This document shows positions 1-64,000 of a stretch of 64,000 bases of DNA, in pieces. The translations under genes were made by a program, and so were the position numbers. The stretch's first letter is position 1. Each line of letters opens with the position of its first letter. The DNA is from Sphaerodactylus townsendi (taxonomy: Eukaryota), in NCBI RefSeq assembly GCF_021028975.2, contig NC_059425.1:65224001-65288000 (forward strand), read 5' to 3'. The notes under the pieces are model-generated. The model did not search any database. It was not told the DNA's origin and was given only the letters and a program-made list of their open reading frames with translations.

Positions 1-51
1 ATGCCTGAAAAGTCGTGGAGTGCGGGCAGGTTGCTTGGAGGAAGCTGAAGC

Positions 52-70
52 GCTGCGCCATCTGGTGGGC
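52..70 (-). promoter_or_regulatory. CTCF-like motif (CCACCAGATGGCGC)
   Basis: Close match to the CCASYAGRKGGCRS core, in a CpG-containing stretch. Confidence 0.5.
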
Positions 71-94
71 GCAAAGGGATTTTTTTTAGCTGTT

Positions 95-292
95 AGGTGA
101 CCGCTGGTTTATGGCGACTCCCCTAGAGTTTTCACAAGGGAGGTTCGGCGTTGGTTTGCTGTTGCCTGCCTCCACGCCAGGGCTCCAGCATGTTTCTGGA
201 AGGTCTCCTATCCAAATACTAACCAGGGTCAACACAGCTTAGCTTCTGAGATCTAACGCGATCAAGCTAGCCTGGGGCTATCCAGGTCAGGT
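95..292 (-). mobile_element. 5S rRNA-derived SINE
   Basis: Reverse complement reads gatctcagaagctaagc...cctggttagtatttggataggagacc (5S box A/IE/box C region), then a non-5S body shared with the copies at about 19.0 kb and 63.8 kb. Confidence 0.75.
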
Positions 293-1849
293 CAGGTCTA
301 CTGCCCTAAGAACCAAGATGGCGTCCGTGTCGGAGCTCGGCAGCGGAGCTCCGCTACTTACAGGTTTCTAAAATATCCCCTTGGAATTTAACTTGAGAGA
401 ACTTGTTCTATCCACCTATATAATTGAAAGCGCCTAGAAACAATATTTAAGCCAAAGCCGCCTTAAGCGTCTGGGACTATAATATGAAACCTGTCTCCTA
501 CCGTGCTTTTTGTTTTCTATCTATTGGTTTCCGCGTCTGCTCGTGGCGGTTGGGCACCCATTGCTGAGACGCTGCCTCGAGAGACCACATTAACAACAGG
601 GGTGTTGGTGATAAAGATTCCCCCAACCCCAAAAAATGCGGCCTCCGGGCCCCCCTGAGGAGGGTGCGGCAGGCGCAGAAGAGCGGGGAACAGCCGCGGA
701 GACGGGCCGCTGCTGGGCGGGACTGGCAGCCCGAGGAGCTGGAGCCGAGGGCGACCCGCGACTGCGGCGAGAGGGTGTCGGGGTGTTAGAAGCGTCGGTG
801 TAGAGACCCCCCCCTGTTCCAAGCTCAGCCCCTAGAGTCCCCCCTGGAAAGAGTGCAATCGGAGCGGCTAAAATTTGCCGTCGGAGCCCGTTACCCGAAA
901 GGCGGTGAGACGCATAGCACTGGTGGCGAGCAGGCACCGACAGCGTGACTCTGGAGCAAGTTTGGAAGAAATGCGACCCGATGCGCAGAGACCTGGCGCA
1001 TCGCCTCCAGTTAGGCCTGATTGTGAGGGTGGGACCTCACAAGATGCGGGCTTTATGTGACTAGCAGTTTCTCTGCAGTCCAACACCAATGCTGCCTTTT
1101 AGTTTTTTTAACATCCAGTTGACTGTGAAGCGGTGATCCCCGGGCAGGAGGTCGGCACCTTTGAGATTCTGGGAGGAGTGGCCAGTGGCAGTGGCTTCTC
1201 CGACTGTTGTGCTACCTGCTACTACTTGCCTGTTGCATTATTATTACATACTCTGGCACTCACCGACCCTATAATCCGTCCTTGGATTCCAGAGACTAAT
1301 ACTGAGCTCTGCCCTAGGTGGTGTGGGCCCCTAGGTTTGGATCCTCCTGTTGTGACTGTAATCCTGTACCTACTGATGACCACCAGAGGGCAATGGGGCA
1401 CAGTACAGAGAGTGGTCCCGTACTCCAGCTCTTGGTGCGGTGTTTTAGTGCGGCAGCTTTGGCTTATGTTGTTTCCCCCTATGGAGCCTGGCTATTATTA
1501 TTACGCTGCTGTGGATATACATGTCTCTCCCGTTGGTGTGAGCGTCAGGAAGTGTTTGGGTGATATCCAATCATTGAGATCTTAATGCTGATTGATACTT
1601 ATTATTGACATCTCTCTGGCTCTGGTTATGTTCTGTAGTTGGTGAAATTGTAAGTAGCTAGTGGGGAATTAGTTAGGAAATAATTATTTAATTAATTAGG
1701 AATTATTAAGTGTTGACTGTTGTGTTGTTCCAATTAATTTATTGTGATAGGCTGCTAGATGAATGGGAGGTTAGGTAAGAGGTGAGTCCGAGGCCCACTA
1801 AAGTGGGGAGCCTCACCAGGAAGTTAGATGAGATCAAGAGACAGTAGGA

Positions 1850-4800
1850 AATGGGGGGGCCACCCATGGGTCTATGGGATCCCAGTGATGATGGAGACCC
1901 GGGGCAAATATGATGGTGAGGCGGTGGCCATATGAGAGAAGAGGCAGGAGATGCAGACATGCCACTGCACCTTCTGACCCTCGCGTTCTATCCCGAGGAA
2001 CGCATAGTGGTAGGGTTCAGAGGCTACTCTGCTTAAGTCACTGGTGTTGATAAATGCCAGGTCCATAAATAATAAGACCGGGCTGTTCTCCGAGAATATC
2101 ACCGAGGACCAACAGATGGACCTGGCTTGCATTACGAGACCTGGAGTGCGCAGAAGGGGAGACCGTCGCCTTTAGGCGAGGTCTCCCCACCAGAGTTCAG
2201 CGTGCGGCTCCGCACCGGGTCACAGAACACAGGGCGAGTGGGTGTGGCAATGTTCATCCGTGATGTGTCATCCCCTTCAGGGCTGTCCCTGTCCCAGAGA
2301 TCCATGGTCTTGAATGTGTTGGCCTGGAGTGCGATGGCCTTTTCGGGAGAGGTTGGCAGTCCTCCTGGTGTACACCGTCAGGTAGCCCTAGCACCAAGGG
2401 GACTGCCTATGGCGGCTGCTGGAGGGTGGTGGAGGATCTGCGGCGTTGGTTCCCCAGACTTATTGTCCTAAGGGGACTTCAGCGTCCATGTGGAAACCTG
2501 CCTAAATGATAGCGACTGCAGACCTAGTGTCATCCATGGCGTGGCTGGAGCCTCTCCTTGGTAAATTCTGGCCCCACTCATGAGGCTGGGCATACACTTG
2601 GACTTGGTCTTTGGGTCAGGGATTGATATGGTCATATCCTCTACAGATAGAGTGCCATGGTCTGGACCATTATGCCCTGAGGGTCGGGTGGGCGTGCCTT
2701 TGACATCCCCAGTGTCATAGGCGTGACGGGCGTAGTTGTACCGCCAGCGGAGACTTATGGATCCTATGGGTTTCCTGAATGCTCTTGCAGGACCCTGAAC
2801 CTTCCGGCACCCTTGATGGCCAGGTGGAAGACTGGAATTCCCGCCTTTTCCGATGCCAGCCCGGGGTTGGTGCTCTCCGGCGCTCTGCCCGATCCAAACT
2901 AGTCTCCTTGGTACACTGAGGAACTCACAGCGGTGTAAAGCAGGAGCTCAGACTGACTAGAAGCTTAGTGTGGAGGGAAGTCACCGTGTGGGCAGCGAAC
3001 ATCTTATAAGTAGGGCGTTTATGAAGGCCTATGAGATAGCATAACTGAAGGAGGCCTAAGAGGACATTCTTCTCCTCTCCCTCTCTTGCATCTACTAGCT
3101 CGCCCAAGCAATTATTTCTCAAGCATCATCTAGGTCACTCACCCTCATTGACTGAGGGCTCTTACAAATCAACAATTGGCTATCAGCTGTGAGGCATTTA
3201 GCAGGCTTTTTTAGCGAGACAAAGTTGCGTCGCTCCATGGGACCTTCCCTCCACCTTAGAGACAATAAGCAGGAACTGGAGGCTCCCTTGCCGTCTTCTG
3301 GCCCTTTGTTTGGCCCGGATTTTCCCTGCTCTCGAAGCCTTGCTGTCGACAGGGCCCTAGCTGCTGTTAGACCTACTACCTGTCCTCTGGATCCATTGCC
3401 CCTCACCAGCTTAGTAAAGCATGCCGGAGGCGCAATTCGACCCCACCTGTTGAGATCTCATCAATAGCTCCCTTGAGCAAGGAGTTTTTTCGGGTGGGTT
3501 GAAGGGAGGCAGTGGTCGCTTCCACTCTTAAAAGACCATCGTTAGATCCTGGAGATCTGGCCACCAATTACCGCCCGTTTCGGAATCTTTACGTTTCTGG
3601 GGAAGGTAAGTGAGAGAGTAGTGTTGGAGCAGCTCTCAGGGCTTCCCTGGAGGACACATCGACCTTCGATCCCTTCCAGTCCGGGCTTCCCGTGCACAGG
3701 CATGGAGACCGAGACTGTTCTTGTCGCCGTCACAGACATGCCTCGATATGCAACTCTTGACCGAAAGGCGGATCAGCTGCTGGTGTTGTTAGATCTTACC
3801 ATAGCGTTTGATGTGGAGGTCGATCCACGCATCTTTTGACCCACCGCCTGGTCAAGTTTCTGGGAGTGCGAGGCACTGTCCCTTCAGTGGATTGCCTACG
3901 TTTCTCGGACGGACCCAGCAGGGCGTAGCGGGGACTCAGCCTCGAAAGTGCCCGCCAGTGTGGTGTACCTCAGGGGGGCTGCTGTCCCCGCTGTTATTTA
4001 ACATCTATATCGACCCTCTGCTCGGTTAGTGCGGAGCTTTTGGGCTGACCCTGTCATCAATATGCTGGATGACACTCAGCTCATTCTGTTGATGGAGGCG
4101 GTGCGTAATCGCCTCTGTAGCTCTCCAGCATTGTTTGGAAGTGATGGCTGGTTGGTTGAAACAGAGCAGGTTAAAACTGAATCCATCGAAGACTGAGATC
4201 TGGCATGGGCGGGGAGGGTTGGGGATTTGTGCCAGCGGTGTGGAGGAGGGCTACGGTGGCACGGCCTCCTCGTCACCCCGGCCTTCCTGGGGTCCCACCT
4301 GGATTCGTCTCTTTCAATGGAGACCCAGGTGGCCCTTAGCAACCGGAGTTGCGTTTTCATCGCCGGCAGGCCAGGCTGGCTGGCCCTTCCCTCTCCCAAG
4401 CGGATCTGGCTACTGCTTGATCCACATGCAACTTGGTCACCTCCAGACTAGGACTATTGCAGCTTCGCTTCTACGCAGGCCTTCCCTTGCGATTGATTGG
4501 GAAGTGCAAAACTGGAAGTCCAGAATGCGGCGTGACCCAGCCTGCTCACAGGAGGTGCAGCCAGAGATCACATTTCACCTGTGCTTCTTAGCGCCTGCAC
4601 TGGATTTACCGGTTAATTCGAATCATCTCCAGAATGCTGGTATTGACCTTTAACTGGGCCTTGCAGCGGCCTGGGACCTCCGTGAGACTGGGCAATTGTC
4701 TTGCCCATATGTCCCAAATCGGACTAGCCACTGCGTTCAGCAAGAGGCCAACCTACTCGGTGATCCCTTAGCTCCTCAATGATGCGGTTAGCCTCTGCAC

Positions 4801-4935
4801 CGGGCCAGAGCCTTTACAGTTTTCTGGCCTGCCTCAATGGAACACTCTACTTCCAGTGCTACGGGCCCTGCGGGATCTTTAATGATTTCCACTTGAGGGC
4901 CTGCAAGACAGAGATTGTTCCACGCAGGCCTTTAC
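1850..4935 (+). pseudogene. L2 ORF2 (APE endonuclease + reverse transcriptase), multiply frameshifted; ends approximate
   Basis: Motifs occur in order but across shifting frames (ORF-track pieces 3189-3467, 3621-3839, 3808-4029, 4135-4653 with LKLNPSKTE). Confidence 0.85.
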
Positions 4936-5192
4936 AGTGAGCACTGGCAGTTGTTAAGCTGCACTTTAACATCTGTGGACCCTGCTGTCCCTCTTCTCTT
5001 CTTCCCCTCCCCTTTTGGGGGATCTATTAGTAGAGGCGCCATTGCTTACCTGATGTTGGAACGCTGCATTTTAAACGGGGTTGATTTTAAAATGTATAGA
5101 GCCGTTATTTAATGATTACTGATTTTATTGTGCTCTAGCTATTTGTCTGTTCACCGCCCTGAGCCCTTCGGGGGAGGGCGGTTTATAAATAT

Positions 5193-5196
5193 AATA

Positions 5197-5229
<33 letters not shown>
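5193..5229 (+). repeat. (AAT)n microsatellite forming the L2 tail
   Basis: Read directly from the sequence. Confidence 0.95.
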
Positions 5230-5834
5230 TCAGACATGCTTTCTAACAAATTCCAGGAAATTATTTTTAACAATAAACTAGCCATGTTTATTTAAACAGA
5301 AGTCCAGTGGCCTGACTCAAAAGATTATGCTAGAATAAATTTTGTTAATCTTTAAGGTGCCACTAGACAACTGTTTAACATATTAACATTCACCCCTCTC
5401 TGGAATTGAATTAGTATGGTAAGTACAGGCTCTGCCTCCTGTCCTGTGGCAACAGTGGGATAGTTTTGTAGAACAAACAAGAAGACCACCAGATGGTTCC
5501 AGGAAATAAAACTTTATTATTATGCTGCTGGGAGAAATGGGGCTTGTATAAGGGTTTGAGTATGCTGGTCCGCATTAGGTTTTCCATAACTGTCATCCCC
5601 CCCCCCCCGAGGCTTTTGTTATTTCCCCATTAAGATTCAGTTTCCCCATAGTTAACATGGTTTTAGTTAATTGTAAAGTCTTCTAAGGGAGGGTATTTTA
5701 GTTAGCCTGTCCCTTTAAGACATTTCCCAATAGGCAGTTTCCTTTCTTTACCCAGCAATCCCCTGTTTTAGTTCTAGCCAGTCAGTCAGAGTGAGGTGCT
5801 AAGGGTAATTGGAGACTGGAATATTCGTGACGCA

Positions 5835-6167
5835 CTGTATAAACTTGTGTATAAGCTGACTCGTGTATAAGCCGAGGCACCTAATTTTTACTTGCAAAAC
5901 TTGGGGAAACCTATTGACTGGGATATAAGCAGAAAGTGGGAAGCTGGGAGGCAGAGGGAGTTCCTTATTTGGACAGTGACTCCCCCTGATGTCATTGCCC
6001 AAATAAGGAGCTCCCTCCACCTCCCCCGGGTTTGAGGAAGCCCAGGCAGCCCAGAGGTGGAGGGAGCTCCTTATTTGGGCAATGACATCAGGGGGAGTCA
6101 CTGCCCAAATAAGGAGCTCCCTCCACCTCCCCGCCAGGCCATATATAGGGTACATATTAATATATGG
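5835..6167. mobile_element. Tc1/mariner-type MITE with internal double hairpin
   Basis: Left end ctgtataaacttgtgtataagctgac...tataagccgaggcacctaattttt resembles the CCGTATATACTCGAGTATAAGCCGA MITE family; right end degenerate. Confidence 0.6.
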
Positions 6168-6213
6168 TGGTCCAAAGAACACAAGTTAAGTTTAACAGCA
6201 GTTAGAACTAGAC

Positions 6214-6365
6214 CAGGGGTAGGGAACCTGCGGCTCTCCAGATGTTCAGGAACTACAATTCCATCGATATCTATCAGCATACGACCCAATTGGCCATGCT
6301 GGTAGGGGCTGGATGGGAATTATAGTTCAGGAACTATCGGGAAAACCGCAGGTTCCCTACCCCGC
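6214..6365. mobile_element. Palindromic hAT MITE (CAGGGGTAGGGAACC termini), garbled interior
   Basis: TIRs caggggtagggaacctgcgg / ccgcaggttccctacccc; a clean right half recurs at 7656-7742. Confidence 0.75.
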
Positions 6366-8332
6366 AGGATCCGTAAGACTGAAAGCGAACTGAGGAAGCA
6401 AGACACAGTGGACTTTCTTGAAAGTAGCCAAGAGAAGACACAGTCTACAAACCTGCTCAAGACAAGCAAGTACTCGGATTTAGATAGACCCAAGGGAGGA
6501 GTTAGGGTCTTAATTATCTCCAGTAATAAATCTTTTGTTGAACTGTTGAACCTGGCTTGTGTCTCCCCCACTCTGTCCTTGCCAAGTACAGGGCACCAAA
6601 AATAGATTCACTTGGGGTGCAGAGCAATAACCATGTCACAAAATCATTGGTTTCTGATTCTCATATACTGTTAACATTACTACACATGTCAGAGACTTCC
6701 TTCACCATGGGCCACTCCCCACTCACCATAAGCCGCGGGGTCACCTCTTTAAAAGACACCAGGAGGATGGGCCGTTCAATCGTCACCAAGCGCCCACTCG
6801 CGCAGCTGCCCTTTAATTTGCCGCCTCTCCCACCTCCTTGTCGCCACGCGGCAAATTAGGAACATCCTCTGAAAAGAGGCAACATATTTCAAAACCCCGC
6901 AGGTGCGCGGAAGTTGGGGAATTTCGGCTGTTCACAGCGGCTGATTCTCCATCTGACAGCGGCTCACAACAATCAAGGAAACAGTAAACCGCCATTTTGT
7001 TTGGGGAGGGTGTCCCGATCAGAAAGTGCTTTCGAGGAAGTGAGGCGTGTGCACAACAGGCCCCGTTATAACATTGCTCTTTTTTTGCTCTTTTTTTATC
7101 GAAAGCTCCACTCGTTTTGGTGGCAGCTTGGCAAAGTGCCGCTGAGCACAGGGTTGTCGGGCGGTGTAAACCCGAAACCAATATTTACTTTCATTTTTCT
7201 GCCCAAGCCAATTTACAACAGGCAGTGGCGTCAGCGTAATGCAGACGTCTCAAAATAATCGCGTTCAGCTTATCAAAATGAACTTACCGGTCAGGGCCAA
7301 TCAAAATGGAGCCCACAACCTCGGCTGGCTGCACCGCTCCCGATAATCGCAATGATGCACATGCGCAAGCCAATAATCAGAGCGGCTCGATTGCCTCTTT
7401 GACTCTCGATGTGGAACCCTACGCTATTTCCTGAATGGAAGAAATGAGTGGGGAACTCTAAATCCGTTATCAAAAGCCGCGGGGCTTTGGGTGCTGGGGT
7501 TGCTCAGGCGGTGGTGGGGTGTTTATGGTGCAGAACAGTGCCTTGCCATGCGGTTCCTTGACGAGATTTGACTGTTGCCGTTATTTGGTGATGCGGTCAC
7601 GGTTTGGCTTCGGCCTGGTTTGCAGTTAACCAGGACGTGGATACTGGTTGCTGCGTCAGGAACTACAATTGGCCATGCTGACAGAGGCTGATGGGAATTG
7701 TAGTTCCTGAACATCTGGAGAGCCGCAGGTTCCCTACCCCTGGTCTACATAAATCAATAAACATATAAAGAGTATCACTTGGTAAATAACACCCCATTCC
7801 CCTGGCAGTTGGCGATCCTGCTTTGCTCACAGGCAGGCATGCACAGGTTAGAGCTTTAATGGCTTAGGAATCATTGTTTGAGATCTACCTGCATCTTGTA
7901 CAGGGCTGCCAGCCATAAAGTATCAAACTGTGCTAGGGTCATACCACCCTGTCCTCAGAATACACTCGAAACAGTTGGTAATTTAAACAGTGTGTTAGAC
8001 TCTAAAATACAAAAGGAAAATAGTATGGGCAGCAGAAAGGAAAATTCAGCAAATTCTGATAATCTCCACTGCCCAGGATGTTATATAATGGGCACATGAT
8101 AGAACTTCAATAGTCTGAAAATTATTATTTGTTTTAAATAGCTGTATATATTGATTTTTCTACATTTTAGCATAATTTACTGCCCATGAATCTATTGTCT
8201 GCATTCATCCTTTCTTGAAGGAGCTCGAGATAGCATAAATGGGATTATCTCATCTTCTTTTCTTGGCCACCTGAGAGATAGTGAGGTGTAGAGAGAGTGA
8301 CTTTCCCAGGCAGCCCAACAAACGTGATTTAG

Positions 8333-8618
8333 AAGAAGAAGACGAGTATGGATTTATATCTCCTGTAAGGAGACTCAAGGTGGCTTACAAACTCCTTTCC
8401 CTTCCTCTTCCCACAACAGACACCTTGTGAGGTAGGTGGGGTTGAGAGACTTCCAAAGAACTGTGACTAGCCCAAGGTCACCCAGCAGGAATGTAGGAGT
8501 GCCGAAACAGATCTGGTTCACCAGATAAGCCTCTGCCACTCAGGTGGAGGAGTGGGAAATCAAACCTGGTTCTCCAGATTAGAATCCACCTGCTCTTAAC
8601 CACTACACCGCGCTGGCT
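8333..8618 (-). mobile_element. tRNA-derived CORE-type SINE (Squam3-like) with (CTT)n tail
   Basis: Minus strand: box A ggtgtagtggttaagagc, box B ggtttgatt.ccc, CORE-like gtgaccttgggctagtcac...acctcacaagg, L2-like tail. Confidence 0.85.
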
Positions 8619-8670
8619 TTAGATGAGATGCTGAAGTATTTTACTGATAAATAGTTGTTATGCCATACTC

Positions 8671-9090
8671 CAGTGGTGGCGAACCTATGGCCTGGGTGCC
8701 AGAGGAGGCACTCAGAGCCTTTCTGTGGGCACACGTGCACAGAGTTCATCATGTGGGGGTGGGGTGTAAAGTCACCCCACACACACACACCCACACCCAC
8801 ACCTAGGTTGACCTGGGCATGATCCTTTACTTGGGAGTAAGCTCGGTTGCTGGCAATGGGGCTTGCTTCTGAGTAAACCCTCCTAGGGTCGTGACCCACC
8901 CATTCGACGTGTTGCACGGTTGCTTCACCAAGCTTACTCCCAAGTAACATATGCCTCGGAGCCAACTGTTTTTTTTCTAAACTAAAACCTCAGTATCCAG
9001 GTTAAATTGCCGTGTTGGCACTTTGCAATAAATAAGTGCGTTTTGGGTTGCAATTTGGGCACTCAGTCTTGAAAAGGTTCGCCATCACTG
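8671..9090. mobile_element. Non-autonomous hAT element
   Basis: TIRs CAGTGGTGGCGAACCT / AGGTTCGCCATCACTG; exact 8-bp TSD CCATACTC. Confidence 0.92.
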
Positions 9091-10524
9091 CCATACTCCG
9101 ATTCAGAATGCAGTTATGATGTAGGAAGAGGATGTTTAATTTTTTTCTTCCAAAGTTGCCTTGACCTTAAATGTCCCATAGATGCTGTTTGCTCTGTTGT
9201 GGAAAAATATATAGACAACTTCTATAGTCCTCTCTCCAGTGGAGCAATTATAACCTGCCATGGAGGGACTATACACCCCAATATCAGGAAACTGTTGTGG
9301 ATGGGAGATAAGCTGAAACTTCCTCTACTGCACTACAATCCTGATCTTAATGGGGGGAGGGGGCATTGCTGCATTTAGCAATTTACAAAATAGGGAAATT
9401 TGATTGTGGCTGTTCCCCATACACATGTCTGTGTTTCAAATAAAAACCTATGCCACAAAACAATCAGAACGGTACAGTGAGGGGAAAAACAGGTAACCCA
9501 CAAAACAGGTAAGCAACAAAAATAACAACTGTACCAAGGTTACAACTTAAAGCAAAGTAATCTATATTTAATACAAAAAGACTTGTGGGGAAAAATACTA
9601 GAAACACAAAATAATCTAAAGGGCAAACAGCCAAGAAAAGCAATAATGTAGTAAAAATAAACATTACTTCATAGAACTGTGTCTAAAGGACTGCATAGTC
9701 TTTACTTTGGGAAAAATCACAATAATTCTAATAGTTCATATGTTAGTGCCTAAGTTGGACAGGTTTTCCTGATAAATGTATTCTTTTTTCATGGGGAAAT
9801 CCAATTTCCCCCTCTTCAGCAGCACAAAAAAAATCATCTATATGAGGAAAAAATTCTCTCATAGTAATAAGACTGAATTATGTTGTCAAAGCCTGGAGAT
9901 GCTGTCCTCCACGAATTATCACACTGCCATAAGGTACTCCAGGGAGCCCTACCACACTCACTTACTATGGAAATCCTCTGTGGCATCCAAGATCAAAACA
10001 GATGAACTGTCAAAGTATTAAATCAGCATCCATTTTCCTTCTGAGCAACTTGGAAAGATTCAAAAGACCCTATGGTTGTTTTCCTTCAGGTTACAGAATT
10101 TTATATGGAGAAGCGGGGAATCAAATCTAATTGTCCAGATTACAGTCTTATGCTCTTAACCATTACACCATGCCGGTGACATCTTGGTTAGCACGCTTAG
10201 GGATATTATTTTTAATGCTCTGCAGCTTGCTAAAGTCTCACCTGTGGGAGGAAATATGCAACCACCACTTTCTAGGCTGAAGGCATCAATTAAAAATGAC
10301 TGACAATAATGAGGCAATGAGAGGTTTTGCAATGAGAGGTTTTTAGGAATGGAAGGTTCCTTGAAGTAGCATGTGCTACTGCTTTGCCCAACAAAGACTA
10401 CACCAGTGGAAAAGAGTTCTTTTCAAAAGTCTACTAAAAAGTGGTTCACAGCAAATACAAGTTCATAGATGAGATGTGTGGGGTGTGTGTGGTTTAAGTG
10501 GGTGGGCATACAATACAGGCATTT

Positions 10525-10890
10525 TTAAAAAATTAGAAAAATGCTATTCAGCCTGTATGGGGAATCTGTCTGAGGTGGCTTATAAAATAAAATATAATAA
10601 AAAATGTTAAACATTATTAATTAAAACCTAGCATTAAAACGAAGCCACAGCATAAAAACATAGACCACTGAGCAGCTTAAAATAATAGTGTTTTAAAAGT
10701 CAATCCTTTAATTAAAAGCATGGGTGAACAAACATGTTTTGGCCTGCTGCTCAAAAGAGACCAATCTAGGCATCAGGAGTGCTTTGGGGCATTCCTTAAG
10801 TGATATACCACTACTCTCTGTTTGTTGCCTGCCCCACCTCTGAAAGTAGAGGCACCAAAACCAGGGCTTGTGTGACAGATCTTAACCAGT
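10525..10890 (-). mobile_element. Old L2 3' fragment (ends approximate)
   Basis: tattcagcc...gaggtggcttataaaataaaa and aaacatgttttggcctgctgctcaaaag resemble antisense L2 3' ends. Confidence 0.5.
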
Positions 10891-11602
10891 ACCGTGGTAC
10901 CAAGTAGGCTTGAGCAGTGATTTGAAAAATCATTAAATTTTGGGTTTGGGTTTTTTTAACTCAGATTTTTGCAGTAAAAGCCTGCTGCATGGAGCTCTTG
11001 TCAGTTTTACAGTGTTTTGAGGGGGCTGCCTGCAAAGACGGCAACACAAATAAGTGCATATTACAGCTTCTCTATAGCTTTGCAGACAGCCCCCTCAAAA
11101 CTAAAAAAAGGAAAAATGACTCGTGGACAGGATCGCTAGACTAAACCAACTTTATTCATCTACTTTTTACAGCAAAATAGCCAATGGATGAGCTCCATGG
11201 AGAATCTCCTGCAGCACACAAAATGGTGGCCATGAGCGGTGGAAACAAAACTAAGAGGTTTGGGCCAGAGAAATAAAGCATTTCCTGCCTGCTGGTGTTC
11301 ACTCAGCAGGCAGGAATCATCTTCGAACAGGTTGGAAGAAAGAGATTTCGATTTTGGCAATCTTTGAAAAACCAAATTGAGTGAAATATAACGGATTGAA
11401 CACATTTTGGGGAGGAGAGCTGTGCAAAGTTCTTCCCCCAAAAGTTATTTATAACCCTAACCCTAAAGACATTATGTTTGGGCTGTGCAGAATTCACCAA
11501 TATTACCCAAATTAATCCTCATGTCAGGCTTGTCTCCTGAATGGCATCCCCTATAAGCCCACAGCTAAGAAGGATGATGTTTGAAATCCACTTGTACACT
11601 AA

Positions 11603-11923
11603 GGCCCCTTCCACACATGCAGAATAATTCCCGCCCCCGCACAACGCAACAGCCAATCAGGATAGCCCCTGAGCGGATTGCACGTTTGATCTGACGACAG
11701 TGGGGACTCCTGCGTGGCTGCGGCATTTCTGGGAACAAGGGGGCAGAAGCTGCAGTGGAGACCATGAAGTGGCGAAACTGTGCTCAAAAGGTCCTGAATC
11801 TAACCAAACCGGTTTGAATCTACTTTCATTTTTTAAGTGGGGACTTGACCACAGTAAAATCCAGCTTCAAAGTGCATTGAAAGTGGATTGAAACTGCATT
11901 ATTCTGCATGTGCGGAAGGGGCC
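11603..11923. mobile_element. PIF/Harbinger-type MITE
   Basis: TIRs GGCCCCTTCCACACATGCAGAATAAT / ATTATTCTGCATGTGCGGAAGGGGCC; TAA and TAT flanks. Confidence 0.85.
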
Positions 11924-12342
11924 TATGATTGCATTGGACTAAAATGTTGGGACCTAGTTGCCCACTGAAGAACTTTGGCTTGTTTTTTTGATTGCTGGAT
12001 GTTTGGATATGATGCAGATGTAGGATCTGGCCTATTATGGAATAGTGTAATTCTCCTATACCATATGGAGCACTTGAATATTCATGGGAAATGAACCAAG
12101 AATAGGTGACAATGCTGATCTTCTGAAACTGTTCAGGAGATGACCAAATGGCCCTTACTGGGTTTATGGTTAGGTTATCCAGGAGCTGTCTTTGTGGAGG
12201 GTCATTCAAGAGTTGGAAGCCTGCCTTTATTTGTGGTGAGAAGGGGTAAGGCCGGGGATCTGAAAGATCAAATAAACTTTATTGATAAATGCTTTTCTGG
12301 TGTGTTAATACAGTCATGTCTCCCTACCTGGAGTGCCTAAGA

Positions 12343-13030
12343 CAGGGGTCAGCAACCTTTACCACCCAAAGAGCCATTTGGACCCGTTTTCCACAGCCCT
12401 GAAGATCTACAGAGCTGCCTCCAGTTCAGCCCCTCCACTCACCTTTTCACCCAGCGCTGGGAGGCAGTGAAACCCCCTCTGCCTGACGGAGCAGGCAGTC
12501 ACCCGCGCTGTGGGACACAGGGGGATGGCATCTGCAGCCTGCCCAGTGCCGCTGTCTCTCGCGCTGCAGGAGGCAGTGGCGCTGGGCAGGGAAACCCCCT
12601 CTGCCCAACGGAGCAGGCAAGTGGGGATGGCGCCCGCAGCCTGCCTGGTGCCGCTGCCTCTTGCACTGCGGGAGGCGGCAGTGCCAGGCAGGGAAACCCC
12701 CTCTGCCCGATGGAGCAGGCTGCTCTGGTGGGACACGCCCACGCTACCCTTCGACCTCCTGGGATCGAGGGTAGCATGGGCGTGTCCCTACAGCCCTCCA
12801 GAGCAGCGCTGGAAGGAGAAGTGAGTGGAAAGGATGTGAAAAGCGGCACCCTCACGCACGGAGCCGCCTCTGGTTTGGCCCCTTGACTCACTTTTCCTTC
12901 CTGCGCTGCTCTGGAGGGCCAGAGGGACACACCCACGCTATCGTCCGACCTCCAGGCCACATGGCTGAAAGAGCCGTATAAGGCTGAAAGAGCCGCATGC
13001 AGCTCTGGAGCCTCAGGTTGCAGACCCCTG
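12343..13030. mobile_element. Non-autonomous hAT element with GC-rich internal tandem units
   Basis: TIRs CAGGGGTCAGCAACCT / AGGTTGCAGACCCCTG; exact 8-bp TSD GCCTAAGA. Confidence 0.92.
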
Positions 13031-15805
13031 GCCTAAGAGAATTCTTGTCTTTAATTGAATTGCCCTGATTTAATCTGGAGGTGGCAGGTTGCACAGCAAC
13101 AGGAAAATGAAGCTAGAATAATAGTACTCCAGTTTCTAGAATGTCTAATAGTGTTCCTTTGAAAAATATGCTGGGTAGTGAGTCAGTATACCCTCAGAAG
13201 GTTTGGTTTACAAAAGCATATCATGCCAGCAACACAGAAAACAAATTAACTAAACAGATTCAGATTGTGGAAAGAGCTGTTGGTCAACTCTGAAAACAGA
13301 TGGAGAATCCTGATAAAAGGAACAGATGTCATGAGCTATTACTAGATGTTGTGTTCTGGTCCCCCTTTGATGACTTGTTTTGCCCATGATGGGCATGGCT
13401 GCCACCTGCCCTCTGACCCTCAAAGGGGAGGCGCGACAGGAGCCTCTTTGCTGTGCCCTTATCTGGCCAGCAATGGCAGCCGCGCAAATTTGTGGCTGCT
13501 CTTTATATAGTTTAGTTTTGGCTCCTAACCTTGACTGTTTCAGCGCAGCTCAAACAAAACTTTTTAAGGCAGGAAAATAAAACCGTTCCTGCAGAAGTTC
13601 TGCACAGCTTTTAGCCCAAAATGTTTTGGAAATGCTTCATTTCACCTTCAAAACGTTTTATTTGGATCCGTTAAACTAGCAATCTTTTTTCTGTAAAAGT
13701 TTTCAAAACATTTCCTGCTTGCTGTGCAGAGATCGGTAAACATTTTATTTCTCACATCTGATTTTAAAACTTTCACTTTAGTCACTCTGCCACCCACCAT
13801 TTTCTGTTCGTCATTTGCTAAGGTTTCCTGTGGATGTTTTCTCATCTGGCATCATGACTGTCTGCCATTTCCATCATTTCTGTGCACCAATAAGCTTAGA
13901 ATTGCCTGCTGATTATGTGAACATGCCATTTTTCCTTTAAAAAATTTTTTGGGGTGAGGTATGTTTCATGCTACGTAGACAGGAAGTCCAAATTAGCTAA
14001 GCTTTGGATTTCAAGTCTCTGCAGCTTTGAAGATATGATGGCATTTTTAAATAAAAGGAACGAACTGTTTTCAGCTGAAATGCTTTATTTTTCTGGGCTA
14101 TGTGGTCGAAACCCATGAAAATTATTCTTTTCCAAACATTTCCAAATGTTCTAAATGCTTTGAGCAGAAAAAATCCATATTGGCTTCTAGCTTGTTTGTC
14201 AGGTTGGGTTCCTCTCCCCCTCTACATTTTCATATCTTCTGGATGAGTTTGGGCCAGTCTCACTGCCAGCCCAAGAAGGGGAAGGAGAAGGGGTTCAGAT
14301 CCCCTATTCCTCTTCTTCTCTCTCAGATGAGTTCTTCGCTTCTCTCTGACATGGAAACCTTTTGTATGTACCACTCCTTGCCCCTCTCTCCAGAACCTTG
14401 AGTCCAGTAAGCATTCAGCTCTGCCTCATCCTGAAGTAATAAAGGGATTGTGGGCATCTGCTCTCAGGGCTTTCTGTTCTTTGCCATCCTTACTGAGCTT
14501 TAAGAGTGTCAGGCCCAGCCTCCTTCCTCCATCTACTTCTTATCCTGCTCCTTCCTGACTGCTGGCCTTCATCCCAGCAGGCTGCTGTCAGGCTGTTTCC
14601 AGTCTCCTCTTGAGCAGTGGTGAGGACTCTGCTTGATTGGGACCTGTCACTACTTGCCCTGTTGGGCTGGTCACTGCTCCTGGATTCCCTCTCTGCTGCT
14701 TCCCTCTCTGGTTAAGGGCCCTCTAGGCACTTGGTTGTTCACAACTTTCCAAGTGGGAGAGTGGGCTGTCAAGGCTGGGAGTCGATCTCAGACAAGTGTT
14801 TGGCCCCATCATCTATGGCAGCCATTTTCAGCTTGGGAAGGTTGTTGCTACTGTCAGCTTTGAGATTTTCCTGAAAGGGTGCTGTCTGTAGTCTCCAGAG
14901 TTATAAACTGACTCATTTGCAACCATTTCCCAGTTTGTTTACTGCTTGAGTCAGCAACTGTTTACTTGAGTCCATGATACTGATCTTTGCATCTTGCCAA
15001 ACTGATTTACAGATTTGGCAATAAATTATGAAGTAGGGAATCAAGACCATTTCTGTTGTCTCACAGTATTCTTTCCAGATACTCTGGCAACAAAAACGTA
15101 ATATCTCCAGAACCACTCTGATAGCCATCTATTCCACAACAGCTCTCCACCCACACATACACACTTTCCCATTTATGGTTTCTAGGATAGCTGATGATGG
15201 ATAGACATCAAGCAACCTAGGTGTAATATAATAACCTAGTGTTATTAAATAAGGAATAAAATGTGAGTTACTTCATTGTTTCTGGTAGTGACTGGCACAA
15301 TTCCTTCTTCCCATTTCAGAATTATTTTGAACAGTTCCAGACAGAGGTTTTTAAGAGACAGCTCAAATGTTCTACTATGCCTGGATGATAATTTGAAAAT
15401 ATGTTTATGATGCGTTGGCATACATCATACATAATGATACCATATACCATAAATGTTATTGGTTTAACATGAATAAGAGGTGACATTTTATTTTCCATGA
15501 GCGTCATTCTAAATTATAATTTATATGGAGAAAATACTTCTCTTACACTGACTAATTTGTTATTGCTATTGTGTGCATGTCTACCCTAAAATTTTAGACA
15601 ATCTCATTGGAACCAAAAATTCTCCTTCCCGTTCTTCAGCTGTCTGTTGAACTGTTGCCCCAATTGAAACTGCAGCAATTGCTTCACAAGACCTCTATGC
15701 ATTTGGGGAGGAACTTCAAAAGAAAATAGCTAAACTTTTCCCACTGCAATCAGCAGTTATAAATTCTATGCTTAGTAGTGAACAATCTTTGGTGCCTTCT
15801 CCTGG

Positions 15806-16460
15806 TTATTTATTTATTTGAAATATTTGTATCCTGCCTTTTGACTAAGGTCTCCAGGCCAATTACAGTAAAGCAATTAAAACTACAATATAAAAAAGCA
15901 TCATCAAACTAAATGATCAACAAAAACAGCTGGAAAAGAATCAACATAGGCACAGCAAGATTAATCAGATACTGCTACATATATGGTAGAAAGCCAAATG
16001 TTATCCTGATAAATATTAACACTGTTGGCATTCACTGAATTGCTCTGGGGTGAGATTTTGATCACTGAGACACCACCACAAAAAAAGGCTCTGCCCTGGG
16101 TAGCCATCTACCATACCTCCACAGACTTGGGGGGCATACAGAGCAGGATTTCCCCCAAAGATCTGAACAATTGGGTATATTTGTATGGCAGCATGGGGTA
16201 GATAATCGAGGCTTGGCCCATTTCAAGCTTTATAAATCAAACCCAAAACATCACTTTGAATCTTGTGTGGAAGAACTCTGGAAATTAGAGCAGATGTTTA
16301 AACATGGCTGGAATGTGGTCAGCTCTACTCCTGCCTGTTGCCCGTAGTTTTAATACGATGAACCATCTGAAGTTTCCAAACAGATTTCAGAGATAACCAC
16401 AAGTCAGAAATCTTCCAGTAATCTGACCATGATTATCAGAGCAGATAGGTGTGGCAAGAA
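15806..16460 (-). mobile_element. Old L2 3' fragment (ends approximate)
   Basis: Starts (TTTA)n...tttgtatcctgcctttt...ttaca, a typical antisense L2 tail, followed by degenerate ORF2 end. Confidence 0.55.
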
Positions 16461-17657
16461 ATTTCTCCTGGAAGGGCTGTGGCTGGAATGTCTTCTGAAG
16501 TTGCTTAATGGATGTCCTTTCAGTAACCTCAGGCATAGACAACATGCTTTATCAAAGTCATATTCCCTTAACCCTTCATATTCAACTGTTGATTCATCAT
16601 TTGCTTTCAAGATGAGGCTTGAAACTTTACCAGAATCTCAAATTAGTCACCTATGCTAAAACACAGAAGGAAGTTGGTATGTTTAAAAAAACATTGTTTT
16701 CTTACATGGACTTAATTTTGAAGAGAAATTGGCTGATTTTCTAAAAATAAAGGATGACAAAACCCACCTTTTAAAATATGAACATTACAGTGAAGCCAGT
16801 TATGCTTAATTAATGTGATTTATTTGGCTGAGCTATACAATTTTCAGAATCTTGGAATATGATCTTTTTTATGTGTAGGCATTCAAAGCAAGAAATTGAA
16901 CTTTTAGAATTGTGTCTTACCTTTGCTCTTTCTGTAGCTCTAGAAATATGGTGGGCTAGCAAATAAACATGTAACTTGATGTTATAAGGCAGACTGATAT
17001 TGTCAAACCAATGACGTGAAATGTACATGGAAATAAAGGCTAAAAGGAATTAAAAGTTAATTCTAAACCATGTGTTTGTGGTAATCAAGACTGCCAACTC
17101 AGCCTATCCTTTCAGAGGTTCACATTCATCAAGATCTGACTTGAATGCCAATTTCATAGATACATACAAAATTATTTCTGAAATTCAGAAGCTGTCAATA
17201 ACCATTCAGTCTGACAGATTCTAGTGCCTCTCTGTCTGATTACATTTCCCTAGGTGAAGAAGAAGAATAAGAGTTGGAAGAGGGGCTTACAAACTCCTTT
17301 CCCTTCCCCCCTCACAATAAATACCCTGTGTGGTAGGTGGGGCTGTGTAGAGAAGCAGTGACGGGCATCAGGAGATATGTGTATGAAAAGGATGTTGTGG
17401 GCAGGATTGTTCTCAATGGCGTTTCTATTGGCAACATTTCCACCTTCCACCAATTATTTCACTCTCTTGATGGCTTTGAGAGCATAATCAGATTTGACAC
17501 TAAAGTTGTTATATTGGGTTCTATGATCAATTTGTAACCCAAGGCATCTGCTCTGAAGATCAGGGAAGAAGGGGGTTTTTAGAGAGCAGGGAAAAGGTGG
17601 TCTTTCAGTGTTTCTACATGCCTCCCCAAAGCTCTTGTGTGCAAATTCAGGCACTCA

Positions 17658-17921
17658 TAAGAATAAGAATTTGGATTTATATCCCTCTTTCTTTCCTGTA
17701 AGGACTCTCAAAGGGCTTACAAACTCATTTCCCTTCCTTTCCCCGTAACAGAGACTTTGTGAGGTAGATGAGCTGAGAGAGTTCCAAATAACTGTGACTA
17801 GCTCAAGATCACCCAGCAAGAATGTTGGAGTGGGGACACAAATCTGGTTCATTAGATAATACTCCACTGCTCAGATTTCCAGAACGGAGTCCACCTGTTC
17901 TGAATCATTACGCCATGCTGG
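17658..17921 (-). mobile_element. Squam3-like SINE
   Basis: Same family as 8333-8618. Confidence 0.8.
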
Positions 17922-18984
17922 TTGCAGCTTTGGAGAGGCTGTTTTTGTTAAAATAATTCATACCACCACGACAACTACTGCTACTACTATTTTCATTGTC
18001 TTTATTATTAATAAATATTTATACTCTGTCTCACACCAGTATCTCTGAGTGACTTACAAAGGTTAAAAACAATAAAAACCACAACAAAAACATAAATAGA
18101 ATATAACAATTAAAACAACAATAAAATAGCATTAAAATAACCCCACCTCCCACTCCCCCACCCCCAGATTAGCAGCTGTAGAGGAGTTGGAAGAGGGGCT
18201 TACAAACTCCTTTCCCTTCCCCCCTCACAATAAACACCCTGTGTGGTAGGTGGGGCTGGTGGGAACAAGAGGCAGTGGAGAGAAGCAGTGATGGGGATCA
18301 GGAGGCCAGGAGGACGCACACAAGTCCAGGGGACAGAGCTTGATAAGCACTGGGTCCCCAACTCACCACCCAGGTCTCTGTGATGCAAATCAGGTCAAAT
18401 CTAAGATCAAGTCCTGGATGAGGACAGATTTATTTTGGACTGACATGGCATTCACAAGCAGGACCACTAGGCCAGGGGGCTGGATAACATGCACTCCTGC
18501 TCTCCCATGTTTTTTTTTTGCGGCGGGGGGGAGGGGCAGAATAGAAGGGGTGGTAGTATACAAACATCTAGGACCTCTTCTCTTTAACCTATCTCTACTA
18601 CTGCTAACACCAAAAGTTTTATACAGGTAGTCACTGAACATTTTTAAAAAACATTTGAGATCTGTAATTGTCGATAGGTAGTGGTGCTCCCCTTCCCAGA
18701 TTCCATTGCCAAGCAGCAGTTGCAGGCAGGAAGAAGGGGCTAGAAAGACATTTTCCAGCTACCACCAAGGCTACTAAGGACAGGAGAGAGAACTTTCCTT
18801 GAATACGGCAAATCCAGTGAGGGTGCATGTACAAAAAGCTTTAGCAGCCTGCACAGAGTGAACTTTGCAATATCTATTTCATCCAGAAATTTGGTAAGTG
18901 TCCCGCTCACTGGTTTATCAAAGTAATTATTGAAAATTAAAACTGGCATTGATCTAGATGTTTGGTGGATGGTGAAAATTGTGT

Positions 18985-19182
18985 TTAAGTCACAGCTGAC
19001 TATTGTCGACCCAATTGGGTTTTCAAGGCAAGAGATCCACAGAAGGAGTTTGCCATTGCCTGCCTCTACACAGGGATCCTGGACTCCCTCGGTAGTTTCC
19101 CATCCAAGTACTAACCAGGGCTGAACCTGCTTAGGTTGCAAACCCTGATGAGATTGTGCTAGCCTGGGCCATCAAGGTCAAA
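18985..19182 (-). mobile_element. 5S rRNA-derived SINE
   Basis: 19098-19119 is the reverse complement of the 5S rRNA segment CCTGGTTAGTACTTGGATGGGA. Confidence 0.8.
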
Positions 19183-19889
19183 GTAATTTAGTGTACTTGT
19201 TTCTTCTAGTTTATTTCTCTCTGAAGAAAAAGACTGGCCTTAGCTTTTAAAAGATTTCTCCACCATATAATAATAAGTGAACAAAAAGTATTTCATGAGA
19301 GTCACAGTAGCAGCTACTGTTTTTGTAATTTGTCTAAAATGGAGTTGAGTTTTGCCCCCATGCCTGATTCTAGTCATATTAGAGATGGTGGCTACATTGC
19401 TGTAGCTGATGTGAATGCCAGGTCAGTTCAAAATAAATCTGTCCTCATCCGGGACTTGATCTTGGATGAGGGGGCTGACCTGATGTGCATCACAGAGGCC
19501 TGGAAATAATTCATGTTGATCTCATTGGGTCTTGCTTTTGTGTTTGTGGGTGTGGATTTGTGTAGAAACTTGGTCTTCATTAACACATGTTAATTCTCCA
19601 TGTGAAAGAGAAATTCACGTTTGAAGTACTGGACTTAAACTGGACAAACACATCCATCATACAGTGGCAGAAGTGCATTCTGAAGAGTCTCATCTTTATG
19701 AGATTTGAATAGAAATGCAGTTAGTGGTAAACAGAGAAGGAAACACTTTTTTATTTTGGGCAACAGATGTATCATTTCCTGATGAATGGACTTGTTCTTT
19801 CAGGTAAATCAGATGACTGACGCAGAAATACCAACTACGGCTGTACTTCCTTGCCAAGGATGTCTCCTGCCTTCCATTATATTTTAAGC

Positions 19890-20066
19890 AGTGGGTGGAG
19901 ATTAGTTCCTTGATTTGCATGTGGAGAGTGTGCATACACATAAATGTTTTAGGGAAGAGAAGTCATTACAAGATTGCTCTTAGCAAAGACTACAACTTAG
20001 GTGACACCTGCAAACAACACAAGTTATTACTAGCTTTTGGGAGCAGAGGAAGCTGCCAGGAAGAAG
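19890..20066 (+). promoter_or_regulatory. Candidate CAPN14 core promoter and non-coding first exon
   Basis: GGGTGG (19893), octamer ATTTGCAT (19913-19920), TATA-like CATAAAT (19939-19945) and a strong donor AAG|gtaaga at 20066/20067, all in non-repeat sequence. Confidence 0.4.
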
Positions 20067-20532
20067 GTAAGACATTTCAATCTTCTCCACATGTTTTGTG
20101 CAGCCCACCAGGCTTTTAGAGAGGGCAGCTCAGCTGCACTGCTCTTGGTACGTTAGAATGCAATTGTAAAATCCAGAGACCACCTGAGTGGCCAGGATTT
20201 CCTTAAACGAGAACAGACTAGTGAATGCAATCACAGAGGTTGTCAGGTGAAAAGGAATAGATGGAATGTAAAAATAGCAACTCTAAAAAACCCAGAAACT
20301 TTGAGGCAGACATTTCTCCGCTTCTACTTCTATTTGGATTTTACTGAATGTTGCTAAGGTATTGAATAGTAAAGGCAAAAGAAATATTGTGAAAAGTAAT
20401 TTGGAGATTCATTCATTTGCCTTCCTCTTCTCCCTGCCCCAATCCAGTGCTTCTTTAAAAAGATCCAGATGTTCTGTATGATAGAGGTAGGCTCAACCCA
20501 GCACTACGGCTCCTCCAGGCCATTATCTACCC

Positions 20533-20635
20533 CAGTGGTGGTGAACCTTTGGCACTCCAGATGTTATGGACTACAATTCCCATCAGCCCCTGCCAGCATG
20601 GCCAATTGACCATGCTGGCAAGGGTTTGTGGGAAT
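20533..20635. mobile_element. Truncated palindromic hAT MITE (same family as 55057-55201)
   Basis: cagtggtggtgaacctttggcactccagatgttatggactacaattcccatcagcc. Confidence 0.8.
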
Positions 20636-21640
20636 ATGCTCAGTCCCTCTGGAGATGATAAGGTTTACCACCTCTGAATCTACCAACTGCTTCTGGATTA
20701 TAAACTTTCTCCTTCTTCCCATAACACAAATAACTTAATTTGTGTTATTGTACCTGGGTGCAGTGCTTAACAGGGCTTAAAGCCCGGAGGTAAGTATTTT
20801 ACAAAAAGTACGCACACATCCTGTGCATGTGTCAATTTTGAAAGGGGTTCATCTGAACTTACAGAAACATACAAATGTTACTTCAGGGTAAAGGAAATGC
20901 TATTAATTGGTCAAAGGGGAGAAAAAAAAGAAGAGTCACGGTGTAACGATGCCCTGCTCTTACAATCTAGGGTGGCAGCTTCAGCAAGTCTTGGCAATCA
21001 GTTCACAGCATCAAGTGTTCTTTTTATTCCATGCCTCATAAGTAATATTCAGTATCGGTTTAGCCTTGAAGAGTGAGATGTAATTTTTTCACTCAGCTGC
21101 AGAGGCTTTAGGCAAACCAATGCAATCCTTCAATTAGAACCAAAATGCTCAGAGGTTTTGAGTCTACTCATTCTTCTGGCTCAGTACTCCACCCATGATA
21201 CCTGGGGGACCCCAACAGGGCAGTCCTAAATAGGGTTACAACTTTCTATGCCGATTGATTTCCGTGAACTCTGTATAGGATTGCATGGCATACCATGTTG
21301 CTGAATGAATCCTTTCCCATTTAGGACAGCCTGTCTTCTTCTGCCAGCATTTTACAAGCATGACATTTTCTAATGCAGGAAAGTCAAAGAAACGCATCTT
21401 TTGAGAGCATCCACCATGATTAAGAATTAATGAGAGCTGGCATTGTTGATAAAAATGTGTACATCTTCATCAAAATTACCACCAGTAGAGTGAAGCTGGA
21501 GAAGTATGACATACCTGCCTCCCTATTTGGTTGCAGCCCACTGAGCCCCAAAATTATGTTCCTGGATATCAAAGGATGCTCAGGAACAGTGCCAGGGATC
21601 TGCAGTAAGAGGGGAAAACCGGCAAAACTTCCCTCCCTTG

Positions 21641-21973
21641 CAGAGCTTTAATGCACAGGCATGCTGGGCAGTTTCCCAGGGGCCCCACAAGCAAAGGAGG
21701 CCCGTGCTAATCTATGTGTGCTGTGACTTGCTGTCAACTAGAAATATTACTATACTAAACTATAAATATTTGTTATCGGAAAATGCATTTTAGCACGTGC
21801 TTTACTACAGATTATGAACAATATTAATGTTAATTTTTATAATAACAAGTGGAGATTGGCATTCACCTCTGATTTAGTATCACGGTCACCTCTGCAACCA
21901 CACATGCATGTATATGTATGTTTCTCTCACACTGCTTTGCCTGGGGGCCTATAATACTGTTCAGATGGCCTTG
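21641..21973. mobile_element. Old hAT-type element
   Basis: Near-TSD CTCCCTTG / CTCCTTTG; gggggccc subterminal motifs. Confidence 0.55.
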
Positions 21974-22404
21974 CTCCTTTGCTTCTAACAGAATAACTTT
22001 TTGGCTGATGTAAATGCTCACTGCTCTAGTGGAATGGCATCTTTGACTCAATACCACTGGCAATAGGTTTGTTGATGTTTTGCTTATACAGTTTGTTGGT
22101 GAAAATCTATAGTTTACTTATGCATAGACCCAGAAAGAAAGTAATTAGAAAAACAGATAGGGAAAAAGGTCTGTATTGAGATGTTATGGGGAGAATTGGG
22201 AACGTCCCATATATTCTTTAATCTTTGAATTTGACTTAGATACAATATATTTTTTTATAGATGTAATGGGATTTATAAACTAATAAAATTAATTGCTTAA
22301 AGTATCAGGGAGTGCTTCCTAGTTTTACACATAGGAGATAGAAGTGGCCATTTGCTGGTGAAGCTTGTAAGAGTGGTAATTAATCGAGAAGCTTTGAAGA
22401 CTGG

Positions 22405-22495
22405 CTGTTGTGGCTGTTTGGCTGTGGTCTGGTAGATTTAGTGCCTAGTGTTTCGCCCTCATCTATGGCTGGCATCTTCAGAGACATGTTGTGGT
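22405..22495 (-). mobile_element. Degenerate Penelope terminal-repeat fragment
   Basis: gtttcgccctcatctatggctggcatcttcagag resembles the 40513 copy. Confidence 0.65.
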
Positions 22496-22800
22496 GAGAT
22501 GAAGTTCTCTCCAGTGTAGCAGAAATTGATGAGAACTTAATGCCATCCATCCATGGAAATCCTTCATAAAATCAAAGCCATTGTCTGGCATTTCTCAAGA
22601 TCATGTTGATGTTGGCAGCTTACCTTGTTTTGCATAACAGTAATTTTCTTTGGATTAGATTGAGCTTTTAATGATTATATTTGAGATGGTTTGATTTGTA
22701 TAACTGTCCAAGGAGTGTCTCTGTGTGCTTTCTAAAAATACTATTTCAGTTTTGCCCTGTGGGTTTGATAGATATGAAGTACTTCTTATTCCCCTATAAG

Positions 22801-22992
22801 CAGAGGTGGGATCCAACCAGTTCTCACCACTTTTCTAGAAGTGGTTACTAATTTTTTCTGAGTGCCGAGAATGGGTTACTAAAGCAACCTCCTTGCCCAA
22901 TAGGGACTGGAGGTGCGTGTGTGCGGCAGCGCCACTGTTTGAATCCCACCACCATCGGAGCCTGTTATTAAAATTTTTGGATCCCACCACTG
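22801..22992. mobile_element. hAT MITE
   Basis: TIRs CAGAGGTGGGATCCAA / TTGGATCCCACCACTG; exact 8-bp TSD CCTATAAG. Confidence 0.92.
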
Positions 22993-24172
22993 CCTATAAG
23001 AATGCAGTATTAGAGAGGAATGATTAAATCTTATCTGTGTACATTATTAGATCTTCCCTCTTCGTATTTAGTATTGAAGATCTGGTTTCTCTTACTTTGC
23101 TGGTTATTTCTTCACCCATGAAAAATGTGATTGTTAACTCTGATCAAACTGACCTCAGCCATGCAGTTATGAAGAGCAACTTATGCCTCCCCTGGACCAC
23201 TCCAGTTTCTAAGGAAGAGTCAAAGAAGAGCTGGCAAGGGCATCCAAAGACCTGTTCAGATGCTCTTCAATCCGGGAATTCCACCCAGCATGAAAAATAA
23301 ATGTGTGTGCTTTTGCTCATTTGCTCATCTGTCCCTCTCAACACAGATAATGAACGAATGAGAAAAGCTTACATTTATTTGAATGTGGCATGTGCTGAAG
23401 CTTGTGAGGGAGAACTCATCTTTCTAAGGAATTATATTTTTCAAGGATAGGGAACATCTACGTGCAGATAAACATAAGTCTCGTGATTCACACATTATCT
23501 TCAGACAGTGGTGATGAGGATACACTTGGAGGGAAAAGGTGATGCATAAAATCTTATCCCAGGTAGAATCATGAGGTCATATCTGTGTTTGAACATGTCT
23601 CAAGAGTCATAAATTTCCTAAAACATTCAATCCAGGATATGGGATTAAATTTCCTATCTGACCCTATACAATTATATCTTCGGCTTTCTATAAGGAGCTG
23701 CCAACTTGTGAGACACTAATTCATTTCTTGACAAGAGTAATATGAGACTCCATCCTCAGTGTGTTTTTAAAGAGAATATATATACAATTTCTTCAGAGAA
23801 CCTGCTTGAAGCAATTCACATACATAAAATCTTTTAAAAAGAAAAACCAGGATTGTTTGACTTCCCGATCTAATAGACTTTCATAGTTCTTCATGATGCA
23901 AGCTGTTTTTGCTTCAGCAGTGCTGTTGCCTCCCAAATAGTCAGTATTTCCTTACATCCTGAGAGGTTTATTTACAGTTCAGGTCTAACTTGTTTTCTGG
24001 CTTCTGGACACCTTGTGTCCTAGAACTCTCATATCTACCATTATCCACACACCCAGCTTCATGCAAATTTGCCCCAAAGACAATGAAAATTAACATTTTT
24101 CCAAAACTGGTTTTAATATCAGAAAACCTACTACTTATTTTGCCAGGTATCAATCCCAGTTCTTAAATCTTA

Positions 24173-24313
24173 GGCCCCTTCCGCACACGCAAAATAATGC
24201 ATTTTCAAACCACTTTCACAACTGTTTGCAAGTGGATTTTGCCATTTCGCACAGCTTCAAAGAGCATTGAAAGCAGTTTGAAAGTGCATTATTCTGCATG
24301 TGCGGAATGAGCC
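24173..24313. mobile_element. PIF/Harbinger-type MITE (related to 11603-11923)
   Basis: TIRs GGCCCCTTCCGCACACGCAAAATAAT / ATTATTCTGCATGTGCGGAATGAGCC; TTA and TCA flanks. Confidence 0.85.
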
Positions 24314-24739
24314 TCAGTGTGATTCTCCTTTTACAGATGGAAACGAGCATTAAATGTGGATATTTTTAACTACTAGATATATTCGAAGTATGGGCTTTTT
24401 GTAAACTTGATTGTCTTGATCTTTTCCAACTTCATGATAAGGGACAAGACATCATTTGAAACAAATCCTTTGAACTGTTGGATACTCTGTAATTTTATTC
24501 CGGACTTCCCTAGTCTGTAGTAATACCATACTTGGTAATGATAGTAACAGTCTAACAATCATAAAACGATCACTGGTACTTACCCGAGAAGGATCCTTCT
24601 CCTTTGAGCGAAAGAGGACATCTGGGTGTTTCTCAGTTGACCCATCAGGGAGGCAGGAGTAAATCTAATCTAGAACTTCCTCGGACTACTGAGACCATAC
24701 AGAGAACCTTCAAAGCATCCTTGAATAGGTTAATTTTAA

Positions 24740-25330
24740 ATCCTGCAGTTTACTCATGATATTGAGTACCTGTGAAATAAGTTTCTTAGATGTAAAGGGT
24801 TTTTTTAATCAAAAACACAGGTTAGCTTTTAAGCCATATAAGGAACCTACAGATAGAAATGCAGGACTTCATTTTCATCTTTTCATCCAAAACACCTAAG
24901 GGACAATCTACCTTTCAGACAGCTGATCTGCCTTAAGAGAAATTCCACATTACAATCAGATTTTTAGTTATCAGTTAAGTCTACTCCAGAGTCATATTAA
25001 AAAGAGGCTTTCCACTATATACACTAATAAGTGCATGGAACAGAGTTAATATATCCTCAAGGCAGGAATTGCTTGCACCTAAAGACAAATCCAAAAGGAA
25101 GGATATTCCTGGGCTGTGGATTATACTCCATTAGCACACCAAATAAAGGGATAGTGTATAAACATTGGCATGTCATTAAAGGAATGGAGAACTCTTAGTA
25201 GCCATAAATCAAAGTCTATAAAAAGAATACATTATGCCATGTTTGATAATCATACCCATGTGTTTCTAATGGCAAATCAAAAGAAGAAAAGTACCGATTT
25301 TGTGATGTGTCAGTGTTATAGATGCTCAAA
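24740..25330 (+). mobile_element. Degenerate Penelope-like RT / GIY-YIG coding fragment (ends approximate)
   Basis: Broken-frame reading ISFLDVK...YKEPTDRNAGLHF..FHPKHLRDNLPFRQL fits the PLE RT C-terminal pattern FLD..YRKPT..LH..S.HP. Confidence 0.6.
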
Positions 25331-26028
25331 TCTCGATGCTGAAATCCAAACAAAAATCACTTCTTGTTTGCTGTGTTCACCCCTTATATTCTGAAATCAG
25401 ATGTCAGTTCTGAAATGTGCTGCTAATACAATGTTGTATTGCATTTTTAGCTTTTGTAGCTGCAGAGAAAATCTCTGAAGTGTGACCATATTCTTATGGA
25501 TCAGCAATGAAAAGATTAATGAAATAAATCCTAAAACCATTACTTCAGTCAGTACACATGTTCTTAGAAGTCATGCAAGGGGTATTTAATTTGAGTACAC
25601 TTGGAATTAATACAGCTATATAGACCTTCTGGAACACTGGCATGTATGTTTAAATGAAACTCACCAAAGGCTCTCTTTCCCCTTTCAATGAAAAAAAAAA
25701 GTCTAAAAGGAGGAAAAGGAAGGGCAATCATAGGCCAGACTCTGACTAATGGAACAATAATTTCTGTGACGATGTTATACACATGACTTAGCCGGCTTTC
25801 CCTTGTCACACTGCACTCTTTACTCACTAAGAGCCAGATTCTTCACACAAACTGACCTACCAGTTTGGTTTTATTAGCAAATTCCTCTGACTTCATGTAA
25901 TTGAGGTGTGGATTAGGTTTGGGGTTAGTAGTACACGTGCATTCACTCAACGTGATCTCAATAGCACATGCTGGGCAGCCTTTGGAAATTCAGGTGAAAT
26001 GGACTACTTGTGAAACTTAGAATTTTCT

Positions 26029-26110
26029 GGTTCTGGAGGGTTTTCCAGGCTGTGTGGCCGTGGTCTGGTGGATTTTGTTCCTAACGTTTCACCTGCATTT
26101 GTGGCTGGAA
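26029..26110 (-). mobile_element. Short Penelope terminal fragment
   Basis: Similar to the 40513 copy; 12-bp TSD TTAGAATTTTCT (26017-26028 and 26111-26122). Confidence 0.8.
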
Positions 26111-26213
26111 TTAGAATTTTCTACTGAGCAACGTTATTGTTTTAATTGAAACATTCTCTGGATATTTTTTTCTCTCAGTGATCATACAGTTGATTCAAAG
26201 GATCCATTTAGAG

Positions 26214-26434
26214 TAGGGTTGTCCACTCTAGATTGGAAAATTCCGGAAGATTTGGAGGAAGGCCCTGGGGAGGGTGGAATTTAGGAAGGGGCAGGGAGGG
26301 GAGGGAACTCTGCTGGGATGCGATGCCACAGAGCCTACCCTGCTATTTTCTCCAGGGGAGCTAATCTTTATAGTCTGGAAATCTTTTATAATTCTGGGAG
26401 AACTCCAGGACTCACTTGAAGGTTGCCAGCTCTA
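26214..26434. mobile_element. hAT MITE with TAGGGTTGCCA-type termini
   Basis: 8-bp TSD ATTTAGAG; same family as 30860 and 48529. Confidence 0.85.
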
Positions 26435-27369
26435 ATTTAGAGAGGTTGTAGGACTCCAGGACATTTAGTATTTTGGCCCACATGTGATCATATTCTTCAG
26501 CATCATCTACATTTCTGGATCACTAAGTTATTTTACACACTGGCCATTATTATAACTTCAGGAGGTCTGCAACACATAAACTGAATAGCGACTGTGACTG
26601 GCAGGTAGGACAACATATAATGGTTGCTTGAAACCAAGCAGATCATATCTAAATGGGAGACCTCATTTTCATTGCCTTTGAGTTCCATGATGGAAGAAAA
26701 TATAAGAAACAAAGGGACAAATCCCTCTTGCCTTTAATGGTAACCATTCCTTTTTGCAACCTGACCTTGATTACCGGTATAGCCAAGAATAAGTCTGCGC
26801 ATTTTGTTACTTTGTTACTTGCACTGCTATGCAATTTCTAATTAGACCTTGAGCTGGCTTTTGTAAAGGATTAGACAAATTAATTGAAGATAGGTTTTTT
26901 AAATCAGCCATGACAGCTAAAAAACCCCTCCACATTCAAAGCTTTAAACACCAGATGTGGTAAAGGACGACTCCAACCTCAAATGAAGGAAAGGTGTCTT
27001 TTAGATTTTCCCATGCACTATTTTTATAATCTGAAATGTCTCAAGACAGCCGCTATTTGTTGTCTCATTGGGTCAATAATTCAGGAGTCTGCATCTTGGC
27101 ATCTCAGAGAGTGTGGGAGCCACAAGTCTGGTTGCAGCTGGTCTGGCAATACCTCTGCCGCACAAGTCCGCAGCACAGTTTCACTGCCATTTCAGCACCA
27201 CGGAACAGATGCTATGAAGATACAGTGAATGTATCTGCCCTAAGTGCCTTCACATAGGAAGGTGATATACTAAATTAGGGACAATGTATGGACTGACAAC
27301 TTCAATCTGAAGAAAAATATCCGCTACAATGTAGACAAAGGTATGCAAGAACACTTTTTGTCTGATCAC

Positions 27370-27805
27370 ATAATGATTAGGACTTCCTCCTTCTCTGTAA
27401 ACCTACCTGACCAGTCATCTTCAAAGGCTCTGTTTTGGGAGCCTCTGCCATCTGCAGCTAGGTGGATTGCAACCTAGGAAAGGGCCTTCTCAACTGTGAT
27501 TCCAAAACTCTGGAACATTCTTCTCAGGGACATTTGTCCATCTCTATCTACTATTGTCTTCTGTCAGCAAGTGTAGATTTTTGGTTTGGTTTGGTTTTGT
27601 GTTCCCTCACTAACTCCCTCATTAACCTTTGTTGATGAGAAGGCATGTGTTTGTGTATCACTGTGTTTATGTGTTTTGTTAAATTGTGTATGTGTTTGTG
27701 TAATTGTTTTAAACACACTTTTAATGTTTTGATTGTTTGCCATCTTGGGAGCCCTGGTTTGGAAGGAAAGGTAGTATACAAGTGTTTTTTTAAAAAAATA
27801 AACAA
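27370..27805 (+). mobile_element. Old L2 3' fragment (ends approximate)
   Basis: agggccttctcaactgtgattccaaaactctggaac...gccatcttgggagcc...gtagtatacaag...aaataaac. Confidence 0.6.
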
Positions 27806-27853
27806 AACAATTGATATTGCTGAATTTTTTTTGGTGTGAAATTTGAAATTATG

Positions 27854-28086
27854 GCTTGCATCCTATGACAATGTTCCCGCCGGGCTCTTTCTGTGGAGGC
27901 TTTCCTCTGCTGCAGCGCTCTCTTCCTCTGTTGCTAGTACTTCTGCCTGCATAAGGCCTTCTTGAGAAACACGGATCTTCCACACACAGAAGTACTAGCA
28001 GCAGATGAAGTGAGCCTGGCAGTGGAGGAAAGTCAACAGCTGCCAGAGAGAAGTGTGAGCGGGAACAATGGCATAAGATCCAAGCC
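27854..28086. mobile_element. Foldback MITE just upstream of the first coding exon
   Basis: TIRs GGCTTGCATCCTATGACAATGTTCCCGC / GCGGGAACAATGGCATAAGATCCAAGCC. Confidence 0.7.
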
Positions 28087-28323
28087 TTTTTATCTAGGGC
28101 AAGTTCTTCCCTTCTTTAACCATTTGTAGCTTTTTGGGGGGCATCTCTTAAGTTCTAAGACTAAACAAAGGTGTATTGGTTCATGCTTTCCAATTATTTT
28201 TGGCAGGTTTTAACTGTTCAGATGAAGTCCTGACCCTTCATGAGAGAGTAGAGACAAATATCAAAATCTCTGCCATCTCTGGAGTAGTCTTAGTTGGGAA
28301 TTTCCTCCCACAACAATACAACC

Positions 28324-28563
28324 ATGCCCTTTCTGGAGTGGGTTGCGCGGCGGATCAAGAAACAACCACGGCCCTCACGCAGAAAGAGAATCATTCAAAA
28401 GTTAAGTAGTCTTCACCAACAGGACTACCAGACTTTGCTTGAGGAATGTTTGAAGAAAAATCGTCTCTTTGAGGATGAGAACTTCCCAGCTGATATCAAG
28501 TCCATTGGAACAGGGCCGCTCCTTCAAAAACTCCCGCAGAAACTGCAGTGGAAGAGGCCACAT
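28324..28563 (+). CDS. CAPN14: CAPN14 coding exon 1 (MPFLEW...LQWKRPH, 80 aa)
   Basis: accATG start; QQDYQTLLEECLKKNRLFEDENFP; donor CAT|gtaagt; likely acceptor ggcag| at 28206. Confidence 0.92.
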
Positions 28564-29543
28564 GTAAGTGATGGGATTTTATGGGAAGGCATTAAAGACT
28601 GACATACCAAAAAGATTTTTTTGCTTCACAGGCTCAAAGTCCAACGAAATGTGACAGCAAATTTGTGGCTGTTGTGACTTTGCCATCACTATTTTGCAGT
28701 AATTTTGAAATACTATGAGGCCTGTCAGATTGGGACCTCACAGCATTTTATAATCATTGTAAAATGCCAGCAGCAAACACGTGGCCACCATGGATTTCCT
28801 GTCATGTTTAGTTGAGTTCTCCAAAGACTCTTCCACACACAAGGGTTGTGAATGTCAGATTTTCTGAATCATGGTGACACCTGAAACCGGGAAAGCACAC
28901 AGGACAGATCACCATATGGTTTGTTGCGAATTCAACTACAACAGTATAGGTGACACAGTCCATATTTGGCAACTGCAGTACTAAATCCCTGCACAGTGTG
29001 GTGTTTCCTGCTAAAAGTACCTTGCACATTGTTTTCTTGGGGGAAACAGCTGCCAAAACCACTGCACATGAATCACATGATTGTTGCCCATGACTCACTT
29101 GATTTTCAGCAACTTTGAGCCACAAAGCAAGGCAGTAGATATAGAAATAAACAGGATATAGATATAGGAAGAGCAGGAGGTAGTAGAAGTATGGAAGGAC
29201 AGATGCTACTCAGTTGCAATAGACTCCACCAGCATAACCCCTCTTCAGGGGGAGAAAAGGCAGAATAGAAGTGGTCAAATAAAAAGGAGTAGAATAGGTG
29301 GGATGGAAAGAAAGAGCAGTGATGTGATTTGAATTATTTAAGTGTTGAATTGTAAGATTGCATATTTTCTTATGATTTCACATTGTAAGCAGCTGTGCAT
29401 GCTGTAAGAGCACAACATAGAGCAGTGTAAAAGTTTCAGGTTACAATTCTAAGTGTGAATAGGAGGCCCAGTTTTATCATATTTTGTGTGTGGAAACATC
29501 ACAAAGCAGAGAGTCATGCAGAGTTAGCACTGAGTGACCTGGG

Positions 29544-30031
29544 CAGAGATGAACTGCCCACGGGAACGGGTGTGTATGTCAAATGACAGGGAGGGGCATG
29601 CTGACCCAGCTGGGAAGAGCTGAGTTGGCATGGGGGAGGCACCTAAAGACAGAGCTGGCCTGCTGCTAGGAGCTGGCCTGCTGCCGTGGTGTCTGTCTGA
29701 GCCGCCTCCTTCCCTCCCCAGGCCCTCGGGGGTGGGGCAGCTTGGACAGGCACTGCAGTGACAGGATGGCTCCTGGGCCTGCCATGGCACTCTGCCCCAT
29801 CTCCCTACAGGCTGGTTTCTGACCTGGGAGGGCAGGAGGTGGCCTGCAGGGGGACCCAGGGGGGCAGCGATTCAGATGGGTGCCATGGCAGCAAGCTGCC
29901 CAGGAGCCAGCCTGCCACTGTGGTGCCCATCCAACCTGCCCATGCCCCTGAGCCCTGAGTGCGAGGTGTGTGGGGGGGACGCATGGAGCAGGTGTTGTCC
30001 CCGGACACCATTTCCCCCTGATACGCCTCCG
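29544..30031. mobile_element. GC-rich non-autonomous hAT element
   Basis: Near-TSD GACCTGGG / AACCTGGG; right end ccatttccccctgatacgcctccg resembles the end at 56217. Confidence 0.6.
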
Positions 30032-30206
30032 AACCTGGGTTATATTTTGAAGTCAAAGCAATTGCTTATGCTGTCATAAAATGTGCCATAGGGCATTTCT
30101 CAAAAATAATTTCATAGGCTTTGTTCATGCCTTGTAGCCTAGAGTGTAAAACTTTGTGGTGTAGTATTTTAAGACTGTCATTTTATTTTGTTTTTTGTAA
30201 TTCCAG

Positions 30207-30276
30207 GAACTTCACAAGACTCCAGTATTTTTTGATGCAAACACAAAACACCTTGCTCTGTGTCAAGGATTGATAG
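30207..30276 (+). CDS. CAPN14: CAPN14 coding exon 2 (ELHKTPVFFDANTKHLALCQGLIG, 70 nt)
   Basis: Polypyrimidine tract, ttccag| acceptor, TAG|gtaagg donor; CQG oxyanion-hole Gln. Confidence 0.93.
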
Positions 30277-30859
30277 GTAAGGGATTCCCGCCCTGTGAGA
30301 TATATGCCATGTCTTAGCCTGGATCCTACCATATTTCTAGCTATTGAAAACTTCCTGCTCGAATGGCCTGGGAAAGTTTGCTTCTGCTAGTCACTGTTAT
30401 CTGTTGCAGCTGCAGGGGGATGGAATGAAACCCATTAGGTTCTCAACTGCTCTCCTTAGTTGTTATCACTGTCTGAGGAATGTGTGTATGTGTATGCATA
30501 TGACTGTATTCCCTCTTACCTCCTCCCTCTTCCCTCTAGGAATGTGTGTGGGTCTTCTCACCTTTGGATATATGTGTCTCTGCTAGGGGAATATAATCTT
30601 TTGCCTGTCGCCTTGTATTCAGTTCAAACAATATACTAGTCATCAACTTCCTATGCTTGTCATCAATACATGAGAATTCTGCTGCTAAAGTATTGATTCC
30701 TGTCACTGAGCAAGTCTAGGGTTATGACAGTATATGATATCAAACAACTGAAATATGTTATCTAAATGGTATTGCCAGCAACAAGGATCATTCTAAGTTT
30801 TAGGGCAAGTTGCCAGTCCTGCTGTCTTAGATGTCAGGGACTGAGCCTTGGACTTCTGC

Positions 30860-31053
30860 TAGGGTTGCTGATTCTAGGATCAGAAATTCCTGGAGATTTG
30901 GGTGTGCATCCTAGGGAGGAGAAGGTTCCGGGCATAGTCTAATGTTCACAATCCAAAGCAGCCATTTTCTCCAGGGGAACTCATCTGTGTAGTCTGGTAA
31001 TCAGTTGTAGTTCTGGGAAATATTCAGGCCCCACCTGGAAGTTGGCAACCTTA
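30860..31053. mobile_element. hAT MITE with TAGGGTTGC termini
   Basis: Exact 8-bp TSD ACTTCTGC. Confidence 0.88.
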
Positions 31054-31257
31054 ACTTCTGCATACAAATCTGTCTCACCAAGCAGCTGCCCATCAGGGCA
31101 TGGATAGATGAACCAACCAATAGCTTGGTTCCGTATCAGGCAGCTTCAGAAGTGTGAATCCTTTGTACAGAGATTCTGTTTGGATTCACGGCTAGTAGCT
31201 CTTGATATTCATGAATCTGGATATCATCAAAAAAAGCCCCTCTAACTTGGTAGCAAT

Positions 31258-34200
31258 TGTAACGAACTTGCCCCACCCTGAAGGGCTGGCGTACAGCAGG
31301 CCAAAGGGAGAAGGCCTTAGCAACAGCCAGAAAAAGAAAAAAAAGGCTCCACAAGGAGAGAACCGACCTGATTGGCTGAAAAAGGTCCAGTAACGTTTGG
31401 CAAGAGCTAGGGGGAGCCAGTGGGCTTACAGCACTGAGAGGAGAGTTGAGGGCTGATAGGAGTCGGTCAGAGAGAGCAGAGCAGAGTCTGGCAGAGAGGA
31501 GTTCCTGTCAGCTCTGGAAGAAAAGAGATTCTGTCTCAGCAGAGTTGGCTGACAGGAGTCCAGTCCCTGTGTACACGGTGTCTGCTGGACAGAGAGAGGA
31601 GGCCCTGAGTGGGTGCAGCTTGATGTGCCCTGCAGGAGCCTGGCGGTGTTAAAACTGCCCAGACCTTATCTAGTCTGCTCTTACTCCCGTGTGTGGAATC
31701 ACCAGAATCACCAGTCTGGGAGAAACCAGTCCAGAGGCAGTGAAGCCATTATTAGGACCTCGAGTGGGAGAGAGGGAGGCCACGTGTGCCAGAACCTCCT
31801 GGGCTTGGACTGTGTGCTTGGGTGTGAGAAGTGGGTATTGGAGCAGTGTGGAATAGTGTCTGTGTGCGTGAGGGAAGTTATTAGTTAAAAGGTAAATCTT
31901 CCGTTAAGAGACATCTGCGTGTGTCGGTGTGCATATGAATCTGGAAGTAACCCCATCTTAAGGACAAACTTATTCTAGAAACCAACAAGTAAGTTAAACC
32001 TCTCAAAGTTACCGGAGAAAGCCTCTGTTAAACCGCTAAATAAAAGTTTCTTTTCAGCTTTTGTTCACCTTTTAAAACCTTTCCAGTCATTAGTAATTTT
32101 TTGTCTGTGTGTCTGTGTTCCCATAGGGAAAGTGGTGTCTGGGGTGGAAAATCCAGTATTAGAGTGGGCTATAGAGGAAAAATATTATTGGTGGCAGCGT
32201 TTTTGAGAAAGCAGAACTCTATATATAGAAAGTGGCTTTCGTTACATTTTAGCTGACAGGCGGCGGGATCCGGCGGTAATATTCTAGATCCAGTTACTAA
32301 CAGCGCGGAGGAAAGCCCATTTCATTTTGTTTTATTTTGTTTTTCTGATTTGTGAGGTAAAACTGTGAAATTTTCTCCTCACAAATGGCACCACCTAAGA
32401 CACAAAAGACAGCTGGTGAGGGAAAAGCCCCAGAGACAGGTGATATTGAAACACCCAAAGAAAGATCCCTTTCAGTGATTGGGATGAGCATGGAAACTGA
32501 AGCTGGCCAGTATAGATGCTGGGATTGAGAAAGCTAAGATGGCTTCTGGAGTTGGTAAAAAGCAAAATTAGAGGCTAAGAGTGATGGCTGAAATGAAATG
32601 CTTGAAGGTAGAAATTGAAATAGTTAAGCTACGGGCTGAAAGTGGCCAGAAAAGGTGCTGAGAGAGTTTCAAAAATGGCTGGCGGAAATGGAGTGGAAGG
32701 GCAAACATGGAGCCGATAAAGGAAGGGACATGTTTGATTTGAAAGAGGTGTAGAGGGAAATGAAGCTCAGAGCAGAGCTGCCCATCCCCCACACTGTTGT
32801 GGAATTTCCCTCAGCGAAAGATGAGAAAATGGAAACAGTTTCCTAGGGTTGGCCAAAGTGTAATTCGGATGAACTGAGGGAAATCTTTTTCCCAAATGCT
32901 GATGGGGAAACCCTCAGAATGGCACCCAGTGAAGATGCAGTTGGAAAGTGACATAGCGCCAACCCTGCAAAGGTGATGCACTTACCAGCGTTAACGAAGT
33001 CCAGGAGAGCAGCAGAAAACTCCTTAGCAGCCTGGACTTTGTGGAACCAGAAGACTGGAGTCTGGGCAGCAGTTCCAGAAGAGTTGCAGATGGATAAAGG
33101 TGTTCATGCATGACTGGTGCCAAAGAAAGACCAGAGGCAGGATTGAGTTCCTGAAAAAGAACTGAAGGAGACAGCTGAGCTTGCTGAATCTCCCAAAGCT
33201 ACCAAAAGGTGGTTCCGAGTTCAGTGCCAGGCAGTTCCAGAGGTGGAGGCGAAGTCCAGTTGCCAGCAGCCCTCCCAGCGTGCCCAGCAACCGTGCAGCT
33301 GAGACGATGTTCCCTCTTGCGGAAGGCGGTACCGGAAGAAAGATGTTGAGATGGTCTCCTGTGAGAGGAAAGGAGGCGAGGAGGCGACTGCCGATGTCCA
33401 CCTAACCAACTGCTTGCACGAGGTTTCCAGTTCCGCAGAGGCGGATCCAGTATCCAACAAGAGCGGGACATTGTTGTGCAGGACTTGTGGCGAGGACCCA
33501 GTGCAGGTCATGGCAGGAAACACCTGCAAACATGAACTGAAAGTAGCAGTCAGCCGCCAGACCTCAACAGGAAGCGCCTTCTAGCGAGCCAACGCATGAG
33601 GGACTGTTGTGAAAGCCCAACATTGCAGCCTGCCCAGCAGAAGACCGAAGCTGAAGTTTGGCATACCAGACCTGCAAAAGAGGAAACTTGAGGGGACCGG
33701 GGGAGGTCAATCTGGTATAAAAAATAGAAAAGGGTCTGATATGTATTTTTTTTTTTTTGATGTAGGTAGCACTTCACAAAGTACTGAGTTTAAAAATATG
33801 CTTGTTGAAATGTAATGTGGATTACTGCAATGTTATTGATACTTATTAGGAATTCATGAGGTAAAGTTTAACATGAGTAAGAATGTTTATAAAGTAAAAT
33901 GAACTTTAAAAGGTAAAACTTAAATGCATTTGAAAATGTGAAATTTTTTTTGACAACTGTTTAGTTTTGGGATTAACGTGTGTAAAGCTTTATTTTACAC
34001 ACAGTTTGCTTTTGCAATGAGGGCTTGTAGCCCTGCGTAGTCCCAGTAATGTTTTAGGGAAAGGGGACATATGTAACGAACTTGTCCCACCCTGAAGGGC
34101 TACGAAGTACAGCAGGCCAAAGGGAGAAGGCCTTAGCAACAATGTTTCAGAAAAAAAAAAAAAAAAAAAAAAGGTCTCCACAAAGGGAGAGAAACCCGAG

Positions 34201-35091
34201 CCTGATTGGCTATTGAAAAAAGGTCCAGTAACGTTTGGCAAAGCAGCTAGAGAGGAGCCAGTGGGCTTACACAGCACTGAGTAGGAGAGTTGAGGGGCTG
34301 ATAGAGTCGTGGGTCAGAGAGCAGAGCAGAGTTCCTGGCAGAGAGGAGTCTGTCAGCTCTGGAAGAAAAGGATTCTGGTCTCTCAGCAGAGTTGGCCCTG
34401 ACTGAAGTCCAAGTCCCTGTCCTAAGCGGTGTATGCTTGGAGCAGAGAGAGAGAGGCCCCTGATCATGGGTGCAGATTGAAGTGCCCAGCTTCAAGGAGC
34501 CTGGCGGTTTTAAAACACTTGCCCAGAATTCTATCCCTAGTCTGCCTTGCCCTGTGTGAATCAAACCAGAATCACCAGTCTGGGAGAGAAGCTTTTGTCC
34601 CAAAGAGGCAGTGAAGCCATATTAGGACCTTGAGTGGGAGAGAGGGAGTTGCCAAAGTGTGCCAGAAATCTCCACATGGGCTTGGACTGTGTGCTTGGGT
34701 GTGATCAGTGGGTATTGGAGCAGTGAGGAATAGTGTCTGTGTGCGTAAGGGAATTTATTAGTTCAAAGCTAAATCTTCCCTTAAGAGACACCTGCGTGTG
34801 TCGGTGTGCATATGAATCTGAAGTAACATCTTAAGACAAACTTATTCTGAAACCAACAAGTGTTAAACCTCTCAAAGTTACCGGAGAAGCCTCTGTTAAA
34901 CCGCAAATAAAAGTTTTCAGTTTTGTTCACCTTTTAAAACCTTTCCAGTCATTAGTATTTTTGTCTGTGTGTCTGTGTTCCCCGCAAAGGGTGGTGTCTG
35001 GGGAAAATCAGTATTGAGTGGGCTATAGAGGAAAAATATTATTGGTGGCAGCGCAGAAAGCAGAACTTATATATAAGTTGCTTTCGTTACA
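31258..35091 (+). mobile_element. Non-autonomous LTR retrotransposon (Gypsy-like): LTRs 31258-32246 and 34072-35091, 1.8-kb internal region without pol
   Basis: Two LTRs of about 1 kb bounded by TGTAACGAA...TTCGTTACA; 5-bp TSD GCAAT; degenerate tRNA-Leu-like PBS (32250-32269); PPT AGGGAAAGGGGA (34056-34067); frameshifted gag-like coiled-coil region from ATG 32385. Confidence 0.92.
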
Positions 35092-35466
35092 GCAATCATC
35101 ACTTTCTTTAGAATCAGCTTTCTCCGCTATGGCCCGTTTGTTATTCTACAGAGTGATGATGGTTTTTTTAAGCCTCAAAGGCACCAAGCCAAATATTGAA
35201 ATATTGAAACTATCTGGACAGAAACTAGCTAAGCACAGTGAAGTTTGAAAATATACAGATATAGTAGATAATTGTATTGAAAGCTAATTTCAAAAAGCAT
35301 CATTTCATAAAAGATCTACTTTTCCATCTCATTTTAATTCCAATAAAGATATTGCAGAATAGATTTTAGATTCAACTTTCCCTAAATTATTTAATTCCAT
35401 GCTAGTGGTAATAATTCATAAATGTCTATATTGTCTTCTCTTTTGTCTATTTTTTTCTTGGTATAG

Positions 35467-35588
35467 GAGATTGCTGGTTTTTGGCTGCCTTGGAAGCTCT
35501 GACTTTTCATCAAGATATCTTGTCTCGGGTAGTGCAAGAGAACCAGAGCTTCGAGAGGAAGAAGTATGCTGGAATATTCCATTTCAAG
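35467..35588 (+). CDS. CAPN14: CAPN14 coding exon 3 with catalytic Cys (TGC 35472-35474): [23 protein letters not shown]...YAGIFHFK
   Basis: tatag| acceptor, AAG|gtgggc donor, 122 nt, phase 1 to 0. Confidence 0.95.
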
Positions 35589-35933
35589 GTGGGCAACAGT
35601 CCCCTAAAAATGGCCTAATCCATAGGTCCCCAATCTTTTTGAGCCTGTGGGAACTTTTGAGTGTGAAACAATGTGGTGAGCGCAATTACTGGAAATTGTT
35701 GAGCTCATTCAAGGTACTTGTGGTTGCTTTTTAATTCCTGTCTTTCTTGGAGCAACCCTTCTGCACCTGCTCTCCTTGTCTGAGGTCTCCCAAATCATTT
35801 CTATCCTCAGACCTCTGCTCCCCACCATCTGATGCTCACTGTCCCTGCCTGGGGTCTCCTGACCCCTGTCAATTCTTCCCTCCAGCCTCCATCTGCTTCC
35901 CACTGTCCTGCACTCACTCTCCCTACCCAACAG

Positions 35934-36927
35934 CAAGGACGTAGGTAAGGGGGGGTTCTCGGGTTCAACCCCCCCATTACATGTCTGAAACTCCGCCCCC
36001 CCGTTTGTGTGTTTTTTGTATTTTTAAGTGTTTTTTTATTTTTGGCCGGCAGGGGGTGAAGTTTTTAAGTTAGCAGCACCAACATTTCAGGGATTTGCTG
36101 GGAGGCTCTCCTAATGATACCACCCAGGTTTGGTGAGGTTTGGTTCAGGGGGTCCAAAGTTATGGACTTCCAAAAGGGGTGCCCCCATCCCCCATTGTTT
36201 CAAATGGAAGCTAATAAGAGATGGGGCTACACATTTGAGGGTCCATAACTTTGGCCCCCTGAACCAAACTTATCCAAACCTGGGTGGTATCATTAGGAGA
36301 GTCTCCTAAAGATACCCTGAAGGTTTGATGCTGCTAGCTTTACAATTGCATCCCTGACAGCAGGCACACCCCAAATTCCCCCAGATTCTCTTTTTAAATC
36401 CACCCCCTTCGGCATGGATTTAAACGGAGAATCTGAGGACCCCAGTTTAAATATTGAAAGTGATGCTGCTTAAGGGTGGGGGATAATCCACCCCCAAACA
36501 GCATCACTTTCAATGTTGTTTTAACTGGGGGCCCCAGATTTGCCCTTTAAAGTGAATTTAAAAGGAGAATCTGGACTCCCTAGTTGAAACACCATTGAAA
36601 GTGATGCTGTTTGGGGGTGGATTCCAGCATCACAGCAGCCGCCCATGGGGGGGGGGAGGGGCGCAATACTCAGATTTTGCACCGGGCTCCATTTTCCCTA
36701 GTTGCACCTCTGCCCGGAGGAAGGGACTGCCGGCTGGGAGCCCAGCCGGTGGGGGGGCAGGGCGGGCGGGGCAGGGGAATCTGCCATCCCTGGCCTCTGA
36801 GAGCTGCTTTTATAAGTACTGAGGCTGGGGTGGGGTTTGGGGAGGCGTGGCCATGCCCCCCAGGGCTGGGTGGAGCATGGCCATGCCCCTGAACACCCCC
36901 ATTAAAAAATCTATACCTACGTCCCTG
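35934..36927. mobile_element. Composite non-autonomous hAT element
   Basis: TIRs CAAGGACGTAGGTA / TACCTACGTCCCTG; exact 8-bp TSD CCCAACAG. Confidence 0.9.
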
Positions 36928-37074
36928 CCCAACAGTCTTGTCTATGCAGTAGATTGGTACAGCTCTTTCCCAGGGCAGATGTGGTGCCTGGATGCGGAGC
37001 TGCCCATTGCTGGCCAGGGCACTGGCCAGGGCACCCAGGTTGGCATCTTGTGTTGGAGACTCCTGGCCTTATCA

Positions 37075-37300
37075 GAAGAAGAAAAAGAATTTGGATCTAT
37101 TCACCATTTTTCTCAACTGTAAGGAGTCTCAAAGTGGCTTACAAACTCCTCTCCTTACCACAGACACCTTGTAAGGTAGGAGGGGCTGAGAGAATTCTGA
37201 GAGAACTGTGACTAGCCCAAGGTCACCAAGCAGGCTTCATGTGTAGGAAACAAATCTGGTTCACCAGAGTTCACTGCTCTTAATTACTACACCACTTTGC
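37075..37300 (-). mobile_element. Squam3-like SINE
   Basis: (AGA)n tail followed by the family body. Confidence 0.8.
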
Positions 37301-37429
37301 TTCCTGTATCACTATATCCAATAGTAAAGTGCCGGTTAGGGATATCTTCTTAGGAAACATCCTGGTGTGCATAAAAATATTGCTTCATAAATTAAGCAAA
37401 AGAATTGTCTGTTAAATGCCATCAATAAC

Positions 37430-37790
37430 CATAACACTCTCCTTAACACCACATTTCAAAGTAGTCCATTCTATTCCTGTCAGCTTTCTTCATTGTCCAA
37501 CTTTACACCCATAGTAATAGGAAATCCTATGGCATGAATTAACTTGGTTGCTAGTGACACGTTCTTACACTTAAAAATATTTAATAGCTTCTTCATGGCT
37601 GCCCTTCCTTGTCTCAATCTCCTTCTGATTTCTTAGTTGCAATCTTCTTTTTGGTTGGTGATGAAGCCAAAACAATTGGAACCATTTCAGTTTCCTCAGT
37701 GTCCATCCTAAAGATTAGTAATTCTCCACTAGTCATTAATTTTGTCTTCTTGATGTTCAGCTGCCATCCTGTTTTGACACTTTCTCCAAT
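37430..37790 (-). mobile_element. RTE/Bov-B-like LINE RT fragment
   Basis: The minus strand gives LNIKKTKLM..., EIRRRLRLGR.AM-like and FE.WC.RR.L-like RTE motifs. Confidence 0.7.
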
Positions 37791-37791
37791 G

Positions 37792-38093
37792 TAGAAGAAG
37801 AAGAAGGATAAAAGTTGGATTTATATCCCCCTCTTTCTCTCCTGTAGGAGACTCAAAGGGGCTTACAACTCCTTTCCTTTCCCCCTTCACAACAAACACC
37901 CTGTAAGGTAGGTGGGGCTGAGAGACCTCTGAAGAACTGTGACTAGCCTAAGGTCACCCAGCTGGTGTGTGTGGGAGTGCACAGGCTAATCTGAATTCCC
38001 CAGATAGGCCTCCACAGCTGAGGTAGCAGAGCGGGGAATCAAACCCGGTTCCTACAGCTTAGAGTACACCTGCTCTTAACCACTATGCCACTG
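37792..38093 (-). mobile_element. Squam3-like SINE (full length)
   Basis: Head gcatagtggttaagagcagg and box B gggtttgattcccc on the minus strand; (CTT)n tail. Confidence 0.85.
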
Positions 38094-38165
38094 CTACTCA
38101 TATACACCTCCTCTTAGAAACATCCATGTGCTCACCCACTGGAGAAGATTAATATGTTCTTTTTG

Positions 38166-38349
38166 GGGTGCTGTGTGGTTTCCAGGCTGTATGGCCGTGT
38201 TCTAGCAGCATTCTCTCCTGACGTTTCACCAGCATCTGTGGCTGGCATCTTCAGAGGATCTGATAGTAGGAAAGGAAAGCAAGTGGAGTATATATACCTG
38301 TGAGTAAAGGTCAATAGGTGAGGGCATCTGAATAGGAGTGGCCTGGCAA
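38166..38349 (-). mobile_element. Penelope terminal fragment inserted in the polypyrimidine tract of coding exon 4
   Basis: 12-bp TSD ATGTTCTTTTTG (38154-38165 and 38350-38361). Confidence 0.88.
38216..38258 (-). ncRNA. Minimal type I hammerhead ribozyme motif (PLE-type)
   Basis: UCCU-CUGAAGA-U-GCCAGC(cacagau)GCUGGU-GAAAC-GUC-AGGA. Confidence 0.7.
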
Positions 38350-38369
38350 ATGTTCTTTTTGTTTTCCAG

Positions 38370-38506
38370 TTCTGGCATTTTGGCAAATGGGTTGATGTGG
38401 TAATAGATGATCGACTGCCAGTAAATGAAGCAGGTCAACTTGTTTTTCTCTCATCTGTTTGTAAGAACCTGTTCTTGGGAGCTCTTCTGGAAAAGGCTTA
38501 TGCCAA
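38370..38506 (+). CDS. CAPN14: CAPN14 coding exon 4 ([17 protein letters not shown]...ALLEKAYAK)
   Basis: ttccag| acceptor, AA|gtaagt donor, 137 nt. Confidence 0.95.
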
Positions 38507-38668
38507 GTAAGTGAACAGAAACATTAAGGAATTATTAATTACAGTACATGTTACTATATGTAACATAGGACACATGACCATTCCAAATCTTTGGAGTTTT
38601 TCCTTGGTTCTAGATTGCAATTAGTTGACCAAATAAATGAAAAATGCTTGTACTAATGTTCTTTACAG

Positions 38669-38843
38669 GCTATGTGGTTCCTATGAAGATTTACAGATTG
38701 GCCAAGTGTCAGAAGCTCTGGTAGACTTTACAGGTGGAGTTAACATCACAATAAAACTGACCGAAGCACCACCTGACCTCTGGGATATACTGACAAGATC
38801 AACTTACAGCAGATCATTGATATGCTGCCAGACCCATTTAGGG
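38669..38843 (+). CDS. CAPN14: CAPN14 coding exon 5 (LCGSYEDLQIGQVSEALVDFTGG...CQTHLG)
   Basis: Branch-point-like TACTAAT at 38651, tacag| acceptor, GGG|gtaaga donor, 175 nt. Confidence 0.95.
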
Positions 38844-39671
38844 GTAAGAATTATTATCTTTTTAATAATCACATTTATGTCTCATCTTTCCTTCAAAGAG
38901 TTTCTGGAGATTATCCCATTTTATCCTAATGATTCTCTGTAAATTAGCTGAGAGATAGCAACTGGTCCAAGATCACCAGTGAGTGTAAGAGTGGACCAGT
39001 GATTTGAACATGTCTTCTCCAAACCCAAATTAACACTTAGACTATTAAATCAAATTGATTCCTGATAAGTTACTGTTACATCAATTTCAGGTTGGGTTCT
39101 TGCCTAGAAAAATTTCCTTCCTAATGTGAATTGCAAAATGATAATTTAGCTCTCCTTCCCCTATCCCTCAGTTAATTTCTATTTGTGTGTAGGCAATATA
39201 TAGCTCTCAACACAGTTGCCAGATTTTGGCAAAGGAAACTCAAGACATCTGTGGGGTAATAAATCATTACAAGTAATAAATTCACCTCCTGCTGTGTGGC
39301 TGCTGTAATCATACACACCCAAGACTGTGAAATTAAGGTCTGTTAATTGTGTAAGTATGCTGGTAGGGTGGAGTTAATGGTGAACATCTCCCCAAGGTGG
39401 TATTTATAAGCAGATCAAAGTCCTTTGCTCTGGGATTTGGTAGATGTCATCCTCAGAGGGAGAGTTTCCACTTAGTGCATATATCATGGTAATGCTTGAA
39501 AAAGTATCCAGTCTTATCAACTCCACACACCCTACCTAAACTATGGGGCAATTTGCTTTCAGACTGGGCCAAGTAAATGCCACAATGAAGAAGGAGAAGG
39601 TTTGTACCATATGTTTCTTCTGAACTGGTCTATGACTGTAAAATAAATAAACTAAATAAAACATATGTTTC

Positions 39672-39928
39672 TTAACTGTAAGGAGTCTCAAAGCAGCTTA
39701 CAGACTCCTTCCCTCCCTCTCCCCACAACAGACACCTTGTGAGGTAGTGGGACTCAGAGAGTTCTGAGAGAACTGTGAGCAGCTCAAGGTCACCCAGCTG
39801 GCTTCATATATAGGAGTGTGGAAACAAGCCTGTTTCACTGGATTTGAGTCTGCTGTTCATGTGGAGAAATAGGGAATGAAATCTGGTTCTCCAGATTAGA
39901 GTCCACCTCTACTGTACCACACTGGCTC
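39672..39928 (-). mobile_element. Squam3-like SINE
   Basis: Family body and head on the minus strand. Confidence 0.8.
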
Positions 39929-40512
39929 TTAGTTCAAAGGCAGTAATATCCACCAATTATGGTTAATCTCCAGAGGTTGGAAGTCCCAAGAAACAGCAGT
40001 TTGGGGACTCTACAAATAACAACTGATAGGCTTATATTTTTGTAATCCCTTAAAACTGTTTAATCTAGTATTCATTACAACATCCCCTGGCAATAATTCA
40101 GTCAGTTAATTATGTCTTGAGCAAACACGTAATTTTGTTTTCTTAATTTTTTTTTTAAATGCAGCCTGCTCATTTGATTCTAAATTTTTGTTATGCTGAG
40201 AGAAGAGAGAGTGAATAATTGTCCCTGTTTCATTTCTTTTCACCACCCATAATCTTGCAAGCTCCACCTTAGTCTTTTTTAAAAAGCTAAATACTTTTCT
40301 TCATTTCCCCTAACTCCATAATAGGCCAAACAACTGTCAAATGAAAATTAAGGGAGCATGATTTCTCCCCATGCTTGCTTTGTTACATCTAGGCTTCCAT
40401 AAAGCTAAAAAACAAACAAACAAGCAAGTGATCTGGGACCAGGCCTTTCAGTCTGACAGGACTTGGTTGCAGTGGTACCCTACTGCAAATGCACCATACT
40501 AAAATAATTTTG

Positions 40513-40938
40513 GGTGCTGTGTGGTTTCCGGGCTGTATGGCCGTGTTCTAGCAGCATTCTCTCCTGACGTTTCGCCTGCATCTGTGGCTGGCATCTTCAG
40601 AGGATCTGATGTTGGGAAAGCAAGTGGAGTATATATCTGTTGGAGTGTCCAGGGTGGGTGGGGAAAACCTTGTCTGTGAGTAACAAAGAAGGCAACCAGG
40701 TCAATAGTTGAGGGCATCTGAAAAGAAGTATGAGTAACAATGAAGACTATAGCCTGGGAGTAACACTGTAGATAGCACAGTCACTGGTGGGAGCATCTGA
40801 ATAGAAGTATCCTGGCCTTTGTTTCTTTTGTCTATGGTCATCCTGTGTTTGTGTGGAGCTGGTTAGACACTGTCTTGACTCTAGTATTTTTCAACACTGG
40901 CAGCCAATAAATAATTTTTGGCAGCCAAAAATAATAAT
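40513..40938 (-). mobile_element. Penelope 3' fragment (ORF end WLPVLKNTRVK...* plus terminal repeat)
   Basis: 13-bp TSD TAAAATAATTTTG (40500-40512 and 40939-40951); contains a hammerhead motif. Confidence 0.88.
40562..40604 (-). ncRNA. Minimal type I hammerhead ribozyme motif (PLE-type)
   Basis: UCCU-CUGAAGA-U-GCC(...)GGC-GAAAC-GUC-AGGA; helix III reduced to palindromic ACGU. Confidence 0.75.
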
Positions 40939-41270
40939 TAAAATAATTTTGTTGGCAGACTATCACACTACCTTAGAGGTTCCTAGGTACCAGAGAATCT
41001 TCACTTTGGCTTGTTACAATGCCTTGCCCTCAGCTTTTCTGGAAGGCAGATGCCTTCACATTTCTTATTCCCAGCGGGTTTGCCATTGTTAAATGCAAAA
41101 GGTTGAGACAATTGATCATTTATTATTACACTGTCCTTATTATAATGATATATGCTCCCAGCACATTATATCCATTTTAATAAATTCTCCAGGAAGATCA
41201 GAGCAATTATACACTGCCCTCCTCCTTCCATACTTCTCCAAATAAATTATTTGTAATGTAACACATATAC

Positions 41271-41472
41271 NNNNNNNNNNNNNNNNNNNNNNNNNNNNNN
41301 NNNNNNNNNNNNNNNNNNNNNNNNNNNNNNNNNNNNNNNNNNNNNNNNNNNNNNNNNNNNNNNNNNNNNNNNNNNNNNNNNNNNNNNNNNNNNNNNNNNN
41401 NNNNNNNNNNNNNNNNNNNNNNNNNNNNNNNNNNNNNNNNNNNNNNNNNNNNNNNNNNNNNNNNNNNNNNNN
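41271..41472. other. Assembly gap (202 N)
   Basis: Read directly from the sequence. Confidence 1.
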
Positions 41473-41843
41473 AAAGCAGATGGTTGAATCTTCAAATAAC
41501 TGACCCCCTCTATTGTTAAATTAGTACAAGAATTTGAAATGTTGGATTATATTGGCACATCTAAGTCTTTTCTATTGGTCTAGGTATTGTATATAACGGT
41601 TTTAATTGTTTTTATTAATACTTTCTGAGCTGATGTTGAATCAATATAAACTGAACTGAACTGAACAGGCCAAACAATGAGTCTCCAAGGAAGTGTCCCT
41701 CAAGCTGCAGAAGGCACTTCAAAAAGAGCCAAATGCCCACTGCTTTCTCATAAATACAGATCATGTTGCGTCATTAATCACTAGGGAACATGGTTGAGAC
41801 CATGGTTAAACTCAGTGGCTATTTTTTATATCCTTCTATACAG

Positions 41844-41909
41844 AAAACAAGAGTTCTCGAGAATGGACTGGTAGCAAGCCATGCCTATACAATGACTGGC
41901 ATACGAAAA
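41844..41909 (+). CDS. CAPN14: CAPN14 coding exon 6 with catalytic His (CAT 41880-41882): KTRVLENGLVASHAYTMTGIRK
   Basis: tacag| acceptor, AAA|gtgagt donor, 66 nt. Confidence 0.94.
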
Positions 41910-42356
41910 GTGAGTCCACATCTTTTTTGGGTAGTTCCATATGGGTTTAAAAAAAATTTGGCCAGTGTCTACACTCTTATGTTTCATTTGATTATGGCAT
42001 TTTGATATGACCATAAAATGGTACCTTCCCTGGACCCAGAAGTGTTTGGATCTTGTAGCATTTCTTTCCATATCTTTTTGTTCCAAAAGACCTATCTTGC
42101 CAACTTCTTTTAGCTCTTACCCCATAGTGATAACTGTCCCAACCAGCTGTCCCTTGTTTCTCTTAATGAATAACCTTCTTATCTTTGTGCATCTCAGTTG
42201 TCCTTGGGGATCAGTGACACCTCACACTTGTCCCCATGTCATCTGGATTTTCTTCACTCCCCTCCCCACTTGTTATCTCTTGTTGCTTTGGTCTTTCTTG
42301 GCTCGCCATAGCCTCTCTCACTCTATTTTTCCTGTGCACCATGCTGTTTCTGACTA

Positions 42357-43726
42357 GGGCCCCTTCTGCACAGGCCAAAAAACATGGCTGAAGGCCACTA
42401 TTTAAACCATTTTTGGTGGAGGAAACTTCCCACAGTTCCTGTCCCCACAACAAGTCAGGGCCACATTAAAGTGGCCAAGCCGCTTTCAAAAGTTGCTGAA
42501 AAAGCAACTCTTTCAGAAAAACTTGGTTGTGAGCTGCCGCTGAGCAAACAGTCAGTCTGGAGACAGGTTTGCAGGGGCGTAACGAGGCAGCCCTGGGCAA
42601 ACTGTAGCCCTGGGCAAAACCTGAGTTGGATGCCCCCGCCCGCCATGGGCGGCCACTCCACCACGACCAAATTTCTTTTTGCACCAGGACATTGGTGCCT
42701 GCAGGAGGTGCATTTTTAGACATATAAACACCATAATTTCAGCATATCATCAGGGGACTGTCCTTATGCTACTCCCCAAGTTTGGTGAGGTTTGGTTCAA
42801 GGAGTCCAAAGTTATGGACTCCCAAAGGGGGTGCCCCATCCCCCATTGTTTCCAATGGGAGCTAATAGGAGATGGGGGCTACAGTTTTGAGGGTCCATAA
42901 CTTTGGCCCCCCTGAACCAAGCTGCACCAAACTTGGGGGGTGCCATCATCTCCAGATGATACCCTGAAATTTTGGTGCTGATACATCCAAAAATGCACCC
43001 CCTGCAGGAACATCCTAGAAATTTGCCCAAGAATCATTGTTCTGCATTGAGTTTTCTGCATTGCTGTCAATAGGGGTTGCAGGCTGGGGGGGGCACATTT
43101 CTGAAGGCACAGTCTCAAAACTTTCAGGGTCTCATCAGGAGACTGCCCTAATGATACCCCCCAAGTTTGGTGCAGTTTGGTTCAGGGGGGCCAAAGTTAC
43201 CGTGCCCCCTGCAGGCAAATAATGGAAAACCACTAAAATACGCAAAAACAAACCCAGCATTTTGATGCCCCCCACAAGGTGATGCCCTGGGCAGCTGCCC
43301 ACCTTGCCCAATGGGCATTACGCCAGTGCAGGTTTGTTATTCCCGCCTCCTGCAATGGCGCTTCTACGGGTGGTGGCTCACAGCTGGCTTGCCAGTGCCA
43401 TGAGCGTGGTTGCAGGCTGCCTGGCTCTGTGGGCACCTGAGGGTGCACCCCAAGGCTTGGCAGCAGGGTCCCCACTGGCTGGCAACAGCCAGACGGGCCT
43501 GTGTGGGGTTTTTTGATTTGCTTTCTGTGCGTTGTCTCTGTGTAGCTACGCAAGCACAACCAGGAAATTTTTTTAAGTCCATGAAGTGCCTTCATGCAAA
43601 GGCATGTGGATCAGCCGAATCACTCGCTGACCACAGGATGGCCACCCACGCGATCGGTCCACGGGGAAGACAGCTTCATTTATGACTGGTGCAACCCATT
43701 GTACTGTGGCTGTGTGGAAGGGGCCC
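42357..43726. mobile_element. Harbinger-type non-autonomous element hosting a nested hAT
   Basis: TIRs GGGCCCCTTCTGCACAG / CTGTGTGGAAGGGGCCC; TSD unclear. Confidence 0.7.
42572..43328. mobile_element. Non-autonomous hAT element (nested)
   Basis: TIRs CAGGGGCGTAA / TTACGCCAGTG; exact 8-bp TSD CAGGTTTG. Confidence 0.9.
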
Positions 43727-44838
43727 AACAGAAGTATAGGAAGTCTAAGAAAGGAAAGCCCACTCCTTTTGCTGTATCAATAAAAGTGCTGTTCAATAGG
43801 TGGTCCAAAGGCCATATCAAATGCACCAGGGATCTTTGACTGGACTGCTGAAATTTCTGTGACCTCCTCAATATTGTGTTTATACCTTTTATCTATTTTA
43901 ATTGGTTTCTAGCAGTTGGAATCCAAGATTTACCAATGTGTGAGCATTGTGAACAAGACCCAGCCCTGCTGCCATGTTTTGTGCACTTTTACAATTTAAA
44001 AACAAAATGAAAAATCCTCCACAATATAAACCAAAGATGGTGTATGATCTTGCACTGAAAAACATATGGTTTTAATGGTCTGTCAGAACTGGGTGTAGTG
44101 GTTATTGCTTTCTGACAATGATGTTGATATATAAAAGCCTTGACAAGTAGAGAACCAGATGGAGCGTGGGATCTTCTGCATGTAACACACACAAAAATAC
44201 CTCTGAGTGATGGTTCTGCTCTAAAAATGGCAACTGAAGCTGGGAGGTTCTCACAGACAACAGGTACAGCACATGGGTGGAATGGGTTATGGCTCTGAGG
44301 AAGCAGATCTAAATGAATGGTGGTGCTTCTGTAATCATTTAATTGGATACAGCTGATCTAGAGTCTTTTAGTTATGAGAATGACCTTGGACAATGACAAT
44401 GTTGTAGACGGTATGAGGGAACTTTTGATGTACATTATTCTCCTTACTTTCAATACTATCAAGCTTTATTGAAGATGATGAGAGCATGAAAATGGTTTCT
44501 TTTTTAGAGCTGCTCTCCTTTTAGTGACATGAATAAAACATAGATGATAATAGCTGGGCCCGTGTGTAAATCAAAGGCAGTAATTGATTCACGAGTCTCT
44601 GTTGATAACAGAGCCTGCAAGTGTATGGTAAGCTGAGCTGAGTTACATTTCCTTTCAGCAGAAATGAGAACTAGTGAATGGTGAGCACATGCTTCAGGTG
44701 CTATGTTTTTGACCATAATTCAATAAAGCACACAACAGGGTGAACTACATCTGCACTTCCTTAATTCTTGCTAAACATATTTATCCCCAATACTGATAAA
44801 TCTGGAAATGGAAATATCCAGAGGCAAATTACAACAGC

Positions 44839-45144
44839 GGGCCTTTCCCCACTTACCTTAAGCCCCGCGCTACTTGAGGAGAGTAGCGCGGGGTCCCCTG
44901 GCACTCCCCACGAGAGGGGTGGTGACAGCGCAGCCGCCCCGACGCTGCTGCTGTCACGCCCCCTTAGCTCACGGCATCCCTGGCGCTCTTGCAAAGGGCG
45001 CCTTTTGATGACCCCGCGCAGAGCGCGGGGTTGTGGGCATGCCGGGGCACGTGCCAGGGATGCCGCACGCTGAGAGCAGCGCGCCAGGGATGCCACGTGC
45101 CGAGAGCAGCGCGCAGCATAGGGGGGATCCGGTGGGAAACACCC
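44839..45144. mobile_element. CpG-rich Harbinger-type MITE
   Basis: TIRs GGGCCTTTCCCCAC / GTGGGAAACACCC; 3-bp flanks AGC and AGC; internal short tandem duplication. Confidence 0.7.
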
Positions 45145-45934
45145 AGCATTTGCTTGAACTAACTGATATTATTTGGCAAGGTGTATTTTTACCCACAGTC
45201 ATTCTCCTGTACTTCAGCAAGCATCTCTGTTCTTCAACAAGGGTCCAGTGGATGACATAATGAGTTACATCTCCAGCTATCTGAGCCTTTGCTGCTGCTT
45301 CTTATGCCTTCCTAATGCTCTGCTGCGATGTTTTGCTGCATATGATTGCAGCCATCACAAGCAACTCCCAGACACCATCTTTCCTTCTCTGTACACCTAT
45401 GTAAACTGAGTCAACCTGCTAGATAGAGATGACTCTCTTTGGATTTTACTCTTGGAAACGGGATCCAGCTGTCACTGCTCTGCCCTTAACCGATCTTGCT
45501 AAACATCATAATGAAGACAGAAGTAGGGATTGGTAACTGTTTGAGATTTCTTAGTCTGGATTAAAGAATGGGCCAAAAATGGGAAGGAGAGAAAGCAATG
45601 TGCTACTGAAGAGACCTGATATTACTTCTAGTGTGTGCTGAACAGTCTAGTAAAAAATAAACTGGGTGGAATTCTTTCTGTGGACCATAATTGGTATGGG
45701 ACCAAAACATGGAGGCAATGACAGTCAGGCTATTAAGGATCCATGTAAGAATATGATGGTTTAGTTTTGGCTACCACAACTCAGACAAATTGGGAAGCAC
45801 CCTCAGAAATTGTTTGGGTTTCCTGAGCCTCTGGTGGAGGGAAAATCTACAGATGAGGCTGACTTCAGATACCCTTGCTGCTGCAAACAAGACAAAAGGA
45901 TGTTAAACACAAGAGGGATTTTGTGATGAACATA

Positions 45935-46427
45935 GGTCATTTCCGCGTGGCAGAATTATACCGGTAGCATTGGTTCCTTACAATCCTGGTCTGTTTTATC
46001 CTGGTTTTTCCATTTGCATGGCTGCCCGTTTTGTGAAGGAGTCCAGTGAAGACCGGGAGGAAATACTCCAATTTCTTTTGCACGAGCCCGGGACTTCTGT
46101 ATTTACATTGCAAGCGTATCTGAGCATGCCTGGTGTCCTGCTTTCTGATTGGCTGTTGTTTTTGAGTGGCAGCTTGAATGAATGTCAGGTGGGGAGATCA
46201 GGCAGTTGGGCGGGAAAAATAAATACCTGATTGGAGTTCACACAGTAACAGGCTCACCCTTGGATTTTTGAAAAGAATCACCAATTTGGCAATTTTTGAA
46301 TACCCTGGGATGAGGGAAATATTGTGGGGCAAACTCGTTTTAGGACTGGGAACCATGCAAACTTCTTGGCTGCACATGAATATTTTCCTTGCTCAATCCA
46401 GGATATTTTGACTGTGCGGAAATGACC
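45935..46427. mobile_element. Harbinger-type MITE
   Basis: TIRs GGTCATTTCCGC / GCGGAAATGACC; 3-bp TSD ATA. Confidence 0.85.
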
Positions 46428-46566
46428 ATATTTAGGACTAAGCTGCTAAAAAAAAATTGTAGGCAAAACTCGACAGCTTGAATTGCTGCCAGGTTATTAT
46501 AAGCAGCTGGTACAGCTGGGCATTGAACAGTGGCCTTGTAAAAGCAATGCATTTTTGTTTTGACAG

Positions 46567-46652
46567 GTGACTTGCAAACATGGACCAGAGTATTTAGTAA
46601 GACTAAGGAATCCTTGGGGGAAGGTTGAATGGAAAGGCGATTGGAGTGACAG
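46567..46652 (+). CDS. CAPN14: CAPN14 coding exon 7 with catalytic Asn (AAT 46609-46611): [28 protein letters not shown]
   Basis: gacag| acceptor, AG|gtgagt donor, 86 nt. Confidence 0.95.
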
Positions 46653-47016
46653 GTGAGTGTTTATAGCAGGGTCTCCAGTGGAATGCTCATGCAATGTGGT
46701 TGGCTCACTGGCTTCTGCAGAGTAGCTTGAATAGCTCCCTGAGGATCCAAGAAAAGATCCTGAAAAGGTCTACTCTAGGTTTTTTAAAAATGTTTTTATT
46801 TCATACTATTTTTCTCTGAGCTGCTTATCCGGTCTGGTGTTCTTCCAAGTACATGTTCTTATTCTGGGAGAGAACCAAAAATTGTAACATGCAATGGGTG
46901 GGGAATACCTTTGGATATTTTTGATAATTCAGAAGTAGTTCTCATTAAAGAAAAGTTTGACAGGTGAGCCCTGGATTATGGCAGTAAAAGAGCAAATATT
47001 TGACAGGCAGAAATCA

Positions 47017-47035
47017 CACTGCCATCTGCTGGCAG
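47017..47035 (-). promoter_or_regulatory. CTCF-like motif (CCAGCAGATGGCAG)
   Basis: Matches the CTCF core consensus on the minus strand. Confidence 0.45.
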
Positions 47036-47204
47036 AGCTTAATGAAGGCAATCTTGTTTGTGATGATATCAAGGTTAAATTAATTTAGGTGCCCACAGCT
47101 CAAAAGGTCAGTTCATTATAGTGAAACATTGCACTGTGATGATATGACAAAATGCAGACATTTTGTAACCCCTGATACACTTAGCCCAACACATACCTAA
47201 GCCG

Positions 47205-47783
47205 CAGCATAGTCAAGATGATTAAAGGACTGGACCACCTTTCCTATGAGGAAAAGCTGCAGAATGTGGGACTTTTCAGTGTGTGTGGGGGGGCGGGGGG
47301 GGGGGGGGGGGAAGAGGGAGGGGGTGATAGAGGTCTGAAAAATTGTGCACAATCATACAAATATTATTTTTCTCCCTCTCCCAAAATACCAGAACCCAGG
47401 GGCATCCAATTAAGTTGATGGGCTGTAGATTCAGAATAGACAAAATGACAGAATTCTTTATTCAGCAAGTGATTAAAAGTTGAAATTTGCTGCCAGAGGA
47501 TGTAGTCATGGCCACAAGCATGGACATCTTTAAAATGAGATTAGCCAGATGCATGTAAAATAGGACTATCTGTGGCTACTAGCCATGGCAACTAAAGGAA
47601 ACCTCCAAATTCAGAAGCAGCAAACCTCTTAAAATTAGTGCCAGGAGGCAACATTGGGGAAAGCCTCATCCTCTATGCCCTAATGTTGGCCCTACTGTGT
47701 GAGACTGATTAGCTACTGTGTGAGATAGGATGCTTGAGTAGATAGGCCATTGGTCTTATCCAGTGGTGCTCTTCTTATGTTCA
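47205..47783 (+). mobile_element. CR1 LINE 3' fragment
   Basis: MIKGLDHLSYEEKLQNVGLFS, then the TRGH.KL pattern, ending ggccattggtc..atccag...cttcttatgttc. Confidence 0.85.
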
Positions 47784-48159
47784 CTACTGCAAAATGCCAG
47801 GGAGAGTAGGCCCAGCACAGACCTTGCAGAGCATTGGAAAAAAAAGAGAGGAATTTCTGCAGATGCTGCATGTAATTGAGAAAAATTTGCATTTGCTGAA
47901 ATGACTGGACCTGTGCCACTTTCCACATGGTAAACCTGTGCTCTGTTGCATTCATCTCCAGTTAGGGTTTCCTGATGTAGTAGTTTTCAAACTTCTTCCC
48001 CTTAAGGCCCTCTTCAGGTCTCAGAGTATTTACTGTGGAACCCATAAGTATTTCAGAGGATTCTGGCCAAACATCTTGGGTGTACAACCACTTTACACAG
48101 TTGAACTGCTATACACAGCAGTCTTAGCGAGACCTGCATGTCCAAGAACAATTGGATTG

Positions 48160-48371
48160 GGGTGCTGTGTGGTTTCTGGGCTGTATGGCTGTGTTGTAGC
48201 AGCATTCTCTCCTAATGTTTCGCCTGCATCTGTGGCTGGCATCTTCAGAGGATGCCAGCCACAGATATAGGCGAAACGTCAGGAGAGAATGCTGCTAGAA
48301 CACAGCCATACAGCCCGGAAACCACACAGCACCCCATTGATTCCGGCTGTGAAAGCCTTTGACAATACACT
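48160..48371. mobile_element. Head-to-head inverted pair of Penelope terminal repeats
   Basis: Arms of about 90 bp mirrored around 48250; 14-bp TSD GAACAATTGGATTG (48146-48159 and 48372-48385). Confidence 0.9.
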
Positions 48372-48528
48372 GAACAATTGGATTGTCTGACACTACCATG
48401 TTTGTCACTGATCAATCCTGAATGGCTTTTTGTGAGCGCCAAGGCCGATCTTTTGTGACAATCTCTGTAGGCATTCTTTTTAGAAGGATATGTGTGGGGG
48501 GTGGGGGGTAGGTTGACAGGGCCTAGAG

Positions 48529-48725
48529 TAGGGTTGCCAACCTCCTGGTGGTGATTGGAGAGCTCCTGCTATTACAGCTGATCTCCAAGTCACAGGGATC
48601 AGTTCACCTGGAAAAAATGGCCAATGTGGACTCTATGGCATTATACCCCACTAAAGTCCTGCCTTTCCCCAAGCCCCACCTTTCTCAGGTTCCAGGTATT
48701 TCCCAACCTGAAGTTGGCAACCCTA
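48529..48725. mobile_element. hAT MITE with TAGGGTTGCCAAC termini
   Basis: TIRs TAGGGTTGCCAAC / GTTGGCAACCCTA; TSD GCCTAGAG / GCCTAGGG. Confidence 0.88.
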
Positions 48726-48869
48726 GCCTAGGGGCATGGCTTATAGATTTAACTACAGAGCTACTATTCACTCCTCTCTCATAATTTGAGCACTGCAGAA
48801 AAGTTGTCTATAATACAATAATGCTTAATAAGCAATGTTTTTTTAAAAATATTTTTCTGGTCTCATTAG

Positions 48870-48944
48870 GTCTGGGAAATGGGAACTGCTCAGCCCCAAA
48901 GAGAAGATTTTGCTGCACAGAAACGGTGATGATGGAGAGTTCTG
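48870..48944 (+). CDS. CAPN14: CAPN14 coding exon 8 (SGKWELLSPKEKILLHRNGDDGEFW)
   Basis: attag| acceptor, weak TG|gtactt donor, 75 nt. Confidence 0.93.
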
Positions 48945-50331
48945 GTACTTTTAAAGAAATACTATATCACTGCTTTTGTTACTTCTGCCACTTCTGCCAC
49001 TTTAGAACAGAATTCTATAAGAACAGAATTCCTATAAACCTCCTAAAATTAAGAAAGTGTGAAAAACCTTCCCCATACTTTTCTTAGGCCAAATATGCTC
49101 GCATGATATTCATTTGGATGGAAGACAGTAGTATTGAAATCAATGGGATTTTCTTTCCTACAATGTATTTAGAAGAGGCGTAAAGACAAAATGATTGGCT
49201 TAGAAGAAATTCACTTATATCCATGTCCTGTGGCAATAGGATTATAAGAAAATGAATAACCCAGTACAGATGGATTGTCCCAGTGGAAGGAAAGATTAGT
49301 TGGATATGAGAATCAGTTTGCTCTTCCTCTGTGGGCCAGAGAAGAAATACAATGAGGAGGAGTTAGGGAGGAGTTCATATTTCTGCTAATGCTTCCATGC
49401 TTCCCTGCAAGACCCTGTCTTTCTTTAAAATTTTTGAAAGTATGTCACTTTCAGATTAATCATTATATTTTATGTTCTTTTCTATACTACTTTGTAAACC
49501 ACCTTGAGAAAGCTATGTGAAGCGGCATCAGAGAAATCATCTTAAACAAAACATGTTGTATAGCTTTGGTGGCACTGTACCATCTCAGCTCAAACTTGTA
49601 AGAAACCAATCAGATCTCAAAGTCATTGTGGAAGCAGTTTTTCAGAGCATCCGCACAATGTTGTATCACCTGCTCTTGATCCCATTCCATTGTCTTTCAT
49701 GGTTTTTCCTCTTTTGCTCCAATTTTTCCAGAATCAACTTGGATCTCATGCTGATATTTCTGCAAATATCAGAGTGAAAGCAAGTTAGCCCACATGTCGA
49801 CAAGAAGGTGTAGATTTCTGAACTTCTTTACTCACAGCTGGTGCTTTTGCCCACCCCATTCTCTTGCACTGACTTCTCCCCAACTTATGCACACTACTAG
49901 CAGGCTTTTAAAGACAATTGGTAGGTGGTATAGCAAAATGCACTGTAGAGTTATATCTACCACCAGGGTTTTTTTTAAGTTGGGGAAAAGGTCTACAGCA
50001 GTGCAGGAACAGTGCAAAAGCAGGTGTGAGAGAATAACGCGGGAAAACCTGATACCCATTCCTTATGCCTCTGCATTTGTAGTGGTTGTGAGCCCACATT
50101 GGGGAATTTTCTGCTGTTTGAAGCAGCCAGGGGGGGAGAGAAAATAAAATACCTGAGTGCTTCTTCCCTGAACTCGTTTCTGGTTCCCTGGTGTCTTTCA
50201 ACTGAAAAAAACAAACATGGGAGATTTGATCACATATCTCTCAGTTTCATTTTGAGATCCGCTCACATTGATTTCCCCCTGAACATCTATGAAAGAACAG
50301 GATTTATTCAACTTCTGATGCCATACAATTG

Positions 50332-50350
50332 TGCCACTAGATGGCAATGT
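50332..50350 (+). promoter_or_regulatory. CTCF-like motif (CCACTAGATGGCAA)
   Basis: Near-consensus CTCF core on the plus strand. Confidence 0.4.
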
Positions 50351-51337
50351 TAACATGCAAGTGAATTCCATATCTTCTGTTCACATTTATTTCTTTCAGA
50401 TTGCCATGTCTGCCCATCCTCCTGTTGCTGCTTGCTAATAATTAAATGTGTGCTTAGCACTGACAGTGTGTCAGGCATTGTGCAGGACAAAGAAATGACA
50501 GTTGCTTCTTGTAGACTAAGGGTGTGTTTGCTTTATACAAATGAAGGTTGCTAAGTTGCATCCTTCTGCTGACTGTGTGCCAAGCAGAAATTCAATAGAC
50601 AAACTTCCCTCTCAAAGGGACCTGTAGTGTTGGGGGGAAATCTGCAGAAGAGTTTCTGCTTGAGGTTTTGAAGTGTTTTATTTGTTTTCAGACTGAGCCA
50701 GCCCTGCAAGATGGTGCAAATCACATAAAGTTTTCTTTCCTTCCTTTTCTTTAATCTACTTTCTTTGTAATTTTTGACTTGTTATTTGAGTTGTTTTTAT
50801 CTTTTATGTATTTTTGAAAACTTAATAAAGTTTTGTTATTTTTTTTAAAAAAGGAATGCTTCGGGGGGGCGGGGGGGGGATTGTAGCCTGAACAGGAGAC
50901 GTGGCACATGAAGGCTAGTAGATCTGTCCTGTGTTAAACAGGCAGGACCAAAGTGCAGGAACAAAAAATCCTTAGTGGGATTTGCTAAAGCTGGATCTCT
51001 TCTCAGGCCCATCTGTAAAGGAGACCAGCAGCTTTGAGAGTCTTCTGAGAGTCTTTCCCTTATCTGAGACAAATGTGTGCTCCACTTGGAGGGGAAAGGG
51101 TGCCAAGGCAAAGGATGTGACTTGAGGCACAACATTTCTAATTTTAGAAATTGAGACCTGAGTGGGGGAAAATTAAAATGGTACTAGTTTTCTTTTAAAT
51201 GCTCTGGAAAGGACATCTGCTGTGCCTCATTGGGGGGGGGGGGTTGTTGTTAAGTAAATGACTGGAATGAACTGGCTTTTTCCTTTGACTGCCGTATTGG
51301 ACATTTAACTCCGCATGTCTTTGTTCCTTTATCATAG

Positions 51338-51501
51338 GATGACTCTGCAAGATTTTAAAACCCATTTTGCTAATCTGATCATCTGTAAATTAACTCCTGA
51401 CCTGCTGAGCCAGGAAGATGGGAAAAAGTGGATGTCCTCCCTGCAGTTCGGCAGATGGGTCAAAGGAGTCACAGCAGGGGGCAGGTTGAGGTCTCACAAA
51501 A
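51338..51501 (+). CDS. CAPN14: CAPN14 coding exon 9 (MTLQDFKTHF...GVTAGGRLRSHK)
   Basis: catag| acceptor, A|gtaaga donor, 164 nt; end of CysPc and start of the CBSW domain. Confidence 0.94.
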
Positions 51502-51846
51502 GTAAGACTTGGGTAGGGGCATGAGATTATAAAGTAATCATATGCAATACTGTATGGGATCATTATGATTATTTTCTTGGACAGATGTCTTTCTATCAAC
51601 ATTTTAAATGTAATATTACTTTGAGTCAGATCCAGACTAAAATTACCACTTGTTTCTCCATTCCACTGCAAACCACACTCATCTGTTTCTCAGGAGATTT
51701 GCCTGTGGTTGACAGGCAACCCCTGGGAGCATTGTGGGGTTGAAACAGAAGTTTCTCAAATCTCTATGTTGTGCCACACAAAGCTGGTTCCCCCATCCCA
51801 TTTTTGATCCTTGACTGATCAGCAGCAGAAGCCTGAGGGTCAGAGG

Positions 51847-51930
51847 CAGTGGCGTAGTGCCCACGAGGCAGGAGGGGCAGTGGCGGAGGCGCGCGCACCC
51901 TGGGCCCAGTTTCCCCTTGCTCCACCTCTG
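51847..51930. mobile_element. 84-bp miniature hAT MITE
   Basis: Exact 8-bp TSD GTCAGAGG; termini CAGTGGCGTAG / CTCCACCTCTG. Confidence 0.8.
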
Positions 51931-52476
51931 GTCAGAGGTGAGAGGTGGCCTGCCACAGTGACATCCTGGCTGCCCAGTTTCCCAGGCTCCCTTATTCCAC
52001 AAGAGCAGCATTTGATGGAAACCAGTGGGCTGCAGTGGGAAGGGGAGGAAGGAAAGTTCTATTCTACTGCGGGAAAGTTTAGCCTGGATCCAACACATTG
52101 TTTGCAAACTCTTGAATGTTAGGACAGATCACACTAGTGGACTTTCTTCACTAAATGCCATAGTTCTTGGAAAGGTCTCATATAAATTAATGGGTACATA
52201 ATGATTTTCTTCTGTAACCCTATGCAGATTTTAGTGCCTCTGAATAGTTTGCTAATGGGTTATTTCTTCTTTGTTTGAATCATGATTTAGCACATTAATA
52301 TTACGGATCCGTGAAGTCACAGATATGATTTTAGTAGGATGTGCTGCTTGATAATATATCTGCCCATGATTTTTTTTCTTTGGCACCACAACTCAAACGT
52401 TGCTAAGACTTTCTACAATGTATTAAATCATGCTGTGGAGGTACATGGCTCATCTGTTTGTGGTCTTGCTTCCCAG

Positions 52477-52640
52477 ATACATTTTGGATGAACCCCCAAT
52501 ACCAGCTGAAAGTCCTGCAAGGAAACGGGAGCAAGAGATCCTTGTACTCTTGCAGTGTGCTGGTTTCTCTGATCCAAAAACACAACAGCAAACACCGGAA
52601 TCAGATGCCTCATTTTCACATAGGCTTTTATGTCTATAAG
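52477..52640 (+). CDS. CAPN14: CAPN14 coding exon 10 (TFWMNPQY...HIGFYVYK)
   Basis: cccag| acceptor, AAG|gtaggc donor, 164 nt. Confidence 0.94.
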
Positions 52641-52660
52641 GTAGGCCTAATTTTTTGTGT

Positions 52661-52758
52661 GTGCAGAAATTATTGGGATGAGTTGTTCTAAGCAATCTGT
52701 GAAAAGGCCACTGGCTTTACAGATTGCTTAGGACAACTCACCCCAATCATTTCAGCAC
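52661..52758. repeat. 98-nt inverted repeat (43-bp stem, 12-nt loop)
   Basis: Pairing by hand gives 38 Watson-Crick pairs, 2 G-U pairs and 3 mismatches. Confidence 0.9.
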
Positions 52759-53255
52759 CAAGCTCTTCCCTGGTTAGAAGAGGATCCTGACCCATCCTTG
52801 TGACTAAATCTGTACACTGGGACAAAGATTCTCCCCAATTCTAGTGTCGTTTTTAAAAAATTGTTCAATAACTAATTCTGCGAGTCTGTGAAGAAAAACC
52901 AGGATATACAATATCCTGTTTTAGGGGGAACAGTGCCCTTCGTTCTTGTTTTGGATGAGGAAGTATCCCATTGACTTCATGACTGCTTTGTAGATGGTGT
53001 ACACACCTTGCCTCTATCTTCAGTCCAATTTTTATTCATAAGATGAAAAGGTGCTAAAGATTTCAGTGGCAATCTGTGTCTCAGTCTGTGTGCTGAGCAG
53101 GGTGACTGAGCTGTGTAAATGTCTGCAGCAAGGTTTAAAATGCTTCCACTGAGGCTCCCTTTGTTTGGTTCAGAGGCTAAATTTCATCCACACAAAGGGC
53201 TTAGAATTCACTAGCATTTACAGATTGACTTGTGTTCTGTTTTCTTTCCTTCTAG

Positions 53256-53267
53256 GTGGGCCAACAG
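53256..53267 (+). CDS. CAPN14: CAPN14 12-nt micro-exon (VGQQ)
   Basis: Long pyrimidine tract ttctgttttctttccttctag|GTGGGCCAACAG|gtatgt; phase 0-0; lies where human CAPN14 has a short MNK linker. Confidence 0.8.
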
Positions 53268-54255
53268 GTATGTAGAATTTTAACACCTCTTATTTATTTA
53301 TTGGCACCATCTTTTCATGTACCATTTTGTTCAAACAGCTTCTCACTTAAGGAAAGAATATTTTCAAATCATTTTGAGAACTTGCAGTTTTGATTCAAAT
53401 GCAATTCCAGTGCTATTGAATGTTGTTTCAGTTGGGAACTTTGAATACTAAAGAGAGATTTGATGTGCCAAAATACTGAAATATGCTGTAGAGGTGTGTA
53501 GAATTCAAATATAGACTGCAATCCAAACCACACTTGGGAAGTTGGCATACTAATTTAGAGTATCCAGTATAGCCAAATCTTAATTCTTTTGCTTTTGCAG
53601 CCCTTCTGTTCCCATTATATGTGCAGATGTGAAATTCAGGTTAGCACAAAATTGTTTTATCCTATTTAAGGTGAGTTTCTTGAGGCATCTGAAAGACTGT
53701 TAATATCACAATGCAACTGAATACATTGCAAGACAATGAAGTGTTATGGCTTAATTTTTAGTTGTGATGTTCCCTAGCTGTACCCAGAAGCGATAAGAGG
53801 CTGAATGAGAAATGATTTTATATTTCCTTTGAAGGATCAGAGATACCTGGAGGTTGTTCCTGCATCTTTTTGATTCATTCCTTATGGGATTATTTGTGAA
53901 TGCTGCTAAATCAATACAAGCATTTTTGTCTGTTTGATTTACCCAACATTTAAATGATGCTCATAAGAAACTCTGACAAAGATATTTTGGATTCTTCATA
54001 CTTAAATCGTTATATGCCAGGGAAGGAGCTGTCCTTAGGGATATATTTTTTTGCCTGCACACCAAGCCACACATGGTAATCTGGTAGCTGCATTCTGATA
54101 TACTGCAGATGTATGAGACCCAACCCCAGTGGCAAACTGGAACATTTAAGCTGCATGTGGAATGTCCCTGGGGCAAGTTAATCTTGAGCTACCCTGTTCC
54201 TGCCTCATTAGAAAATCAGAATGCAGGTAACTTTTCTTCTTCTTTGTAAGAGTCA

Positions 54256-54528
54256 TCATGGCATAGTGGTTAAGAGTGGTGGACTCTGATCTGGGGAACC
54301 AGGTTTGATTCCTCACTCTTTCATGTGAACAGTGAATTGGATTTGATTCCCCACTCGTACACATGAAGCATGCTAGGTGACCTTGGGCTAGTCACAGATC
54401 TTCGGATCTCTCTCAGCTCCACCTCACAAGGTGTCTGTTGTGGGGAGAAGAAGGGAAAGTTTGTAAGTGGTCTCAAGTCTCCTTATTGGAGAAGAAAGCA
54501 GGGTCTAAATCCAAACTCTTCTTCTTCT
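54256..54528 (+). mobile_element. Squam3-like SINE (sense)
   Basis: tggcatagtggttaagag...ggtttgattcctcac...tcttcttcttct. Confidence 0.85.
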
Positions 54529-55056
54529 GTAGCAGAACAATGGGATAAGATGATTCCAAAGATGATAACAACACAGATTTTACCCAACCCCAGCCAATCC
54601 AGCAAAAAGTGAAAAATAGCTATGGCTTAGCAAATTATTTTCATTCCAAGTATCAAAGTTTTAGACATGAGTGACCATGAACTCAGAGTTGGAACATATC
54701 TAGTTATAACAAAGAAGACAGCGGCCCATTCTGAACAACACAAATAAAACATCATCAGGATGCTAAAAAAAAACATTTTGGGGTGGAATTCCGCAGCTTT
54801 TCTCCAAAACTTTTGGAAGACATTTTATTTTTGCTCCAAGCAGATTTTTCTTGAAACACTAAACTAGTGACATTTTTCTTGAAGCTGCTTTGAAAACATT
54901 TGCTACTTGCTGTATGGACAAACAGGAAATGTTTTGTTTTTCCTGCCTGACTGTTAAAGCTCTTCCTTTTTGGTTTGTGAGCAGCTTGTGCCTGCCATTT
55001 TCTGCCACTTCAGGCTTCTCCATGCCACCCACCATTTGCAGAATGTTCCCATAGAT

Positions 55057-55201
55057 CAGTGGTGGCGAACCTTTGGCACTCCAGATGTTATGGACTACAA
55101 TTCCCATCAGCCCCTGCCAGCATGGCAATTGGCCATGCTGGCAGGGGCTGATGGGACTTGTAGTCCATAACATCTGGAGTGCCAAAGGTTCGCCACCACT
55201 G
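55057..55201. mobile_element. Near-perfect palindromic hAT MITE
   Basis: Exact 8-bp TSD CCATAGAT; TIR CAGTGGTGGCGAACCTTTGGCACTCCAGATG. Confidence 0.93.
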
Positions 55202-55637
55202 CCATAGATGGTTCCTCTGTTTGCAGCTCATCTGGCCGGCATTTCTGTGTGTAAAGGATATGCATAAAGTTAGTTTTGACTTCTGATTCCACCCATGTGT
55301 TGTTTTTTCTTTTTTGTTATTGTTGTCTTCAATGAGATATCTTCAAAGTTACGAAGACACGATATGAGATCTCATTTTGAGGCTTCATAGCTTCAAAGAT
55401 ACCTCATTGAAAAGAACATCAAAAAAGAAAAAACAACACGTGTGCAGAATCAGCAGTCAAAAGTAACTTTATCATGTCCTTTACACACAGAAATGGTGGT
55501 CGAATAAGCTGTGAGCAGAAGAACCATTGTGGGAACGTTGTGCAAATGGCACGTGGCAGGGAAAAGCCTGAAGTGGCAGAAAATGACAGGCGCAAGCTGC
55601 TCACAAACCAAAAGTTAGAGCTGGGGTGGAGTGGGGG

Positions 55638-56217
55638 CAGTGGCGTATTTGCCTAAGGACAGGGGAAACCCTCTGTCCCTGGGCACCACTGATCTGATCA
55701 CATGGGGGTGCAAAATCGCCCCCCCACGTGATCAGGAAGATGGCAAGCAGCAGGAAGTCATCATTGACATGGGTGGGGCCAAGGAAGCCAGAGGACCCCC
55801 CAAGACTTGCCCCCTCCTGGCTCCCCCCAAGCCTCGCCCCCTCCTTACTGCCAGCTTCAAGCCGGCAGCTGGCAGTCCCTTCTCCCCTGCCCTCTGGGGA
55901 GGACAGAAACAACTGGAAGGCTCCATGCTGGGCCCTTTTCTTTTATAAGCTCAGGGGCCACGGCCCCACCCCTCAGGGGCATGGCTTCATCCTCAAGCTT
56001 ATAAAAAGAAAGGCCCCAGCACAGAGTCTTCCAGTTGTTTCTGTCTTCTCCAGAGGCCAGCAAAGAGCCGACAGCCAGGAGGGGATGGGGTTGGGGTGGG
56101 GGTTTGGGGGTGGGGGTTTGGGGGTGGGGCTTGGGGTGGGGTGGGCCCCACCCCAGGCATAGCGGGTGGGCTGGAGAACGGATGTCTCTGGGAGCCATTT
56201 TCCCCAGTACGCCTCTG
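55638..56217. mobile_element. Non-autonomous hAT element with internal inverted repeat and G-tracts
   Basis: Exact 8-bp TSD AGTGGGGG; termini CAGTGGCGTA / TACGCCTCTG. Confidence 0.88.
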
Positions 56218-57281
56218 AGTGGGGGAGGGGAGTCAGAAAAAAGAATTGTGTTCTCCTGGAACACTTTCCCCCCCTGTGCTATGGGGACAAAAAAAGGCAA
56301 AACAATTCTTTTGTGTTGTGCAGAATAGGCCAGTGTCTTCGAGTGTTTGCAAAAAATCATTTACCTTACAACCATCACCCAGCACATAAGATTCAAGTTC
56401 CAAGTACATGCCATTTGAGAAATTAAGCACTTTTCCTTCAAGGTGAAGCCTACTTGGCTTCTGCCCACCTTGGAGGTCCTAAAATTAGATGATCGTAAGG
56501 CAGGGATGGCTACCTGGGTATTTTTATTTATTTTATTTATTTATTAAACTTTTATACCGCCCCATCCTCTAGGGGCGGTATAGCACTGAAGCCAACCTCA
56601 TTTATCTCCAGAGCCTGGGGCCAACTGGGAAATGGCATTTTCACATGCATGCTTGTAGTAAATGAGAGCTGAAGACTGCTATGAGGTAAATTTCAGGATT
56701 GTATTGAACGCTGAGATTAATATAGTGAAGTACAAAACCAAGACCAGTTTTAAAATTGGAAATACAATGAATCATGGGATTGACTGAGGCATAAAAGCCT
56801 GAGATTTAAAATATGATGCATTTAAAGGGGCGACCCCACCTTCTTAGTAGATGACAAATGGCTGCATTAGCAAAGGAGAACTACAAGCAAAGAGAAAGCA
56901 AAGTATTTCTGCAGCTTCTCTTCTGGGCTACAAAGTCCACAAAAGAGCAAAATGTCAGTCGTTTTGAGAAACAGTCAGTTCAAGGAGGCTCTAGCATCCT
57001 TAAGCAATAGAACTTTTGAGTTGATTTCATTGCTGGGTATTCTTTTATTAAAACAATAGCAATGGGAAATGCCTCTTAAAGTGCACTGGGTGAAACATCA
57101 GCTGCTGTTTAAAGCATTCTTTCCTGGAAGTAAGTCTCACTGAATTGAATGGGACTTCTTCCAAGTTATTATCATTATTAGGAGCAGGCTTCAAGATGTG
57201 TAACTTGTATGAGAGGAGGTCTTAAATGTTGAGATCCCATGAAACAAGGAGAGTACGTTTCAAATGGGGAAATATTTAGAT

Positions 57282-57691
57282 TAGTGGTGTTGAACTCATT
57301 TGTTACAAAGGCCAAATATAACATAAATGNNNNNNNNNNNNNNNNNNNNNNNNNNNNNNNNNNNNNNNNNNNNNNNNNNNNNNNNNNNNNNNNNNNNNNN
57401 NNNNNNNNNNNNNNNNNNNNNNNNNNNNNNNNNNNNNNNNNNNNNNNNNNNNNNNNNNNNNNNNNNNNNNNNNNNNNNNNNNNNNNNAGGGGGGTGGGCT
57501 CCCAGCAGGGGGGTGGGAGTGGGGGGCTATCTCAGCTTGAGATGGTTTATCAGGTCTGCAAACCAGCTAAAATAACATCTCTCTCACTCCAAATTAGGGG
57601 CGGGGAAGGGTTGCCGCATCTGACTCAAGGGCCTGATAAGCCCTCTCAAGGGGCTGAGTCTGGCCCCTGGGCTGCATGTTTGATACACCTG
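57282..57691. mobile_element. hAT (Charlie-like) element spanning a gap
   Basis: Termini tagtggtgttgaactc / gtttgatacacctg; near-TSD ATTTAGAT / ATTTAAAC. Confidence 0.6.
57330..57487. other. Assembly gap (158 N)
   Basis: Read directly from the sequence. Confidence 1.
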
Positions 57692-59225
57692 ATTTAAACT
57701 ATCCTGATAATGACATGAGATTAGTGCATGATTGTTTCTACTCAGGCCTGGTTGATGGCAAGCTTTCCTGCCAATCTTTGTAATTAGAAGATATATGCTT
57801 CAGCCCGCCCCCTGCAGAAGAGCTGCAGGAACAGAATGGCTCAGAAAATCAAAATATTCACTAATAGGCAGCCTTAGAAAGACTGCCTGTGACACCTTTG
57901 AATGGAGTAATTTCTTGTCTTCATGTTTTCCATTTGATTCTTGCAACTGTTGTTCAGCAACTTGATTTTTTTAAATGAATTTTTAATGTTTAATGCACAT
58001 GCAAGTGAGGGAGAGAGAAACTTGACTACTGAACATTTGTAATCATGTGATAATCATCACATAAAAAGGCAGTGTAAATCAATTCTTGCAGCAGTTTTCA
58101 GATGTTCTTTGTTTTTAATGATGGGACTGCAAGCAAGAGATCTATACATTGCGTAGTATAGTGTGAGACAACTGGTGCAGCCCTAGGCAAAGTCCATTAA
58201 ACTCAGCTGGCTTGGAGAGGATTTCACGGTACTTCTATTTTATGTGGGTCTTGCCTCAGCCATGGGCTTGGCTCTCTACAGGCATCCAAGTGGTTTGCTC
58301 CCCCCCAATCCATTATAGACAAAATAAGGATGGAGAGAGAAGATGAGAAACTGACCAGGGGAAGACAGGGGGAAGGGCTGTGCAGAAAACAAGAGGGATC
58401 TGGAAGATGGTTTTGACAAAGGAATGTGAGGCAGAGGTTGACTAATGGGTGACTTTGTAGGCATGGGAAGCAGCATGGCAAAAGAGACCAGGCTGAACAA
58501 AGGAGGTCAAAGGAGGCCTGGCTTGGAAGCATCTTTGTTAATAATCGGGAAGCCTACTGAGCTCTTCCTAACAATCCTAACAAGACTTTCCTGGGAGTAA
58601 CCCCCACTGAATGAGTAGGATTCTGAGTAGACCAGGACTGCTCAACTATCCCCAGAATCCTGTAAGTTCCTTTGGTAATTTCACTGCCCCCCCCCCCCGC
58701 CCCACTACAGTTCTCATCATGGTACAATCAAGGGTTGAAGACTTGTTTACTGTGTGAAAAATCTCCTTTGCATTTTGTACAGGACCCCTTCCTCACCAAG
58801 AATAGATAAAATCTGTGTAATTTATCTCCTTAAAAAGAAAAAAAATCCATAAACTGAATCACAACAGTAACAGGCTTAATTTCTTTGTTTAAAATATTTT
58901 TGATCCCTCCTTTCTGTATACAATTATACCAAGATGGTGTACATTAAATTAATAAGCCTGAAACACCAAATTTACAACAGTGAAACACGAACAGCAGATA
59001 CAATCTCAACTGAAAAACAGTGGCCATGAGGAGAAGCCTTGCTTGGGCTGATTGACCTAGTATCATTTGGGGTACAACTTTGTCAGTAACATCTGTTTAA
59101 ATTAACAAATGGGATTACTCTGGAGTAAGGTATTTGAAGCTGATAATAATTTCTTGAGGAAGAGATACCTTTCTTCAACCCTTTGCTGTTTGTACAATAC
59201 CTTGATATCATAGGCATAGTGAGGT

Positions 59226-59273
59226 GTCAGTCCGTCAGTCCGTCCGTCTGTCCGTCAGTCAGTCAGTCAGTCC
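59226..59273 (+). repeat. Compound (GTCA/GTCC)n tetranucleotide microsatellite
   Basis: Read directly from the sequence. Confidence 0.9.
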
Positions 59274-59511
59274 ATACGTACCATTAGGATGGCTTGGCAA
59301 CTCCCGCCTCCCCCAGACTTCACTGCCCAATTGTGAAGGCCATGCTGTGGCAGCAGAGTTTGGGTGTGTGTGTGTGTGTGCAATTTCAGTGCTTGCCCCC
59401 AGTGCCGTTTTCTGTAGCAATGCCCCTGTCTAGTTCATTCTTCATAACATGACTGTTGTCTGGGACATCTAATGCAGTCAGAGTATGTGTTTTTCTGTTT
59501 TCTGTTGCCAG

Positions 59512-59717
59512 TACTGTGGGAGCAATAAAAGACTACCTCCTGAATTCTTTGTCCAGAACCTGCCTTTGAATAGCTCTCCAGTCTTTGTGAATGACCATGA
59601 GGTGACTCAGGATTTCCGGCTGCCGCCTGGAGTCTATGTCATTGTACCTGCCACCTCAGAACCTCACCAAGAGTCAGAGTTCCTCTTGCGCATCTTCTCC
59701 AGGAAACATAATCTTCG
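59512..59717 (+). CDS. CAPN14: CAPN14 coding exon 12 (YCGSNKRLPPEFF...PGVYVIVP...EFLLRIFSRKHNLR)
   Basis: gccag| acceptor, CG|gtaggt donor, 206 nt. Confidence 0.94.
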
Positions 59718-60065
59718 GTAGGTGCCACTCATTGTTTCGCTACAGCCATCCTGATGTATCTAACAGTGCAAGGATTTGTTCTTATTGTGGGGAGAGGCCC
59801 TGGTTCATTGGTAAAGCACATATTCTGATTCTGTGAGCAGAAGGTGCCTAGTTCAACTCTGTTAAAAGGTTCTCAGGCAGCTTGAGACAGTGCGGAGGTG
59901 CTGCTGATTGGAGTGGACTACTCTAAATTGTAGCCACCACTGCTACAGTATGGCTGTGTTTGTGAACAGAGCATAATCTAGGTAAGCCACTGTATTTAAG
60001 ACATGATGTTGTATAAGCTGGCTAAAAGACCCTCTAATTTTCTTTTTTGTTCTTTTTGCATTTAG

Positions 60066-60102
60066 TGAAATTGGTGGAAATTCAAGTCCAGTACTTTCAA
60101 AG
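60066..60102 (+). CDS. CAPN14: CAPN14 coding exon 13 (EIGGNSSPVLSK)
   Basis: tttag| acceptor, AAG|gtgaga donor, 37 nt; human equivalent recalled as EIGSNSGVVFSK. Confidence 0.9.
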
Positions 60103-61440
60103 GTGAGATGAGAAACAAGCCATTTGACTTTCCTTTCACTTTATATCACTGGCTCTTCTGCTATTTCTCTTTCTATCTGTAACTTAGTACTGTTCTGCTT
60201 GGTCCAGTTTCCTGTGCAAGGTGCCAGATTTCTTAAGGCGACCTGCCAATGAAATCAGCATAAGAAAAAAAATCTCAAATGCTTCACAGATGAAGAGTTG
60301 GGCACCAATCTCTGTGCAGCCCACTTAAGGTGGAGATGAGCAGCATGTATATCCTCACTGTGAGACTTATGGGAACATGTACCCCTTCCTTCATCTAGAT
60401 GTGTATCACATTCACATTATAAGCAGTGCCAATTCAATCCATGGTGTTTCCTGAGGCCAGCTGTCGTCTCCTCCACCACTTTTTTCTGGAAGCCAGAGCA
60501 GCTAACAGTGGGGAGAAAGGACTCTTGGAAGCAACATGAGTGTACACCGATGTGGGTGCTCACTCTGCCGGCACAAGGAGCAAATGCACTAGCGGAGGGG
60601 CTAATATGCCAGCAGTGGGACACAGTGCGACTGTGTGGTGCCTGAACTTGGAAGCTGCCATGTGCCCCAACGCTCCACTGCAGGAGGCTTTGCTAGTGCA
60701 GGTGGGGGCAGTCTTGGGACATTCCCAGGGATGGAGCCAACTTTAGTCAGCTTCCACAGAGCTTTCAGCTCGGTAATACCCCCCACACCCCTCAGGAACT
60801 TGCGCCACATTTTAATGTGGCATAGCCCATTAGATGGCAATAGGGGTTTTCAGACTGATGGGAAAGTTTGTCAGTTTTTATATTCCCCGTGGTGCCTGTA
60901 ACACCTTAGGAGGTGGTAGGGCTGCACTGGAGCAGTGTCGTCTCCTGTCATCACAGAACCGTCGTCCTCCTATGAATTGCACTGCAAAACTCCCTGCTCT
61001 GCTTCTTTCCCACAGTCTGTTTAAAAATAGTGGGCCAAGCAGTGCAGTTGGGCATCTCAAACACTCATGAAAATCCCTTATAGCATGGTGTAGTGGTTAA
61101 GAGCAATGGACTTCTTGTGTGGCCTAGAAGAAAGATCCAGTGAAAGTCATGCATCAGTCTGCCCGTAATATAAAACAGCATGTTGTTTGACTGGAAAAGA
61201 AGGCAAGGATTATTAGTTGCTTTGGTTCCCAGGCAGAGGCATCTGGGGCAAGGTGGTGGTGAAGGAAGTGGTACCATGAGAGGCTGGGGACAGGCAGGTG
61301 AGGCATCGTCTACCACCACCTCAGCTCTGCCACTTGAGACAACCACCTGAGCTGATAGTGCTGGTTCTGTTTTTGAACATTAGAAAAATTAAAAACCCTG
61401 CTTTTTTTCTGAAGCCCATTTTTTTTGTTATACTTTTCAG

Positions 61441-61503
61441 GAAATTGTTGACAAATATGATGACAAAATTTGGGATGATTACTTCACGAAGTACTTTGAA
61501 CAA
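61441..61503 (+). CDS. CAPN14: CAPN14 coding exon 14 (EIVDKYDDKIWDDYFTKYFEQ)
   Basis: ttcag| acceptor, CAA|gtaagc donor, 63 nt. Confidence 0.9.
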
Positions 61504-62371
61504 GTAAGCATTTGTACTTTGTCAGCTGAAGAAAATGAACTGGCATCATTATAACTGTTCTATTTTAGTTGATTTGTGTAGATTTGTAGATTAAAAGAAA
61601 GGTTTCATATTTGGGAAGATAACGGCTCCTAGAGAAGATTACTTGAGGCCAATGCCAGTGAGAGAATCTTCCTGAGGTTATCAAGGAAAATTCATGTCTC
61701 AACCATCTATGCTAATTAAAATCCAGTATGCTACGCCTCCAACATGCCCCTTCAATTGTTCCTGGTCTACATATTCAACAGAATGATGTGGTACAGCCCT
61801 TCAAAATGCAGATGGGAGAATCAGTTGTTGGACTGCATTTGTTCATTATTCCATTCTGAAGTGGTGTAGCCAAAGGGGATTTATCATATGTTTCTTCTGC
61901 AAGTGTGACCTGTTTGTTAGAAAACAATAGACACTTGTGCTATGGGTTCACTATGTTTTTGGTACTCATTTATCAGGTTGTGGCCACTGGTTAGATGAAA
62001 GACCTACTGAACTTGCTTGCACCAGTTTTCCCATATTATACAGTTTCAGTGCAGTGTTTCTTGAAAATGTTATCTTGGATCTGCAGATACTTATTTCCAA
62101 TATATCAAATCATTGCCTAATAGCTGATAGCAGGAAGGGGGATAATAAAGAGACATAACAGGGTTCACATGCAGGATGTGATTTAGATGCTAAGCTTATG
62201 TGTGAGCATTTTTCCCTGCTGACAGGCAGTGCTTCCGCATGATGAAAAAGCTCTAGCTTTGGATGATGGATATTATAGAGCTTGGGCACGTGATATTTTT
62301 GCTTGATTGTTGACTCTAAGCAAAGATGGTGCTTAGCATTTAAGTCTTGCCTTTTGTCTCTTCCGCTCCAG

Positions 62372-62426
62372 CATCCTGAAATAAACGTTGTCCAGCTCCA
62401 ACGGCTCTTGAACATGGCCTGGACAA
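62372..62426 (+). CDS. CAPN14: CAPN14 coding exon 15, start of PEF domain (HPEINVVQLQRLLNMAWT)
   Basis: tccag| acceptor, A|gtaagt donor, 55 nt. Confidence 0.92.
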
Positions 62427-63804
62427 GTAAGTACAAGCTAGTTTGCTAAAACCCCTCTTTCTGTGGATTCACAAGTGAAATGTAGCAACGTTAATTTTCA
62501 ACTCAGCCTTATATGGATACCCAAAAGATGATTATGTTTCTCCTGTGACGCTGCTGATGTTGTAATACGGACTCCTGTGGCATATATTGAAATGCTAATA
62601 TTTTCACATCGTTAGGGTCAAACAAATATGATACTGCTGGGATACCTGTGAATTAATTTTCTGGATGTTTGAAGGGGGAATAGCAGCTGCCCAAGGCTGG
62701 GATGGGGAATGGGAGTACAATTAATTGGGAGAGACAGTAGCCTTTTCTCATCCTTTGCACATTTTCAGTTATTTCAGTTCCCTCCCACCACTGACTTATA
62801 CATTTATTTATAAAATTTATAAATTTCTATACATTTATAACAATTTAAGAAATGAAATGACATGTATTGTTCATGGACTTTGCAGAGTAGGGCTTCCCTC
62901 TCCTACCGAGTGCCCTGACATTTTGTTCCTGGGTGTCACTGGAAGGGAGAAATTGTCAGAAATTGCTACCCCAACTCTGGTTTTATTGCACAAAGCATTA
63001 TGGGAGCATTCTCTCCATTCTATTGTGGCTCTAATCTGACCTGGAGCCCCCCATTCATTATCAAATATGGAGGAACAGGCCTGCTTTGACCTGCAGGCTC
63101 TATTCTCTCAGGGGCTGCCAACTTCTTTTGTCACCACCTGTCCTTTGTAGGAATTTTCCACTGGGGAGGGTTAGGGCCCCCCAGCTTCCTTTCTAACTCT
63201 GAGGCCTAGCCTCTGTGTTCTCGCTTCCCCTCTCCTGGGTACCTCAGGGATGATTCACAACCTGGTGCGCCCCTGGAGGAATAGCTGCTTGCCAACGGCC
63301 AGTCTTTCTCCAGGCGCCCTTATTTTTCAATAGTGTGTCCAAGATGGCAGAGGTCTATGTTGTACAGAGAACAGCTACCAGCATCCAACATTTAAAAGTA
63401 TTTATTTTAAAAATGTTTAAAAGCATACTTTTAGCACAGCACCAGATGAAGCAAGAGATTCAAAAGAAATAAAGGATAAACGCAATTCCTCTATCCATTC
63501 CTCTATACATATCCTATCAGTTATTAAAACAGGACAGGCTCTTAAGCTTAGGATAAATGTTCCCTCTAATTTCCCCCCACCACTAAGCGAACTTCCCCAC
63601 CACTGACTGGAACTTTTGATGGTTTGAGCAAAAATATTTTCAATTCAAAGCTACTGTGTGGCATTCAACCTTTATCCTATCCAGCACATATATACAATTT
63701 TAAAAGCACTTTTCTATTGAGTCACTAGTGCATGACATGCACCTGGGTTAGATATATAAATAATTGAGCTTTTAAGGGACATCTCTCCATTTGAAGGGAG
63801 GAAA

Positions 63805-63972
63805 GTGCCCTCAAGTCACAGCTGGTTTCCAGGGATGTTCAGAGGTGGTTTGCCATTGCCTGCCTCTTCATAGCAACCATAGAAGTTCACCTACTCCCAT
63901 CCTAATACTAACTAGGGCAAACCCTGCTTAGCTTCCCAGCTTGAGCTAGCCTGGGCCATCTAGGTCCAGGCC
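63805..63972 (-). mobile_element. 5S rRNA-derived SINE
   Basis: ggtttgccattgcctgcctc...cccatcctaatactaactagggc..accctgcttagcttc; same family as 95-292. Confidence 0.75.
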
Positions 63973-64000
63973 AATGAGATTTCCTCCTGAGCATATATGC

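Follow-up and report, generated by a model that had tools for sequence, protein, structure and literature searches.

Calpain-14 (CAPN14) of mammals is an IL-13-induced oesophageal calpain that is linked to eosinophilic oesophagitis and is a drug target candidate in this disease. Its activation by Ca2+ is usually assumed to resemble that of calpains 1 and 2. The CAPN14 locus of the gecko Sphaerodactylus townsendi raises a question in this respect, as four codons at or near the first Ca2+ site (PC1, site 1) of its protease core depart from calpain-1. A preliminary description took these codons for one cluster of changes that suggested altered or absent PC1 Ca2+ switching, or an early pseudo-enzyme. 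The window analyzed here, a stretch of 64,000 nucleotides, was used to determine whether the four states belong to this lizard or to the family. The locus is probably a single, functional CAPN14 in which PC1 is vestigial family-wide, and in which R104H and W187L are tolerated or mildly compensatory. Gene identity, residue states, phylogenetic spread, exon 4 reads, and dN/dS form the observed part of this explanation.

Identity and structure of the gene

Searches of the window took one exon at a time, and full-length analyses used P0269, the RefSeq protein recorded as 'calpain-14-like [Sphaerodactylus townsendi]', which the exons match exactly (100% identity). The locus is the CAPN14 gene of S. 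townsendi. Its top database matches are all named calpain-14 or CAN14, and its closest relatives by identity are gecko CAPN14 proteins (88-89%). The CAPN14 proteins of Euleptes europaea (P0261), Eublepharis macularius (P0260), and Gekko japonicus (P0270) are orthologues with 79-89% identity, and the Eublepharis and Gekko genomic loci are collinear with the S. townsendi gene in exon structure. The CAPN14 gene tree agrees with the species tree and places the gene within the gecko clade (SH-aLRT 100), nested in squamates (98). The terminal branch of S. townsendi has a length of 0.079, against a median of 0.11.

Fourteen coding exons, all open, were found in the window (Table 1), instead of the 15 first counted. 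The gene continues past the window end, and residue 564 of 700 is the last one inside. Exon 2 is translated as ELHKTPVFFDANTKHLALCQGLI. Exons 3, 4, 5, and 7 singly pass the Pfam cut-off for Peptidase_C2 (37.8-51.5 bits vs 23.8) and fall in collinear order on positions 57-253 of the profile; exon 1, at 20.4 bits and thus below the cut-off, corresponds to positions 1-32. The core is followed by a Calpain_III (C2-like) domain, for which exons 10 and 11 match PF01067 with 51 and 63 bits, and the Peptidase_C2 and Calpain_III matches are collinear along the exons. In the RefSeq protein P0269, PF13499 and PF21875 are present and an alignment to the PEF domains of PDB calpains was obtained; the exons for this part are located past position 64000, outside the window. 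The whole protein matches PDB calpains with an E value of 3e-165, and the CysPc fold is shared by sequence with the calpain-1 and calpain-2 cores (mini-calpains; PDB 1KXR, 2ARY, and 1MDW; E 1e-84 to 1e-86). The RefSeq model extends exon 10 to about 52682, past the canonical donor, and its exon 11 acceptor lies 12 nt further in than the ancestral acceptor.

CAPN14 in mammals adjoins CAPN13, GALNT14, and EHD3. No neighboring gene was identified in the window, where eight of the nine ORFs of at least 130 aa (five of them upstream of CAPN14) were scanned and had no Pfam match; the ninth ORF spans an N run. N runs are located at 41271-41472 and 57330-57487.

Table 1. Coding exons of S. townsendi CAPN14 in the window and the four codons near site 1.
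Feature	Coordinates	Strand	Basis
Exon 1, residues 1-80, start codon 28324	28324..28563	+	tblastn of P0269, 100% identical
Exon 2, 70 nt, PC1 Ca2+ loop equivalent and Gln109 (CAA 30264)	30207..30276	+	direct reading of splice sites (AG acceptor, GT donor)
CAC, His at calpain-1 R104	30249..30251	+	assembly and RefSeq protein derived from it
GCT, Ala at calpain-1 D106	30255..30257	+	
Exon 3, catalytic Cys115 (TGC 35472-35474)	35467..35588	+	X2 contig over 35400-35957, 0 differences
Exon 4, 137 nt	38370..38506	+	X2 contig over 38323-38900, 0 differences
CTG, Leu at calpain-1 E185	38469..38471	+	
TTG, Leu at calpain-1 W187	38475..38477	+	also in second sample
Exon 5	38669..38843	+	Peptidase_C2 match
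Exon 6, boundaries approximate, catalytic His272 (CAT 41880-41882)	41844..41915	+	
Exon 7, boundaries approximate; Asn296 (AAT 46609), Trp298 (46615), PC2 ligands E302 (46627) and D309 (46648)	46564..46653	+	
Exon 8, PC2 ligands D331 (48931) and E333 (48937)	48868..48945	+	
Exon 9, 3' boundary approximate	51339..51490	+	
Exon 10, Calpain_III domain	52476..52640	+	canonical donor AAG/GTAGGC at 52640/52641
Exon 11, Calpain_III domain	59510..59718	+	ancestral acceptor at 59509/59510
Exon 12, short, boundaries approximate	60067..60102	+	
Exon 13, boundaries approximate	61438..61503	+	
Exon 14, last inside the window	62369..62428	+	

Calcium ligands and catalytic residues

Direct reading of the window confirmed the four codons. 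Positions 185 and 187 were numbered by aligning NLFLGA of exon 4 to NEFWSA using the 7x79 chain coordinates. Exon 2 alone (23 aa) had no calpain match in PDB, as the query is too short. Therefore, positions 104 and 106 were numbered from the alignment of the full protein, in which KHLALCQG aligns to TRTDICQG without gaps.

Site 1 of calpain consists of V99 O, G101 O, D106, and E185, and site 2 consists of E302, D309, M329, D331, and E333 (PMC4057710, table 3). In S. townsendi CAPN14, the acidic site-1 ligands D106 and E185 of calpain-1 are absent and are replaced by Ala and Leu, while Asp and Asn stand in place of V99 and G101. The PC2 ligands E302, D309, D331, and E333 are all shared with calpain-1 and calpain-2, together with Cys115/His272/Asn296, Gln109, and Trp298. 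All of these residues were read in the window exons, and the catalytic triad, oxyanion Gln, and PC2 ligands are intact as first described. R104 is reportedly the partner of E333 in the calpain core (Moldoveanu et al. 2002). The Arg of this coupling pair is missing from S. townsendi CAPN14, in which position 104 is His and E333 is present. Judged from these residues, we infer a lack of Ca2+ binding at site 1 and an activation that would be driven by PC2. The search of the open literature found no discussion of the CAPN14 Ca2+ ligands or of the role of W187, and no Ca2+-binding measurement for any CAPN14 core.

Residue states across CAPN14 and other calpains

The states of the four positions were surveyed in 183 CAPN14 cluster representatives, including 107 birds, 50 mammals, and 20 squamates (four geckos and 16 others). 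Position 185 is L, V, I, M, or Q, and Glu was found in 0 of the 183. All 50 mammalian representatives have Leu, Val, or Met at this position; therefore, mammals already lack the Glu ligand of site 1. A frog 'calpain-14-like' protein has Leu185 already and keeps R104 and D106. At position 106, Ala is present in 4/4 geckos and in 12/16 of the remaining squamates; of all 20 squamates, 19 have Ala, Val, or Met, and only Podarcis has Asp. Asp is found at this position in 103/107 birds and 42/50 mammals. D106 is also repeatedly gone outside squamates, with Gly or Cys in monotremes and marsupials, losses in some birds, and sporadic His or Tyr. Placental mammals mostly have Asp106 and Arg104, unlike S. 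townsendi. Position 104 is Gln in 105 of 107 birds and Arg in most mammals (48/50) and squamates (17/20).

At position 187, Trp is present in 182 of the 183 representatives, and Leu is unique to S. townsendi. Furthermore, Trp or Phe occupies this position in all 155 motif instances from 150 diverse calpain representatives. W187 is thus nearly invariant, and a change to Leu cannot readily be taken as neutral. Across the 183 representatives, no variation was seen at the catalytic residues and hardly any at the PC2 ligands, where the exceptions are some gaps or incomplete rows and one turtle with His at D309. Mammalian CAPN14 belongs to the same family and has the same domain order, with Trp187 and the PC2 ligands conserved. 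Unlike in CAPN14, the combination R-D-E-W is retained in 25 of 31 representatives of diverse calpains.

The CAPN14 proteins of the other geckos share Ala106, Leu185, Asp99, GDCW, an intact triad, and intact PC2 with S. townsendi, but keep Arg104 and Trp187 where S. townsendi has His and Leu. At the codon level, Gekko and Eublepharis have CGC (104) and TGG (187) against CAC and TTG in S. townsendi. The His, Ala, and Leu187 codons had been described as one base away from the conserved codons, which holds; however, GCT (Ala106) is common to all three geckos. Among the four changes, only R104H (CGC>CAC) and W187L (TGG>TTG) are lineage-specific. These results leave standing the part of the original claim that concerns the absence of an acidic side-chain ligand at site 1 and of the coupling Arg, but they do not support a recent, lineage-specific cluster that points to an early pseudo-enzyme, as Glu185 is absent throughout the family, D106A is squamate-wide, and nearly every bird has Gln at position 104. 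Of the four residues, two are general across sauropsid CAPN14; position 104, with His only in S. townsendi, is not conserved in sauropsids, and W187L is unique. A recent clustered loss of PC1 was rejected in view of the family-wide state at 185 and the squamate-wide state at 106.

Read support and selection on the S. townsendi branch

All sampled words are present in the runs of two organism A samples. A 1367-nt contig from the second sample (X2) spans exons 4 and 5 with 0 differences, which excludes an assembly error in exon 4. This check of the assembly covered exons 3-5 and upholds TTG. TTG (Leu187) is probably also common to the related organisms B and D; this is only probable because one difference in each contig is unlisted. 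Two forms were seen in run X5 (organism C).

Pooled per-codon maps yielded 23 nonsynonymous and 44 synonymous changes for the S. townsendi branch, giving a dN/dS (omega) of 0.14, and 0.11 in CysPc. The corresponding branch omega is 0.26 in Gekko and 0.13 in Eublepharis. The value near 1 that would mark simple decay was not found, and the S. townsendi branch departs from neutrality with P = 6e-15. The differences in exons 3-5 between the window and related organism D are all synonymous (6/6, P = 9e-5). CAPN14 has therefore evolved under purifying selection in this lineage. Omega and the synonymous exon differences, taken together, do not support decay or the early pseudo-enzyme that had been suggested. 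Three of the 23 branch-specific replacements, Y98F, R104H, and W187L, fall within about 14 residues around site 1. This clustering is marginal (P about 0.03 for three replacements and 0.13 for two), and the residue set was chosen post hoc.

Proposed explanation and alternatives

The probable course of events is as follows. Site 1 would have been vestigial in CAPN14 since the family arose in early tetrapods, when Glu185 was gone. D106 would then have been free to drift, and the coupling Arg104 would likewise not have been held, as the Gln of birds suggests. CAPN14 cores would be switched on via the conserved PC2 (E302, D309, D331, and E333) with the C2-like and PEF domains, and the shape of PC1 may be kept by hydrophobic packing in place of Ca2+. 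The Sphaerodactylus lineage would then have fixed two one-base changes beside the dead site, namely W187L and the CpG transition R104H. Both changes are probably tolerated or mildly compensatory, in an enzyme that is still under strong purifying selection overall.

An adaptive functional shift is an unlikely alternative. According to this explanation, Sphaerodactylus remodeled the PC1 side of the PC1-PC2 interface by Y98F, R104H, and W187L after the squamate loss of site 1. A His-Glu pair of pH-dependent strength could possibly have replaced the Arg104-Glu333 salt bridge and shifted the Ca2+ or pH threshold of activation. W187L alters a position at which all other sampled calpains have an aromatic residue, and it is one of three branch-specific changes close to site 1. 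Leu187 is apparently fixed in at least three related organisms, whose later divergence is synonymous only, so it appears to be kept under constraint and not to be a step to decay. However, the clustering of the changes is weak by the post hoc values given above, position 104 varies freely in other CAPN14 proteins (Gln, Ser, Met, Lys, and His), CGC>CAC is a mutational hot-spot change, and the low branch omega shows no sign of positive selection. A bolder form, which is somewhat less likely again, makes CAPN14 a natural 'single-site' calpain core that lost the site-1 Glu when the family arose and the Asp in squamates; with R104H and W187L adaptive, the gecko enzyme would combine a PC1 independent of Ca2+ with a His-Glu interdomain latch, and its activation would be pH-sensitive.

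Incipient loss of function, with the site-1 changes as the first damage in an early pseudo-enzyme or decaying gene, is highly improbable. The change at the invariant Trp is radical, very high-copy repeats reach up to about 30 nt from the exon 4 acceptor, the exon 10/11 junction of the RefSeq model is odd, and no RNA run is among the listed runs that contain the stretch. In contrast, none of the 14 exons in the window has an interrupted frame, the triad, oxyanion Gln, Trp298, and the ligands of PC2 have all been kept, and the branch omega is low. The six exon differences, all synonymous, separate the window from a related organism that apparently also has Leu187. In addition, there is no damage to the exon 4 acceptor (polypyrimidine tract and CAG) or to the canonical splice sites of exons 10/11. 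The model for a pseudo-enzyme is CAPN6, a natural case among the calpains with a classical-type scaffold and an altered function. S. townsendi CAPN14 differs from it by its intact triad, as the catalytic Cys is missing from CAPN6 in placental mammals. Gene decay was rejected in view of the omega of 0.14 and the intact exons.

Assembly or consensus errors in one or both lineage-specific codons have hardly any probability: the His104 codon in exon 2 is backed solely by this assembly and the RefSeq protein derived from it, but TTG is backed by the contig from a different sample, the contigs of two related organisms have no listed difference here, and Ala106 and Leu185 also occur in other species. 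For exon 4, an assembly error is ruled out by the X2 contig.

Significance

With CAPN14 as a probably functional enzyme and a vestigial PC1 as its family-wide state, the chief value of these results is corrective. What seemed to be a Ca2+ switch lost through clustered changes in a single lizard is for the most part how calpain-14 normally looks in all tetrapods. Calpain biochemists may care about a CAPN14 family that is without the site-1 Glu, in which the Asp has been repeatedly lost and site 2 is nearly invariant. W187L and R104H in the gecko are a small natural experiment and not evidence of a dying gene. If these last two changes are adaptive, S. townsendi CAPN14 would be a ready-made natural mutant for dissecting the coupling between the halves of the calpain core.

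Gene identity and exon structure

Exon 4, used as the only query, retrieved both fragments and full-length sequences of CAPN14, and searches seeded with these proteins found 'calpain-14-like [Sphaerodactylus townsendi]' (P0269, the RefSeq protein, 700 aa). Every window exon is 100% identical to P0269, which establishes that the window is S. townsendi genome. The preliminary description had counted fifteen exons; 14 coding exons were found in the window, covering residues 1-564, and the PEF-domain exons lie beyond the window end. Gene-level work was carried out exon by exon and with the database protein P0269. Pfam matches to Peptidase_C2 and Calpain_III, with the exons taken singly, are in collinear order. 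A quick protein tree of 25 taxa places the gene in the gecko clade (support 100), inside the squamates (support 98). Its topology agrees with the species tree, and the S. townsendi terminal branch measures 0.079 against a median of 0.11. The gene is the annotated CAPN14 orthologue, a known member of the family.

P0269 carries a 10-residue insert (GLIFCVCRNYW; window 52640-52682 and 59509-59522), because the model runs beyond the canonical exon-10 donor (AAG/GTAGGC) as far as a weak one and enters exon 11 through an acceptor that lies 12 nt within it. The ancestral exon-10 donor and exon-11 acceptor are intact and in frame, and their junction would encode YVYK/YCGSNKR, collinear with YVFK/YHGDNKR of Eublepharis. 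The exon 10/11 junction as annotated may represent a minor isoform or an incorrect one.

Residues of the two calcium sites

In calpain-1 numbering, which is used throughout, site 1 (the Ca2+ site of PC1) consists of V99, G101, D106, and E185, and site 2 (that of PC2) of E302, D309, M329, D331, and E333 (PMC4057710). Positions 185 and 187 were numbered by aligning NLFLGA of exon 4 to NEFWSA of calpain-1, -2, -3, -8, and -9 in full-length human calpain-1 chain coordinates, and positions 104 and 106 by the gap-free alignment of KHLALCQG to TRTDICQG in the full-length protein. Direct reading of exons 2 and 4 gave the same four codons as the preliminary description. Its statement that the triad, oxyanion Gln, and PC2 ligands are intact also holds, as the protein has Gln109, Cys115, His272, Asn296, Trp298, and every one of the four acidic residues of site 2. 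R104 reportedly forms a salt bridge with E333.

Compared with the genomic loci of Gekko and Eublepharis, the codon at position 104 changed from CGC to CAC, a CpG transition, and that at position 187 from TGG to TTG. The GCT and CTG codons are common to all three geckos compared. At position 99 (codon 30234-30236), Asp is found in four of four geckos and Ser or Ala in other squamates. Calpain-1 has Val here, with a Ca2+-binding carbonyl, whereas the geckos have an acidic residue one place from calpain-1 D100.

Features of CAPN14 in the window and residue states across 183 CAPN14 representatives
Feature	Window position	In S. townsendi	Across CAPN14
Exon 2	30207-30276	AG acceptor, GT donor; translation ELHKTPVFFDANTKHLALCQGLI	
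Exon 4	38370-38506	45-residue translation	
Position 101 (backbone ligand; Gly in calpain-1)			Asn or Lys
Position 104	30249	CAC (His)	Gln in 105/107 birds and 2/3 turtles; Ser in Rhineura and Anolis sagrei; Met or Lys in two mammals; His in one bird and S. townsendi
Position 106	30255	GCT (Ala)	Ala in 4/4 geckos and 12/16 other squamates; Val or Met in iguanians; Asp among squamates only in Podarcis
Position 185	38469	CTG (Leu)	Glu in 0/183; Leu in reptiles and mammals; Val in birds; rarely Ile, Met, or Gln
Position 187	38475	TTG (Leu)	Trp in 182/183; sole exception S. townsendi
N run	41271-41472	intron of the gene	
N run	57330-57487	intron of the gene	

Read support and related organisms

Three runs of organism A, drawn from two samples, contain all 46 sampled words of 38370-38843. 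Four runs, all as Logan contigs, were aligned to 35400-38900; exon 2 lies 8 kb away, outside this span. In X2, the second sample of organism A, a 1367-nt contig covers 38323-38900 with 0 differences, which confirms that the exon-4 codons are real. Another X2 contig covers exon 3, also with 0 differences.

The contig of X4 (organism B) has 3 differences over the same span, none of those listed falling within exon 4. The contig of X6 (organism D) has 10, of which two are listed within exon 4 (38432 and 38495), both synonymous third positions. From these listed differences, Leu187 appears to be common to at least two related organisms, with one difference in each contig having no listed position. 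X5 (organism C) yielded two forms of exons 4-5 over 38409-38876. One, present at low depth, matches the window exactly; the second differs from it by 6-9% and has the ancestral Ala234 and Gly242. The two forms could represent a mixture, a hybrid, or a second copy.

In intron 3 (window about 35870-38440), contigs of four runs have word depths of 1e5 to 1e7 and many internal joints. This stretch is a very high-copy repeat that reaches to about 30 nt from the exon-4 acceptor. The polypyrimidine tract and CAG acceptor of exon 4 look intact.

Distribution of the substitutions in CAPN14

The CAPN14 alignment comprised 183 cluster representatives: 107 birds, 50 therian mammals, 2 monotreme entries, 20 squamates, 3 turtles, and 1 crocodile. 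Leu185 is already present in a frog 'calpain-14-like' protein (Eleutherodactylus coqui), which keeps R104 and D106. Asp106 is retained by 103 of the 107 birds, the turtles, the crocodile, and placental mammals. Gly replaces it in platypus, five marsupials, and a peccary, Cys in Monodelphis, Tyr in the sheep cluster, and His in three bird clusters; these losses outside squamates are independent. Asp106 of Podarcis, nested inside the Ala clade, is likely a reversal.

Among diverse calpains, position 187 is Trp in 149, Phe in 6, and Leu in 0 of 155 motif instances (150 representatives), and of the 31 representatives covering both motifs, 25 keep the canonical R-D-E-W. Judged from these alignments, the E185 change is as old as CAPN14 and D106A as old as squamates, with recurrence elsewhere, and R104H lies at a position without conservation in CAPN14. 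Among the 183 representatives and the wider calpains, W187L is the only truly unusual one of the four changes. The preliminary picture of a four-change cluster in PC1 therefore stands in part: site-1 ligands are lost and the triad and PC2 are kept, but the cluster is not recent, since position 185 is Glu in none of the CAPN14 representatives and D106A is squamate-wide.

Positions 113-114 also vary. Two residues ahead of the catalytic Cys, Glu stands in place of Gly in birds, turtles, the crocodile, and most non-gecko squamates; at the next position, birds, turtles, and snakes have Asn for Asp (ENCW vs GDCW). GDCW is retained by geckos and mammals.

Selection on the gene

Codon maps were built for S. 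townsendi, Gekko japonicus, and Eublepharis macularius, each species' protein being placed on its own locus. dN/dS was computed from pooled counts over 483 shared codons, with exons not joined and branch changes assigned by parsimony. Pairwise omega among the three geckos is 0.14-0.18. Changes on the S. townsendi branch number 44 synonymous and 23 nonsynonymous (omega 0.14; CysPc, the protease core, 0.11, PC1 0.14, PC2 0.08). Omega is 0.26 on the Gekko branch and 0.13 on the Eublepharis/root branch, and the S. townsendi ratio differs significantly from neither (Fisher P 0.11 and 1.0, respectively).

This omega of 0.14, which departs from neutrality at P = 6e-15, speaks against simple decay of the gene. 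The suggestion that CAPN14 is an early pseudo-enzyme is not supported, given the intact triad and the low omega. The window and organism D differ at six sites in exons 3-5, all six synonymous (P = 9e-5 under neutrality), which indicates that constraint continued past the origin of W187L, if organism D carries Leu187 as it appears to. The 23 branch replacements are for the most part conservative. Three of them (Y98F, R104H, and W187L) lie near site 1, a marginal enrichment for a set defined after the fact (P 0.03; 0.13 for two).

Implications for calcium activation

No acidic side-chain ligand is present at the PC1 site of the S. townsendi protein, nor in 19 of 20 squamate CAPN14 representatives (Podarcis keeps Asp106). 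The site-1 Glu ligand is absent from all CAPN14, and the site-2 ligands and catalytic machinery are nearly invariant. Measured against the two-site switch of mini-calpain, S. townsendi CAPN14 departs at site 1 and R104, as does the family at large. These observations suggest that CAPN14 cores would not use the cooperative two-site Ca2+ switch of calpain-1 and calpain-2. Activation would depend instead on site 2, in concert with the C2-like and PEF domains. The Ca2+-carboxylate cluster would be replaced by the hydrophobic residues Leu185 and Ala106. With the switch lost, positions 99-106 would be free to vary, which could account for Gln104 in birds and His104 in S. townsendi.

Only W187L falls outside what this relaxed-constraint account predicts. 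A second change such as Y98F may compensate for it, or W187L may be mildly functional. No discussion of CAPN14 Ca2+ ligands was found in the open literature that was searched, and the family-wide point may have been published before. Overall, S. townsendi CAPN14 appears to be an ordinary, constrained gene, in which site 1 would be vestigial as in the whole family, with two lineage-specific substitutions added.
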